A DNA stretch of 64,000 bases from Malacoraja senta. Its lineage: Eukaryota. Numbering within the stretch: position 1 is the first letter of the stretch; the number at the start of each line of letters is the position of its first letter. The stretch spans positions 61,876,001 through 61,940,000 of the forward strand of contig CM075977.1 in NCBI GenBank assembly GCA_038087875.1, read 5' to 3'. The notes under the pieces were generated by a model that saw only the letters and a list, made by a program, of their open reading frames with translations, did no database searches and was not told the origin of the DNA. Shown here piece by piece: positions 1-64,000 of the stretch. Made by a program: the position numbers and the translations under genes.

Positions 1-870
1 GTCGCATACAGCATATAATCTTCCGACATTTACGCCACCTCCAATGGGATCCCACCACTAGCCACATCTTCCCATCTCCATCCCTTTCCGTTTTCCGCAG
101 AGACCGTTCCCTCCGCAACTCCCTGGTCAACTCGTCCCTTCACACCCAAACCACCCCCTCCCCAGGTACAACCGCAGGAGATGCAGCACCTGTCTCTATA
201 CCTCGACCATCCAAAGACCCCAACAGTCTTTTCAGGTGAGGCAGAGGTTCATTTACACCTCCTCCAACCTCATCTACTACATCCGCTGTTCCAGGTGTGG
301 ACTCCTGTATATCGGCGAGACCAAGCATAGGCTCGGCGATCGTTATGCTGAACACCTCCGCTCAGTCTGCCTAAACCTACCTGATCTCCTGGTTGCTGGA
401 CACTTCAATTCTGCTTCCCATTCCCACACTGACCTTTCTGTCCTGGGCCTCCTCCATTGTCAGAGTGAGGCCCAGCACAAATTGGAGGAACAGCACCTCA
501 TATTTTGCTTGGGTAGTTTACACCCTAGCAGTATGAACATTGACTTCTCTAACCAAGTAACCCTTGCTTTCCCTCTCTTTCCATCCCTCCCCCTTCCCAG
601 TTCTCTGACCAGTTTTACTGTGTCCGACTACATTTCAGCTCTGTTTGCTTTGTTGTTACCTTCTCCCAGCTAACAATGATCAATTCTACATTTTCCTTGA
701 TCTCCATTCCCTTTGCCCTGTTTTCACACCCTTACACTTCCTTATCTATCTATCTCCCCCCCCCCCTGATGTCAGTCTGAAGAAGAGTCTCGACCCGAAA
801 CGTCACCCATTCCTTCTCTCCAGAGATGCTGCCTGTCCCACTGAGCTACTCCAGCATTTTGTGTCTATCT
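1..870 (+). mobile_element. Penelope-like element, 3' part (GIY-YIG endonuclease remnant + 3' repeat with hammerhead motif)
   Basis: ORF 236-673 contains NLIYYIRCSRCGLLYIGETKHRLGDRYAEH (GIY-YIG). CTGAAGA...GAAACGTC core at 777-804. Confidence 0.9.
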
Positions 871-1509
871 TTGCTGAAATAGTAAGGCTCTACTCTTCTA
901 AAAGTTAATTTTCAGTGCCAGCCAGGCTTACCGGTGGTATTTTGCACTTATCTCACTATTGTAAAGGTACTCACATTTGAAATGACTTAAAGCCTGTAGC
1001 TGGTTATCTTGTTTCATATTTAGTGAACAAATCTTCAAGGTGCTCTGTACATTTCAATGGGAGCCAGACAGAGAGAAAGCAGTTTTATGATTTTTATGGA
1101 GCAATAGCATATACAACAGAAGATTTGTAATTTCTGTATTTAATTATCTATCAGTCCCTGTGTGAGGTTGCCATGGTGCTTCCACTTAAATAATGGTGAG
1201 CACAGTTAACTGTGTTGCCAATGTAACTGCAATTCCTAGATTATTCATTATATGCAGTCATTAAAACATGTGAATTATAAAGATGAGTTTATCATTTTAT
1301 GAACACAAAATAAGAGGCAAGAGATGAATGTCACCTTGGATTATCAAGATACAGAGATCACACTGTGCTCATTGGTGCACGACTACTTCTTTGGGAAGTG
1401 AACCAAAGGTAACAAACACGTTTTTTAGGCGGGCATTTATCAGGTTCTGTCCAGTTCTCTGTTGATCTGGCCATTGCTCTGTTCAAATTCCTCTTCAACA
1501 TAAATTAAG

Positions 1510-1790
1510 GGTGGCACGGTGGCACAATGGTAGTGTTGCTGCCAGAACCCGGGTGCTTGGCTGTATGGAGTTTGTGTGTTCTCCCCATGACCTGCGTGCG
1601 TTTTCTCCAGGAGCTCTGGTGTCCTCCCACACTCCAAAGACGTACAGGTTTGTAGGTTAATTGGATTGGTATAATTGTAAATTGCCCCGAGAGTGTGGAG
1701 GACAGTGCAAGTATGCGGGGATCACTGGCTGGCACGGACTCAGTGGGCCAATGGCCTGTTTCCGCGTTGTATCTCTAAACTAAACAAAAC
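1510..1790 (+). mobile_element. tRNA-derived SINE (HE1/V-SINE-like)
   Basis: GGCACGGTGGCACAATGGTAG A-box-like head, central CCCACACTCCAAAGAC core, CR1-like GGCCTGTTTCC tail, (CTAAA)n end. Confidence 0.8.
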
Positions 1791-1970
1791 TAGATTAAAT
1801 TGATGTCCGACATTTTTATGCCACATATTGATCCAGAAAATGCTACAGGTATGGTTTATTATTGTCATGTGTACTGAATACAGTGAAAAGTAATGATAAT
1901 GACAGTAAACAGAATTCCAATATTTATTGAGTGAAAACTGGCCTCTTCTCAGTGTCTTGTTCAGTGGTAC

Positions 1971-3201
1971 ACAAAAATGCTGGAGAAACTCAGCGGGTGC
2001 AGCAGCATCTATGGAGCGAAGGAAATAGGTAACGTTTCGGGCCGAAACCCTTCTTCAGACTGATAGGGGGTGGGGAGAAGAAAGGAAAAAAGGAAAAGGA
2101 GGAGGAGGAGCCCGAGGGCTGGGGGAGGGGCGGAGACAACCAGATGGCTGATGAAGGGGAGGGGACAGCCAGGGCTAGCAGAATTGGGAGAATTCAACGT
2201 TCAGGCCACCAGGATGTAGACTGCCCAAGCGGAATATGAGGTGCATTTCCTCCAATTTACGGTGTTGCTCGCTGTGGCCATGGAGGAGACCCAGGACAGA
2301 GAGGTCAGATACGGAATGGGAGGGGGAGTTGAAGTGCTGAGCCACCGGGAGTTCAGGTTGGTTATTGCGGACCGACCGGAGGTGTTCGGCGAAACGATCG
2401 CCAAGCCTCCGCTTGGTCTCACCGATGTAGATCAGCTGGCATCTAGAGCAGCGAATGCAATAGATGAGGTTGGAGGAGATGCAGGTGAACCTCTGTCGCA
2501 CCTGGAACGACTGCTTGGGTCCTGGAATGGAGTGGAGGGGGGAAGTGAAGGGACAAGTTTGCATCTCTTGCGGTTGCAAGGGAAAAGTACCAGGGGAGGG
2601 GGTGGTATGGGAGGGAAGGGAAGAATTGACAAGGGAGTTACGGAGGGAGCGGTCTTTGCGGAAGGCAGACATAGGGGGAGATGGGAAGATGTGGCGAGTG
2701 GTGGGGTCACGTTGGAGGTGGCGGAACTGACGGAGGATCACTTGTTGTATGTGACGGCTGGTGGGGTGAAAGGTGAGGACTAGGGGGACTCTGCCTTTGT
2801 TGTGAGTGGGGGGATGGGGAGAGAGAGCAGTGTTGCGGGGTATGGCAGAGACCCTGGTGCGAGCCTCATCTATGGTGGAGGAGGGGAACCCCCGTTCCCT
2901 GAAGAATGAGGACATTTCAGATGCCCTGGTGTGGAACGCCTCATCCTGGGAGCAGATGCGGCGTAGACGGAGGAATTGGGAGTGGGGATGGAGTCCTTAC
3001 AGGAAGCAGGGTGGGAAGAAGTGTAGTCCAGATAGCCATGGGAGTCGGTAGGTTTGTAGTGGATGTCGGTAAGGAGTCTATCACCTGCGATGGAGATAGT
3101 GAGGTCAAGGAATGGTAGGGAAGTGTCGGAAATGGTCCAGGTGTATTTGAGTGCCGGATGGAAGTTGGTGGTGAAGCGGATGAAGTCAGTCAGTTGTGTA
3201 A
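1971..3201 (-). mobile_element. 5'-truncated Penelope-like element (RT C-terminus + GIY-YIG)
   Basis: ORFs 2870-3244 (LPFLDL, YKPTDSHGYLDYTSSHP) and 2175-2915 (LIYCIRCSRCQLIYIGETKRRL). Hammerhead core at 2031-2058. Near-TSD TGTTCAG(C)TGGTAC at 1958-1970 and 3202-3215. Confidence 0.92.
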
Positions 3202-3271
3202 TGTTCAGCTGGTACCTTCCTACCAAAAATGCTTTGTTTTGCAACAGATATTGTGATTGACTGAAGATATT

Positions 3272-4148
3272 GGGGCGGCGCGACTTTTCGTTGCAGCGGC
3301 CTCTGCAGTCCGTCTGTCTTTTTATTATTTTTGTCTCGTTTTTATGTAGTTTTTATTATTTTTTTTTGTCGGGGTATGTGTGTGGGGGGGTGGGGGTGGG
3401 GGTGGGGGGGGGGGGAAACTTTAAAATCTTTCCGCTGCACGGGAGACCCGACCTTTTCTTTGTCGGGTCTCCGTTGTCGTTGGGGCTGGGCAACGTGGAG
3501 CGGCCTCCAGCAGGAACGACCTGGGGCTCCCCGTGGAGCTGCGGACTACTCACCGTCGCGGGGCTGGCCGAGTCCGGAGTGGGTGGAGCTGTGGTGGAAA
3601 CAATTGCTGCTGCGACCCGACCCCCGGAGATTCGGAGGCTACAACCGCGGGTCTGGCGGACGGCAACACCGGAAGCCCGCGGGTCCCCTGGTGGGAGACT
3701 GCTTTTCGGGGCTTCCGCAGCGGCGACTTCTCCCGCCCGAGTTGCGGGGTTGAGGAGCACCTGGAGCGGGGCTTTATACCCCCGCGCGGCTTGGAATGGC
3801 TGCCGGACTTTGCGGGCGAGCGCCGGGGCTCTAACACCAAGACCCGTGCGCGACCTTGCATCACCCGGCGTGGCTTTAATGGCTGCGGGACAATCACCAT
3901 CGCCCGCCGGGGGCTTTGACTTTGACTCTGACATCGGGGGGGGGGAGAGTGCAGTGGAGAGATACGTTATTTTTGCCTTCCATCACAGCGTTGTGATGGA
4001 TGTATGTGTAAATTGTGTTGTGTCTCGGGTCTTCTTTGTTTTGTATTGTATGGCTGCAGAAACGACATTTCGTTTGGACCTCAAGGGGTCCAAATGACAA
4101 ATTTGTCCCTCAAAAGACAAATAAATTGAATTGGAATTGGAATTGGAA
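3272..4148 (+). mobile_element. GC-rich non-coding retroposon with Rex1/Babar-type 3' tail (copy A)
   Basis: Both termini are homologous to 43742-44625 (minus). The 3' end is ATTTCGTT-hairpin-AATGACAAAT...AATAAA-(TTGGAA)n. Confidence 0.65.
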
Positions 4149-4151
4149 TAA

Positions 4152-4343
4152 ACACAAAATGCTGGAGTAACTCAGCGGGTTGGGTAGCATCCCTGGAGAA
4201 CAAGGATAGATGATGTTTAGGGTGGAACCTTTCTTCAGACTATCATTGACTGAGTCTGAAGAAGGGTCCCGACCTGACACGTCACCTATCCATGTCCTCC
4301 AGAGATGCTGCCTAACCTGCTGAGTTACTCCAACACTTTGTGT
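4152..4343. mobile_element. Palindromic Penelope-derived mini-element (two inverted hammerhead-motif units)
   Basis: ACACAAAATGCTGGAGTAACTCAGC...CTTCAGACT, then a short spacer, then AGTCTGAAGAAGGG...GAGTTACTCC...TTTGTGT. Confidence 0.8.
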
Positions 4344-5036
4344 TCTTTTGTGACGGATAGCCCTGCACCAAAACCCTGCCCTGGGCTGGATTGTGGTTCA
4401 AGTGTATGCACAACTAATGGCAATTGCAGAGTCAATGAACGAGTGGCTGGAGGAATTCAATGGAGATTGTCATGCAATTCATGCAATTCTGCGATGGTTC
4501 TGATGCAAAGTCCTCAGTCATTAAATGACCCCATAACCATTAAGAAAACGTTATATGACTAGCAGACAGAAAGAGGAATTAATTTTACACTGAAACTAAT
4601 TCCCCTTGGAATATTTTTCCCCTTGAAAGTCGGTTACTGTCATTACTTGGAGACCCATTATAATTAGATTCGAGATTAGATTTAAGTTGCATTTTGTATA
4701 AAGAACATGGCTGATATTTTATAAAGGGAAAAATAATATTACGACGACGTATTTAATTGTCATTTAATGGTCAGTGCATTCTTGCCTGTGACAACCATCT
4801 CTGTTAAATACTGCTGCTGGCATCTAATTATCCTGTAATTATGATTTCATTAAAACATGAGAACTGAAATTAAATAAAAAGTGTAATGTCAGGTTTTACT
4901 GGATTAGTCAACCGAACAGTTAAATTTTCCATGGCAGATGTCCTAGGTAAGATACCACTCGATTGTGGATAATTCAGTGCGGGCTATAAAACATAAGAAT
5001 TTAAGTCCTTCACCAACAACTCCAATAACTCCAATA

Positions 5037-5320
5037 GGGCGGCACGGTGGTGCAGCGGTAGAGTTGCTGCCTTACAGCGCTTGCAGTACCGGAGACCTGG
5101 GTTAAATCCAGACTATTGGTGCTGTCTGTACGGAGTTTGTACGTTATCCCCGTGACCGCGTGGGTTTTCTCTGAGATCTTCAGTTTCCTCCTACACTCCA
5201 AAGACGTGCAGGTATGTAGGTAAATAGGCTTGGTATAAGTGTAAATTGTCCTTAGTGTGTGTAGGGTAGTGTTAATGTGTGCAGATTGCTGGTCTCTAAA
5301 CTAAACTAAAAAACTAAACT
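5037..5320 (+). mobile_element. tRNA-derived SINE (HE1-like)
   Basis: GGGCGGCACGGTGGTGCAGCGGTAGAG head; (CTAAA)n tail. Confidence 0.8.
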
Positions 5321-7138
5321 AATCGTGCAAATCAGAGGTTGATTAAAAAATACTTTAGTCTTGTGTTTTTGCGATTTACTAGACTTCCCTTCTTCCACCC
5401 TCGTCTTTTAACCAGCTCCATGGTTCGCAACAATGTATCCCTCTTGAGATCACCCTGCCTGAGATCATTTGTTGCCTGCCCTGATTTGTCCTGGTCTTTT
5501 CTCGCCTCTACTTCTCCCACTCCCCCCCTACTGCCTACCCCCCTCCCCCCCTCCCCACCCACTATCAGTGTGAAGAAGGTTTTCGACCCGAAATGTTATC
5601 TACAGGGCAGTCAACTCTCACGTATTGAGCGTGAGAATCACGCATTTCACTCGATTCTCACACTCTCATGCTGATCACAGTATTCTCACGCTCAAATTTT
5701 TTTTTAAATCAAGAAAGTCACGAAAAATTCAATTCGCCCAAGCCTTTCACACTCCTCCACACTCACCAATGAGAATAGCTTTCTGTCAGCGGGTTGCCCA
5801 TAAATAACGAACAATTTGATTGGCTTAAGCCCATCGCACACTATTTAAAATGGTAAATTCCGCAGACCTAATGATTACATTTGACACTCAGCTGCTGGAA
5901 ATTCAAATTAAAGCAAAAATTGTTTTAGAGGTGAGTAAAAACCACGAGGGGAATATATAAGGTAAATGCATAGTCTTTTTCCCGGGATATGTGATTCAAG
6001 AACTAGAGGGCATTGGTTTAAAGCAGGGCTGTCAAACTACCGGCCCGCGGGATGATTTGGGAAAAAAAGGAGTTTAGTTTAGAGTCTAAAGGTGAGACAT
6101 GGCGGTGGTCCCAGCACCGACTCCCGAGGCACCGCTCACACCTCCCACCCTCACCTCCGGCCTCTGTGTCTGTCGGCCGCTCTGACCACACCCCATGGAG
6201 TTTTAACCTCGGCCCGGAGCCAGGAGCGGACTGGGTGAGTGGAGGCGTCGGTGCCGCCTCCGGAGCCACGGGGATGAATCTCGGGCTAAGGCTCCGCTCC
6301 GATGTCCGACCCCCGGGTCACTGACACTCACCTTCCCCAGAGCCCAGCTGGACACAGAGCACCTGGGCTGGCCCGCATACCCAGAGGGGCGGGGGATAGG
6401 GACAGAGGGAGGGGGGGGGGGGGGAGAGGGAAACACTCCCCGGACATCACCATGTGTCCGAATGTTTGCTCACTCTGGGCACACCTGTTGTCGCCGCTTC
6501 ACTGACACATACTCTCACACACAACCTAACATACACTGACACACACACTGGCACACATAAGGTTTAAAGGGATATGGGCCAAATGAAGATAAATGGGACT
6601 ATTTTAAATGGGGCATCTTGATCTGCATGGACAAGTTGGGATGAAGGGCCTGTTTCCATGCTGTAAGACTATGACACGTTGTAGAAAGGGTGCAATTGCT
6701 CTGGAGAGGATCCTGGGCGATTTATGAGGATGTTGGCAGGGCTGGAATTTTTTTTCTCACTTTGAAGAAAGATTTGATAACTGGGATTGTATTCTCTGCA
6801 GCAACAAGGTGAAGAAAAGACTTAGTTGTGGTAAATAATATTATGAGAATAGGACCTGTTTCACTTAACAAGGCGTGTAAGAAGGAACTGCAGACACTGG
6901 TTTAAACTGAAGATAGATACTAAAAGCTGGAATAACTCAGCAGGACAGGCAGCATCTCTGGAGAGAAAGAATGGGTGATGTTTCGGGTCGAGACCTTCAG
7001 ACTGAAGAGGTTGAAAATAGATATAATACACAATGACTGGAGACGTATGTTATCCAACTAAGCGCAGAAATCAAAATCATGTGTTCATCTTTATTGACAT
7101 ACCATAATATATATATTACAGAAAAAACAATTTAATGG

Positions 7139-7420
7139 AGTGGCACGGTGGCGCAGCGGTAGAGTTGCTGCCTTACAGCACCACAGACCCAGATTTGATC
7201 CTGATTACGGGTAGTGTTTGTACAGAATTCGTACATTCTTCCTATGACCACATGGGTTTTCTCCGGATATTCCGGTTTCTCCCACACCCGAATGAAGTGC
7301 AGGTTTGTAGATTAATTGGCTTCTGTAAATTGTCCCTGGCGTGTAGGATAGAACTGGTGTATGGTAGATTGCTGGTCGGTGTGGACTTGGTGGGCCGAAG
7401 GGCCTGTTTCCATCTATATG
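7139..7420 (+). mobile_element. tRNA-derived SINE (HE1-like)
   Basis: Same head, core and GGGCCGAAGGGCCTGTTTCC tail as the other copies. Confidence 0.8.
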
Positions 7421-7582
7421 TTTTACATATATATCTTAATTTCATTGAACCATATACTTGATTGAAATATGTGGCATTATTTTTGTCTTGTTTCTATAGT
7501 CAGTGTAAGATTGATTAATTTATTTGTGCAGAACAGTGATGGAAGTCCGACTCTTCTTGCCTTGTTTCTATGTTTATTTATA

Positions 7583-7716
7583 NNNNNNNNNNNNNNNNNN
7601 NNNNNNNNNNNNNNNNNNNNNNNNNNNNNNNNNNNNNNNNNNNNNNNNNNNNNNNNNNNNNNNNNNNNNNNNNNNNNNNNNNNNNNNNNNNNNNNNNNNN
7701 NNNNNNNNNNNNNNNN
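7583..7716. other. Assembly gap (134 N)
   Basis: Run of N. Confidence 1.
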
Positions 7717-7919
7717 CCATACATGAATATACTAAGGTCATTCATGTGCTGCACCTGTTAGAGCCTGGCTCTACTGTGGAATGTAATTAGCAATGTAATT
7801 TAGCCTAAACTTATTCATACCTAATCCAATTTAAAGCATAAGTGTTGCATTCAAGTGTACGTTAAAAGACTCGCTACAGTATGCACCAGATTGCACAATT
7901 TTAATAACAATTTTAATAA

Positions 7920-8548
7920 ATGCCTTTATAACAAGAGGAATTGAATATAGGAGCAAAGAGGTCCTTCTGCAGTTGTACAGAGCCCTAGTGAGACCACACC
8001 TGGAGTATTGTGTGCAGTTTTGGTTCCCTAATTTGAGGAAGAACATTCTTGCTATTGAGGGAGTGCAGCATAAGTTCACGAGGTTAATTCCCGGGATGGC
8101 GGGACTGTCATATGTTGAAAGAATGAAGCGACTGGGCTTGTATACACGGGAATTTAGAAGAGTGAGAAGGAATCGTATTGAAACATATACGATTATTAAG
8201 GGATTGGACACGCAAGAGGCAGGAAACATGTTCCCGATGTTGGGGGAGCCCAGAACCAGGGGCCACAGTTTAAGAATAAGGGTAGGCCATTTAGAACGGA
8301 AATGAGGAAAACATTTTCACCCAGAGAGTTATGAGTCTGTGGAATTCTCTGCCTCAGAGGGCGGTGGAGGCAGGTTCTCTGGATGCTTTCAAGAGAGAGC
8401 TTGATAGGGCTCTTAAAAATAGCGGCGTCAGGGGATATGGGGTGAAGGCAGGAACGGGGTACTGATTGGGGATGATCAGCCATGATCACATTGAATGGCG
8501 GTGCTGGCTCGAAGGGCCGAATGGCCTACTCCTGCACCTATTGTCTAT
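7920..8548 (+). mobile_element. CR1 LINE 3' fragment
   Basis: [17 protein letters not shown] and RTRGHSL motifs; 3' UTR ending GGCCGAATGGCCTACTCCTGCACCTATTGTCTAT. Confidence 0.9.
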
Positions 8549-10779
8549 AATTTCAAGCTGAAAAATGTAAAAACTCCCTACCGTGGGAGGGGGGACACCT
8601 CCCTCCCACAGCCTCCCCTCCCCCCAGGTCGCTACGTTCCCTCGGGGTTGATCGCTGTAATTTCCTCGCAATTCCTCGCAATTTCTCACTCTCAACTCTC
8701 ACCCAATGTTGGCAGCCCTGTATCTATCCTTCTTATCCAGAGATGGTACCTGATGATGGTTCTTTGTATCTATCTTTAGTTTAGTTTCAGTTAGGTTTAG
8801 TTTAATTATTACAAATCACAAAAAGCATCCACAGCAAAGAGATGCGTGAAAGAACTGCAAGTTTTGATACATGATCATCGTAGTTAGCATTTCAATCCTT
8901 CTAAAATACTAGGGTGGCGGAGGGGGCAAGGGAAGTGGGGAGGGAGTGGGGAGGGGAGTGTTAGTAGGAGTTACTTAAAATTAGAGAATTCAATGTTCAT
9001 ATCATTGGGTTGTAAGCTACTTAAGCAAAGTATGAGGTGCTGTTCCTCCAATATGCATGTGGCCTCATTCTGGCAATGGAGGAGACTCAGGACAAAAAGG
9101 TCAGCATGGGAAGGGGAAACTAAACTAAATATGGACTGGCAGTCTCTGCTTAAAATATGCAGCAAGCAGAAAATCAGTAGCTTAGGGCTTCTAACCAACC
9201 TGTGCTCTATGGTGTCCAGGCAGATATTTGGGTTTGGTTCTCAACCCAGTGCCACATTTCATGAGGTTTGATTGTGAGGAAGGGAACAAAGTGGGGGACG
9301 TAAAGTCTAGGGTTGCCACACGCCTCAGTATCATGCAAAAGCTAAAAGCCAGAAAAAATTGAAGAAAATTTATCATGAGCATATCATGTGCCTGTAGAAA
9401 CAAGGGACAGCAGATGCTGATTTAACAAAGATAGACACAAAGTACTGGCGTAACACAGCGGGTCAGGCAGCATCTCTGGAGAAAATGGATGGATGACGTT
9501 TTGGGTTGGGACCCTTCTTGGGACTGAAAGTAGGGGGTGGGGGAGCGGTGTACTTCCAGGTCCTCTCTGATTGCAGCTGTGACACTCTCCTTGGTCAGCA
9601 ATGCAACTACCCCACCTATTTTACCTCCCTCTCTATCGTCTCTGAAATACCAAAATACTGGGATGATCAGCTGTCTGATCCATTCACAACCAATTCTCTG
9701 TCATGGTCACAGCATCACACTCCAGCCCACTATTCATGGTTTTTTGGATGAGAATGTTATACCTGATCCAGGCTTTAAGTTTATCTGCTTTAACCATAAT
9801 ACACTGCATTGAAATGACCATTCCTCAGCCCATCAGCCTCACCATGTTCGTTAACTTCTCCCTGCCTATCCTTCCTTTCAGACTTCCTTGTCATAAACTC
9901 CACCTTCCTATCAATCCCTCCGCTTGCCAACCTACTTCTCTGGTTCCTATAGCAGGGAAGAAGTTGTTAAATCTAGTGGTATGTGCTTTCAAGCTTTTGT
10001 ATCATCTGTCTGACTAAAGAGGGGAGGAGGGAATAACTAGTGTGTGGTCCTTGGTTATGTTGGCTGCTTTCCCGAGGCAGCATGAAGTTTAGATGGAGTC
10101 GATAGGGAGGGGGGGGGGGGGGGGGGTGGCGGCAGGTGTGTGTGGTGGACTGGGCTGCATTCACAACTCCCCTCAAACTCTGTAGGAAAGAACTGCAGAT
10201 GCCGGTTTAAATTGAAGGTAGATACAAAATGCTGGAGTAACTCAGCGGGACAGGCAGCATCTCTGGAGAGAAGGAATGGGTGATGTTTCGGGTTGAGACC
10301 CTTCTTCAGACTCTTGCAGTCCTGAGTAGAACAGCTGCCACATCAATCTGTGATGCATCCAGATATAATATGTGTTTAATTATTAAAAACAATTGTAAAA
10401 GTTTTATAAAATTATTGAAAGGTTCATGTTCTGTTGCAGAAGTTTAAACTGAACTCCCAACCCTGCCTCCTGATGGGACATTCAGACAAGTCAGGGAGAG
10501 TGGGGGGGAGGAGGTGGGGGGGAGGGGGGGGAGGGACGTGACGTTGGGGGAAGGGAGGGAAGAATCTCTGGTCGACACCAGGGTCACGAGGCACAGTATG
10601 ACTGGGTCCAGATAACAGTACGATGGACATTGGGGAGAGCGTGAGGGTGACTTCGGGCAGTAAGACAAATGAAGCTCACCTTTGCATCATTACAGATCAG
10701 GGTGAGAGGGATGTAATCATGGTACTGGAGCTATGAAGTGGGAGGAATCAAACGTTGTTCATGGTAGGTATAACCCCAT

Positions 10780-11260
10780 CATAGTAACTGAATCTTTCTT
10801 ATTCCCGCGTTTCAGACCTCTCTTAGTGCAGCTGTGACATTCTCCCCCATCAGTAAACCAACTCTCCCAATTTTCTTAGACCCCTCTCTGCCATGTCTGG
10901 ATCAATGAGCTGCCAATTCTGCACTTCTCTCAACCATGTTTCTGTAATGGACACAATATCATAGTTCCATGTTGTAATCCAAGCTCTAAATTCATCCAGT
11001 TTATCCCGTTATACTCCTTGCATTAAAACAAATACACTTCAAGTCATCATTTGCCATCCTGACCATTCATTATCCTGGCATTGCCAGTTTTTCCTATTAG
11101 ACTTACACAATTTACCACAATCACTCCAGCCACTGACCTACTGCTGTGGTTCAATCTACCTGCCACCTATTAAACCTCTTTCCAAGAAAATTGGTGGCTC
11201 TCCAGTTTAGGTGCAACCAGTCCTTCTTGTGCAGGTCCCACCTTCTCTGGAAGAGATCAC
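10780..11260 (-). mobile_element. Degraded CR1 fragment at the ORF1-end/ORF2-start junction
   Basis: Minus strand encodes ..DWLHLNW.. (SGNH esterase-like ORF1 end) and ..NARSI..LDEFRAWITTWNYDIVSITETWL (APE endonuclease N-terminus). Confidence 0.65.
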
Positions 11261-11333
11261 ATTGACCCAAATGACATTTTCAATATTTTCAATATTTTTG
11301 AAAATGTGACACAGATCCAAATATTCAATTAGG

Positions 11334-11569
11334 CTGTGCAGGAAGGAACTGCAGATGCTGGTTTACACCGAAGGTAGACACAAAAAGCTGGAGTAACTCA
11401 TTGGGTTAGGCAGAATCTCTGGAGAAAAGGAATAGTTGACATTTGGGGTCAACACCCTTCTTCAGACTGGAGTCTGAAGAAGGATCTCAACCCGAATCGT
11501 CACCTAATCCTTTTCTCCAGAAATGCTGCCTGACCTGCTGAGTTACTCCAGCTTTTTGTGTCTACCTAC
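11334..11569. mobile_element. Palindromic hammerhead-motif Penelope mini-element
   Basis: Inverted units around CTTCAGACTGGAGTCTGAAG; near-TSD TATTCAA(T/A)TAGG at 11322-11333 and 11570-11581. Confidence 0.8.
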
Positions 11570-12015
11570 TATTCAAATAGGTTTTTGGTCTTCCATGATC
11601 TGAATGTTTCTGATTTAAGTCCCATACACACTGAGAATGGCAGCTCTCAAAATGGCCACCAACTTCTTCCATTATTGCCCATATAAATCATATTCAATTT
11701 AATTTTAAATTATACACTGTACATTATAAAAAGCATGCATTATTTTGGTGGAGTGCATGATTAAGATAACTTTAAATGGCCACTGAAAAACGTAGCTTGG
11801 TGCCTCGATTCTATTTATCATCCTTTAGCACTTTGCACTGTTATGGTCAATTACATTGTTATCAGCAACATTGCTGCTCAGAATATCTGAATTTAATTGT
11901 TTCCTAGTTATTGATATCTTAACCATTTGGGAATGTTGTTCCCTTTGGATAAGTTAAATGTCATTGCTTTGTGCAAAAGTTATACAAAACTCATTGTAAC
12001 TTCGTGGCAACACAT

Positions 12016-12295
12016 GGGCGGCATGGTGGTGCAGTGGTAGAGTTGCTGCCTTACAGCGCCAGAGATCCCGGGTTCGATCCTGATTCTAGATGTTTGTCTG
12101 CACAGATTTTGTACATTCTCCCTGTGACCTGCGTGGGTTTTCTCCAGGATCTCCAGTTTTCTCCCACACTCCAAAGACAATTTGTAGGTTAATTGCCTTG
12201 GTATAATAATAAATTGTCGTGGATCGCGGGTCGGTGCGGACTCGGTGGGCTGAAGGTCCTATTTCCACGCTGTATCTCTAAAATTAACTAAACTA
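12016..12295 (+). mobile_element. tRNA-derived SINE (HE1-like)
   Basis: A-box-like head and B-box GGTTCGATCC, conserved core and tail. Confidence 0.8.
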
Positions 12296-12544
12296 GTGGG
12301 TTCCAGCCAGAATGTTATCAGTAAAGTTCAACCATTTTTAAATTTGAACATCTTAAAAACTGAAAAAGATTTACACAATTAAATCTTTTTCCGAAAGGGG
12401 AAAGGGCACATTTAATATCTATCTAAACCTGTCCAGTGACCAATGAATTAATGTCTTTATCAATAGTCCGGAGGGATCATTGAATTTGGAATTATGTCAT
12501 TTGATGTGCATCTGATATGGAAAAAAAACTCTTGGTCAGTTGGT

Positions 12545-12683
12545 CTTCTTCTTCTATCGTGTGGCATGCACAGCCTAAAGTTGTTGGACAACTTGTTCTA
12601 TTTGATCTTCCGTTTGTACACGTCGAGTTGATTGCATTAGTCGAAACAGGGCGGACCACGTGAAGGTTGCAATCTTCCACCCC
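12545..12683 (-). mobile_element. 139-bp non-autonomous retroposon with ribozyme head and (GAA)n tail (possibly Ingi/Vingi-type partner)
   Basis: Flanked by GGTCAGTTGGT (12534-12544) and GGCCAGTTGGT (12684-12694). The 3' end reads ...GCCACACGATAGAAGAAGAAG. Confidence 0.75.
12630..12683 (-). ncRNA. Minimal HDV/CPEB3-like self-cleaving ribozyme (predicted)
   Basis: Minus strand reads GGGGUGG AA GAUUGCA ACC UUCACGU GGU CCGCCCU GU UUCGA CUAA UGCAAUC. This gives P1 (7 bp, G1-U wobble), P2 (7 bp, all Watson-Crick), P3 (3 bp), L3 UUCACGU, P1.1 and J4/2 CUAA; P4 is essentially absent. Confidence 0.85.
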
Positions 12684-13489
12684 GGCCAGTTGGTAAAGAG
12701 GGAAATAGTACAGGAGTCGCTGCCTCGAAAAGACAGCCAGCATTGTCAGAGACCCACATCACACTGGCCACTTTCTCATTGCACTCCTGTCATTGGGAAG
12801 AAGGTATAGGAGCCTGAAAACTAACATCCAGGATCCTTCTTCCCAACAACCATCAGGCTATTAAACACTATGACCAAATAAGCTCCAAACTATATTGACT
12901 TAGGTGCATTGTTTTGTCTTTGCTCTAATATTGTTTATTTGTTTTTTAATATACTGAACTTTTGTTGTTGTTTATTATGGTGTTTACAGAGTATTATGTT
13001 CCCATATCTGTTGGACTGTTGCAAGTAAGAATTTCATTGTGCTATTTTGGGATATATGACCATAAAACAAGAGTCTTGACGACTTTTGAAAACCTAACAG
13101 TGGACTAGGCATCTGGGAGGGGTGCTGCATTGATCAAAAATATTGGGGAAGGAGTTATAGACGGATTAAGACTAGAGGGGGTCTTCAAAGGATGAAAGTT
13201 AAGGCTCCCATAGGGCAACATCGAGGTGTTAGGTACTTGGGGGGAGGGTCCGGACCCAGCATTGATTTGAGAGCCAGGGCCAGAGAGACAATTGGGAGTT
13301 GGAGCCAGTAGTGTGTGTTTCTAGGACACAAAATAGCTTTAAAACATTAATACAACCTATGATTGACAATGTGGACTAATTTCCCTGCAAATGTTACAAA
13401 AGGAAGTTCAAACGAAAGCTTTTCCTTTATGAGTCCCCTCCATGAAAGATAGAAGTGATTATGGAAGAAATACACGTGAAGAAATAATG

Positions 13490-13820
13490 CAGCACAGCGG
13501 CGCAGCTGGTAGAACTGCTGCCTCCCAGCACCAGAGACCCAGGTTCGATCCTGACCTGGGATGTTGTCTGTGTGGAATTTGCATATATTCCCTGTGACTG
13601 CATGGATTTCCTCTGGGTGCTCCTGTTTCCTCTCACATACCAAGGACATGTAGGTTTACAGTATATGTTAATTGTCATCTGTAAATTTCCCCTTGTGCAT
13701 AGTGAGTGGATGAGAATATGGGACAACATAAAAACAGCGTGAACGGGTGATTGATGGTTGGTGTGGACTCAATGGGCTGAAGGGCCCATTTCCATGCTGT
13801 ATTTCTAAATTAAACTAAAC
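13490..13820 (+). mobile_element. tRNA-derived SINE (HE1-like)
   Basis: GGTTCGATCC B-box; GGGCTGAAGGGCCC tail. Confidence 0.75.
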
Positions 13821-13989
13821 ATAAGGGGAACGATTATACGGATGATGACGGTGTGGATGAGAAATAATGACAGAAGTGGGTGGTAATGACAGCTCAGGGT
13901 TAGTGGACGTAGTGAATACTCACAGACAATTGTGAGAGTGGCAGAAATACACACAGAAAATGTTGTATGTGAAATACACACAGGAAACA

Positions 13990-14850
13990 GGGATGTTTCG
14001 GATCGGGACCGTTCTTCAGACTGAAAGTAGACTGAAAGTAGAGGGGTGGGAACTGGAGGTAGGAAAAGGCCAGAACAAAGCAGGGCCGACAACAGATGAT
14101 CAAGGAAAAGTGGAGCCCACAATGGCCCATTGTTGGCAGGGGACGAGGTGATAACGAAAGGATACAAGGATGCGAACAGTGCAACTAGTAGGACAACTGG
14201 GATGGGGGAGGTAGGGAGAAAGGGAATGCAGGGGTTACTTGAAATTAGAGAAATCAATATTTATACAAACTGTCCAAGCGAAATATGAGGTAGACAAAAA
14301 TGCTGGAGAAACTCCGCGGGTGAGGCAGCATCTATGGAGTGAAGGAAATAGGCAACGTTTCAGGTCGAGACCCTTCTTCAGATCCGAAATGTTGCCTATT
14401 TCCTTTGCTCCATAAATGCTGCCTCACCCGCTGAGTTTCTCCAGCATATTTGTCTCCCTTCGATTTTCCAGCATCTGCAGTTCCTTCTTAAACATTAAGC
14501 AAAATATGAGGTGCTATTCCACCAATTTGCATTTGGCCTCACTCTGACAGTGGAGGATGCCCAGGCCAGAAAAGCCAGTATGGGAATGGGGAGGGAAAAT
14601 GTTTGGAAAGCGGGAGATTGCACTGGCCAGAGCGGATTTAGTGTAAGTGTTCAGCCAAACGATCGCCCAGTCCACAACGGATACAGTAGATGAGGTTGGA
14701 GAGGTGCAAGTGAACCTCTGCCTCACATGAAAGGACTGTCGGGGACTCTGTGTGGCGTCAACGGAGGAGGTATAAGGACAGGTGTTGAATCTCCTGCGGT
14801 AGCAGGGGAAAGATCCTGGCGAAGGGGTGGGAAAGGATGAGTGAACCAAT
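13990..14850 (-). mobile_element. Penelope-like element 3' fragment, interrupted by a palindromic mini-element (14292-14496)
   Basis: ORF 14514-14888 is similar to the other GIY-YIG regions. The inner insert is flanked by AAGC(G/A)AAATATGAGGT (14276-14291 and 14497-14512). Confidence 0.8.
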
Positions 14851-15049
14851 GGTCCTCCAATCCCTTCCCACCTAAACAGTTCACTCATCCCTCCCCACCC
14901 AAACCACCCCCCAGCAGCGGACTAGGAAAGCATAATGAAGTTAAAAGACTCATACAGAATGCAATTTCACACAAGTGATATTAAAATCAGGACTGCACGC
15001 TAATTGATGTCACTGGTCATGCCCAGCTCTGCAAACAATAGAAAATAGC

Positions 15050-16090
15050 CAATGGACAATAGACAAAATAGGTGCAGGAGCAGGCCATTTGGCCCTTCGA
15101 GCCAACACCGCCATTCAATGTGATCATGGCTGTTCATCCACAATCAGTACCCCGTTTCCATATCCCTTGACTCCGATATCTTTAAGAGCTCTATCCAACT
15201 CTCTCTTTAAAGCATCCAGAGAATTGCCCCCCATTGCCTTCTGATGCAGAGAATTCCACAGACTCACAATTCTCTGGGTGAAAAAGTTTTTCCTCATCTC
15301 CATTATAAATGGCTTACCCCTTATTCTTAAACTGTGGCTGCTGGTTCTGGACTACCACAACTTCGGGAACATGTTTTTTGCCTCTAGCGTGTCCATCCAT
15401 TAATAATCTTATATGTTTCAATAAGATTCCCTCTCATCCTTTTAAATTCCAGTGTATGAAGGCCCAGCGGCTCCATTCCATATGACAGCCCCGCCATCCC
15501 GGGAATTAACCTCGTGAACCTACGCTGCACTCCCTCAATAGCAAGAATGTCCTTCCTCAAATTTGGAGACAAAAACTGCACACAGTACTCCGGGTGTGGT
15601 CTCATTAGAGACCTGTATAACTGCAGAAGGACCTCTTTGCTCCTATACTCAACTCCTCTGGTTATGAAGGCGAACATGCCATTCGCTGCCAGCTGTACCT
15701 GCATGCTTACTTTCAGTGACTGATGAACAAGGACCCCCCAGATCTCGTTGTACTTCCCCTTTTCCCAACTTGATACCATTCAGATAATAATCTGCCTTCG
15801 TGTTTTTGCCACCAAAGTGGATAAGCTCACATTTATCCACATTAAACTGCATCTGCCATGCATCTGCCCACTCACCCAACCTGTCCAAGTCAACCAGCAT
15901 CCTCATAGCATCCTGCTCACAATTCACACTGCCACCCAGCTTTGTGTCATCTGCAAATTTGCTAATGTTACTTTTAATCCTTTCATCGAAATCATTAATT
16001 ATATTGTAAATAGCTGTGGTCCCAGCACCGAGCCTTGCGGTACCCCACTAGTCACTGCCTGCCATTCTGAAAGGGGCCCGTTAATCCCTA
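15050..16090 (-). mobile_element. CR1 LINE 3' fragment (RT)
   Basis: WADAWQMQFNVDKCELIHFG and LYRSLMRPHPEYCVQF motifs; CR1 3' UTR. Confidence 0.9.
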
Positions 16091-16872
16091 ATCCATACAG
16101 ACAAACAACCTGGAACAGAAAATTTTCGATAAAATTCTAACTTATGGCATACAAAACTATAGTCCCAAAACTGCAACAAAATTTCTTCCCTGATATTTAT
16201 TAATGATGAATCATTTGCCATGAGTTAACAAAATCACGCACCATTTTGAACTTAAAAATGTTTTCCACAAGTACAAGTTCCTAAGCACATTTCGATAATA
16301 AATTCATTCAAAGGTTTTCAAGGTTATTGGTTAGTGTCCATATATTCAAGTCATTGCTAAATCTTTAGAGCGGAAACTCCCCATAATGATCACCCTCTCT
16401 GGGGAAGAGCGAATTTTATGACAGAGCTTATTTCTAGCATAATGATTTTTAAACTGGTGTAAAAGCTTGCAAATATTTCAATACTTTGCATTGCAACTAT
16501 AGAATTGTGCCTTATGTGTAGGTATCGGAATCGTGTCAAAAACAAATCCAGCTTGATCAAAGAGATGCTGCCTGGAAGGCTGAGTTGCTCCAGCACTTTG
16601 TCTTTTTTTATGGACCAGCACCTGCAGTTCATTTTGTCTCTGTCCCCACTCTGGGAATCTCTGGCTCAGTACCATTCAAAGCAGAGAGTGAGCTTTTGGA
16701 TTGGGTGAAAACAACGGGCCTTTAATGTGTAGGAAAGAACTGCAGATGCTGGTTTAAATCAAAGGTAGACACAAAACGCTGGAGTAACTCAGTGGGACAG
16801 GCAGCATCTCTGGTGAGAAGGAATGGGTAACGTTTCGGGTTGAGGCCCTTCCTCAGACCCGAAACATCATTA

Positions 16873-17772
16873 ATGCCAGACTATTCGCTGATGATTGTTT
16901 GCTGTACCGTCCAATTAAGTCAGCTGATGATGAAGATGCTCTCCAAAAGGATGTCGATACAATGGTTGAGTGGTCACAACAATGGGGCATGCAGTTCAAC
17001 CCTTCCAAATGTGAAACCATGCGTGTCACCAGAAAGAGGAATCCAGGTGAAACATCGTACAATATACTTGGTGCCACCCTTGAAGAATTCAAACAAACCA
17101 AGTATCTTGGTATCAAATTGCAGAATGATCTGCGTTGGAATGGTCAGACTCATCATGCAACGGTGAAAGCAACAGGTGTCCTAAATTTTCTGAGGCGCAA
17201 CTTTCATCATTGTTCAACTTCTGTCAAGGAGAAGCTATACTTCACCCTCGTTAGACCTCATTTGGACTACGCAGTTGCAGCATGGGACCCATACACAAAC
17301 AAAAAAATTTCTTCCATCGAACGTGTCCAAAGACAGGCAGCTCGATTTGTTACTAACACCTATGAGAGAGAAGTGAGTGTTACCAAACTTCTGAATTCTC
17401 TGGGGTGGAACCCTCTCCAAGACAGACGTGAAGCTCGCCGTTTGACCTATTTTTACAAAATGTTAAATGGTCAGCTCGACATAGATTACAAGACCTACAC
17501 CAAACCCAAACCAATTAGGAGCAGACGAGGACATTCGATCCAATTTGAGATTCCAGCTACCAAGACAGATGTGTACAGCAATTTGTTCTTCCCCCGCACA
17601 ATTAAAGCATGGAATAATCTCCACCCTACCATAGTTACCCAACCAGATGCAACTAAATTTAAGGTAGCTCTTTCTTCCCAAAAACCCTTTCTGGCTTAAG
17701 TCCTCCCTCCACCACATCCAGTTTAAATTCCATTTGGAATATTTTGGAGGACCAAGAAACCAAGAACCAAGA
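16873..17772 (+). mobile_element. 5'-truncated CR1-group LINE of a distinct (invertebrate-like) subtype with an uninterrupted RT C-terminus
   Basis: RLFADDCLLYRPI, LNFLRRNF, LVRPHLDYAVAAWDPY, ERVQRQAARFV and FFPRTIKAWNNL motifs; tail (CCAAGAA)n. Confidence 0.8.
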
Positions 17773-18684
17773 TTAGACTATATATTTAAGAACTTTGAAA
17801 CTTGAAGGATACTTTGGCACCGGAAACATGATGAATCTTGTGAACTACCTCAATACAATCTACTGTTCTTACTCTCTTGTCCTTGGGTATGAATGGGCTC
17901 ATGTATATTAAGATTTTATTGAATTGTATGCAAAAAGTAATTTCACTGTACCTAAGTACATATGACAATAAGGAACCATTGAACCACTGAAGTGGTGACT
18001 CCTGGTAATACTATTTAAATGCTTAGTCAATAATGTTTTAGTGACTGATCACAGCTATCAATGGTCATTATATTGGATTAGTTACTGGAATAATTAATAG
18101 TGTATGCATAACCTGTGGTGTCTAGCATTGTATTGATCTTGTATAACAGTCAGTAAAGACAATGGACCTACCTTGATACGCTTGTCTTCTTTCTTTGCAT
18201 GAACACATTGTTCAAATACCACAAAATCATGAGATTTAGGAGGAGGAAAATATGTCAACACCAACTGAAAGGCTTAATCTGCAAAAGATAGGTTTTACAA
18301 GGCTGCTAAAAATCAAGAAATTGTGTGCTAATTATCCTGTGACAGCTGATACCAATGGAGTTTTGATTAAACATTATCCAATTTGTATAATATGCTCAGA
18401 AATTTGCATAATGTGCACAGAAATTGGATTGTGTCACTCATTTTCATTCAGCACTACCTGATCCAAAATCGACTTTACCCCATGTAAATCACGTTGGCAA
18501 TCATTCCCCAGTGATCATGTGCCATTTCTGGAGTTCAATGGCAAATTTTCAGTCATGATTCATGTTAGCACCTGATGTTCACTCAGCATCATCCTTCCAC
18601 CTGCAGTGAGTTACCACGTGACATGTTTCAGTCCATTGTGACGTGAAATTAAATTTCCAGGTCCAGTAAGCAGCTGTTGCTTAA

Positions 18685-18891
18685 AGGAACTGTCCCACTT
18701 AGGCGATTTTTTGGGGGCAACTGCAGGCGACTGCCGCAAAATTTTCAACATGTTGAAAATTTTTCGTCTACAGTGGCGACAATTTTTGCTGTCGTAGGTT
18801 GTCGTAGGTTGTCGCCGGGTGTCGTAGGTGAATTCCATCAAAACTAGTCCCTGGCAGTCGCCTAAAGAGTCGCCTAAATGGGACAGGTCAA
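18685..18891. mobile_element. PIF/Harbinger-type MITE
   Basis: TIRs ..CTGTCCCACTTAGGCGA and TCGCCTAAATGGGACAG..; TAA on both flanks. Confidence 0.7.
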
Positions 18892-19201
18892 TAAGTCTCA
18901 GGAAAACAAGCCGCACAATGTACTGTTCACTTTACACAGGCCCCATTGAAAGGATCACGCTGTTCTTATCAACTCCAAACCTCCCGGGAGATTACGCGTA
19001 CACATTCCAAACTGTTCAGTCCACATGCTAAAACTAACAGCAATTGCTTCATAAAAACATAGAAAATAGGTGCAGGAGTAGGCCATTCGGCCCTTCGAGC
19101 CAACACTGCCATTCCCTATGATCATGGCTGATCATCTAAAATCAGTACCCCATTCCTGCTTTCTCCCCATATCCCTTGATTCCGTTAGCCCTAAGAGCTA
19201 A

Positions 19202-19465
19202 AGGGCCTGTCCCACTTGGGCGTCATTTGCGCGTTATTTACGCGACATCATTTACGCGTCGTGACGCGCACGTGATGCGCGCATGGTGTGCATTACGCAC
19301 GCATGGTGTGCATTACCTGTGCATGGCGTGCATTACTCGCGCATGGTGCGTGGTGACGTAGGCAGTGACACGCGATCGCATGCAGCGCCCTAGGATTTGG
19401 GATTCACAAAATCTTCGCCCGCCACCTGCGTGACGCGCAAATGACGCCCAAGTGGAACAGGCGCT
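19202..19465. mobile_element. PIF/Harbinger-type MITE inserted in a CR1 3' fragment (about 19055-19750, minus)
   Basis: ~33-bp TIR AGGGCCTGTCCCACTTGGGCGTCATTTGCGCGT and a TAA TSD. The empty site GAGCTAAATCTAAC is seen in the CR1 copy at about 58624. Confidence 0.85.
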
Positions 19466-22349
19466 TAAATCTAACACTCTCTTGAAAACATCCTGTGAAT
19501 TGGCCTCCACTGCCTCCTGTGGCAGAGAATTCCACAGATTCACAACTCTCTGGGTGTAAATGTTTTTCCTCAGCTCAGTGCTAAATGGCCTACTCCTTAT
19601 TCTTAAACTGTAACCCCTGGTTCTGGACTCCTCCAACATCGAGAACATTTTACCTGCATCTAGCCTGTCCAAGCCCTTAAGAATTTAATATGTTTCTATA
19701 AGATCCCCTCTCATCCGTCTAAATTCCAGTTAATACAAGCCCAGTCGGTCCATTTTTTATAAGCCCAGTTCATCCATTCTTTGTGACGAATGTAAATAAT
19801 GAGATTGTTTCTTTGATTCAATGCTCATCGTACAGTTAGCACTAGAGGTTACATGTGACAATTGACCTGATGAAAGAGATCCTGCAGGACAAGGCACAGC
19901 TGCACAAATGATCTGTCATACAGCCTCTCTCTCCCCACGGCAGCCCCGTGTGCTACTGATATCTCACTGCGATGGGAATTGTGTCATTAAGTGCTGGACA
20001 TCTTTTATAAAAACTGCACTGCAAAGCTTCTGAGACTAGGATCCAGGAATTCTTCTCAGACCTGTGCAAGTTGCAATTCCACACATCCAATGATTCAATC
20101 ATACTGTATTGTCACATGTGCCTAGGTGCAGTGAAATGAGTGAAATGCTTTGTTCTGAATACAACCTGGGGTGGAGGGGACTGAGATGAAGGGGGGGACA
20201 ACCTGGTAAAATCATGTAAAATCATGTAGTAGACCTCACCCAGACAGTACACAAGTGTTGCCCCCCTGCCGGGTCCCCCACTTTGTTCTCGATGACTCTC
20301 ACCCCCCCCTCCGCTGGGTCCCCCCCTTCATCTCAGTCCCCTCCACCCCTGCTGGGTTTCCCCTTTGTTATCAGCGCTCCCACCCCTGCCGGGTGCCTTA
20401 AGGAAACCATACTGTTGCACACTTGTTTTTTTAAAATTAAGTTTGTGTTCTTTTAGGGAGGATTTGGAGGCAGTGTTACGTGCAGTGATGTTTTCATGCA
20501 TCAAGAATTGTTTAATTCAGTCTCTAAGAAATGTGCTTTTAATGCATTTGTTTAATGCATCTATGTGCTGTTATTCTGGGGCCTTGGGATTATAGGGAAA
20601 ACATGTTTTGAAGAAATGTTAAGGTTAATATAAAAATGTAGGCCCTCCAAGTATCAACGTAATAGAGTGTTGCTTCGGAATAGATTTGTAAGAATGTTGA
20701 TACAGTAATTTCAAAGAAAGAAGACAACCGTGTCAAGATGGGTTCATTTGTCTTCACTGGATATAAGATAAGACCAATACCATGTTAGACATTATAGATA
20801 CTAAATAAAGGAGGGAGGGCATCAAATCTGAGCTTAGGATCGGTTGTGAAAAGTATCCATCTGAGACAACGAATAAAGCAGGATTAATCTTTGGCTGGTG
20901 CCTATAACTTCCTTCTTCTGTGGGATGAAACTATTGCTACTGGTAATGTAAATATATTATAGAAAAAAAAATCACTGAAGCACACAAAAGGAGATAATGG
21001 CAGCTCTCCAGAAGATTAATATAGCTATTCCCACTCTTCCCCTGTTACCCTGAAGCCATGCAGTTTCGTTTTCCCTTTCAAGTTAATACCAATCCTAATT
21101 GGGAAGCAAGTCTGTCAAGCATTTCATTCCATACACTAACCTCTTGCTCCCTAAAAAATATTACCCACATGGCACGTTAGTTCTTTTACCATTCATCTAA
21201 AATGTGAATCCTCTGGTTATGAAATTTCCAAAATGCCAATAGTTTTGCTGTATCCATGTGACTGGGCATTTTATTATATTGAACACCTTTCTTACAGTTC
21301 TGCTCAACCCTCTTGACTCAAAGGAATGCAATGCCAGCGTTTCTATTTTCAGAACCATTCCAGTAATTATTTTTTGCACCCTCTACAAGGTCATCTCATT
21401 CTTTCAAAAGTACAGCCTTAAAATAAATATAGAACTCTAGATGTGGCTGAACCAATTTGTGTAATTTCTTTGCTTTTGTGCTTTTGTGCTCTTATACCTC
21501 TATTTCTGAAGCCTAGCATCCAATGTGTTTTTGGACTTCCCTGTCATCTTCAAAGATTTATTCCAGAATACACCTACTTTGGAGTAATACTTCTTATATT
21601 ATAAGATGTTTCCAAGTCTTTCATGTACTCAGTCTGAAGAAGGGTTCCGCCCCAAAAATGCCGTCCACAGTTTTTCTCGAGAGATGCTGCCTGACCTGCT
21701 GATTTACTCCAGCACTTTGTGTCCATCTTCATTAATGTACACCTTTGGTAGAAAAGCCACAATCTCAGCACCAACCCTGGGAATCACATTGCATACCTTC
21801 CTCCAGATCAAAAAGCAAGTGTATACCATAGGTCTCCACTTTCTATCACTAAACCAGTTACTTGTCCATACTGCCTCTTCCCATTGTTATCTCATGGATT
21901 TCTTATGGATACACAGCCATGAAAAAGTTGTTTGCAAGTTGTACATAAACTGCACATGATTGAAAGTGAGGAAGAAAGCTGCAAATGCAAGAAAATAGAG
22001 ATGATCAAGTCAATTGGACAGGAAAAATTTAACTGGACTTCAGTCTGGATAAGTCTGAGGTACTACATTTCAGGTACAGTAAGGCAAGAGAATACAGAAT
22101 AGGTCAATAATGAGTGGTATGGAGGGACAATAGAGAGACCACATATCAATGGATCAAAGATAGCATTATAGATCAAACAGATGGTTAAATGGGCACATGA
22201 AATAGAGTTGTATAGATATCTACAGCATCGAGAAAGACCCCTTGGCCCACCTTGTCCATGCTGACCAAGTTGACATATTGGTCTAGTCCTATTTGCCTGC
22301 ATTTGCTCCATAGCCCTCAAACCCCTTCCTATCCATGTATGTGTCTACA

Positions 22350-22958
22350 TCTATCTATATATTTTGCCCTTTGATTTGTTACTCCGCCAAAACCACACGC
22401 AAAAACGCCGAGATTTTTACCATTTCGCTAGCGATTCACTTTTACATTCGCTCATCCACTCCTCATTAAATGTCGTAATTTTTCTGTACACATTTTTAAT
22501 AAAATCCTTCCCCCCCCACTCACTCATTTGTTTGCCTCCTGCTGGCCAGCGACCATAACGGCTGCTGCCGCCCGGCTCCAAAAACGCCGAAATTTTTCCC
22601 ATTTCGCTAGCGATTTTACTTCCTCCACTTCCCCTAACCCCCTCCCCCCCCCCCCCCCCGGGCCCGGCTCTGTCACGCTGGCCGATGCCAAAGATCGCTT
22701 GCTCCCCCCGCTGCTTTTCGTCGTCCTCGCTGGCTTGCACTGTCCGAAAATCCCGCGAATCAACGGCCTGTCGGCCCGCAGGCGCATTGAGCGCGTACGC
22801 AGCGTCTCGACGGGCGTACGCAGCGTCTTGACATCATACGCAGCATCTTGACATCGTACGCAGCATCTTGACGCCGTACACCTAGCGCGTGGCATTGCGC
22901 GATGACATCAGGCCGCCCCCTCCTGGGAACAGACCCAACGGGTCTGCACTTGGTCTAG
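22350..22958 (+). mobile_element. Non-autonomous Helitron
   Basis: A|TC 5' end, subterminal hairpin CAGACCC-AAC-GGGTCTG (22930-22946), CTAG|T 3' end, no TSD; inserted in a CR1 3' UTR. Confidence 0.85.
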
Positions 22959-22978
22959 TGTCTTTTAAAAGTCATAAA

Positions 22979-24585
22979 TAGAGCCAGGATGTTTAGGCAA
23001 TAAAAAACACAGAAATAGGCAGGCAAAATATAAAATTACAAAAAAGGCACGAAAACGGCATTTATTGACAAAAAAGGCATAAAAAGGCATTTATTTCCAC
23101 CACCAAAATATGGTTTAAAATGATAATATAAAGGAATACTACATTAAATGACCAAAGCTGCCTGGTTGCACATAATTACTAGTTTTTTTTCAAATTATCT
23201 GGTGTTAAACTATGCCGTCTGTCAGACAGAAAAACATCTGTCTATCTCAGCTGAGGCCACTGGTGCCTACCCAAAACAAGCTACAGACTCTATATTCATG
23301 TCGATATCTTGTGCATTACAACTACCTTTGAGAACTTTAGATATGTTTTGTATTTCTTCAAGATCTTTGTTCGCTAAAATCACTCTCTCACATTTTCCTT
23401 GTATGTCTTTACCTACATCGCCAGGAACTTTACGAATATCGTCAGTTACTTTGTTGAAAACCTGCAAGTTATTCACTAATGTTTTGCCACGTTCCTCAAG
23501 GGAAGTGATAGCTTGTGGGAAGTTTGCAAAATTGGAAGCAATAAACAGAAGATCGCGGTGGAGGGACTTTTTCTGCACGATTTCACTGACGATCCTGACT
23601 GCAGCAGATTCTCTTCTTCAAAACAGTTGACGATTTCTTTTATCTTTTCAAAATTTGCAGCATAGTAGAGTACAGCAGAGATTCATGTACCGCACTTAGT
23701 CAAAACGGGCTGAGGAGGTAGCGGAATCTCAGGTGCCATTTCCTTGAACAACTGCAAACAGGTGCTTTGAGAAAGATTTTCTTGACATTGGAAACTAGGC
23801 GATCGACATTTGGAAACAAGCTACGTATGTTCTTGGCAATTCTATGAAGTCCTTGAGCTAAGTATGCCAAATGCAACATTTTGGAGAATAAAACTTTAAG
23901 TCACAAACAGAAAAACATTCTCGTGTTTTATACCTCTGGCCAAAGTACAGCAAGTGAAGATATAAACAACTGAGCAATAGTTGAGCTGTTTGACTTCTCC
24001 AATACTTCCGATGATAGCCCTTGTCTGCTCCCTCCTCCCTCCTCCCTCTCCCCCTCCCCCTTCCCAGCTATCCTTCTAGTCCCACTGTCTCCGCCTCTTC
24101 CTTTCTTTTTCCCGCCACCCCCCCACATCAGTCTGAAGAAGGGTCTTGACCCGAAACGTCGCCTATTCTTTCTCTCCATAGATGCTGCCTCACCTGCTGA
24201 GTTTCTCCAGCATTTTTTGTCTACCTTCGATTTTTCAAGCATCTGCAGTTCTTTCTTAAATAGATCTTGGAGAAGATTGAACCAGCGGGCAGCGGCACTA
24301 ACGAATGAATGACCGACGGTGGCGCCCCGGTTTCGCCCCAGTGTTGGAAGTTTTCTTGTAAGTTATACTATGTTAACATGTTAATAATAACATTAATATT
24401 AACATGTTATCATTGAAAATGTCATTGTAATCATGGTACAACGAGAGAAAATAGCACAACCTTTTAGCAAGGCAATAAAAGGCTGATTTAGGCACACGAT
24501 CGTGAACAAGGCATTATTATCGTGGTGAAATCATCAAAAAAGGCATGAAAAGGCACATGGCATTTATGGCAAAATCCTGTCTCTA
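22979..24585 (-). mobile_element. hAT-superfamily DNA transposon with a decayed (CGGBP-like) transposase
   Basis: TIRs TAGAGCCAGGAT and ATCCTGTCTCTA; 8-bp TSD GTCATAA(A/T). Minus-strand remnants include LAQGLHRIA, PLPPQPVLTKCGT, ORF 23267-23578 and APVASAEIDRCFS (hAT dimerisation-like). Confidence 0.8.
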
Positions 24586-24589
24586 GTCA

Positions 24590-26710
24590 TAATTGTATCT
24601 ACACTCTGGATTCCTTTGGCATCTCATTCAAGTTATGGACTACCCTCTGAGTGAAAAAGATGGCCCTGAGGTCCCTTTAAATATCATCCCTTTCGCCTAT
24701 CCCTTCTAGTTTTAGAATCCTCTACCGTGGGGAAAAGACTGAGCATTCACTTTATCCATGCCCCTCATGATCTTCTACACTTCCATTCATTCACCCCTAA
24801 GCTGAAAGGAAAACGTCTCAGCCTATCCAGTTTAACACAAGTCTGCAAGTCCAGCCAGGTATTATCCTGGTGAACAAAAATGCTGGAGAAACTCAGCGGG
24901 TGCGTCATCTGTGGAGCGATGGAAATAGGCAACGTTACGGGCCGAAACCCTTCTTCACGATCACCAGGCCACTATCTCTAGCAACATCACTCACTTCATC
25001 AACTCCGGCTCCCTGCCCCCCCAAGAGAAAAAAACTACGACCATTATCCTGGTGAATCTCTTCTGCACCCTTTCCAACTTAATGACATCTTTCCTGTAGC
25101 TGGGCGACCAGTACTGTACACAGTACTCCAGGTGTGATCTTACAACAACCTTTACAGCTGTATCGAGATGTCCTCATTTATTGTACTCGATACACTTCCC
25201 AATGAAGGCAGCCATGACAAACATCTTCTTCACAACAATGTCGACCTGATGTGGCATTTTCAGGGCACCGTGCACCTGTTCTCTCTGTGTTCTGCAACAC
25301 TCTCCAGGGATCTACCATTGACTGGGTAAGTTCTGCTCTGGTTTAACATATTAAAATGCAACACCTCACATGCAAAGGAAGCTCCCTGAATTAGAAGGGT
25401 TTCAGCTACAGGAAGAGGTTGGATAGACTTGGCCTTTTTTCTCTGGAACGTTAGGGGTTGAGGGGAAAAGTAGGTAGAAGGGTATAAAATTATGAGAGGC
25501 ATAGATAGGATAGACAGTCAGAACCCCTTTCCCAGCGTGGAAATATCCAACACTTGAGGGCATAGCTATAAGGTGAGAGGGGGGAAGCTTAATGGAGATG
25601 TGGGGCAAGCTTTTTTAAATAGATGGTGGTGGGGGCCTGGAATGCATTGTAGGGGTGATGGTGGAGGCAGATAAGGAGGTGGCATTTAAGAGACTTTTAG
25701 GTAGGCACATGGAAGTGCAGGGAATAGAGGGATATGGGTCGTGTGCAGGTAGATTAAATGAGTTCAGCTACGCATCATGTTTGGCACAAACATTGTGGGC
25801 CGAAGGGCCCGTTCCTGTGCTGCACTGTTCTAAGTTACCTGAATGGGCTTGAGCTATCAGGAGAGATTGGATCTGTTTTCACATGTAAAGAAACTGAAAG
25901 GTGGCGTGAGAGAGATATAAAATTATTAGTGGCATAGATAGGATAGATAGCCAGAGTCTGTCTCCCATGGTAGGGTTGTTAGAAACTAGACAGCATTGAT
26001 TTCAGGGGAAGGGGGAGGTTTAAATGGCATCTGAGAGGTACATTTTTCAAGATAATTGGCATTCGGAATGAACTGCCGCAGAACATTGTGAAGGCAGGAA
26101 CAGTAACTGTAACAGTAACTAAGAGGAAACTGAACAGCTACTTGAATGAGCAATGCAGAGAAATGGAATTAATGCAAGCAAGTAGGACTAGTATAGATGA
26201 GCATGAGAGACAGTAGAGATGCAATGCTGCTTCTGAGTTGCACAACTCTAACACTCTATCACATTAGTCAGTCTTCACCGTAGATGCTCTATTCAGTTTT
26301 GGTCAACACATGATAAGAAGGCTGTGTACACTAGAGAGGCTGGCAGGGAGAATTGAGGATGTTGTTAGGACTGGAAAGTGTTTAGCTGTAGAAGGGAAAC
26401 AAAATGGATAGGGCTCTCCTTTTTGGAATAAGCTTGAGGGAAGATTCAATTGATGTATATAATAGGTTCTTCCTAGTTCCTACTCTTTAATTGAGGAATC
26501 AAGGGCCAGGAGATATAAATCCAAGGTCGGCGGTAGAAGGATTAGAAGTGAGATAAAGAAACACTTTTTCATGTAATGGTTGGTAGGCGTCTGGAATTTG
26601 CTGTTTGAGAGAGTGGCAGAGGCAGGAATTACAAAGCACTTGCAGGACTCAGTGCTAGATGACTGGAGTAGGTAGTGTAACTCTTTCTTGACCAGTATGG
26701 ACACAGTGGG
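24590..26710. mobile_element. Cluster of degraded CR1 3' fragments in both orientations
   Basis: Several decayed copies of the CR1 RT C-terminal and 3' UTR sequence (e.g. ORFs 25260-25502 and 25655-25852). Confidence 0.65.
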
Positions 26711-26899
26711 TCATAAATTTTCAAAGTTACAAAAGACTATGCACTTTTTGCAACTGTACAACAAAGGATACAATTAAACAATTAATACTACAACACACTT
26801 TTAATCACTCATAAAAAGATATTGCTCAGTAGCACAATAAATTTTCCAACCAACTAGGTCAAGTTTCAAGGGAATTACGGAGGGAGTATTACGTGTAAT

Positions 26900-27240
26900 A
26901 AAGGGAGTGCAGGAACCATGGCTCCACCTCATGGGCACCAGGGCCTGAAGACATAAGAGAGAGCAGAGGAACGGCGGCCCCAGTGCATTAAAGGGAGCAT
27001 AGGAACTGGGACCCTAGTGCATTAAAAGGAGCATCGGAACTTAAGCCCTGGTTCATTAAAAGGAGCATAGGTACTGAAGGCCTGGTGCATTAGAGGGAGC
27101 AAGAGAACCAGGGCCCTGGTGTATTATAGAGAGGAGAATGGTGACCCTAATGCATTAGAGGGAGCAGGATGACTTGGACATTGGTGCAATAGACGGAGTA
27201 TGGGTACTGTGGCAGCAGGGGAACCAGGGGCCCCGGTGTG
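26900..27240. repeat. Degenerate ~35-37 bp minisatellite
   Basis: Recurring GGGCCCTGGTGCATTAGAGGGAGCA-like units. Confidence 0.65.
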
Positions 27241-28909
27241 TGAGTGTGGGTGTCAGCCAGTGAACCAGAAACCAAACTGCCAGGATTTCCATATAATTGG
27301 AATGCAGTTTTGCCCGAGTTTTACTCTTAGTATGTCTGAATATAGGCACTTTCCTTTCTCATAGAGTGATAGAGTCATATAGCGTGGAAACAGGCACTTC
27401 AGCCCAACTTGCCTACACCGACCAACATGTCCCATCTACACTAGTCCAACTTGCCTCCTTCACACATCCTTCCTGAGGCTGCCTCGGCAAGTCCAGCAGC
27501 ATAATCAAGGATGAGTCACACTCTGGCTATTCCCTCTTCTCCCCTCTTCCATCAGACAAAAGGTATAAAGTGTGAAAACGCACACCTCCAGATGCAGAGA
27601 TAATTTCTTCTCAGTTGTTATCAGGCAACTGAATCATCCTGCCACAACCAGAGAGCAGTCCTGAACCACTATCTTCCTCATTGGTGACCCTTGGACTATC
27701 CTTGATCGGACTTTGCTGGCTTTACCTTACACTAAATGTTATTCTTTTATATACTGTAAATGGCTCGATTGTAATCATGTTTTGTCTTTCTGCTGAATGG
27801 ACATACAATAATAAGTTTTTCACTGTACCTCAGTACATGAGACAATAAACTAAACTAAACTGAACTAATTAGCAAGAATATGTTTTCAGCGTTGTCTTGC
27901 TTTGTTTGTCAGTGCTTTGAAAAGGCTGCATCAAGTTTGCTTACTTGACATGCATGAAAATGGGTGAATGCCAACTCACTTCTGATCCCCATCATAGTGC
28001 AATAGTCTGCCAAGATGTATTTGTTAGCATATATTAAAAAATAGCTAGGCACAGGAGGCATACAAGTAAAATCACCAAAAATCACAAGAACCCACTTTTG
28101 AACGGGGAGGTGAATTGGAATGATATTTTCTACAGGAGAGCAAGTCCACTTTATTTAAAACATTTTAACCGATTAGTGAGGCCGAATGTACATTTAATAA
28201 GTCAAGAAAGTCACCACCATGCAGCATGACAGTGGTTAAACATTCTGCTTTCTGGTTAAATGCTTAGATCAATCAATGCAGATACAGAGGAGAGGAAAAT
28301 GCATTACGTCATTGCTTGATTTCACAGCTGACTGAACACCAAATTTATCTGCATTCGGTTTCCCAAACCCCTGGTGAACAAATCCTACACAGAACAAAGA
28401 TAGTCTAAACACAGCCTAAACATGCCGAACATCCTGCTGCCGAACATTATCAGTTGATAATTAATGTACTTTACATAGCAACACAATTAAAAAAGGCATG
28501 ATTTTAACAATTTATTCATTCGATTAAAATGCTTAAATTTCTTTATCTTATAGACAAGCAATTTGTGACTGTTAACCAAACAACTAAGAATCAATCTTTA
28601 TCAAACCACTTCTGTGCATCTTTGTGTGGTGTCCTTGTACTGATACTGCAGTGAACAAATTAGTACATCCTTGGCACTTTCACACAGCAAGTGGAGACCA
28701 TATTTATATCTGAAGTGGGAAGCGGCATCAGCCATTGATTTTGTGCAGATCCTTTTGCCCACTTATAGTCCTTTCAGGGTTAGGTAATAAATCTCTCAGG
28801 TGTAAGATAATATTCTATTATGTATTATGAAGATTGCTGCTCATTTGGTACACGTTAAACACAAAGCAAGAAAAGTGCAACGTGATAAAAAGCACAATGA
28901 AGTCCAATT

Positions 28910-29112
28910 CAAATCACAAGTGCTAGAGGAAATCAGTGAGTTGACAGAATGGACAGATGATGTTTTGGATCGGGACCCTTCTTCAGACTGAAGAAGGATC
29001 CCGACCTGAAACGCCGCCTGGCCATTCCTCTCCCCCCCCCCAACGCTGCCTGACCAGCTGAGTTCCTCTACCAAATTCTGTTTTGTTCAAGATTCCAGTT
29101 TCACATGTCTCT
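28910..29112. mobile_element. Palindromic hammerhead-motif Penelope mini-element
   Basis: CCTTCTTCAGACTGAAGAAGG fold-back centre; GAAGTCCAATT duplicated at 28899-28909 and 29116-29126. Confidence 0.75.
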
Positions 29113-29954
29113 AACGAAGTCCAATTGTTATCTTAAGAAAGCTAAATACTGTGCAGCTAATACATTTTCTGCACAAATTAGAGATTGAAGCACTTCATTT
29201 TGTTTAGAAATATCAATGTGCCCAATGAATTCAAAAGCTACATGTGTCTAAGGACAATTATTTTCCACAAATCACTGGAAATTCTGTAGGGATTCATTTG
29301 AACAACAGGATATAAATGTACAAAACATTTTAAAGAATCCGTTATAAATTTCTCCAAACATGAAGCTAAAAGTGCAATATGGGTGTTATTCAAAAATGAT
29401 CTTATTCAAATTCATCATCTTTGGGTAAGGAAGAAAACATTAGCAACAGATTGGGGAATCTTGAAAGATTTTCTCACAGGGAAATTATGCTCTTGCCATC
29501 TTTACTTCGCTTGCCTGAAAATAACTGTTTTAAGTGCACACTTGCACACAGCATTATGCAATGCATTAAAGCTGAGAACAACTGGAGACAAATTGCTTTG
29601 GCATCAATTTTCAGGAAAGAAAATGTAGCACGCCAATGAAAGCAAACGGACACATGACACCACTGATCTCAAAACATTTGTCGATCGTATTAAAGAGAAA
29701 TTAATATGTTGAATGGAACAATACCTCTTGAGCACAAGCCTAAAGATTTTACTCTGTAAATTGCACCCTGAATGCAATGGACTTTACTAAAACCTTACTA
29801 AAATTCCTTGACTGATTGATAATTAGTTGTCACATGTCCTTGGTACAGTGAAATTCTTTGTTTTGCATGCAATACACAATTATGCAAAGAGTAAACCAGC
29901 ATCTGCCATTCCTTCGATAGACACAAGGAGCTGGAGTAACTCAGCAGGTCTAGT

Positions 29955-30262
29955 TGGGTTTAGTTTAGAAAGACAGTGTGGAAACAGGTCCTTCAACCCA
30001 CCGAGTCCGCACCGACCAGCGATCCCTACACATCAACACTTATCCACACACACTAGGGACAATTTACAATTATACCACGGCAATTAACCTACAAATCTCT
30101 ACGTCTTTGGAGTGTGGGAGGAAACCGGAGATCCTGGAGAAAACCCACGCTGGTTACGTGGAGAACGTACAAACTCCGTACAGGCAAGCACCCGTAGTCA
30201 GGATCAAACCCAGGTCTCTGGCACTGTAAGGCAGCGTCTCTACCGCGGTGCCACCGTGCCGT
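29955..30262 (-). mobile_element. tRNA-derived SINE (HE1-like)
   Basis: Reverse complement of the SINE head, core and tail. Confidence 0.8.
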
Positions 30263-30704
30263 CCTAAAGGTCAGGCAGCATTTATGGAAAAAAGGTATAA
30301 ATGACATTTCTTGTCGGAACCTCCTTCAGGCATACATCCTTTCCATTTTTTGATTGCCACCATCCTTTCCTACTTCTTTTTGCTACTTCTGGAGCCTGAT
30401 GTCAATTCCCCCCAAACACACATCAAGATTCCTTCCTCAATTTGTCTTTCCTGGTTAAATTGGGGGTGAATCCCTGATGCAGATAATATCCTTAGATTTC
30501 CAAAAGTAATTCAGTAACATACCATACTAAAGGTTATTGTGCAAAATAACAGCTCGTGGCGTAGGTGGTGCTACATTGTGTTGGATGAAAGATTAGCTCG
30601 CTAACAATAAGTTACTTTTGGTTGACAAAACGTGACATGTCACAGTAATTGGTGCGGGGGCCTTAACTTTTTTAATTGAAAAGAAACATGCAGAATATAG
30701 TGTT

Positions 30705-33015
30705 TAAGAAGGAAGTGTAGATGCTGGAAAAGCAAAGGTAGACAAAAGTGCTGGAGAAACTCAGCGGGTGCAGCAGCTTCTATGGAGTGAAGGAAAAAGG
30801 CAACGTTTCGGGCCGAAACCCTTCTTCAGGCCGATGTAGGCTGGGGGGGGGGGGGGTGGGGAGAAGAAAGGAGAAAGGAAGAGGAGGAGCCCGAGGGCTG
30901 AGGGAGAGATGAGAATGGGGAGGAGGGGAGGTGGGGAGGAGACAGCAAGGGCTACCGGAAATTGGAGAAGTCAATGTTTATGCCGCTAGGGTGCAGACTG
31001 CCCAAGCGGAATATGAGGTGCTGCTCCTCCAATTTCCGGTGGTGCTTACTCTGGCCATGGAGGAGGCCCAGGACAGAAAGGTTGGATTCGGAATGGGAGG
31101 GGGAGTTGAAGTGCCGAGCCACAGGGAGATCAGGTTGGTTAATGCGGACCGAGCGGAGGTGTTCGGCGAAATGATCGCCAAGCCTACACTTGGTCTCACC
31201 GATGTAGATCAGCTGACATCTAGAGCAGCAGATGCAATGGATGAGGTTGGAGGAGATGCAGTAGATCAGCTGACATTTGTATTTCTAAACCCATCCCCAA
31301 CCTCTACCTCCGCTACATCGACGATACCGAACTTATTTCCACATACCTTGACTCAATCCTATCCCCCTGGTTAAATCCCTCCCTACCTATGTTCAAGACA
31401 CCTCAGACACTCTCCGTCGTCTCCGGGCATTCCATTCTCTAGGCCCCCATCCCCTCATCTTCACTATGGATGTCCAGTCACTCTACACCTCCATCCCCAC
31501 CAGGAGGGTCTCAAAGCCCTCCGGTTCTTCCTCGACCGGAGAACCAACCAATCCCCGTCTACAGATACTCTCCGCCTACCGGAGCTCGTCCTTACCCTTA
31601 AGAACTTCTATCCAATAGGAGGAAATCCTCCCATTTCCTCCAAATACAGGCGTAGCCATGGGCACGCGCATGGGCCCCAGCTATACCTGCCTCTTTGTAA
31701 GGTACGTCGAACAATCCTTGTTCGAGACGTACCAGGGCCCCATCCCCGACCTCTACCTCCGCTACATCGATGAATCACCACTAACTGCGGTGCTGGCTCG
31801 AACGGCCGAATGGCCTCCTCCTGCACCTATTTTCTATTTTCTATGTTAACTTCCATCCGGCACTCAAATACACCTGGACCATTTCTTGACCTCACTATCT
31901 CCATCGCAGGTGATAGACCTCTGACCGACATCCACTATAAGCCCACTGGCTATCTAGACTACACTTCTTCCCACCCTGCTTCCTGTAAGGACTCCATCCC
32001 CTACTCCCAATTCCTCCATCTACGCCGCCATCTGCTCCCAGGATGAGGTGTTCCACACCAGGGCATCGGAAATGTCCTCATTCTTCAGGGAACGGGGGTT
32101 CCCCTCCCCTACTATAGATGACGTTCTTACCAGGGTCACTTCCATACCCCATAACACTGCTCTCTCTCCCCCATCCCCCCCACTCGTAACAAGGGCAGAG
32201 TCCCCCTAGTCCTCACCTTTCACCCCACTAGCTGTCACATACAACAAATAGTCCTCCGTCATTTTCGCCACCTCCAACGTGACCCCACCACTCGCCACAT
32301 CTTCCCATCTCCCCCCTGTCTGCTTTCCGCAAAGACTGCGCCCTCCGGAACTCCCTGGTCAATTTTTCCCTTTTCTCCCGCACCACTCCCTCCCCGGGCA
32401 CTTTCCCTTGCAACCGCAAGAGATGCTACACTTGTCGCTTTACCTCCCCCCTCGACTCCATTCAAAGACCCAAGCAGTCGTTCCAGGTGTGACAGAGGTT
32501 CACCTGCACCTCCTCCAACTTCATCTATTGCATCCGCTGCTCTAAATGTCAGCTGATCTACATCGGTGAGACCAAGCGTAGGCTTGGCGATCATTTCGCC
32601 GAACACCTCCGCTCGGTCCGCATTAACCAACCTGATCTCCCTGTGGCTCAGCACTTCAACTCCCCCTCCAATTCTGAATTCGACCTTTCTGTCCTGGGCC
32701 TCCTCCATGGCCAGAGTGAACATCACTGGAAATTGGAGGAGCAGCACCTCATATTCCGCTTGGGCAGTTTGCACCCTAGCGGCATAAACATTGACTTCTC
32801 CAATTTCCAGTAGCCCTTGCTGTCTCCTCCCCTCCTCCCTTCTCAGCTCTCCTTCAGCCCTCGGGCTCCTCCTCTTCCTTTCTCCTTTCTTCTCCCACCC
32901 CCCCCCCCCAGCCTACATCAGTCTGAAGAAGGGTTTTCGGCCCGAAACGTTGCCTATTTCCTTCGCTCCATAGATGCTGCTGCACCCGCTGAGTTTCTCC
33001 AGCACTTTTGTCTAC
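30705..33015 (+). mobile_element. Penelope-like element with an inverted partial copy at the 5' side (inverted pLTR arrangement)
   Basis: RT motifs FTMDVQSLYTSIP, AMGTRMGPSY and LRYIDE; GIY-YIG at about 32500-32790. Inverted 3' copy at 30705-31260. Exact 18-bp TSD CATGCAGAATATAGTGTT (30687-30704 and 33016-33033). Confidence 0.92.
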
Positions 33016-33129
33016 CATGCAGAATATAGTGTTATGCCTACATAATCCTTGAATCTGCTGGTACTCCATTTCACTCTGCACTGGACAAATTAGACAATAA
33101 AAACACATATTGTCGATATGGTTCACTGT

Positions 33130-34020
33130 TGTTCATTGACTAATACTCAGCATTCAAGACCATTATCCCCTCATCAAACGCGAACTAGATCTATAGAATT
33201 GTCTCTAAGCAACTAGGTTCCTGACTTCCTCGTTGGCAGACCATAAACTGTACGAATTGGCAACAACATTTCCCCTTAATGACGATCGGCACAGGAGCAC
33301 CTCAAGGCTATGTGCTCAGTCTCCTGCTCTGCTCTCTCTACGACGTGATCGTGTAGCCAGATACAGCTGTAATGTCATCTTTAAATGCCCCAGCAATACC
33401 ACCGTTGTTGGACATATAACAGATAATGATGAGTCAAAGTAGAGGGAGGAGGTTGATAATATAATTTAATGGTGCGGTGCCAGAACAACAATCTTGTTCT
33501 CAATATTAACAAGCCCAAGGTGCTGATTGTTGACTTCAGGAAGGGAAATCTGAGCATCCATGATCCTGTCTTCATTGATGGGACAGCAGTGGAGAGAGTC
33601 AAATGCTTCAAGTTCCTGGATACGCATATCTCTTAAGATCTGTCCTGAACCCACCATGTTGAGGCAATCACAAAGAAAACTCATCAATCTCCTCAATCTA
33701 CCTCCTGAGTAGATTGAGGAGATTTGGTATGTTGTATCTCTGCCTGGTTCAGTAACTTGAATGCCTAGGAACAAAGGAGGCTGAAGAAAGTGGTAGAAGT
33801 TGCCTGGTCCATCACAGGTATTGACCTTCCCAGCACTGAAGGGATCTACAGGATTTGTTGCCTCAAAATAGGCAGCTAATATCATCAAAGATCCACACCA
33901 CTCTGGCCACGCTCTAATTTCTACTACTATCAGGAAATAGGTACGTGAGAACCATGACCTCCACATGCACAAATATAGTTTCTTCTCAGCAACCATCAGG
34001 GTCTTGAACACTAGACAACA
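33130..34020 (+). mobile_element. Degraded Rex1/Babar-type LINE fragment
   Basis: GAPQG..LSP, WCQNNNL and VDFRKG..FKFLG-like remnants. Confidence 0.7.
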
Positions 34021-34269
34021 CCAAGCACAACCCTACCTCAGCAAATATTGTATTGTATTGTATTGTATATCTTTATTGTTATTTCCTGAGTATTCGCATA
34101 CCCAGAGGAAACAAAAAAACGTTCCTCAACCAGTGTCCATTTCAGTGTGTGCAGTAAAAAATAAATAGAAGTAAAAATATGATGTACTATAGACTTTGTT
34201 TTGCTTGCTATACAGCCTTTGGCTTTGTACTATTATTGTCTGCTTACCCAGTATTACTGATTGTTAATT

Positions 34270-35205
34270 TCAGATTCAGATTCAGATTCAAATTCAACTT
34301 TATTGTCATTGTGCAGTGTACAGTACAGAGACAACGAAATGCAGTTAGCATCTCCCTAGAAGAGCGACATAAATTTGAGCAATAAATAAATCTAATAAAT
34401 CCTGGTTGGAAAGAGTGTCCGGGGGGGGGGGGGGGGGATTGGCAGTCACCGAGGTACAGTGTTGAGTAGTGTAACAGCCGCAGGGAAGAAGCTGTTCCTG
34501 GACCTGCTGGTCTGACAACGGAGAGACCTGTAGCGCCTCCCGGGTGGTAGGAGGGTAAACAGTCTGTGGTTGGGGTGAGAGCAGTCCTTGGCAATGCTGA
34601 GCGACCTTCGCAGACAACGCTTGCTTTGGACAGATTCAATGGAGGGGAGTGAGGAACCGGTGATGCGTTGGGCAATTTTCACCACCCTCTGCAGTGCTTT
34701 CCGGTCGGAGACAGAGCAGTTGCCATACCATACTGTGATGCAGTTGGTAAGGATGATGCTCTCGATGGTGCAGCGGTAGAAGTTCACCAGAATCTGAGGA
34801 GACAGATGGACCTTCTTTAGTCTCCTCGGGAAGAAGAGACGTTGGTGAGCCTTCTTGACCAGAGTTGAGGTATTGTGGGTCCAAGAGAGGTCATCGGAGA
34901 TGTTGACCCCCAGGAACCTGAAGCTGGAACGTTCCACCTCCGTCCGTTAATGTGGATGGGGGTAGGCATCCGCCCCTAGACATCCTGAAGTCTACAATGA
35001 GCTCCTTGGTCTTCTTGGAGTTAAGGGCCAGGTTGTTGTCAGCGCACCATGCTGCTAGGAGCTGGACCTCCTCCCTATAGGCCGATTCATACTTGTTGTT
35101 GATGAGGCCAATCACCGTTGTATCATCTGCATACTTGATGATGGTGTTAGTACCATGTATGGGTGTGCAGTCGTAGGTGAAGAGGGAGTAGAGGAGGGGG
35201 CTCAC
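34270..35205 (-). mobile_element. Rex1/Babar LINE 3' fragment
   Basis: SPLLYSLFTYDC, KYADDTT, KTKELIVDFR, KKAHQRLFF and FYRCTIESI motifs; tail ATTTCGTT...AATGACAATAAA(GAATCT)n. Confidence 0.9.
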
Positions 35206-36074
35206 AATACAATTTATTGTATTATTGATTATTGCATTTATATTTGTTGTGTTATAGTGTTAATGGACCTGTAAAGCTGCAACAAGTATACATTTCATTG
35301 TTACATTGCCTATTCATATGATAATTAAACACTCTTGAAATCACTGTTTGAAATGTCTTGTTTTTTGAATGCTAAAGAAAAATATAGATTTGTCTTTGAT
35401 GCAAAACATTGTTATAAAAATAATTATGAAAAAAAAGGCCTGGATTTTTGTAATTAAAAAAAATGTTCTCTATTTTTATTGGTGTAATGCCTCAAACATT
35501 CTTGTCTTGGTGGACAAATTGTATAATTTACCTTTACGATGAATTTGTACGTATTGCAGTATCATGTATTCAGCAGTAGAGGGTCCTGCTGGGTTATCTT
35601 GATATTACCGTATACTTCAGTGCTGGAAATGGGTATTGGTCGCTTTCTATGGGTATTTGCTGTGGTCTATGGTTCTTACCAGAACTGCCAGAATTCAGCC
35701 ATTCAGAACGATGCAAGTCTGTAAAGCAGGGCTTCCTGACTGATCAGGAGAGATAATCTGTCAAATTCTCCCATTGCTGATTTCCTATGGGGTTTGATGG
35801 TGAGGCGATCTTCCAAAAGATACCTCAGCATTTGTTCAAGAATAGCCACTCTGATCCTTCACTTCAGCTGGGCAACAGACAATACCCAATTGATTTCAAC
35901 ACGTCTTCCGTACTCCCAGAATTCGAGGGAATAGCTAAATTGGATTATTTATTCCCAAATCATTATTTTTCTTCTTCATTTTAATTGTCTCTAAATGCTT
36001 TCGCTTTTTTTTATAAATTAACTTTAATTTTTATTTTAGCATTTTGTGATTATTTACCTGAATTATAATAGTTA

Positions 36075-38340
36075 CTAGACCAAGTGGGACCCGTTGGGTC
36101 CCTGTCACATGGGAGGCCTGGTCCCCGTTCCCCAACGCAATATTCCACCACTCACCCATAGCTGACAACTGCGCAGGGGCTGCTCATTTCGCCTTATGCA
36201 CCCTCCCTCATTTTTAAACTTTTAAAAAAAATGCATTTGCACTTGCTAGCTAGAAGAACTCAATATACTGTGACTTTTAAAAAAAAGCATTTGCACTTGC
36301 TAGGGCTAGCAGGATTCAGTGTACTTGGATAGCAACAATGTTGCGAGCAGGGCTACAATCCCATTGTGACATCACTTCTGTAAGCACCATTTGTTTCCAA
36401 GTTTCTGAACATTTTCATAAATAACTCGAGAAATAATGCATGAAATTTTCAGATAAGGCGATATTTGACATCATGGCGAAAATGTCTATCGGAATATGTT
36501 AAAATTTCATTGTTAGCGCGTCGTGTTTTCGAGGATATGTGAAACGCACACGAACATCACACAAATACATACACATCCAAGATCAGAGTTTTATAACTAT
36601 ATTAGTCCAAGTGGTTTTGGGGGGGAGGGGGTGGCCTGCGGCATCACACACACACTAACCAACCCCTCACACACACACTAACCACCCCCCACACACACAC
36701 TAACCACCCCAATTGATATTATAATAATGTTATTCATTCACTCCTTTTACCCCATCCCCCACCCTATCCACTCACGCATATCCCCCAACTCGCAGGCATG
36801 GCTAGAGAGGGAGGGGGATAGAGAGAGAGGGACACAGAGGCACAGAGAAAGACACAGAGGCACAGAGAGGGACACAGAGGCACAGAGAAGGACAAAGAGG
36901 CACAGAGAGGGAGGGGGGAGGGAGGGGTGGGGAGGGGGCCGAGAGGGAGCATGAGGGGGCAGAGAGGGAGCGGGGAGAGAGATGGTGGGAGAGGGGGGAG
37001 AGAGGGGGAGAGAGTGGGGGAGAGAGAGGGGGAGAGAGAGGGGGAGAGAGGAGGGGGAGAGAGAGTGGGTAGAGAGAGGGGGTAGAGAGGGAGCAGGAGG
37101 TAGAGATGGAGCAGGTAAAGAGGGAGGGGGTAGAGAGGGAGGGGGGTGGAGAGGGAGAGGGGGTAGAGGGAGGGGGTAGAGAGAGAGGGGGAGGGGGTAG
37201 AGAGGAAGTGGGTAGAGATGGAGGGGCTAGAGAGAAAGGAGGAGGGGGTAGTGGCAGCACCTACCCAGGTTGTAGAGCAGCAGCCTCCCCACCAGGCGCA
37301 GGGAGGAAGCGAGGCTGCGGGCGGGCGTCGAACCAAGGGAGGCTGCGGGCGGATGTGGACTCGAGGGAGGGCCGCGGGTGGGTGGGCATCGAGCTGGGCT
37401 CGGATAGCGGCTGCTACCACCCCACCAGGCGCGTGGACGCTGAGCGGGCGGGACCACGCTCCATGCAAGAAGAAGAAGAAGACCATGGGAGCGATCTGAG
37501 GATGGTCAAAAGCAGCGGAGGGCCGGCCGCGAGGGGAAACCCACCCACCCGCATGACAGACGATCGGGCAGGGGAGACGGAGAGGAGGTCATACCCCGTG
37601 ACGGCCAGAGATCGCCAGGTGGGATCGGGATCACCAGTGAGAAAAAGGCGTCACGATTCCCCGAGTCCCTGCGATCGACAGAGGAATCGCAGGTCTCCAT
37701 AGACGGCCTCTCCTAGAGGGAGTAATGGCCGCCAGAGCCACCTTCCCATCGTGCTTCCCCGCACGCTCACCCGCGCCCGCTCCCGTGTGATGATAACGGC
37801 CGCCGCCGCCATGTTCTAGAACTTGAAGGAGCCCAGCAGAGTGCGCAGCACGACCTGAGCAGCAGTTTAATCCCCACACCCTCACCCAGGCCCCGTGCAT
37901 GGATAATGGCCACCGCCACCATGTTCTAGAACTTCAAGAAGCCCAGCGGAGCATGCAGCAGTTTAAAACGCTAAGTGACAAATTTAAAGAAGTGAAAGTT
38001 AAGGAGCCAAGAAGTACAGAAGACAGAACAGGGGTGATGTCACTCGCAGTGTGAGCTGAGGCAGGCAGTCAGATCCATTGTGACATCATCAGCGAGACCA
38101 TCTTGTTTATTTTCTAAATTATTTGAGATTTGTGAACATTTTCATAAATAACCTGAGAAATAATGCATGAAATGTTCAGATAAGGCGATTTTTTACATCA
38201 TGGCGTAAATCTCGATCAGAATAAGTAAAAATTTCATCATTAGCGCATCGTGTTTTTGAGGAGATGTGAAACGCACATGAACATCACACATACACACAAA
38301 TACACATACATCCAAGATCAGAGTTTTATAACTATAAAGA
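36075..38340 (-). mobile_element. Non-autonomous Helitron, two head-to-tail units
   Basis: A|TC at 38340 and CTAG|T at 36075, with hairpin GGGACCC-AAC-GGGTCCC. The ~200-bp 5'-terminal block is present twice (about 36400-36600 and 38130-38340). The interior is low-complexity GA-rich. Confidence 0.8.
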
Positions 38341-38829
38341 TTATATAACAGTTGTAAAAACAGTTAAGAGATAGCTTAGGAAGAAGACAAGGTCCAAAGT
38401 TCAGGTTTGCCTCCTGAGAAACATACTTTGGGGACATTCTGAGAATAGGCCTCCACATTTCCCATTCTTAGCAAATTGCTATCTTATAGGTGTGATGGGA
38501 CAGTGATAGAAGAGAGACCCAGTAATGTTTAGGCTGGCAGAGACCACAGATAGCAATTTGAAGCAGGGAGATGTGGTAGACTTCATTCACCCCATAATTG
38601 TCAAGCTGCCAGAGGAGGTAGTTGAGGAAGGGACTATCCAAACATTTTTAGAACCAGTAGACAGATACACAGATAGGACAGGTTTGGAGGTATATGGACC
38701 AAATTCTGGCGGGTGGGACTTGTGTAGCTGCGACATGTTGGCCGGTGTGGGCAAGTCAGGCCGAAGAGCTTGTTTCCACACTGTATTACTCTAAGACTCT
38801 ACTTAAGCTTTTGTCACATTTTTGATTGA

Positions 38830-39142
38830 AAGATACAGCATGGAAACAGGTCTTTTGGCTCAATGAGTCCATGCTAACTATCGATCGCACATTCACACAA
38901 GTTGTATGTTATCCTACTTTCTCATTCACTTAGCACACACTAGGGACAATTTACAGAGGTCAATTAAAATACAATGCTGCATGTCTTTGGGATATGAGAG
39001 GAAACTGGAACACCTGGAGGAAATGCATTTGGTCACAGGGAGAATGTGCAAACTCTACACAGGCAGCACCCGAGGCTAGGATAAACCAGGATCGTGATGC
39101 CATGATTGAGCAGCTCTACCAGTTGCGCTACTGTGCTGTCCC
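38830..39142 (-). mobile_element. tRNA-derived SINE (degraded)
   Basis: Reverse complement of SINE core and tail. Confidence 0.7.
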
Positions 39143-39804
39143 CTATTTCTATTTCTAAATAGATTTTAGCGTACACCAATTCAAATGTACCATTATGCTT
39201 TGGAAATTATTCCTGTCATTCAACAGTTAAACATATCTACAAAACTGCTGCAATTTGCATGTAATTACTGCTAATTATAACTGGAGAGCAATATATCTAT
39301 TTAACTTTCACATAATCCAGATGCTGATTTTAGTCTGGATATGGTAATACAAGAAAACCTACATTTCATTCGAAGTCTGATTCTGTAGATAATTTTCCCA
39401 CTCCAATCCAGATTTCCATTGGGTGATTTCTCTTTGCAGTAACTTTAAGATCACAACTAAACAGTGCATGAAAAAGTTCCACTATTCTGTTTACTCTCTC
39501 TGTAAGAGCAAACAAAGCCAAATTACTCTGAAGAAATTCAAAGACAAAATCCCATTTCGTTCAAGACATCTATCTTACTGTGTCATATCTTGTTTGCTCC
39601 AAAATAAATTACTTATAAACATCCACTATTTGCACCCTTTTACCTTCTACACTTATCTCCTCCAGCCTTAGTTACTATCCCCACCCTTCAGTCTCCACTG
39701 ACCCATTTGGCCACAAAGCTCCACCACCATTTTCTATGCTTTGTGGATATCTTCTCATCCACCCAGTTGTCTCGTATCCAGGCAATAATCACATCATACC
39801 TGCA

Positions 39805-40432
39805 CATTGGAGGTTGTGATGCAGTTGTATAACACGTTGGTGAGACTGCATTTAGAATATTGTGTTCAGTTCTGGGAACCGTGCAATAGGAAAGATGTTG
39901 TCAAGCTGGAAAGGGTGCAGAGAAGATTTATGAGGATGTTGCCAGGACTAGAGAATCTGAGCTGTGGACAGAGGTTGCGTAGGCTGGGACTCTATTCCTT
40001 GGAGTGCAGGAGAATGAGGGGTGATCTTATAGGGGCGTATAAAATCACGAGAGGAATAGTTTAGGTAGATGCACAGAGTCTCTTGCCCACAGTAGGTGAA
40101 TTGAGGACCAGAGGACATACTGTAAGTTTAAGATGAAGAGGAAAAGATTTAATAGGAATCTGAGGGATAACATTTTCACACAAAGAGTGGTGGGTGTATG
40201 GAACAAGCTGCCAGATGAGGTAGTTGAGGTTGGGACTATCCCAGCATTTAATAAACAGTTAGACAGGTACATGGATAGGACAGGTTTGGAGGGATATGGA
40301 CAAAACTCAGGCATGTAGGACTAGTGTAGCTGGATCATCATTGGCAGAAGACAAAGTCCCAAGCTCAGGTTTGCCTCCTGAGAGGGCAAGTTGGGCTAAA
40401 GGGCCTGTTTACACACTGTCTCACTCTATGAC
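39805..40432 (+). mobile_element. CR1 LINE 3' fragment
   Basis: [17 protein letters not shown] and FTQRVVGVWNKLP motifs. Confidence 0.88.
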
Positions 40433-41514
40433 TAACACCAACAATCAACAGTCACATCACTCTTTATTCCCCCAATATGGCTGTATGTCAAATTACTAAT
40501 ATTCCTCTTACTCTTATAAGTAGTCACATTTTCCTACCCATTCCTTCTATCTTATAGTATAGTATAACATTGTTGCTCATTATTACATAACTCTTTGACT
40601 TTATCCTCATCAGATGCATTGAGAACTATTAAAAGTTTGAACACAGGAACTTGTGCACTGAATCTTTACGTCACCTTCCATTTCTGAATGATAACACATT
40701 TCATCCACTCAAAATTCTTCTTAATTTAGGGGATCCATCTTTAGGAATATATATTTTCTAAAAATGCTTTATTCCCTGAATTTGAATTTTTCAGCTATCT
40801 TTTGGGCTCTCCCCTTCCACCCTCCATAAATGAGAACTCCACTTCTGCTGCCTGTTTGCTAACTTGATACAAGTTTCTCATCCATCATCCAAGTGCTGGC
40901 AATGGCATGTGCATTGTTTCCTGATCTGCCAATATGTTGTTATTAAATTGTCATTCTTTTTTTCAAATCCTTTAGTGGCTTTATCCCTTCATATCTCCAA
41001 ACCCTCTATAAGTTGTTGGGGTACACATCCTCTGTGATCCTGCGATAACCTTTTGTCTACCTCTGACTAGAATCAACCCAATGATGGCAGTCGTGTCTTC
41101 CTTTGCTTGGATCTGGGAACCAGGGACTCTATAAGCTGCTCTTTCTACTTTACTCCTGTAAATAACTTCTTAAAAGCTACTTTCTTGACCAGATTTCATC
41201 GCCTGTTCCAATATCTCTTTAGAGGTGCAAGGGATTGCAATCGGTGGAATCTGGACCAAAAAAGCAAACTGCTGGAGGAACTTTGTGGACCAGACAGCAA
41301 CTGTGGAGAGAAATTAAGGTGATGTTTTAGTTATTTGAAGAGTTCTGAACCAAAACAATGTCCATCCATTTCTCCCCACAGCTGCTGCCCGAACCTCCAA
41401 TATCCTGTTATGTTGTTTCTCAATAGTTTTTCAGATTCAGGATATTTTACATGCAGCTTGTAGTAACACTCACTCTAAGTCCCAGTTGGTGTACGTTTGG
41501 CTTAACCCATAGGA

Positions 41515-41712
41515 AAACACAAAGTGCTGGACAAACTCAACAAGTCAGGCAGCATCTATAGAGGGAATGGATAGGCAACGCTTTGGGTCAGGTCCCTTCT
41601 TCAGACCAACCCAAAACACTGCCTGTTCATTTCTCCACATATGCTGCCTGATCTACTGGGTTCCCCCAGCAGTTTGTATTTAGCTGAGATTCCAGCATCT
41701 GCAGTTCCTTGA
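41515..41712. mobile_element. Palindromic hammerhead-motif Penelope mini-element (degraded)
   Basis: Inverted GTGCTGG...GGCAGCATCT and ATGCTGCC...CCAGCA arms. Confidence 0.65.
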
Positions 41713-42004
41713 GTCTTTTTGATCCATCAGAGCTTTTTCAAACTTACCCACTGTACTCCTTCCGATATCATTTGATTGTGTCGGAGTCCTGAAACTCTTC
41801 TGCTCCTATAACTTTTACAAACTTATGCACTAGTTTATAACATTAGAACTTTGTGAGAAGCACAATGTTGCTCTGCAACAATATCTTTGAGAAACATTTA
41901 ATCCGATTGCCATTATTTATTGGTGCCTACATCCAATGGTGGTTGTATCTCAAGGATTTTTTTTAGACTATTACAATATGATGTAATTACAAAATGATGT
42001 AAAG

Positions 42005-42965
42005 AGAATGGAGCAGCTGGGCTTGTACACTCTGGAGTTTAGAAGGATGAGGGGGTTCTCATTGAAACATATAACATTGTTAAGGGCTTGGGACACGCTA
42101 GAGGCAGTTAACATGTTCCCGATGTTGGGGGAGTCCAGAACCAGGGGCCACGTTTAAGAATAAGGAGTAAGCCATTTAGAACAGAGACAAGGAAACACTT
42201 TTTCTCACAGAGAGTGGTAAGTCTGTGGAATTCTCTGCCTCAGAGGGCAGTGGAGGCAGGTTCTCTGGATGCTTTCAAGAGAGAGCTAGATAGGGCTCTT
42301 AAAATAGCGGGGACAGGGGATATGGGAGAAGGCAGGAACGGGGGTACTGATTGGGGATGATCAGCCATGATCACATTGAATGGCAGTGCTGGCTCGAAGG
42401 GCCGAATGTCCTACTCCTGCACCTATTGTCTATTGTCTATGATGATCATAATTGTGTTTGACTCCAACTTTAGACAATGTTCAGTACATTCAAGTGATCT
42501 ATCAGCATAGAGTCTTTTTCCCAGGTTGGAGGCTGATTGTAAACAATGAGGATGAGAGGGCATCTATAAAGGATGAGAGGGAATGTTCTTGAAACATATA
42601 AGATTATTAAGGGTTTATACATGCAAGTGGCAGGAAACATGTTCCGATGTTGGGGGAGTCCAGAACCAGGGGCCACAGTTTAAGAATGGGTAAGCCATTT
42701 GGAACAGAGATAAGGAAATACATTTTCACACAGAGAGTTGTGAGTCTGTGGAATTCTCTGCCTCAGATGGCGGTGGAGGCCGCTTCTCTGGCTGCTTTCA
42801 AGAGAGAGTTAGATAGAGCTCTTAAAGATAGCGGAGTCAAGAGATATGGGGAGAAGGCAGGAACGGGGTACTGATTGTGGATGATCAGCCATGATCACAT
42901 TGAATGGCGGTGCTGGCTCAAAGGGCTGAATGGCCTACTCCTGCACCTATTGTCTATTGTCTATT
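42005..42965 (+). mobile_element. Two adjacent CR1 3' fragments
   Basis: Both end in GGCCGAATGGCCTACTCCTGCACCTATTGTCTATTGTCTAT-like tails (about 42440 and 42965). Confidence 0.85.
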
Positions 42966-43741
42966 GAGCCAAGGCCCAACAGTTGAAATTCCTTTAGTTG
43001 TACTCTGCCACAAGTCAGCAGTCGGCAAACTAACTGACAACAATCAACCCTACTGGGGCTATTTTAACATAAGCCATCATCGTGAAACTGACAAAATCAG
43101 CTGTAACACTGGCTTTGCTCCACACCCGACTGAACTCAATTAGTGTGACAACCGGTGAGATATAACCATGCATTCCGCCTAAACCTGTGAGTTTCATACC
43201 CACTAACTAAATTAAAATTCACCGCCTTGATTCCTCATCCAGCAACTATGCCCTCTAGTGCTTTCCGTCTCAAACAGATCAAATAGCCAATTCACCAGAA
43301 TCGAATAAAGAAAAGACACAAAGCGCTGGAGTAATTTAGCGGGTCAGGCAGCATTCACATATGGCTGGAGATGCTGCCTGACCTGCTAAGTTACTTCAGC
43401 GCTTTGTGTCTTTTTCTGTAAACCTGCAGTTCCTTGTTTCAACTCTTCCACCTGATACAATCTTTGTTTTAATCATATATCTGTGATATTTTCATGTTTG
43501 TAATTAAAAAATAGAAACCCTCTTCCTGAACCGATGCTGATAACAAAGATGGAACCCATTCTGATTACTCTGGTATCTCCCCCCTCCACAACCCGTCCCC
43601 TCCCCTCCGGGTCTTGACTGGGAAACAAATTACATGGAAATGTTGCAACCTGGGTTCAGAATTACAAGTACAGTGGGAACAAACTCTGACTTTGTGTCAG
43701 CCATATACAACTAAGTTTCCAATATTATTTTAAGTTTAGAG

Positions 43742-44625
43742 ATTCCTTTATTTATTTGTCATTCAGACCTTTCGGTCTGAACGAAATTTCGTTGCCTGCA
43801 GTCATACATATAATAATAAATGACAAAACACACAATAAACACAAATTAACATCCACCACAGTGAGTTCACCAGGCACCTCCTCACTGTGATGGAGGCAAA
43901 AGTCTTAAAGTCTCTGTCTCTTCCCGCTTTGTTCTCCCTCTGCGCTGAGGCGATCCAGGCTTCTGATGCTGTGACCCCGCCGGGCGACGGTAAGCCAGTC
44001 CCGCGGCCGAATCCGTGCTCCGCGACGGGCCGGCTCAAACTCCGCAGCCCGAATCCGTGCTCCGCGACGGGCCGGCTCAAACTCCGCGGCCCGGGGTGGT
44101 CGAAGCTGCCGAAGCTGCCGCCCTCCAGTCCAGCGGACGCAGCTGTAGTTGCGGGAGCCCCAGAAAAACAGGTCACCAACCTCTGACCTGCGCGCTCCCG
44201 ACGATGTCGTCCACTGGGCCCGCGGCCGAGCCTCCGGATTCAGGTCGCCACCAGTGTCCTCGGTCGCCACCGCCGGAACGCCACCGCAGCCCCGAAGTTG
44301 GCCAGCCTCGCGCTGGTAAGTCCTGGCTCTGCCTCCGGAGCCTCGAGGTCGGTCGCTCGCAGTTGGAGTTGGAGGCCGGCAGCTCCGCCATTTTGGCCTC
44401 AGCGCAGACGGAGGCAGAGAAGGGGGATACGACAAGAAAAAGTCGCATTCCCCCGAAAGAAGAGACAAAAGTCATGTTTCACCCCCCCCACCCCCACCCC
44501 ACCCCACACATACACAACCCAATAAACTAAAATTTAACTTAAACAGGACAAAAGAAAATAACAAAAAAAGTAAAAACAGACGGACTGCAGGCGAGCCGCT
44601 GCTGTACGACAGCGCCGCCACTTCC
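43742..44625 (-). mobile_element. GC-rich non-coding retroposon with Rex1/Babar-type 3' tail (copy B)
   Basis: Termini homologous to 3272-4148; internal 42-bp tandem duplication at about 44006-44090. Confidence 0.65.
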
Positions 44626-46162
44626 GGATCTTTACACGCCAATCAAATTTTCTGTATTGGTGGAATATTGGTAATGAATGGGCAAGTTTTCATGAATTAC
44701 CTGTTTCTAATTCATTAACTTAAGATAATTAATGATACTTCTGCTATTCTTATACTTGGAATAAGTAACCTAAATGACCTAAAGGCTAATTTTCCTCGCA
44801 GATAACATAAACATAGAAACAAAGAAAAATAGGTGCAGGAGTAGGCCATTCGGCCCTTCGAGCCTGCACCGCCATTCAATATGATCATGGCTGATCATCC
44901 AACTCAGTATCCTGTACCTGCCTTCTCTCCATACCCCCTGATCCCTTTAGCCAGAAGGGCCACATCTAACTCCCTCTTAAATATAGCTAATGAATCTGGC
45001 TACATTGTCTGGCTATATAGCCCAACTACCTTCTGTGGCAGAGAATTCCAGAGATAAAACTTCATAAAGGTTTGTCACACTTGTTTGAAATTTACAAAGA
45101 TCAGTTTATTTTGGGGTTTCTGTTTAATCTCAAGGTTTGAATTGTGATGTTGCCCTATCTAGGGCAGAATTATTTTGAAGATGATTATAGAACGGTACAC
45201 AATGAAAGTACTGTCACCCCCACAACAACACAAATTTCTAGAGTACTCTGAACTTAAATGTTCCAAGGCAACAGAATAAATGGGTGCAATGAAATAAAAA
45301 TGGGTGAAAAGAATAGGAAACCAGTTGTATAAATTAAGAATCTGGCAGTAGCGTTTTCAAGTTTAAATCACGGGTGAGGTTTTCAGCGGCTTATAAACTT
45401 AGGCTTTGAAGGAGTCAGATTCACTGTTGATACAATTATGAGTTCTGAAATTCATTTAAGGATGCATACAGAAATGTTGCAAATAACCTGGTTCTACCTT
45501 AGACACGTTATCATGGAAAAGGGTGGAGTTCGGGAAGGCGAACTACATTTTAACAGGGTCAAAGTTGGTACAAGCCTCTTCACCTCGGACTACATGTGAG
45601 ATAACTAGACATAATTTAGAGAGTGTAAAGGGGAAAAAGAGACAAGGTGCTGTTGTACATCTAAGTATCATTCATTAATGTGTATAAAACAATAGTGTAT
45701 TTTCTGATAATGTAACGAGGGGCAACTAATACAAGTTTGTCTTTTATTTCAACCAAATCTTCTACTGTTTGCAGTTCCGACGTGGTAAAAACTGGATTAC
45801 AGATCTAAACACCACCACATTTCCTGGACCCAGTAGCAGCAACATACAATCCAAATCAATATAGTTACTTATATCGCATCTTTTCTTTCAAACTGAACTT
45901 ATCAAGCCTGTGGTAAAATCTTTCTATATTCTTCCTGAATGAAAAAACATGATAGGTATTGTATCCTTCTTAAATTTATTTGAATGGCATTTCCAATTTC
46001 ACACAATGGGGAATTAAATCTACGTTTTAAGTCAGATTGCTCATGAACAAATCAATAATGGTTTTATGCTTGAGTCTTAGATTGAAACTGTTCAAGCTCA
46101 TTTAATTCTGCCATCTCAAATCGTTTAAAAGTTTGAGATTTTTATGTCATTTTTAAAGAACA

Positions 46163-47015
46163 CCAGACCAAGTGCAGACCCGTTGGGTCTGTTCCCCCAA
46201 CGTGCGGTTGCGGGGGGGGGGGGGGCAGGGGCGGCATGTGGCATCACACACACTAACTACCACCCCGCACACACGCTAACTACCCCCCTTGATATTATAT
46301 TAATATTATTAATTTGCTCCTTTTACCTCATACCCGGGGTGGGGGAAGGGGAGGGGAGAGGGGAAGAGGGGGAGGTGAGAGGAGAGGGGTGGGGGAGAAG
46401 AGGGGATAGGGGAGATGGGGAGGAAGAGGTGGAGGGGAGAGGTGGAGAGAGAGTGGAGGGGGAGAGAGAGGAGGGGGAGAGAGAGAGAAGGGGGAGGAGA
46501 GAGAGAGGAAGGGGGAGAGATAGAAGGGGGGAGTGGGGGAAAGGCATGGGGGTGGAAGGGAGGGAGGGAGGGGAGAGAGATCTCCCACCCCTGTCCCATT
46601 GTGATGGCATATGTAAATGAGATCCATTGTGATTAGACATCTGTGAGATGGCACTGACTCATGCAGCAGTTTGATTTTATTGGAACCACATGAAGATTCC
46701 AAACTCCCACACCTTTCCCATTGGGCTGTCATATATGTAAATGAGATCCATTGTGATTGGACATCTGTGAGGTGGCACTGACTCATGCAGCAGTTTGCTT
46801 TTAAATTTTTTTGATGTTTTGTGAACAATTTTATTCAAAATCTGGGGAAATAATTGACCAAATCTAGAGAGGAGTGCATTTATGAAATTGTAAGTTAAAT
46901 CCCTACCGAATTGTAAAAATCTCTGCGTTTTTGCGTCTGGTTTTCGAGGAGATACGTTTCAAATGCAAAATGCCATACATCCACACACACACACAGAGTT
47001 TTAAAAGTATGTAGA
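46163..47015 (-). mobile_element. Non-autonomous Helitron
   Basis: 3' end CAGACCCAACGGGTCTGCACTTGGTCTGG nearly identical to the 22350-22958 copy; 5' block related to the 36075-38340 copy. Confidence 0.75.
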
Positions 47016-47147
47016 GTATCAAATGACAGCTTGCTGCAGTGGACTGACACTTTCTGGAAGACTTAGGTCAACTGGCCCTTTGAATTTGCTCCATCATTCA
47101 TAAAATCATAGACTGAGCATTTACCTCAATGTCATTTTTCATCCTAA

Positions 47148-48200
47148 TGCAGATGATACAAACGTGGGTGGTTTTGCAGATAGTGAAGATGGTTGTGAAA
47201 AATTGCAGCAGGATCTTGATCAATTGGTCAAGTGGGATGAGGAATGGTTGATGGAATTTAATGCAGAAAAATGTGAGGTTTTACATTTTTGGAAGTCTAA
47301 CATGGGCAGGGCCTACACTGTGAATGGTAGGGCTCTGGGTAGTGGTGTGGAGCACAGAGATCTATGAGTGCAGGTGCATTGCTCCCTGAGGGTGGAGTCA
47401 CAGGTAGATCGGGTGGTCAAAAAGGCTTTTGGCACATTGGCCTTCATCAGCCAGAGTATTGAGTATAGAAGTTGGGAGGTCATATTGCAGTTGTATAAGA
47501 CATTGGTGAGGCCACATTTAGAGTATTGTGAAGATAGACACAAAAAGCTAGAGTAACTCAGCGGGACAGGCTGCATCTCTGGAGAGAAGGAATGAGTGAC
47601 GTTTTGGGTTGAGACCCTGTGTCTATCTTTGGTTTAAATCAGCATCTGCAGTTTTTTCCTGCACATTTAGAGTATTGTGTTGAGTTCTGGGCACCGTGTT
47701 ATAGGAAAGATTTTGCCAAACTGAAAAGGGTACAGAGAAAGAGATTGATGAGGATGTTGCCAGGACAAGAGGGTCTGAGCTATAGGCAGAGGTTGAGAAG
47801 GCTGGGACTATTGCTTGGAGTGCAGGAGGATATCTTTATAGAGGTGTACAGTATAAGATCATGAGAGGAATAGATTGGGTAAAATGCACAGAGTCTCATG
47901 CCCAGTAACAGGTGAATCGAGGACCATAGGCTTAAGCTGAAAGGGAAAAGATTTAATAGGAATCTGAGGGGTAACCTTTTCACACACAGGGTGGTGGGTG
48001 TATGGAACAAGCTGCCAGGTAGTTGAGGCAGGGACTATCCCAACATTTAAGAAGCAGTTAGACAGGTACATGGATTGGAAAGATTTGGAGGGATATGGAC
48101 CAAATGCTAGCAGGTGGGACTAATGTAGCTGGGTCATGTTGGCCAGTGTGGGCAAATTGGGCCAAAGGGCCTGTTTCCACACTGCATCACTCTATGACTA
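47148..48200 (+). mobile_element. CR1 LINE 3' fragment interrupted by a Penelope mini-element (47531-47661)
   Basis: ADDT, WLMEFNAEKCEVLHF and [13 protein letters not shown] motifs. The insert is flanked by the exact 18-bp duplication CACATTTAGAGTATTGTG. Confidence 0.9.
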
Positions 48201-49254
48201 TCCATTGATGCCCTTTAAAATCCAGAAAAATGTATTGATTTTTTGTCATGATGAACACAATGGTTGTGTCTCCAGAATTCTTTAGAGTAGAAATTCCAAT
48301 GATTCATCATTCTTAAAGAGTGAAAAGTTGCCCCTCCGTTTCAAACGAAATCATGTCCTTCTCACCTTAAACAGATGGCCTCTCCATTCCCCTCCTCCGG
48401 GTAAAATTTGCTGATACTTTTCCCCTCATCGGCACATTGGAATTCTTGGTTTTTGATGTTTGATACCAACAATTGTCCTTTTGACTACTCGTATGCAATA
48501 TCCAATCTGCATGGTGTACCTTTCTGAAAGGTGAGCCGCAAAAAGCAAAGGTATCTAGGCTGACGCATTAAAATGTAAAAATAAGGGACTGCAGGTGCTG
48601 GTTTACAAAAAGTAGTTCTGAAGAATGGTCTCGACCCGAAACATCACCTATTGATATTCTCCCGCGATGCTGCCTGACCTGCTGAGGTACTCCAGCAATT
48701 TGTGTTGTCTTTAGCCTGAAGCAGTCCTTTATTATAATGTAATTTCTCAGTGGGACCAGTCATTACTGGCCCAAACAATAAGCCTGGATCTCCAAAAAGA
48801 GACGTTTGATCAATGATTTTTCTCTTTCATTTTACAATGAGCACTACACTGCTCACACTGAAGGCAACGTAATTAAAAGCAGTCATTTGGTGTTAATGGT
48901 GCATCTTGGTCAGATATCACTTCAACACATATTCAGTGCAAATCAATTCATGACAAGCTAATGTTGAAAGCATTGTTCCTCACCTGGGACCTGTCTGCAC
49001 TTAAAGGAATCCCACAATCCTACATCCAGTGACCCTTCTTTGCCCGGCCAGCTTAGGTCTTGAAAATTGATGAACATTAATTGCAAACAATGCATCTGCT
49101 GCTTCTGTTACACATGGTATGAATGTTGCCCTGGGTCACCAGAGAGGATGTGGTAACTGGAGATATTTATCCTGTGGTTAGCTTCACACTTTCATGTTGT
49201 GCACAAATCAGTGTTTAGTGGTGGGTAGAACTGTGCAGCAGCCTGATGGTGGGA

Positions 49255-52200
49255 AGCATGTGGGGCGATGCTTGCAACCGTGGCCCTGTCCAGTCGCCGT
49301 TGTGGCAGCTCCGCGGAAACTGTGCGTATTTTTAACTTGCATGTTCTTTTTTAACTTATTTCTAAGTACCAACTCCCTAGCACTAACAAAGTATGACAGG
49401 GCAACTCTCTTAAACCTAAGGTCTAGCGAAAACGGAGACTTTTTAAACGTGTACTCACCGATCCAGCATGGCCAGCAGAGATCAACAGAGAGCGCCGGCG
49501 GCAACAACAATGGGAGCGCGGCTCCAAGGAAAACCCGGAGAAAATAATCGGGGTAAGCGGGGGAGATTCGGAATAGGCTGAGAGCCCAAGCCTTTCGCCC
49601 TCCTCTGCCCAGCATTCTTCTGCCGAACGTCCAGTCCCTGGAAAAACAAGCTGGATGACCTCAGGGCAAGGGTCAGATTCCAGCGGGACATAAGTGATTG
49701 CAACATCCTCTGCCTGACCGAAACATGGCTGACCTCGCTGATTCCGGATCAGGTAATCTGCCCAACCAAGTCCTTCACTGTCTACCGTGCTGATAGAACA
49801 GAAGAATCTGGGAAATCCAAGGGTGGAGGAGTCTGCTTCATAACCAATAACAACTGGTGCAACCCTGGAAATATCAAGATGCTTTCCCGTTCCTGCTCGC
49901 CGGACCTGGAAACATCTGACGATCTCATGCCGCCCATTCTACCTTCCCCTCGGCTCAGTGATCGTCGCAGCCGTCTACATACCACAGCAAGCGGACACTG
50001 ACGTGGCACTATCGGCCCTACACCATGTGCTATGTCGACATCAAAACAAGAACCCGGATGCGGCTGTGGTGGTGGCTGGAGATTTTAATAAATCAAATCA
50101 CAAGAAGGTCATGCTGAACTTCTACCAACACATCACGTGTGCCACCAGGGGGAAAGAACATTGGACCACTGCTATACGCCGTTCCGGAAGGGCTACAAGG
50201 CCGTTTCACCTCCCTCCCTTCGGAAAATCTGACCACGCTGCCATTTTCCTGCTGCCGGAGTATAAACAGAGGATAGTTTGGGAAGCGGCAGTGACGAGGG
50301 ACGTAAAGCGGTGGACCGACCAGTCAGAGGCCATGCTGCAAGATGCACTGACAGATGTCGACTGGAATATGTTCCAAGCAAGTTCCAGTGACATCAGTGA
50401 GTTCGCGGAAGCAATCACGGACTTCATCGCAACAATAGCCGATAACATCGTCCCCAAGGGTTAGCACCTTTCTGAATCAAAACCCTGGGTGGACAGGTCC
50501 GTTCGTGTTGCCTTGAATGCTCGCACCACTGCCTACAACTCTGGCCTGGCATCCGGAAATATTGACGTCTACAAGGTAGAGTCCTACCAACTGCGAAGGC
50601 GGTGAAGGACGCAAAGAGGAGGTATATGGACAAGATGGAGTCACAGATGGAGCAGCAGGACACCTGACGCCTTTGGCAGGGGCTACGGACTGTAACCAAC
50701 TACCGGAGCAGCCCCCCCTCAACCGGAAGTGCCAGCACCTCCCTAGCTGATGACCTGAACTCTTTCTACGCTCATTTTGAGACGGGCAACATCACCCCAG
50801 GTTTGCGGCTATCGACAACACCACCAGCGTGCTGGCTAGCAAAGCTGGAGGGAGTTCCATCGCTGGAGATGTGCACACATTCTCATTGTCAGAGAATGAC
50901 GTGAGGAGGGCTCTGACCACATGTGAACATGAGGAAAGCTGTAGGCCCAGATGGCATCTCAGGGCTAGTTCTTAAGTCTTGTGCTACGCAGCTAGCTCCG
51001 GTGCTCACTACAATATTCAACCTCTCCCTGGCCAAGTCCGTGGTCCCTGCCTGCTTCAAAAGATCCATCATTGTACCTGTACCAAAAAAATGCCTCCCCA
51101 GCTTGTCTGAATGACTACCGTACGGTGGCCCTCACCTCGGTGGTCATGAAATGCTTTGAGAAGTTGGTCAAGAAACACATCTGCGCCTTCCTCCCTCGCA
51201 ACATGGACCCGCTACAATTCGCATACAATCCGAACAGATCCATGGATGATGCGGTCTCCCAGGTTCTGCACACCGCTCTCTCACACCTTGACAGCCAGAA
51301 GGGGGCTATGTGAGGATGCTGTTCATAGACTTCAGTTCAGCCTTCAACGCGATAGTCCCCACCAGACTTGCGGAGAAGCTGCTGGAATTGGGGCTGAACA
51401 CCCCCCTGTGTGCCTGGGTCCTGGACTTTCTCACCACCAGGCCCCAGGTAGTCAAGATGGGAGGAAATACATCGAAGTCCCTCACCCTGAGCACAGGATC
51501 CCCCCAGGGTTGCGTCCTCAGCCCCCTACTGTACTCCCTGTACACACATGACTGTGTGGCTAGGTTCAGCTCCAACTCTATAATCAAGTTTGCTGATGAC
51601 ACTGTGGTGGTGGGGCCTGATCTCCGATAACGATGAGAAGGCCTACCGGGAGGAGGTGGCTGATCTGGCACTCTGGTGTCAGGACAACAGCCTGTTCTTG
51701 AATGTCAAAAAAAACAAGGAGCTGATCGTGGGCTTTAGGAGGGCACAACATCCGAGGACGTACACACCACTGATGATAAATGGGATACTGTGGATAGGGT
51801 GAGCTGCTTTAAATACCTGGGAGTCCACATCTCAGAGGATCTGACATGGACATCACACGCTGCCGCACTGGTGAGTAAGGCAAGGCAGCGCCTTTACCAC
51901 CTCAGGCAATTGCGGAAATTCAGAGTGTCTCTGAGGATCCTCCAGTGCTTCTACTCAGCAGCTGTGGAAAGCATCTTGGCTGGAAAACATCACAATTTGG
52001 ACTGGGAACTGCTCTGCCCAGGACAAAAAGGCTCTGCAGATGGGAACTAAACTCGCCCCCCCTGCAGGAACTATACATTAGAAGTTGCAAATCCAGTGCA
52101 ACCACAAGCCTCCATGAGTATACGGACACTGTAATCATCATATGTCAGCTTTTGCGAGGACAGTTGCATTCCAACTAAGACCCGGACATGGTTCAACAAC

Positions 52201-54753
52201 AACAAGCCCTGGTTCACTGCAGAACTCAGACAGCTCCGACGTCTAAAGAGGAGGCCTACAGGAGCGGGGATGCAGACCTTCCTACAGGCAGGCCAAGTAC
52301 AAGTTGAGAAGAGGAATCAGAGCTGCCAAGGAAAGGTACTCTGAGAAGTTGAGGAGCAAGTTCTCAGCTAGCGACTCTTCTTCAGTTTTGGAAGGGCTTG
52401 CAAGAAATTACCAGCTACAAGAGGAAAGCCCCCCGCTCTTTGGACAATCGTCAGCTGACCAACGATCTGAATGAGTTTTACTTCAGGTTTAAAAATCAGA
52501 TACGTAACCCTGGTACCCCCTCCCTCCCTCCCCAACCAACACAGTCAGACCCCAGTCTACAAAGAATGGACTCTGCATCCTCTCCTTCCCATTCACCACT
52601 TCACACCTACTTAAGCAAGACTCCAGTATGAAAAGACTGGACCATTTCCCACCCCAACCAACACTTCACACCCACTCACAGCCTGACCTCAGTCTGCAAA
52701 GACTGGGCCCTTCTACACCCACCCCCCTCCAATCACCACTTCATACCCAATCACCCACACCCTCTGTGCTGCACAACATAACATCCAATGTCAACAATAA
52801 AAATAGAGGAGGTGGAGAAGCTTTTCAGAGGACAAAAGAGCCGGAAATCTCCAGGACCTGACAATGTTTCCCCCTCTACTCTTAAGCTCTGTGCCAAACA
52901 GCTGGCACCGGTCTATACAGATATTTTTAACCAGTCCCTGCAAACATGTATTGTCCCTGCCTGCTTCAAAGTCTCCAATATTGACCCTGTACCCCAAAAG
53001 GCAAGGATTACTTGTCTTAATGACTACAGGCCTATCGCACTGACCTCTGTAGTCATGAAGACACTCGAAAGGCTTGTGCGCTGGCCAAGCTGAAAAATAT
53101 CACAAACTCCCTGCTGGACCCTCTGCAGTTTGCATATCGGGCCAATAGATCTGTGGATGATGCAGTCAACCTGGGCCTGCACTTCATCCTACAGCACCTA
53201 GACCACCAGGGGACCTATGCGAGGATCCTGTTTGTTGATTTTAGCTCTGCATTTAACACCATTGTGCCAGAGCTACTACACTTCAAACCTTCCGAGTTGA
53301 CTGTGCCTGAACCCCTCTGTCAGTGGATCACCAACTTCCTGACAGACAGGAAGCAGCATGTGAGGCTGGGAAAGCACATCTCGGACCCGCAAACGCTCAG
53401 CATAGCAGCACCGCAAGGCTGCGTACGCTCTCCTCTCCTCTACTCTCTCTACACCAACGACTGCACCTCCACAGACACCTCTGTCAAGCTTCTCAAGTTT
53501 GCGGATGACACAACCCTGATTGGACTGATCCAGGATGGGGAGGAATCTGCCTATAGACAGGAAGTGTCACAGCTGGCGTCCTGGAGCCGTAGCAACAACC
53601 TAGAGCTCAATGCTCTTAACACAGTGGAATTGATTGTAGGCTTTAGGAGAGCTCCCCCTCCGCTCACCCCACTCACCATCAACAACACCACAGTCACATC
53701 TGTGGAGTCTTTTAAGTTCCTGGGAACCATCAGCTCCAAGGACCTTAAGTGGGGGGCCACCATCGACTCCACAGTCAAAAAGGCACAACCGAGGATGTAC
53801 TTCCTGCGGCAGCTGAGGAAGCATAATCTGCCACAGGCAATGATGGTCCAATTCTACATCGCCATCGTAGAGTCAGTTCTCACCTTCTCCATCATGGTCT
53901 GGTTTGGCTCAGCCACCAAGCACGACACCTGGAGGCTGCAGCGAATCGTCCGATCAGCAGAGAAGATTATTGGCTGCAACCTCCCCTCCATTGATGAACT
54001 GTACACTGCAAGGGCCAGGAAGCGAGCGGGCAAGATCATCTCTGACCCCTCTCACCCTGGCCACAAACTCTTTGAATCACTTCCCTCCGGAAGGCGACTC
54101 CGGACTTTCAAAGCTGGCACAGCCAGACATAAAAACAGTTTTTATCCACGAGTAGTTGCTCTACTCAACAGCCAAAAATCTGTAGCCTCCCTTTGATCTG
54201 GTATTTTGTTGGTTCACATGCTTGATCAATGGTGTTTTATCATTGATGTCTTATTATTATTAATGTTTCGTGTTTTCTGAGTCATTCGTAACTGTCACTG
54301 TATGTCATGTTGTCACTTGTGGGCGGGGCACCAAGGCAAATTCCTTGTATGTGAATACTTGGCCAATAAACTTACTTACTTACTTACTTACAACAGGATC
54401 ATGGGGGACCCCTTCCACCCCAGCAACAGACTGTTCCAGCAGCTACGGTCAGGAAAACGCCTCCCTTGCCATGCTGTGAAAACGGAGAGGATGAGAAGGA
54501 GCTTCTTCCCAGAGGCCATTAGGACAGTAAACTCCTATTTCACCAGGGACTAAACTACTGTACCAATTTACTGTTGTGTGGTGTATTTTTAAATTGCTTT
54601 TTCTTCTTTTTTTTTCTCTCCCCGCAAATATGTAATTACTGATTCTGTTCCATACTGTTTTGTAGTTTTTTTGCACAATCCGCAAGCATTGCCACTTTTC
54701 ATTTCACTGCACATCTCGTATGCGTATGTGACGAATAAACTTGACTTGACTTG
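49255..54753 (+). mobile_element. Near full-length Rex1/Babar LINE (APE endonuclease + RT, frameshifted), split by a second Rex1 element
   Basis: NVQSL, LTETWL, VYIP, AGDFN, GKSDH (APE); [30 protein letters not shown] (RT). The C-terminus resumes at 54391 (RIMGDPFHP...SFFP). Tail AATAAA(CTTGA)n. Confidence 0.9.
52103..54390 (+). mobile_element. Nested 5'-truncated Rex1/Babar LINE
   Basis: ORF 53153-54196 (347 aa; LFVDFSSAFNT, KFADDTT, KKAQPRMYFLR) and its own tail AATAAA(CTTA)n. CAAC on both flanks. Confidence 0.9.
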
Positions 54754-54884
54754 AAGCAATTCTTGTGTGAGACCTGTGATGGATTTGCAAATGAGATGAG
54801 CCACAACATTCTGAAGTAAACAGCTCTTTTGGCAGGTGCAACCTCTTTTCATTGGCATAAATATAGCAGAATTAGTTCAGTATA

Positions 54885-55150
54885 GTTCCAGCCAACTGTG
54901 TCCATGCTGTCCATCCGTTCACATTAGTTCTATGTTATCCCACTTTCTCAACCATTCCCTACACACTAGGGGCAATTTGCGAAGTCAATTAAACTACAAA
55001 CTCGCACGTCTTTGGGACATGGGAAGAAACCGGAGCAGCCGGAGGAATCCACGCGGTCACTCCACACAGACAGTGGCCAAGGTGAGGATCGAACCCGGGT
55101 CTCTGGCGCTGTGGGGTTGCAGCTCTACCAGCAAAGCCACTGCGCTACCC
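54885..55150 (-). mobile_element. tRNA-derived SINE
   Basis: Reverse complement of the B-box (GGATCGAACC) and SINE core. Confidence 0.75.
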
Positions 55151-57291
55151 ATTTATGGTTGGAATTTCAGGGCGCATAGTTTAATAACATAGGTCACAGG
55201 TACAGTAGATTAGTGCTTATGATACTCAGGGGTCTAGGACTAATATGGTTCTGCAAATATGACAGATGGAAAAAAAAATATTTAGTCAGTTTCACTCATC
55301 TGCAATCCCTTCTGGATCACAGTGTAACATTACCCAGTTTATCCAAAAGCCTTATGATCTCCAGGGAGAATCAAAGAAATGCAGGTCAGGGTTAAATGCT
55401 GAAACCCTAGTATTAATTGCTTTAAGTGTTTGTGGAAATAAATTCTCACTAACATTTTAGACAATTAAAATGTCCAGAACTTTGTATAGACTTTTAATTA
55501 CTTTATAGAATATCCACCTTTTAAAATAAATGATCTTTGTCATGGACGGTTTTGTTGTAAGCAACTCAAGTGCACGGTGAGAACCCTCATACATCTGTTT
55601 TTATCGAAGGGACATTATGAAATGTCTGCAAATTAGCATCGGTGCATAAATATAGAAGAAATCAGTTCTCATAAATTAAGGAACATGGAACCTTTCCAGA
55701 ATGACATTTCAGCCATGGCAAAACTGTTCTGATTTTTAATGAACCTCAAAAATGATTTTGAAATAGCCATCACTACAATTTCAGAAACATCTGCACCTTG
55801 AACAGCTGTAAAAATGTAAGCCCCAGTCTACTTTCTCATTCAGCCTTATAAGCTTGTAGTTTGTGATTTATCATTTCAAATGCCTCACTATGGAATTTAA
55901 ACTGTTGTCATTAGGAGCTTTTCAAGCAAAAGAACTGGGTATTTGCCACTGTCATCAATATTTATAAACCCTCAGGATTGATAAAACAATTATCCACAAT
56001 CACACTGTAGACTTCAGATCTAGGTCAAAAATCTGAGGTGACCCAGGCAACATTGGCTTGATTGGATTTAATCAAAACTAGGCATTCGCATTCAAAGCTG
56101 AGCCCTGGCACTTGAGGATGAAATGTGGTGGTAATGGTCTATTTTTAGCTACTCAGCTTCTTCCAAATGATTACATCACCACTAGCAGTACACTGCAGTC
56201 ACAATACGGAAACAGCACAAAGAACAAGAGGTACCGCTGCAGATGTGCTGAATAAATGGGTGGGGGTTAGAAATTTGCCATGCGTTATGGCAGTGCGGTA
56301 TAATGTAAAACATTCCTATAAAGCTTGGGATTATGGTTTTGTTGCACCAAAGCAAACTTGCCCTCTGTTATAAGTGGAGAATTTTAAATCAATGTCAGTA
56401 TACAAAATAAACTGCAAATCTTGTTCATTTTTGCTTTTGCAGACAAAGATGATGGTTCTCAGAGGGGAGTCCAGCAGATTAGTGACAGGGCAAGGAAAGG
56501 GGCAGCTGGATATAGTTGGTAATGAATTTCATTGCTAATCCTTGATCAACTTGAGATGGGAGATGAAAGGATCACTTTGTGTCCAAACATAATCCTGATG
56601 GTTTCAGTTTGCACGTATAATAATATGGCATTGATTATGCTCTTGATTCACCTGCAATATAAATCTTTTCCGCTTCATTATACCTCACGGCGTGTGTGAC
56701 AAAGATGTATTTTGACACACAACAGAAGACAAGGGCCAGGATTTAGTAAATAAATCAGACATATTTTGGATAAAGATAAAGACAACTAAAATTCAAGTAT
56801 TGCAAGGTAGTGTTTATCTTATTTCTGTAGTTACCCTTCACCGGAAAAGAATGAGAATAAGGCCAGTTTCCCAAGGATAGATTTGAGAACTGCAAGGAAG
56901 TTTTAACATGCATGGCAAGAAGTTGTTACTGAACAGGAGATTTAAAAAGGAAGTTATTCCATTTTTTGCTTCCATAATTTTTCATGAGAATGAGGAAAAA
57001 ATCTCCTCCCTCCTCAGTTACAAGCAAAAGGAGGATTACCACGCCATCTTAGGGGTAACAGCTCTGATATATTTAAGTGGTATAGATAAAGTGGAATAAA
57101 GGAAAATGGAAGAAGGTGGCGATGTCTGATTAATATCAATGCTGGAGTGGAATTTTTTGCTTCTATAATTTTGGAAATATAGTTCCAAACTAGCACAAAT
57201 GGTCTGATTCTGTGTTGTTATTACAACATAATTTTATATACCACAGTCATGGAAAACTTGGGTTTTAATCACATTTTCAGCATATGGATCA

Positions 57292-57561
<270 letters not shown>

Positions 57562-57799
57562 CTAATAGTGAATCCATGATATAATGGACCATAAGGGATG
57601 GGGGGGGAATGGTGTCTGTTATTATCGATGTCCGCTTTACTGAGCAAGGTATTATCCTTGTATATGTAGAAGAAACAAAGAACTGTTGTGTCACCCTTCT
57701 TCAGACTCTCGGTCTGGAAGCGGGCCTGTAATCCAGGTGAGTTGAGGCAAAGAGTGGTGGAAGCACTGCCGGCCAGAGTGCAGGTAATGGTCGGCGGTG

Positions 57800-58470
57800 G
57801 CGGTGACGACAGGGGCGGCCTGGAAGCTGCAGGCCAGTGGTGGAGTTTTTTTGCAGCTCGGTCTGGAAGCAGCCGGAGAGATGGTGGCTGAAAGCGGCTG
57901 GGAAGGTGGTGTGGGCCGGGATGTTGTCAGCAGCCCGGGTTGGAAATGGTTGGGGAGGAGGAGTGGGATGGGGTGGTGTCAGCAGCCAGGCCTGGAAGCG
58001 GCTGGGAAGGTGATGCGGACCTGGGGTAGTGTCGGCAGTCCAGGTTGGAAGTGGTTGGGAAGGTGATGCGGACCTGGGATGTTGTCGGCAGTCCGGGTTA
58101 GAAGTGATCGGGGTGGTGGTGTGGGCCAGGGTGGAGTTGGCAGTCCGGGTTAGAAGTGATCGGGGTGGTGGTGTGGGCCAGGGTGGAGTTGGCAGTCCGG
58201 GTTAGAAGTGATCGGGGTGGTGGTGTGGGCCAGGGTGGAGTTGGCAGTCTGGGTTGGTAGTGATCGGGTGGTGGTGTGGGCCAGGGTGGAGTTGGCAGTC
58301 TGGGTTGGTAGTGATCGGGTGGTGGTGTGGGCCAGGGTGGAGTTGGCAGTCTGGGTTGGTAGTGGTAGAGGAGGTGGTGAGAGCCAGGGTGGTGTAGGCA
58401 GCCCGGGTTGAAAGTGGTTGGGGAGGTGGTGTGGGCCGGGGTGGTGGTGTCGGCAGCCCGGCCTTGAAGT
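57800..58470. repeat. G-rich 51-52 bp minisatellite (near-perfect units 58098-58360), resuming at about 60077-60225
   Basis: Repeats of GGTTAGAAGTGATCGGGGTGGTGGTGTGGGCCAGGGTGGAGTTGGCAGTCCG and a 51-bp variant. Confidence 0.85.
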
Positions 58471-58471
58471 A

Positions 58472-60076
58472 TGGAAACATAAAAACATAGTAAAATAGGT
58501 GCAGGAGTAGACCATTCAGCCCTTCGAGCCAGCACCACCATTCAATATGATCATGGCTGATGATCTAAAATCAGTTCCCCGTTCCTGCTTTTTCCCCATA
58601 TCCCTTGATTCCTTTAGCCCTAAGAGCTAAATCTAACTCTCTCTTGAAAACATACAGTGAATTGGCCTCCACTGCCTTCTGTGGCAGAGAATTCCACAGA
58701 TTCACAACTCTCTGGGTGAAGAGGTTTTTCCTCATCTCAGTCCTAAATGGCCTACCCCTTATTCTTAAACGTAACTCCTGGTTCTGGACTCCCCCAACAT
58801 CGGGAACATTTTTCCTGCATCTAGCCTGTCCAATCCTTTAATAATTTTATATGTTTCTATAAGATACCCTCTCATCCTTCTAAATCCCAGTGAATATAAG
58901 CCCAGTCAACCCATTCTTTCATCATGCGTCATCCCGGGAATTAACCTCGTGAACCTACGCTGCACTCTCTCAATAGCAAGAATATCCTTCCTCAAATTAG
59001 GAGACCAAAATTGCACACAATACTCCAGGTGTGGTCTCACCAGGGCACCTGTACAACTACAGTACGACCTCCTTACTCCTAAACTCAAATCCTCTCGCAA
59101 TGAAGGCCAACATGCCATTAGCTTTCTTCACTGCCTGCTATACCTGCATGCCTACTTTCAGTGACTGATGTACAAGCACACCCAGGTCTCATTGCACCTC
59201 CCCTTTTCCTAATCTGACACCATTCAGATAAGAATCTGCCCTCTTGTTCTTGCCACCAAAGTGGATAACCTCACATTTATCTACATTATACTGCATCTGC
59301 CATGCATCTGCCCACGCACCCAACCTATCCAAGTCACCCTGCAGCCTCATAGCATCCTCATCGCAGCTCACACTGCCACCCAGCTTTGTGTCATCCGCAA
59401 ACTTGGAGACATCACATTTAATTCCCTCGTCTAAATTGTTACTATATATTGTAAACAACTGGGGTCCCAGCACCGAGCCTTGCAGCACTCCACTAGTCAC
59501 TGCCTGCCATTCTGAAAAGGACCCGTTAATTCCTACTCTTTGCTTCCTGTCTGCCAACCAGTTCTCTATCCATGTCAATACCCTACCCCCAATACTATGT
59601 GCTCTAATTTTGCACACTAATCTCTTGTGTGGGACCTTGTCAAAGGCTTTCTGATAGTCCAGATACACCACATCCACTGGCTCTCCCTTATCCATTCTAC
59701 TTGTTACATCCTCAAAATATTCCAGAAGATTAGTCAAGCATTATTTCCCCTTCATAAATCTATGCTGACTGACCGATCCTGTAACTGCTTTCCAAATGCG
59801 CTGCTATAACATCTTTAACAATCGACTCAAGCATCTTCCCCACTACCGATGTAAGGCTAACTGGTCTATAAATCCCCATTTTCTCTCTCCCTCCTTTCTT
59901 AAGAAGTAAGGTTACATTGGCTACCCTCCAGTCCACAGGAACTGATCCAGAGTCGATAGAACATTAAAAAATTATCACCAATGCATCCACGATTTCTAGG
60001 GCCACCTCCTGAGTACTCTGAAATGCAGACCATCAGGCCCTGGGGATTTATCTATCTTCAGTCCCGACAGTTTACC
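58472..60076 (-). mobile_element. CR1 LINE 3' portion (RT)
   Basis: ORF 59189-59737: VDVVYLDYQKAFDKVPH, QGSVLGPQLF, KFADDTKLGG. Confidence 0.93.
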
Positions 60077-62009
60077 TAAGGAAGCGGGCGGGAAGGTGGT
60101 GTGGGCCGTGGGGGAGTCGACAGTTTGGGTTGGAAGTGGTTGGGGAGCCAGTGCGGGCCTGGGGTAGTGTTGGCACCCAGGCCTGGAAGTGGTTGGGGAG
60201 GTGGTGTGGCAGCCCGGCCTGTCGGTGAATGTAAGTAGGTCTGTTGGCTAAAATCGATATCCGTTATAAAGAGGTCCATACAAACGAGGGTATATTGTAT
60301 ATATAATTATGTATGTGATAACAAGGAACTGCAGATGCTGGTTTATTCCAAAGATAGATTCAAAATGATTGAGTAACTCAGTGGGTCAGGAGCATTGATG
60401 TTGTCTGACCCACTGTGTTACTCCAGGATTTTGTGCCTAATTATGTATGTGCCTGAGGATGTGATTAAAAAAGAGGTGCCTCATGGACCCAAATGAAAGT
60501 GGATTCGACAAAGTGACATTAAATTGTAAATCTTTCGTTCTTTTTTGGTACAAAAAGGTTGTTGGTCAGAAAATAGCATCAGCCAAAAAAATGCAGATCA
60601 GAGTTTGATGAAGCAATTCAGATGAAAGGTCATTGACCTGAAAAGTTAGCTCTGCTTCTCTTTCCATTGATATTACCTGACCTGTTCATGATTTCCAGCA
60701 TTCTCTGTTTTTATTTTAAGCGGGTAAAGAAGAAGAAATTGGAGTAGGGCCATTTTTATATTTTTGTTTACAGGGATCGAATTGTTGTATGAAATAGGTG
60801 GAAAAAAATGTCCTCCTATTTGCAACTCCTTGACATTTTCTCTCCATGACAGTGCCTGGCAACAGGGGCACTGGGTTAACGCTGTGAACAGGATGCTATG
60901 GATTTCAATGGGCAGGCTCTTTCTGCTGCTACATGGGGAAAGGAAGAGAGACATCCATTCAAGCTCTAACTGGCAACTGCAGAACACTTGCAGAAAGTAC
61001 AAGGGAACTGAAGTGAAGTGGACTCCAGCTTGGAAATTACTAGCATCACCTTCTTTTGGAAAATGTTTCCCTGGTCATCCTTGAATATACACGCCTGGAG
61101 TATCTATGGGAAATCAAGACCCAAATAACCGAAGGCCTTGTATAATACAGTTCCTATTCCAGCCTCCCTTTGTCATCCAGTCTTGCTTTGAAAGTAAACT
61201 GGTGTTTTCAGTTTTATCCCTTTTATATTATTGCAGGCAAAAGAGCAGTTGACAGCATTGTCAGTGATCACAACTCAGACAACAGCCAAATGCATTGTGT
61301 GCCTGTCCCACATTTCCAAGCCTCACTGCACACGTGAAACAGAGTAACTCACGGCGACATTATGCCAGCGATATTACTATGCAATTTCCCTTTGAAAATG
61401 AATCACTACGTGAACACATATTTTCAAAGGGAAATATTTTGAGGAAGCTAAATCATGTTGCTTAACCATCATACAGTTAAACATTTCTAAATTTGTTTAA
61501 GAAGCTTTCAAAAAAGTTGCAGGTAAAATGTTTGCAGGAACGTGAAAACAAATGGATAGTGAAAAAATTATCCAAAAAATGAGTGATGGATCTTTTCAAA
61601 TATTAAATCTCATCAAACTATGAGGTCAATCTCGATCTACTCAAGTATTATTTAGTCAGAAAAGAGGTGAAATTGCTGTTCATGCTGATTGATCATCTGT
61701 TCTTTAGCTCTGTGGCCAATACACATTAACCCTGTGCTGGCCTGGGAGAAAGCGATGGCACACTGTTGAAGGCAATGGTGATCTTGGCATATATCCCTAA
61801 GCAGATGGTATAGCTATACAAAAAACACTTGAGCTTACGGTGACTCCTCCTACAGGCAAGTACACTTGAGTCTATAAAAATAATCAGTAACCTTCTGGCA
61901 AATACAGGTTCTTGCTGTTGCCCTAGCATGGCTTGGTTCATCTTTAGGTTTAGGTTTTAGGTTTGAATAATTCCTAGCTGCTCTCCCTAAAAAAAACACG
62001 TCTTGGATT

Positions 62010-62675
62010 AGGACTTTGGTTAGGCCGCATTTGGAGTATTGCGTGCAGTTCTGGTCACCCATTTATCTGAAGGATGTGGAGGCTTTGGAAATGGTACAGA
62101 TGAGTTTTACCAGAATGATGCCTGGCTTAGGATGTATTAGCTACAGGGAGAGGTTGGACAGGCTTGGATTGTTTACTCTGGAATATCGCAGGTTGCGAGA
62201 CGAGCTAGAAGTATATAAAATTATAATTGGCAAAGATAGGGTAGACAGTCAGAATATTTTATCCCAGGATGGAAAAATCAAATACTAGAGGGAATAGCTT
62301 AAAGGTGAGAGGAGCATAATTTAAAGGAGATGTGCAGGGCAAGATTTTACCCAGAGGGTGGTGAATCCTGGAACGCGCTGCCTGAAGTGGTCGTTGAGGC
62401 AGATACGTTAGTGGCATTTAAAAGGTTTTTAGATAGGCATATGGATATGCAGGAAATTGAGGAATATGTATTTGAAGGTAGTTTTCTTCTCCCCTCCCAC
62501 AATCAGTCTGAAGAAGGGTTGAGACCCAAAATATCTATGTTCTCCAGAGATGCTGCCTAATCTGCTGAGTTACTCCAGCACTTTGTGTCCTTTTTGTAGA
62601 TGTTCTTGACATCATGTGCAGCAGAGACTTTGTGGATCGAAGGGCCTGTTTTTGCTCTTTACTGTTCTATCTTCT
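62010..62675 (+). mobile_element. CR1 3' fragment with an inserted hammerhead-motif unit (about 62480-62600)
   Basis: [14 protein letters not shown] motif; CTGAAGAAGGG at 62508. Confidence 0.8.
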
Positions 62676-63271
62676 ATCAGGAAGCCAGTTCAAAGAACAT
62701 ATGAATGATCCAAATGTGGAGCATGAATAGGCCATATGGACCCTTGAGCTTGCTCTGGCATTCAGTAACATCATGGGAGGGGAGATGCTGCTCTTGCAGA
62801 GCTGTTCGGAGTAACCTAAGTGCAGTCATGACCTTAGCAGCCTGTCTGTTCTGATTTCAGTAATACAACTGCAGTGGCTGGATACTAGGGTGTAATACGG
62901 AGCCTTAATACGGCTGCAGAAACCTTGAACAGACAGGTCAACTGAAAGTACTGCTGAATTTTAGAATCTTACATTTTCACATGGTCAGTTATTGATGAAT
63001 TAACAACAAATTTCAACATCAAATTAATACTGCAGGAAACTATTAAATGACAGTAATCTTCATTATATACTTAAGGATGATATCGCATACGAATGAGTTG
63101 GCATTGGTCTACTGTAGGAGGGAGACACCTACACTGCAAGCTGTATCCCTGGTAACCCTGCCATCTGTCTTGTAGGATAGCTTGCAAGTGCCAAGTAGTT
63201 GCTGGTGGGAGAGAGGAAACTGGTGTGAGATGATGGGACAGGAAGACGTGGATGATATTGGCTTGACTGAT

Positions 63272-63923
63272 AGTTTAGTCCACCGAGTCCGTGCTGATCA
63301 ATGATCACCCATCTTACATACCAAGGGCATTTTACAGAAGCCACATAACCTTCAAACCTGTAGGTCTTTGGGATGTGGGAGGAAACTGGTGCACCCAAAG
63401 AAAACCCACGCGTTCACAGGGAGAACTCTGCACAGACAGCACCCGTAGCGAGGATGGAACCCAGGTCTATGGTCAGGAACATCGGGTCTCTGTAGAGGCA
63501 ACTGTGGAGGCCTCAATAGGCCTGACTTTGGGTGAACTGGGGTTGGGGACTGGACATTGTGCCTTCCCCCACAGTGGTAATCATTGTGGGGGGATGATTT
63601 TTTTTGTGTGTGTAAATGATATTTTATTTTGTGTCCAAGATGGCTGCCGGAAGGGTGAGTGGACGCTGGCGCGCTTTAGCAGCCGCTGCTCTCTCTTCCA
63701 TATTGTGTTTTTGATTTTTGTTTTTGGACTGAATTCTCTCTTTAATTTGTGTACTCGTGATGTCTTTACTATTTATTTCATTCCGCTTACATGTTTCTAC
63801 TATTTGTTAAACTTTGTAAGGTGTCCTTGAGACTTTTGAAAGGCGCCCATAAATAAAATGTATTATTATTATTATTATGGTGCGGTAAGGCAGCAACTCT
63901 ACTGCCGTGTCACCGTGCCACCC
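63272..63923 (-). mobile_element. tRNA-derived SINE split by a 402-bp plus-strand insertion with an L2-type tail (63474-63875)
   Basis: The SINE halves join across a TATGGT duplication (63468-63473 and 63876-63881). The insert ends TGTAAGGTGTCCTTGAG...AAAGGCGCCCATAAATAAAATG(TAT)n. Confidence 0.75.
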
Positions 63924-64000
63924 CCAAGTGATGTTTCTATTTTTTGTTAATTCCAGGTGGCACAGTGAAGAGAGATGGGGAATTCATGCCCTGTGTAAGC

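Follow-up and report, generated by a model that had tools for sequence, protein, structure and literature searches.

Ribozymes of the HDV type are known to define the 5' ends of a few LINEs and of rare or protist-specific non-autonomous derivatives of them. In Drosophila rDNA, the R2 and R2/R1 SIDEs are short non-autonomous non-LTR elements without a Pol III promoter, which carry a 5' HDV-like ribozyme that cuts the element out of a co-transcript and a 3' end borrowed from a LINE (PMC3414825). These SIDEs insert only in 28S rDNA, are rare (a few to tens of copies), possess a full-size R2 ribozyme with P4 and a long J1/2, and have a known parent LINE. In trypanosomatids, the NARTc, RIME and SIDER elements with the Pr77/L1TcRz head are abundant, dispersed short non-autonomous retroposons whose first ~77 nt are an HDV-like ribozyme that cleaves just upstream of itself (PMC3185411, PMC4035085). 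They live in read-through (polycistronic) transcripts, belong to the L1Tc/ingi clade, end in poly(A) tails and have a head that doubles as a promoter and was shown to be active in vitro. Conversely, the mammalian CPEB3 ribozyme is a single-copy, intron-resident ribozyme conserved in mammals, with a P4 hairpin and a CGAA J4/2 (PMC4836649). P4 itself is dispensable, since minimal HDV-like ribozymes of about 50-60 nt in which P4 is replaced by a short linker, namely drz-Mtgn and the theta ribozymes, are catalytically competent (PMC10879173; Riccitelli 2014 as cited in PMC6326823). These come from metagenomes or gut phages and sit next to tRNAs. Other classes of self-cleaving motif process retroelement RNA out of co-transcripts as well, such as hammerhead ribozymes in retrozymes, which have a tandem or circular biology, and in Penelope-linked elements (PMC7229834), and twister variants in Schistosoma LINEs (PMC8501958). 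Classical SINEs, for example eel UnaSINE1 with its partner UnaL2, are elements of 100-300 bp with a high copy number, a target duplication, a tRNA, 7SL or 5S Pol III promoter head, and a 3' stem-loop plus short tandem-repeat tail that is recognised by a stringent LINE reverse transcriptase.

Here, we analysed a 139-bp insertion on the minus strand at positions 12545-12683 of a 64,000-nt stretch of Malacoraja senta DNA (GCA_038087875.1, contig CM075977.1, forward-strand positions 61,876,001 to 61,940,000; hereafter the window). The initial annotation described it as a retroposon headed by a minimal HDV/CPEB3-like ribozyme, and this observation is confirmed in every element. The first 54 nt (12683-12630) have the full architecture of a minimal HDV-like ribozyme, in which G1 (12683) would be the first base of the predicted cleavage product. 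The P1 5' strand GGGGUGG (12683-12677) pairs with CCGCCCU (12654-12648) over 7/7 positions, with wobbles at G1.U36, which closes P1 at the predicted cleavage site, and at U5.G32. J1/2 is AA, and the P2 5' strand GAUUGCA (12674-12668) forms seven Watson-Crick pairs with UGCAAUC (12636-12630). P3 (ACC/GGU, 12667-12655) encloses L3 UUCACGU (12664-12658), of which C22 pairs with G37 following P1' to give a P1.1 of a single C-G pair plus U.U. G37, U38 and the linker UUCGA, which takes the place of the absent P4, occupy 12647-12641, and J4/2 is CUAA (12640-12637), opening with the putative catalytic C44 (12640). The head is followed by a variable body segment (12629-12595), a 7-bp hairpin AAGUUGU-CCA-ACAACUU (12594-12578) that is a candidate recognition element for a reverse transcriptase, and a (GAA)n tail AGAAGAAGAAG (12555-12545). 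The hairpin was predicted in both the MFE and the centroid folds, although the z-score of the whole-element fold was uninformative (0.85). The element is flanked by a target-site duplication, ACCAACTGGCC (12694-12684) immediately preceding G1 and ACCAACTGACC (12544-12534) immediately following the tail, which match at 10/11 positions (8 exact), with a chance of about 8e-6 at one register.

The fold alone proves little under a permissive definition. A loose HDV descriptor found 7 sites in the window and 1.6e-5 hits per position in first-order Markov sequence. A stricter descriptor, requiring a P4 replacement of 12 nt or less and a C-N-A-A J4/2, gave 0 hits in 2.56 Mb of simulated sequence and only this site in the window. 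The key point is that the motif begins at exactly the base which independent data mark as the 5' end of the family. In Rfam searches the only match was HDV-F-prausnitzii, full-length and at exactly 12630-12683, but at 16 bits compared to a gathering score of 44. These models cannot score the P2 pseudoknot and penalise the loss of P4. The HDV_ribozyme model did not match, nor did the CPEB3 model at E<=10 in an 86-nt search. Likewise, no 5S, 7SL, tRNA or snRNA match was found in Rfam, ARAGORN found no tRNA, and no A box is present, such that the Pol III promoter head of a classical SINE was not found here.

To determine whether the element belongs to a family, which had been set beforehand as a test, we aligned four sequencing runs to 12380-12850. 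Of a DNA run of the same species (X1), 12,736 contigs fell on the element, of a run of a second organism (X3) 11,028 and of an RNA run of a third organism (X15) 756, the fourth being oligo-dT RNA-seq of the same species (X39). Sampled words of the 139 bp are moreover present in runs labelled with about ten organisms and in many small RNA runs. Summed word depth is 1-3 million inside the element and 9 in the unique left flank, which is not a copy number and which we read only as an order of magnitude, roughly 10^4-10^5 copies. Depth drops about 200-fold between the bins 12668-12683 and 12684-12699 and more than 1000-fold below 12540. The dominant loose ends, at which contigs and reads diverge into unrelated sequence, sit at exactly 12683 (313, 275 and 27 contigs and 1,149 raw RNA reads), and their continuations have no consensus (agreement 0.34-0.43). 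The loose ends and the depth cliff fall at 12683 in four runs. Further loose ends sit at 12544-12547, where the continuations start with more GAA units. Copies therefore start at G1 and end in a tail of variable length, and as depth does not decay gradually towards the 5' end and the boundary at G1 is sharp, the element is not a 5'-truncated 3' fragment of a LINE. Of the X1 contigs, 1,182 are at least 99% like this copy, so a young subfamily exists. A major subfamily has a body that is 7-8 nt shorter near 12610-12620, reading ...UGCAAUCAACCCGGCGUGCACAAUCAAAU... across 12610-12636, but keeps the P2 3' strand. It shows up as loose ends at 12609 in 318 RNA reads and in 125 and 90 contigs.

Within the window, the element has a single copy. 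Neither blastn-short nor a covariance model built from three ribozymes and run with filters off found a second one, and a partial hit of 11 bits at 46683-46708 is not a copy. That the element is an insertion is documented by one X1 contig (349 nt, depth 9.1), which joins 12528 to 12684 with AACTCTT between and reads left flank, A-run, CTCTT, one GGCCAGTTGGT and AAAGAG, i.e. the pre-insertion site with a single copy of the 11-bp target, namely the one at 12684-12694. As its flank differs from the window at 5 of 149 bases, it is either a divergent allele or a paralogous empty site, but either way it documents insertion with an 11-bp duplication. A run of eight T (12521-12528, minus strand) that lies 5 nt downstream of the 3' target duplication would terminate Pol III, but is probably incidental because the empty-site contig also carries it, as an A10 run.

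Among the best-supported family variants, to which the comparison was limited so that damaging variants at lower frequency cannot be excluded, three fall in the 54-nt head and ten in the 85-nt body, most variants lying at 12595-12629. Those in the head are A8>G in J1/2, G32>A, which turns U5.G32 into U5-A32, and U45>G (about 35% G), which turns CUAA into CGAA. CUAA and CGAA are the two J4/2 forms seen in known HDV-like ribozymes, and CGAA in CPEB3 fits PMC4836649. All three are compatible with the fold, although G32>A is also what CpG decay would produce and is thus weak evidence, and no well-supported variant falls at the C or the AA of J4/2. The 3' hairpin is among the deepest (best conserved) bins, and its only well-supported variant is in the loop (12585, about 60%).

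A scan of metagenome contigs for the core string returned two contigs, JACSEG010032002.1 (L001) and JACSEG010039345.1 (L002), which have 31-32% GC and no similarity to the window outside 57 nt, but both carry the same head. P2 differs from the window at five positions, yet all seven pairs hold, as U13-A52 becomes G-C, G14-C51 becomes A-U and, in one contig, A11-U54 becomes G.U. P1, P3, L3, G37 and CUAA are unchanged, and one extra U is present in the linker region. Under the pseudoknotted structure all 18 pairs hold in the three sequences (54 of 54 cells), whereas slid controls pair only 32-50%. With only three sequences, the two compensatory pairs in P2 and two one-sided compatible changes gave a score that was reached by 48 of 500 shuffles. 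Rfam gave no hit for L001 or L002. In these contigs (L001:744-1191 and L002:316-752) homology continues at least 280 nt upstream of G1 and about 110 nt downstream, so there the ribozyme is not the first base of the repeat but lies inside a longer repeat of at least 475 nt, which may hint at how such heads originate. The 61-nt segment following the ribozyme recurs 415 nt upstream in L002 and a 90-nt segment is duplicated in L001. A pattern of the body gave 0 hits in metagenome contigs, and core patterns gave 0 hits in prokaryotic genome contigs and in viral contigs.

In X39, about 3,970 reads from 5% of the run lie on the family, of which 92% run on into unlike flanking sequence, indicating that copies are transcribed as parts of longer RNAs, and RNA contigs of 1.8 kb embed copies. 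No position showed an excess of read starts or ends, and about two thirds of the reads that reach G1 continue upstream. Since this library is unstranded and poly(A)-selected and most copies are diverged, this does not exclude cleavage, but it is no evidence for it and argues against efficient cutting of bulk copies, which are mostly uncut, or antisense, at steady state.

Compared to the Drosophila SIDEs, P3 ACC/GGU and the 7-nt L3 (UCCUCGU in R2, from the primer sequences in PMC3414825) closely resemble ACC-UUCACGU-GGU here, but this family is dispersed, has on the order of 10^4-10^5 copies and has a 54-nt P4-less head, without an identified parent. Compared to the trypanosomatid elements, there is no sequence similarity, the tail is (GAA)n, the host looks vertebrate (teleost-like LINE reverse transcriptases, a tRNA-SINE and Penelope), and activity is inferred from sequence alone. 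With CPEB3 the element shares the identical L3, the numbering of G1.U36, U20, C22, A23 and G25, the one-pair P1.1 plus U.U, the GU after P1' and a 4-nt J4/2 opening with the catalytic C (putative here) (PMC4836649). As the P3 and L3 pattern is equally that of R2, however, 'CPEB3-like' describes the core and does not establish descent, and thousands of contigs carry copies with random flanks, unlike the single intronic CPEB3 copy. The P4-less drz-Mtgn and theta ribozymes are not at the head of a eukaryotic retroposon. With classical SINEs the element shares its short, non-coding nature, high copy number, target duplication and LINE-type tail, whereas the Pol III head is replaced by a ribozyme fold. 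Ribozyme-headed non-autonomous retroposons and active P4-less HDV-like ribozymes are thus already known; what looks new here is the combination of a dispersed element, a very high copy number, an apparently vertebrate host, a minimal head and a simple-repeat tail. No paper describing this family or its core string was found in the searchable literature, which did not include Dfam and Repbase.

The best explanation, to which we assign a probability of about 0.72, is that 12545-12683 is one fairly young copy of a very abundant, non-coding, promoter-less non-LTR retroposon. In this view, copies are transcribed passively as parts of longer host transcripts, after which the first 54 nt would fold into a P4-less HDV-type nested double pseudoknot and cut the RNA immediately 5' of G1, creating the exact 5' end of the element whatever lies upstream. 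A LINE reverse transcriptase would then recognise the 3' hairpin and (GAA)n tail and copy the RNA into a nicked target by target-primed reverse transcription up to the cleaved 5' end, resulting in full-length copies that begin at G1 and are flanked by a target duplication of about 11 bp. Our data establish the family with its exact shared ends and show the architecture, the target duplication with its empty site, the read-through RNA and the pair-preserving variation. The HDV-like ribozyme fold is well supported, whereas catalysis and the identity and mode of the reverse transcriptase are inferred. Besides the lack of an excess of 5' ends at G1 and the low Rfam score, the single-pair P1.1 and absent P4 indicate that the fold may be slow or weak. 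The interpretation in the initial annotation, a promoter-less SINE that cuts itself out of read-through transcripts and is mobilised by an Ingi/Vingi-like LINE, is therefore partly supported: the retroposon nature, the common start at G1, the absence of a tRNA-type head and the read-through transcription hold, whereas self-cleavage remains a prediction and nothing here supports the Ingi/Vingi idea.

Alternatively, the family could be a real retroposon whose 5' end is set by transcription initiation, either from a dual promoter/ribozyme sequence, for which Pr77 is a precedent (PMC4035085), or from an unrecognised Pol III/Pol II element, the HDV-like fold being a non-catalytic relic or a structural handle for the reverse transcriptase. 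The absent excess of RNA 5' ends at G1, the weak Rfam score, the weak P1.1, the missing P4 and a linker GTTTCGA that loosely resembles a B-box core would fit this, but we consider it unlikely given the lack of any tRNA, 5S, 7SL or snRNA similarity, the TTTT inside the head of the metagenome relatives, which would terminate Pol III, and the 92% of RNA reads that are parts of longer transcripts. The intact core residues and the compensatory P2 changes, though in only three sequences, point to selection on the RNA fold, and a complete HDV descriptor match at exactly base 1 of the family is very improbable by chance. A tentative refinement, which does not exclude the main explanation, is that the element is an internally deleted SIDE- or NARTc-type derivative of a full-length LINE in the same genome with the same ribozyme and the same hairpin/(GAA)n 3' end, rather than having recruited its head independently. 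All known ribozyme-headed non-autonomous elements arose this way (PMC3414825, PMC4035085) and the ribozyme of the metagenome relatives sits inside a longer repeat, but no RT-encoding element with either terminus lies in the window.

A chance look-alike is very improbable despite the loose-descriptor hits and the sub-threshold Rfam score, in view of the strict descriptor, the start at exactly the family boundary and the occurrence of the same head in an unrelated AT-rich repeat with compensatory P2 changes. A retrozyme- or satellite-like element producing monomeric or circular RNAs from tandem copies is even less likely in this genome. Ribozyme-bearing tandem repeats exist in animals (PMC7229834) and the metagenome contigs show local duplications around the ribozyme, but here the copies are dispersed single units with random flanks, a target duplication and a simple-repeat tail, without a tandem array and with only one copy in 64 kb.

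If cleavage occurs, a dispersed, very high-copy, promoter-less short retroposon with a minimal ribozyme head would add a fourth kind of SINE head beside tRNA, 7SL and 5S, show that a 54-nt P4-less delta fold is enough for a successful genomic parasite, and supply thousands of natural sequence variants for studying the fold. It would also raise the question of how a genome tolerates so many potential RNA-cutting sites inside its transcripts, and offer a concrete candidate source for domesticated ribozymes such as CPEB3. It remains possible, though tentative, that this is a new type of vertebrate SINE in which a 54-nt P4-less HDV-like ribozyme replaces the Pol III promoter, recently active (near-identical copies, an empty site in the same species), present at roughly 10^4-10^5 copies in several related species and therefore the largest known reservoir of HDV-like ribozymes in any animal genome, of which sense-oriented copies could cut thousands of host transcripts. 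A bolder extension would be that the mammalian CPEB3 ribozyme, with its same L3 and core numbering, descends from an exapted copy of such a retroposon head.

Regarding other repeats in the window, LINE reverse-transcriptase fragments (RVT_1 plus the PF09004 signature) lie at 53153-54760. A protein search returned only teleost LINE RTs at or below 70% identity (best relatives 63-70%), and none of ten ORFs of the window had an exact protein match on record. The 3' ends of these fragments finish in (ACTT)n at about 54375-54395 and (ACTTG)n at about 54735-54755, not in (GAA)n, and no LINE partner of the element was found in the window. Next to this region, a tRNA-derived SINE-like sequence (GGGTAGCGCAGTGG...GGTTCGATCC on the minus strand) is present at about 54990-55150, and an ORF at 2175-2915 (minus) with a weak GIY-YIG match (21.8 bits, just under the cut-off) suggests a Penelope-like element remnant. 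Finally, immediately upstream of the element, 12709-12832 holds a fragment of another high-copy repeat, with a summed depth of 5e4-3e5 in two organisms and sharp boundaries at 12709 and 12822, of which other copies continue with a shared consensus (GTAACGTCCAGGTTCAGGAACAGCTTCTTC, agreement 0.71) and which is covered by an RNA contig of depth 1,263.
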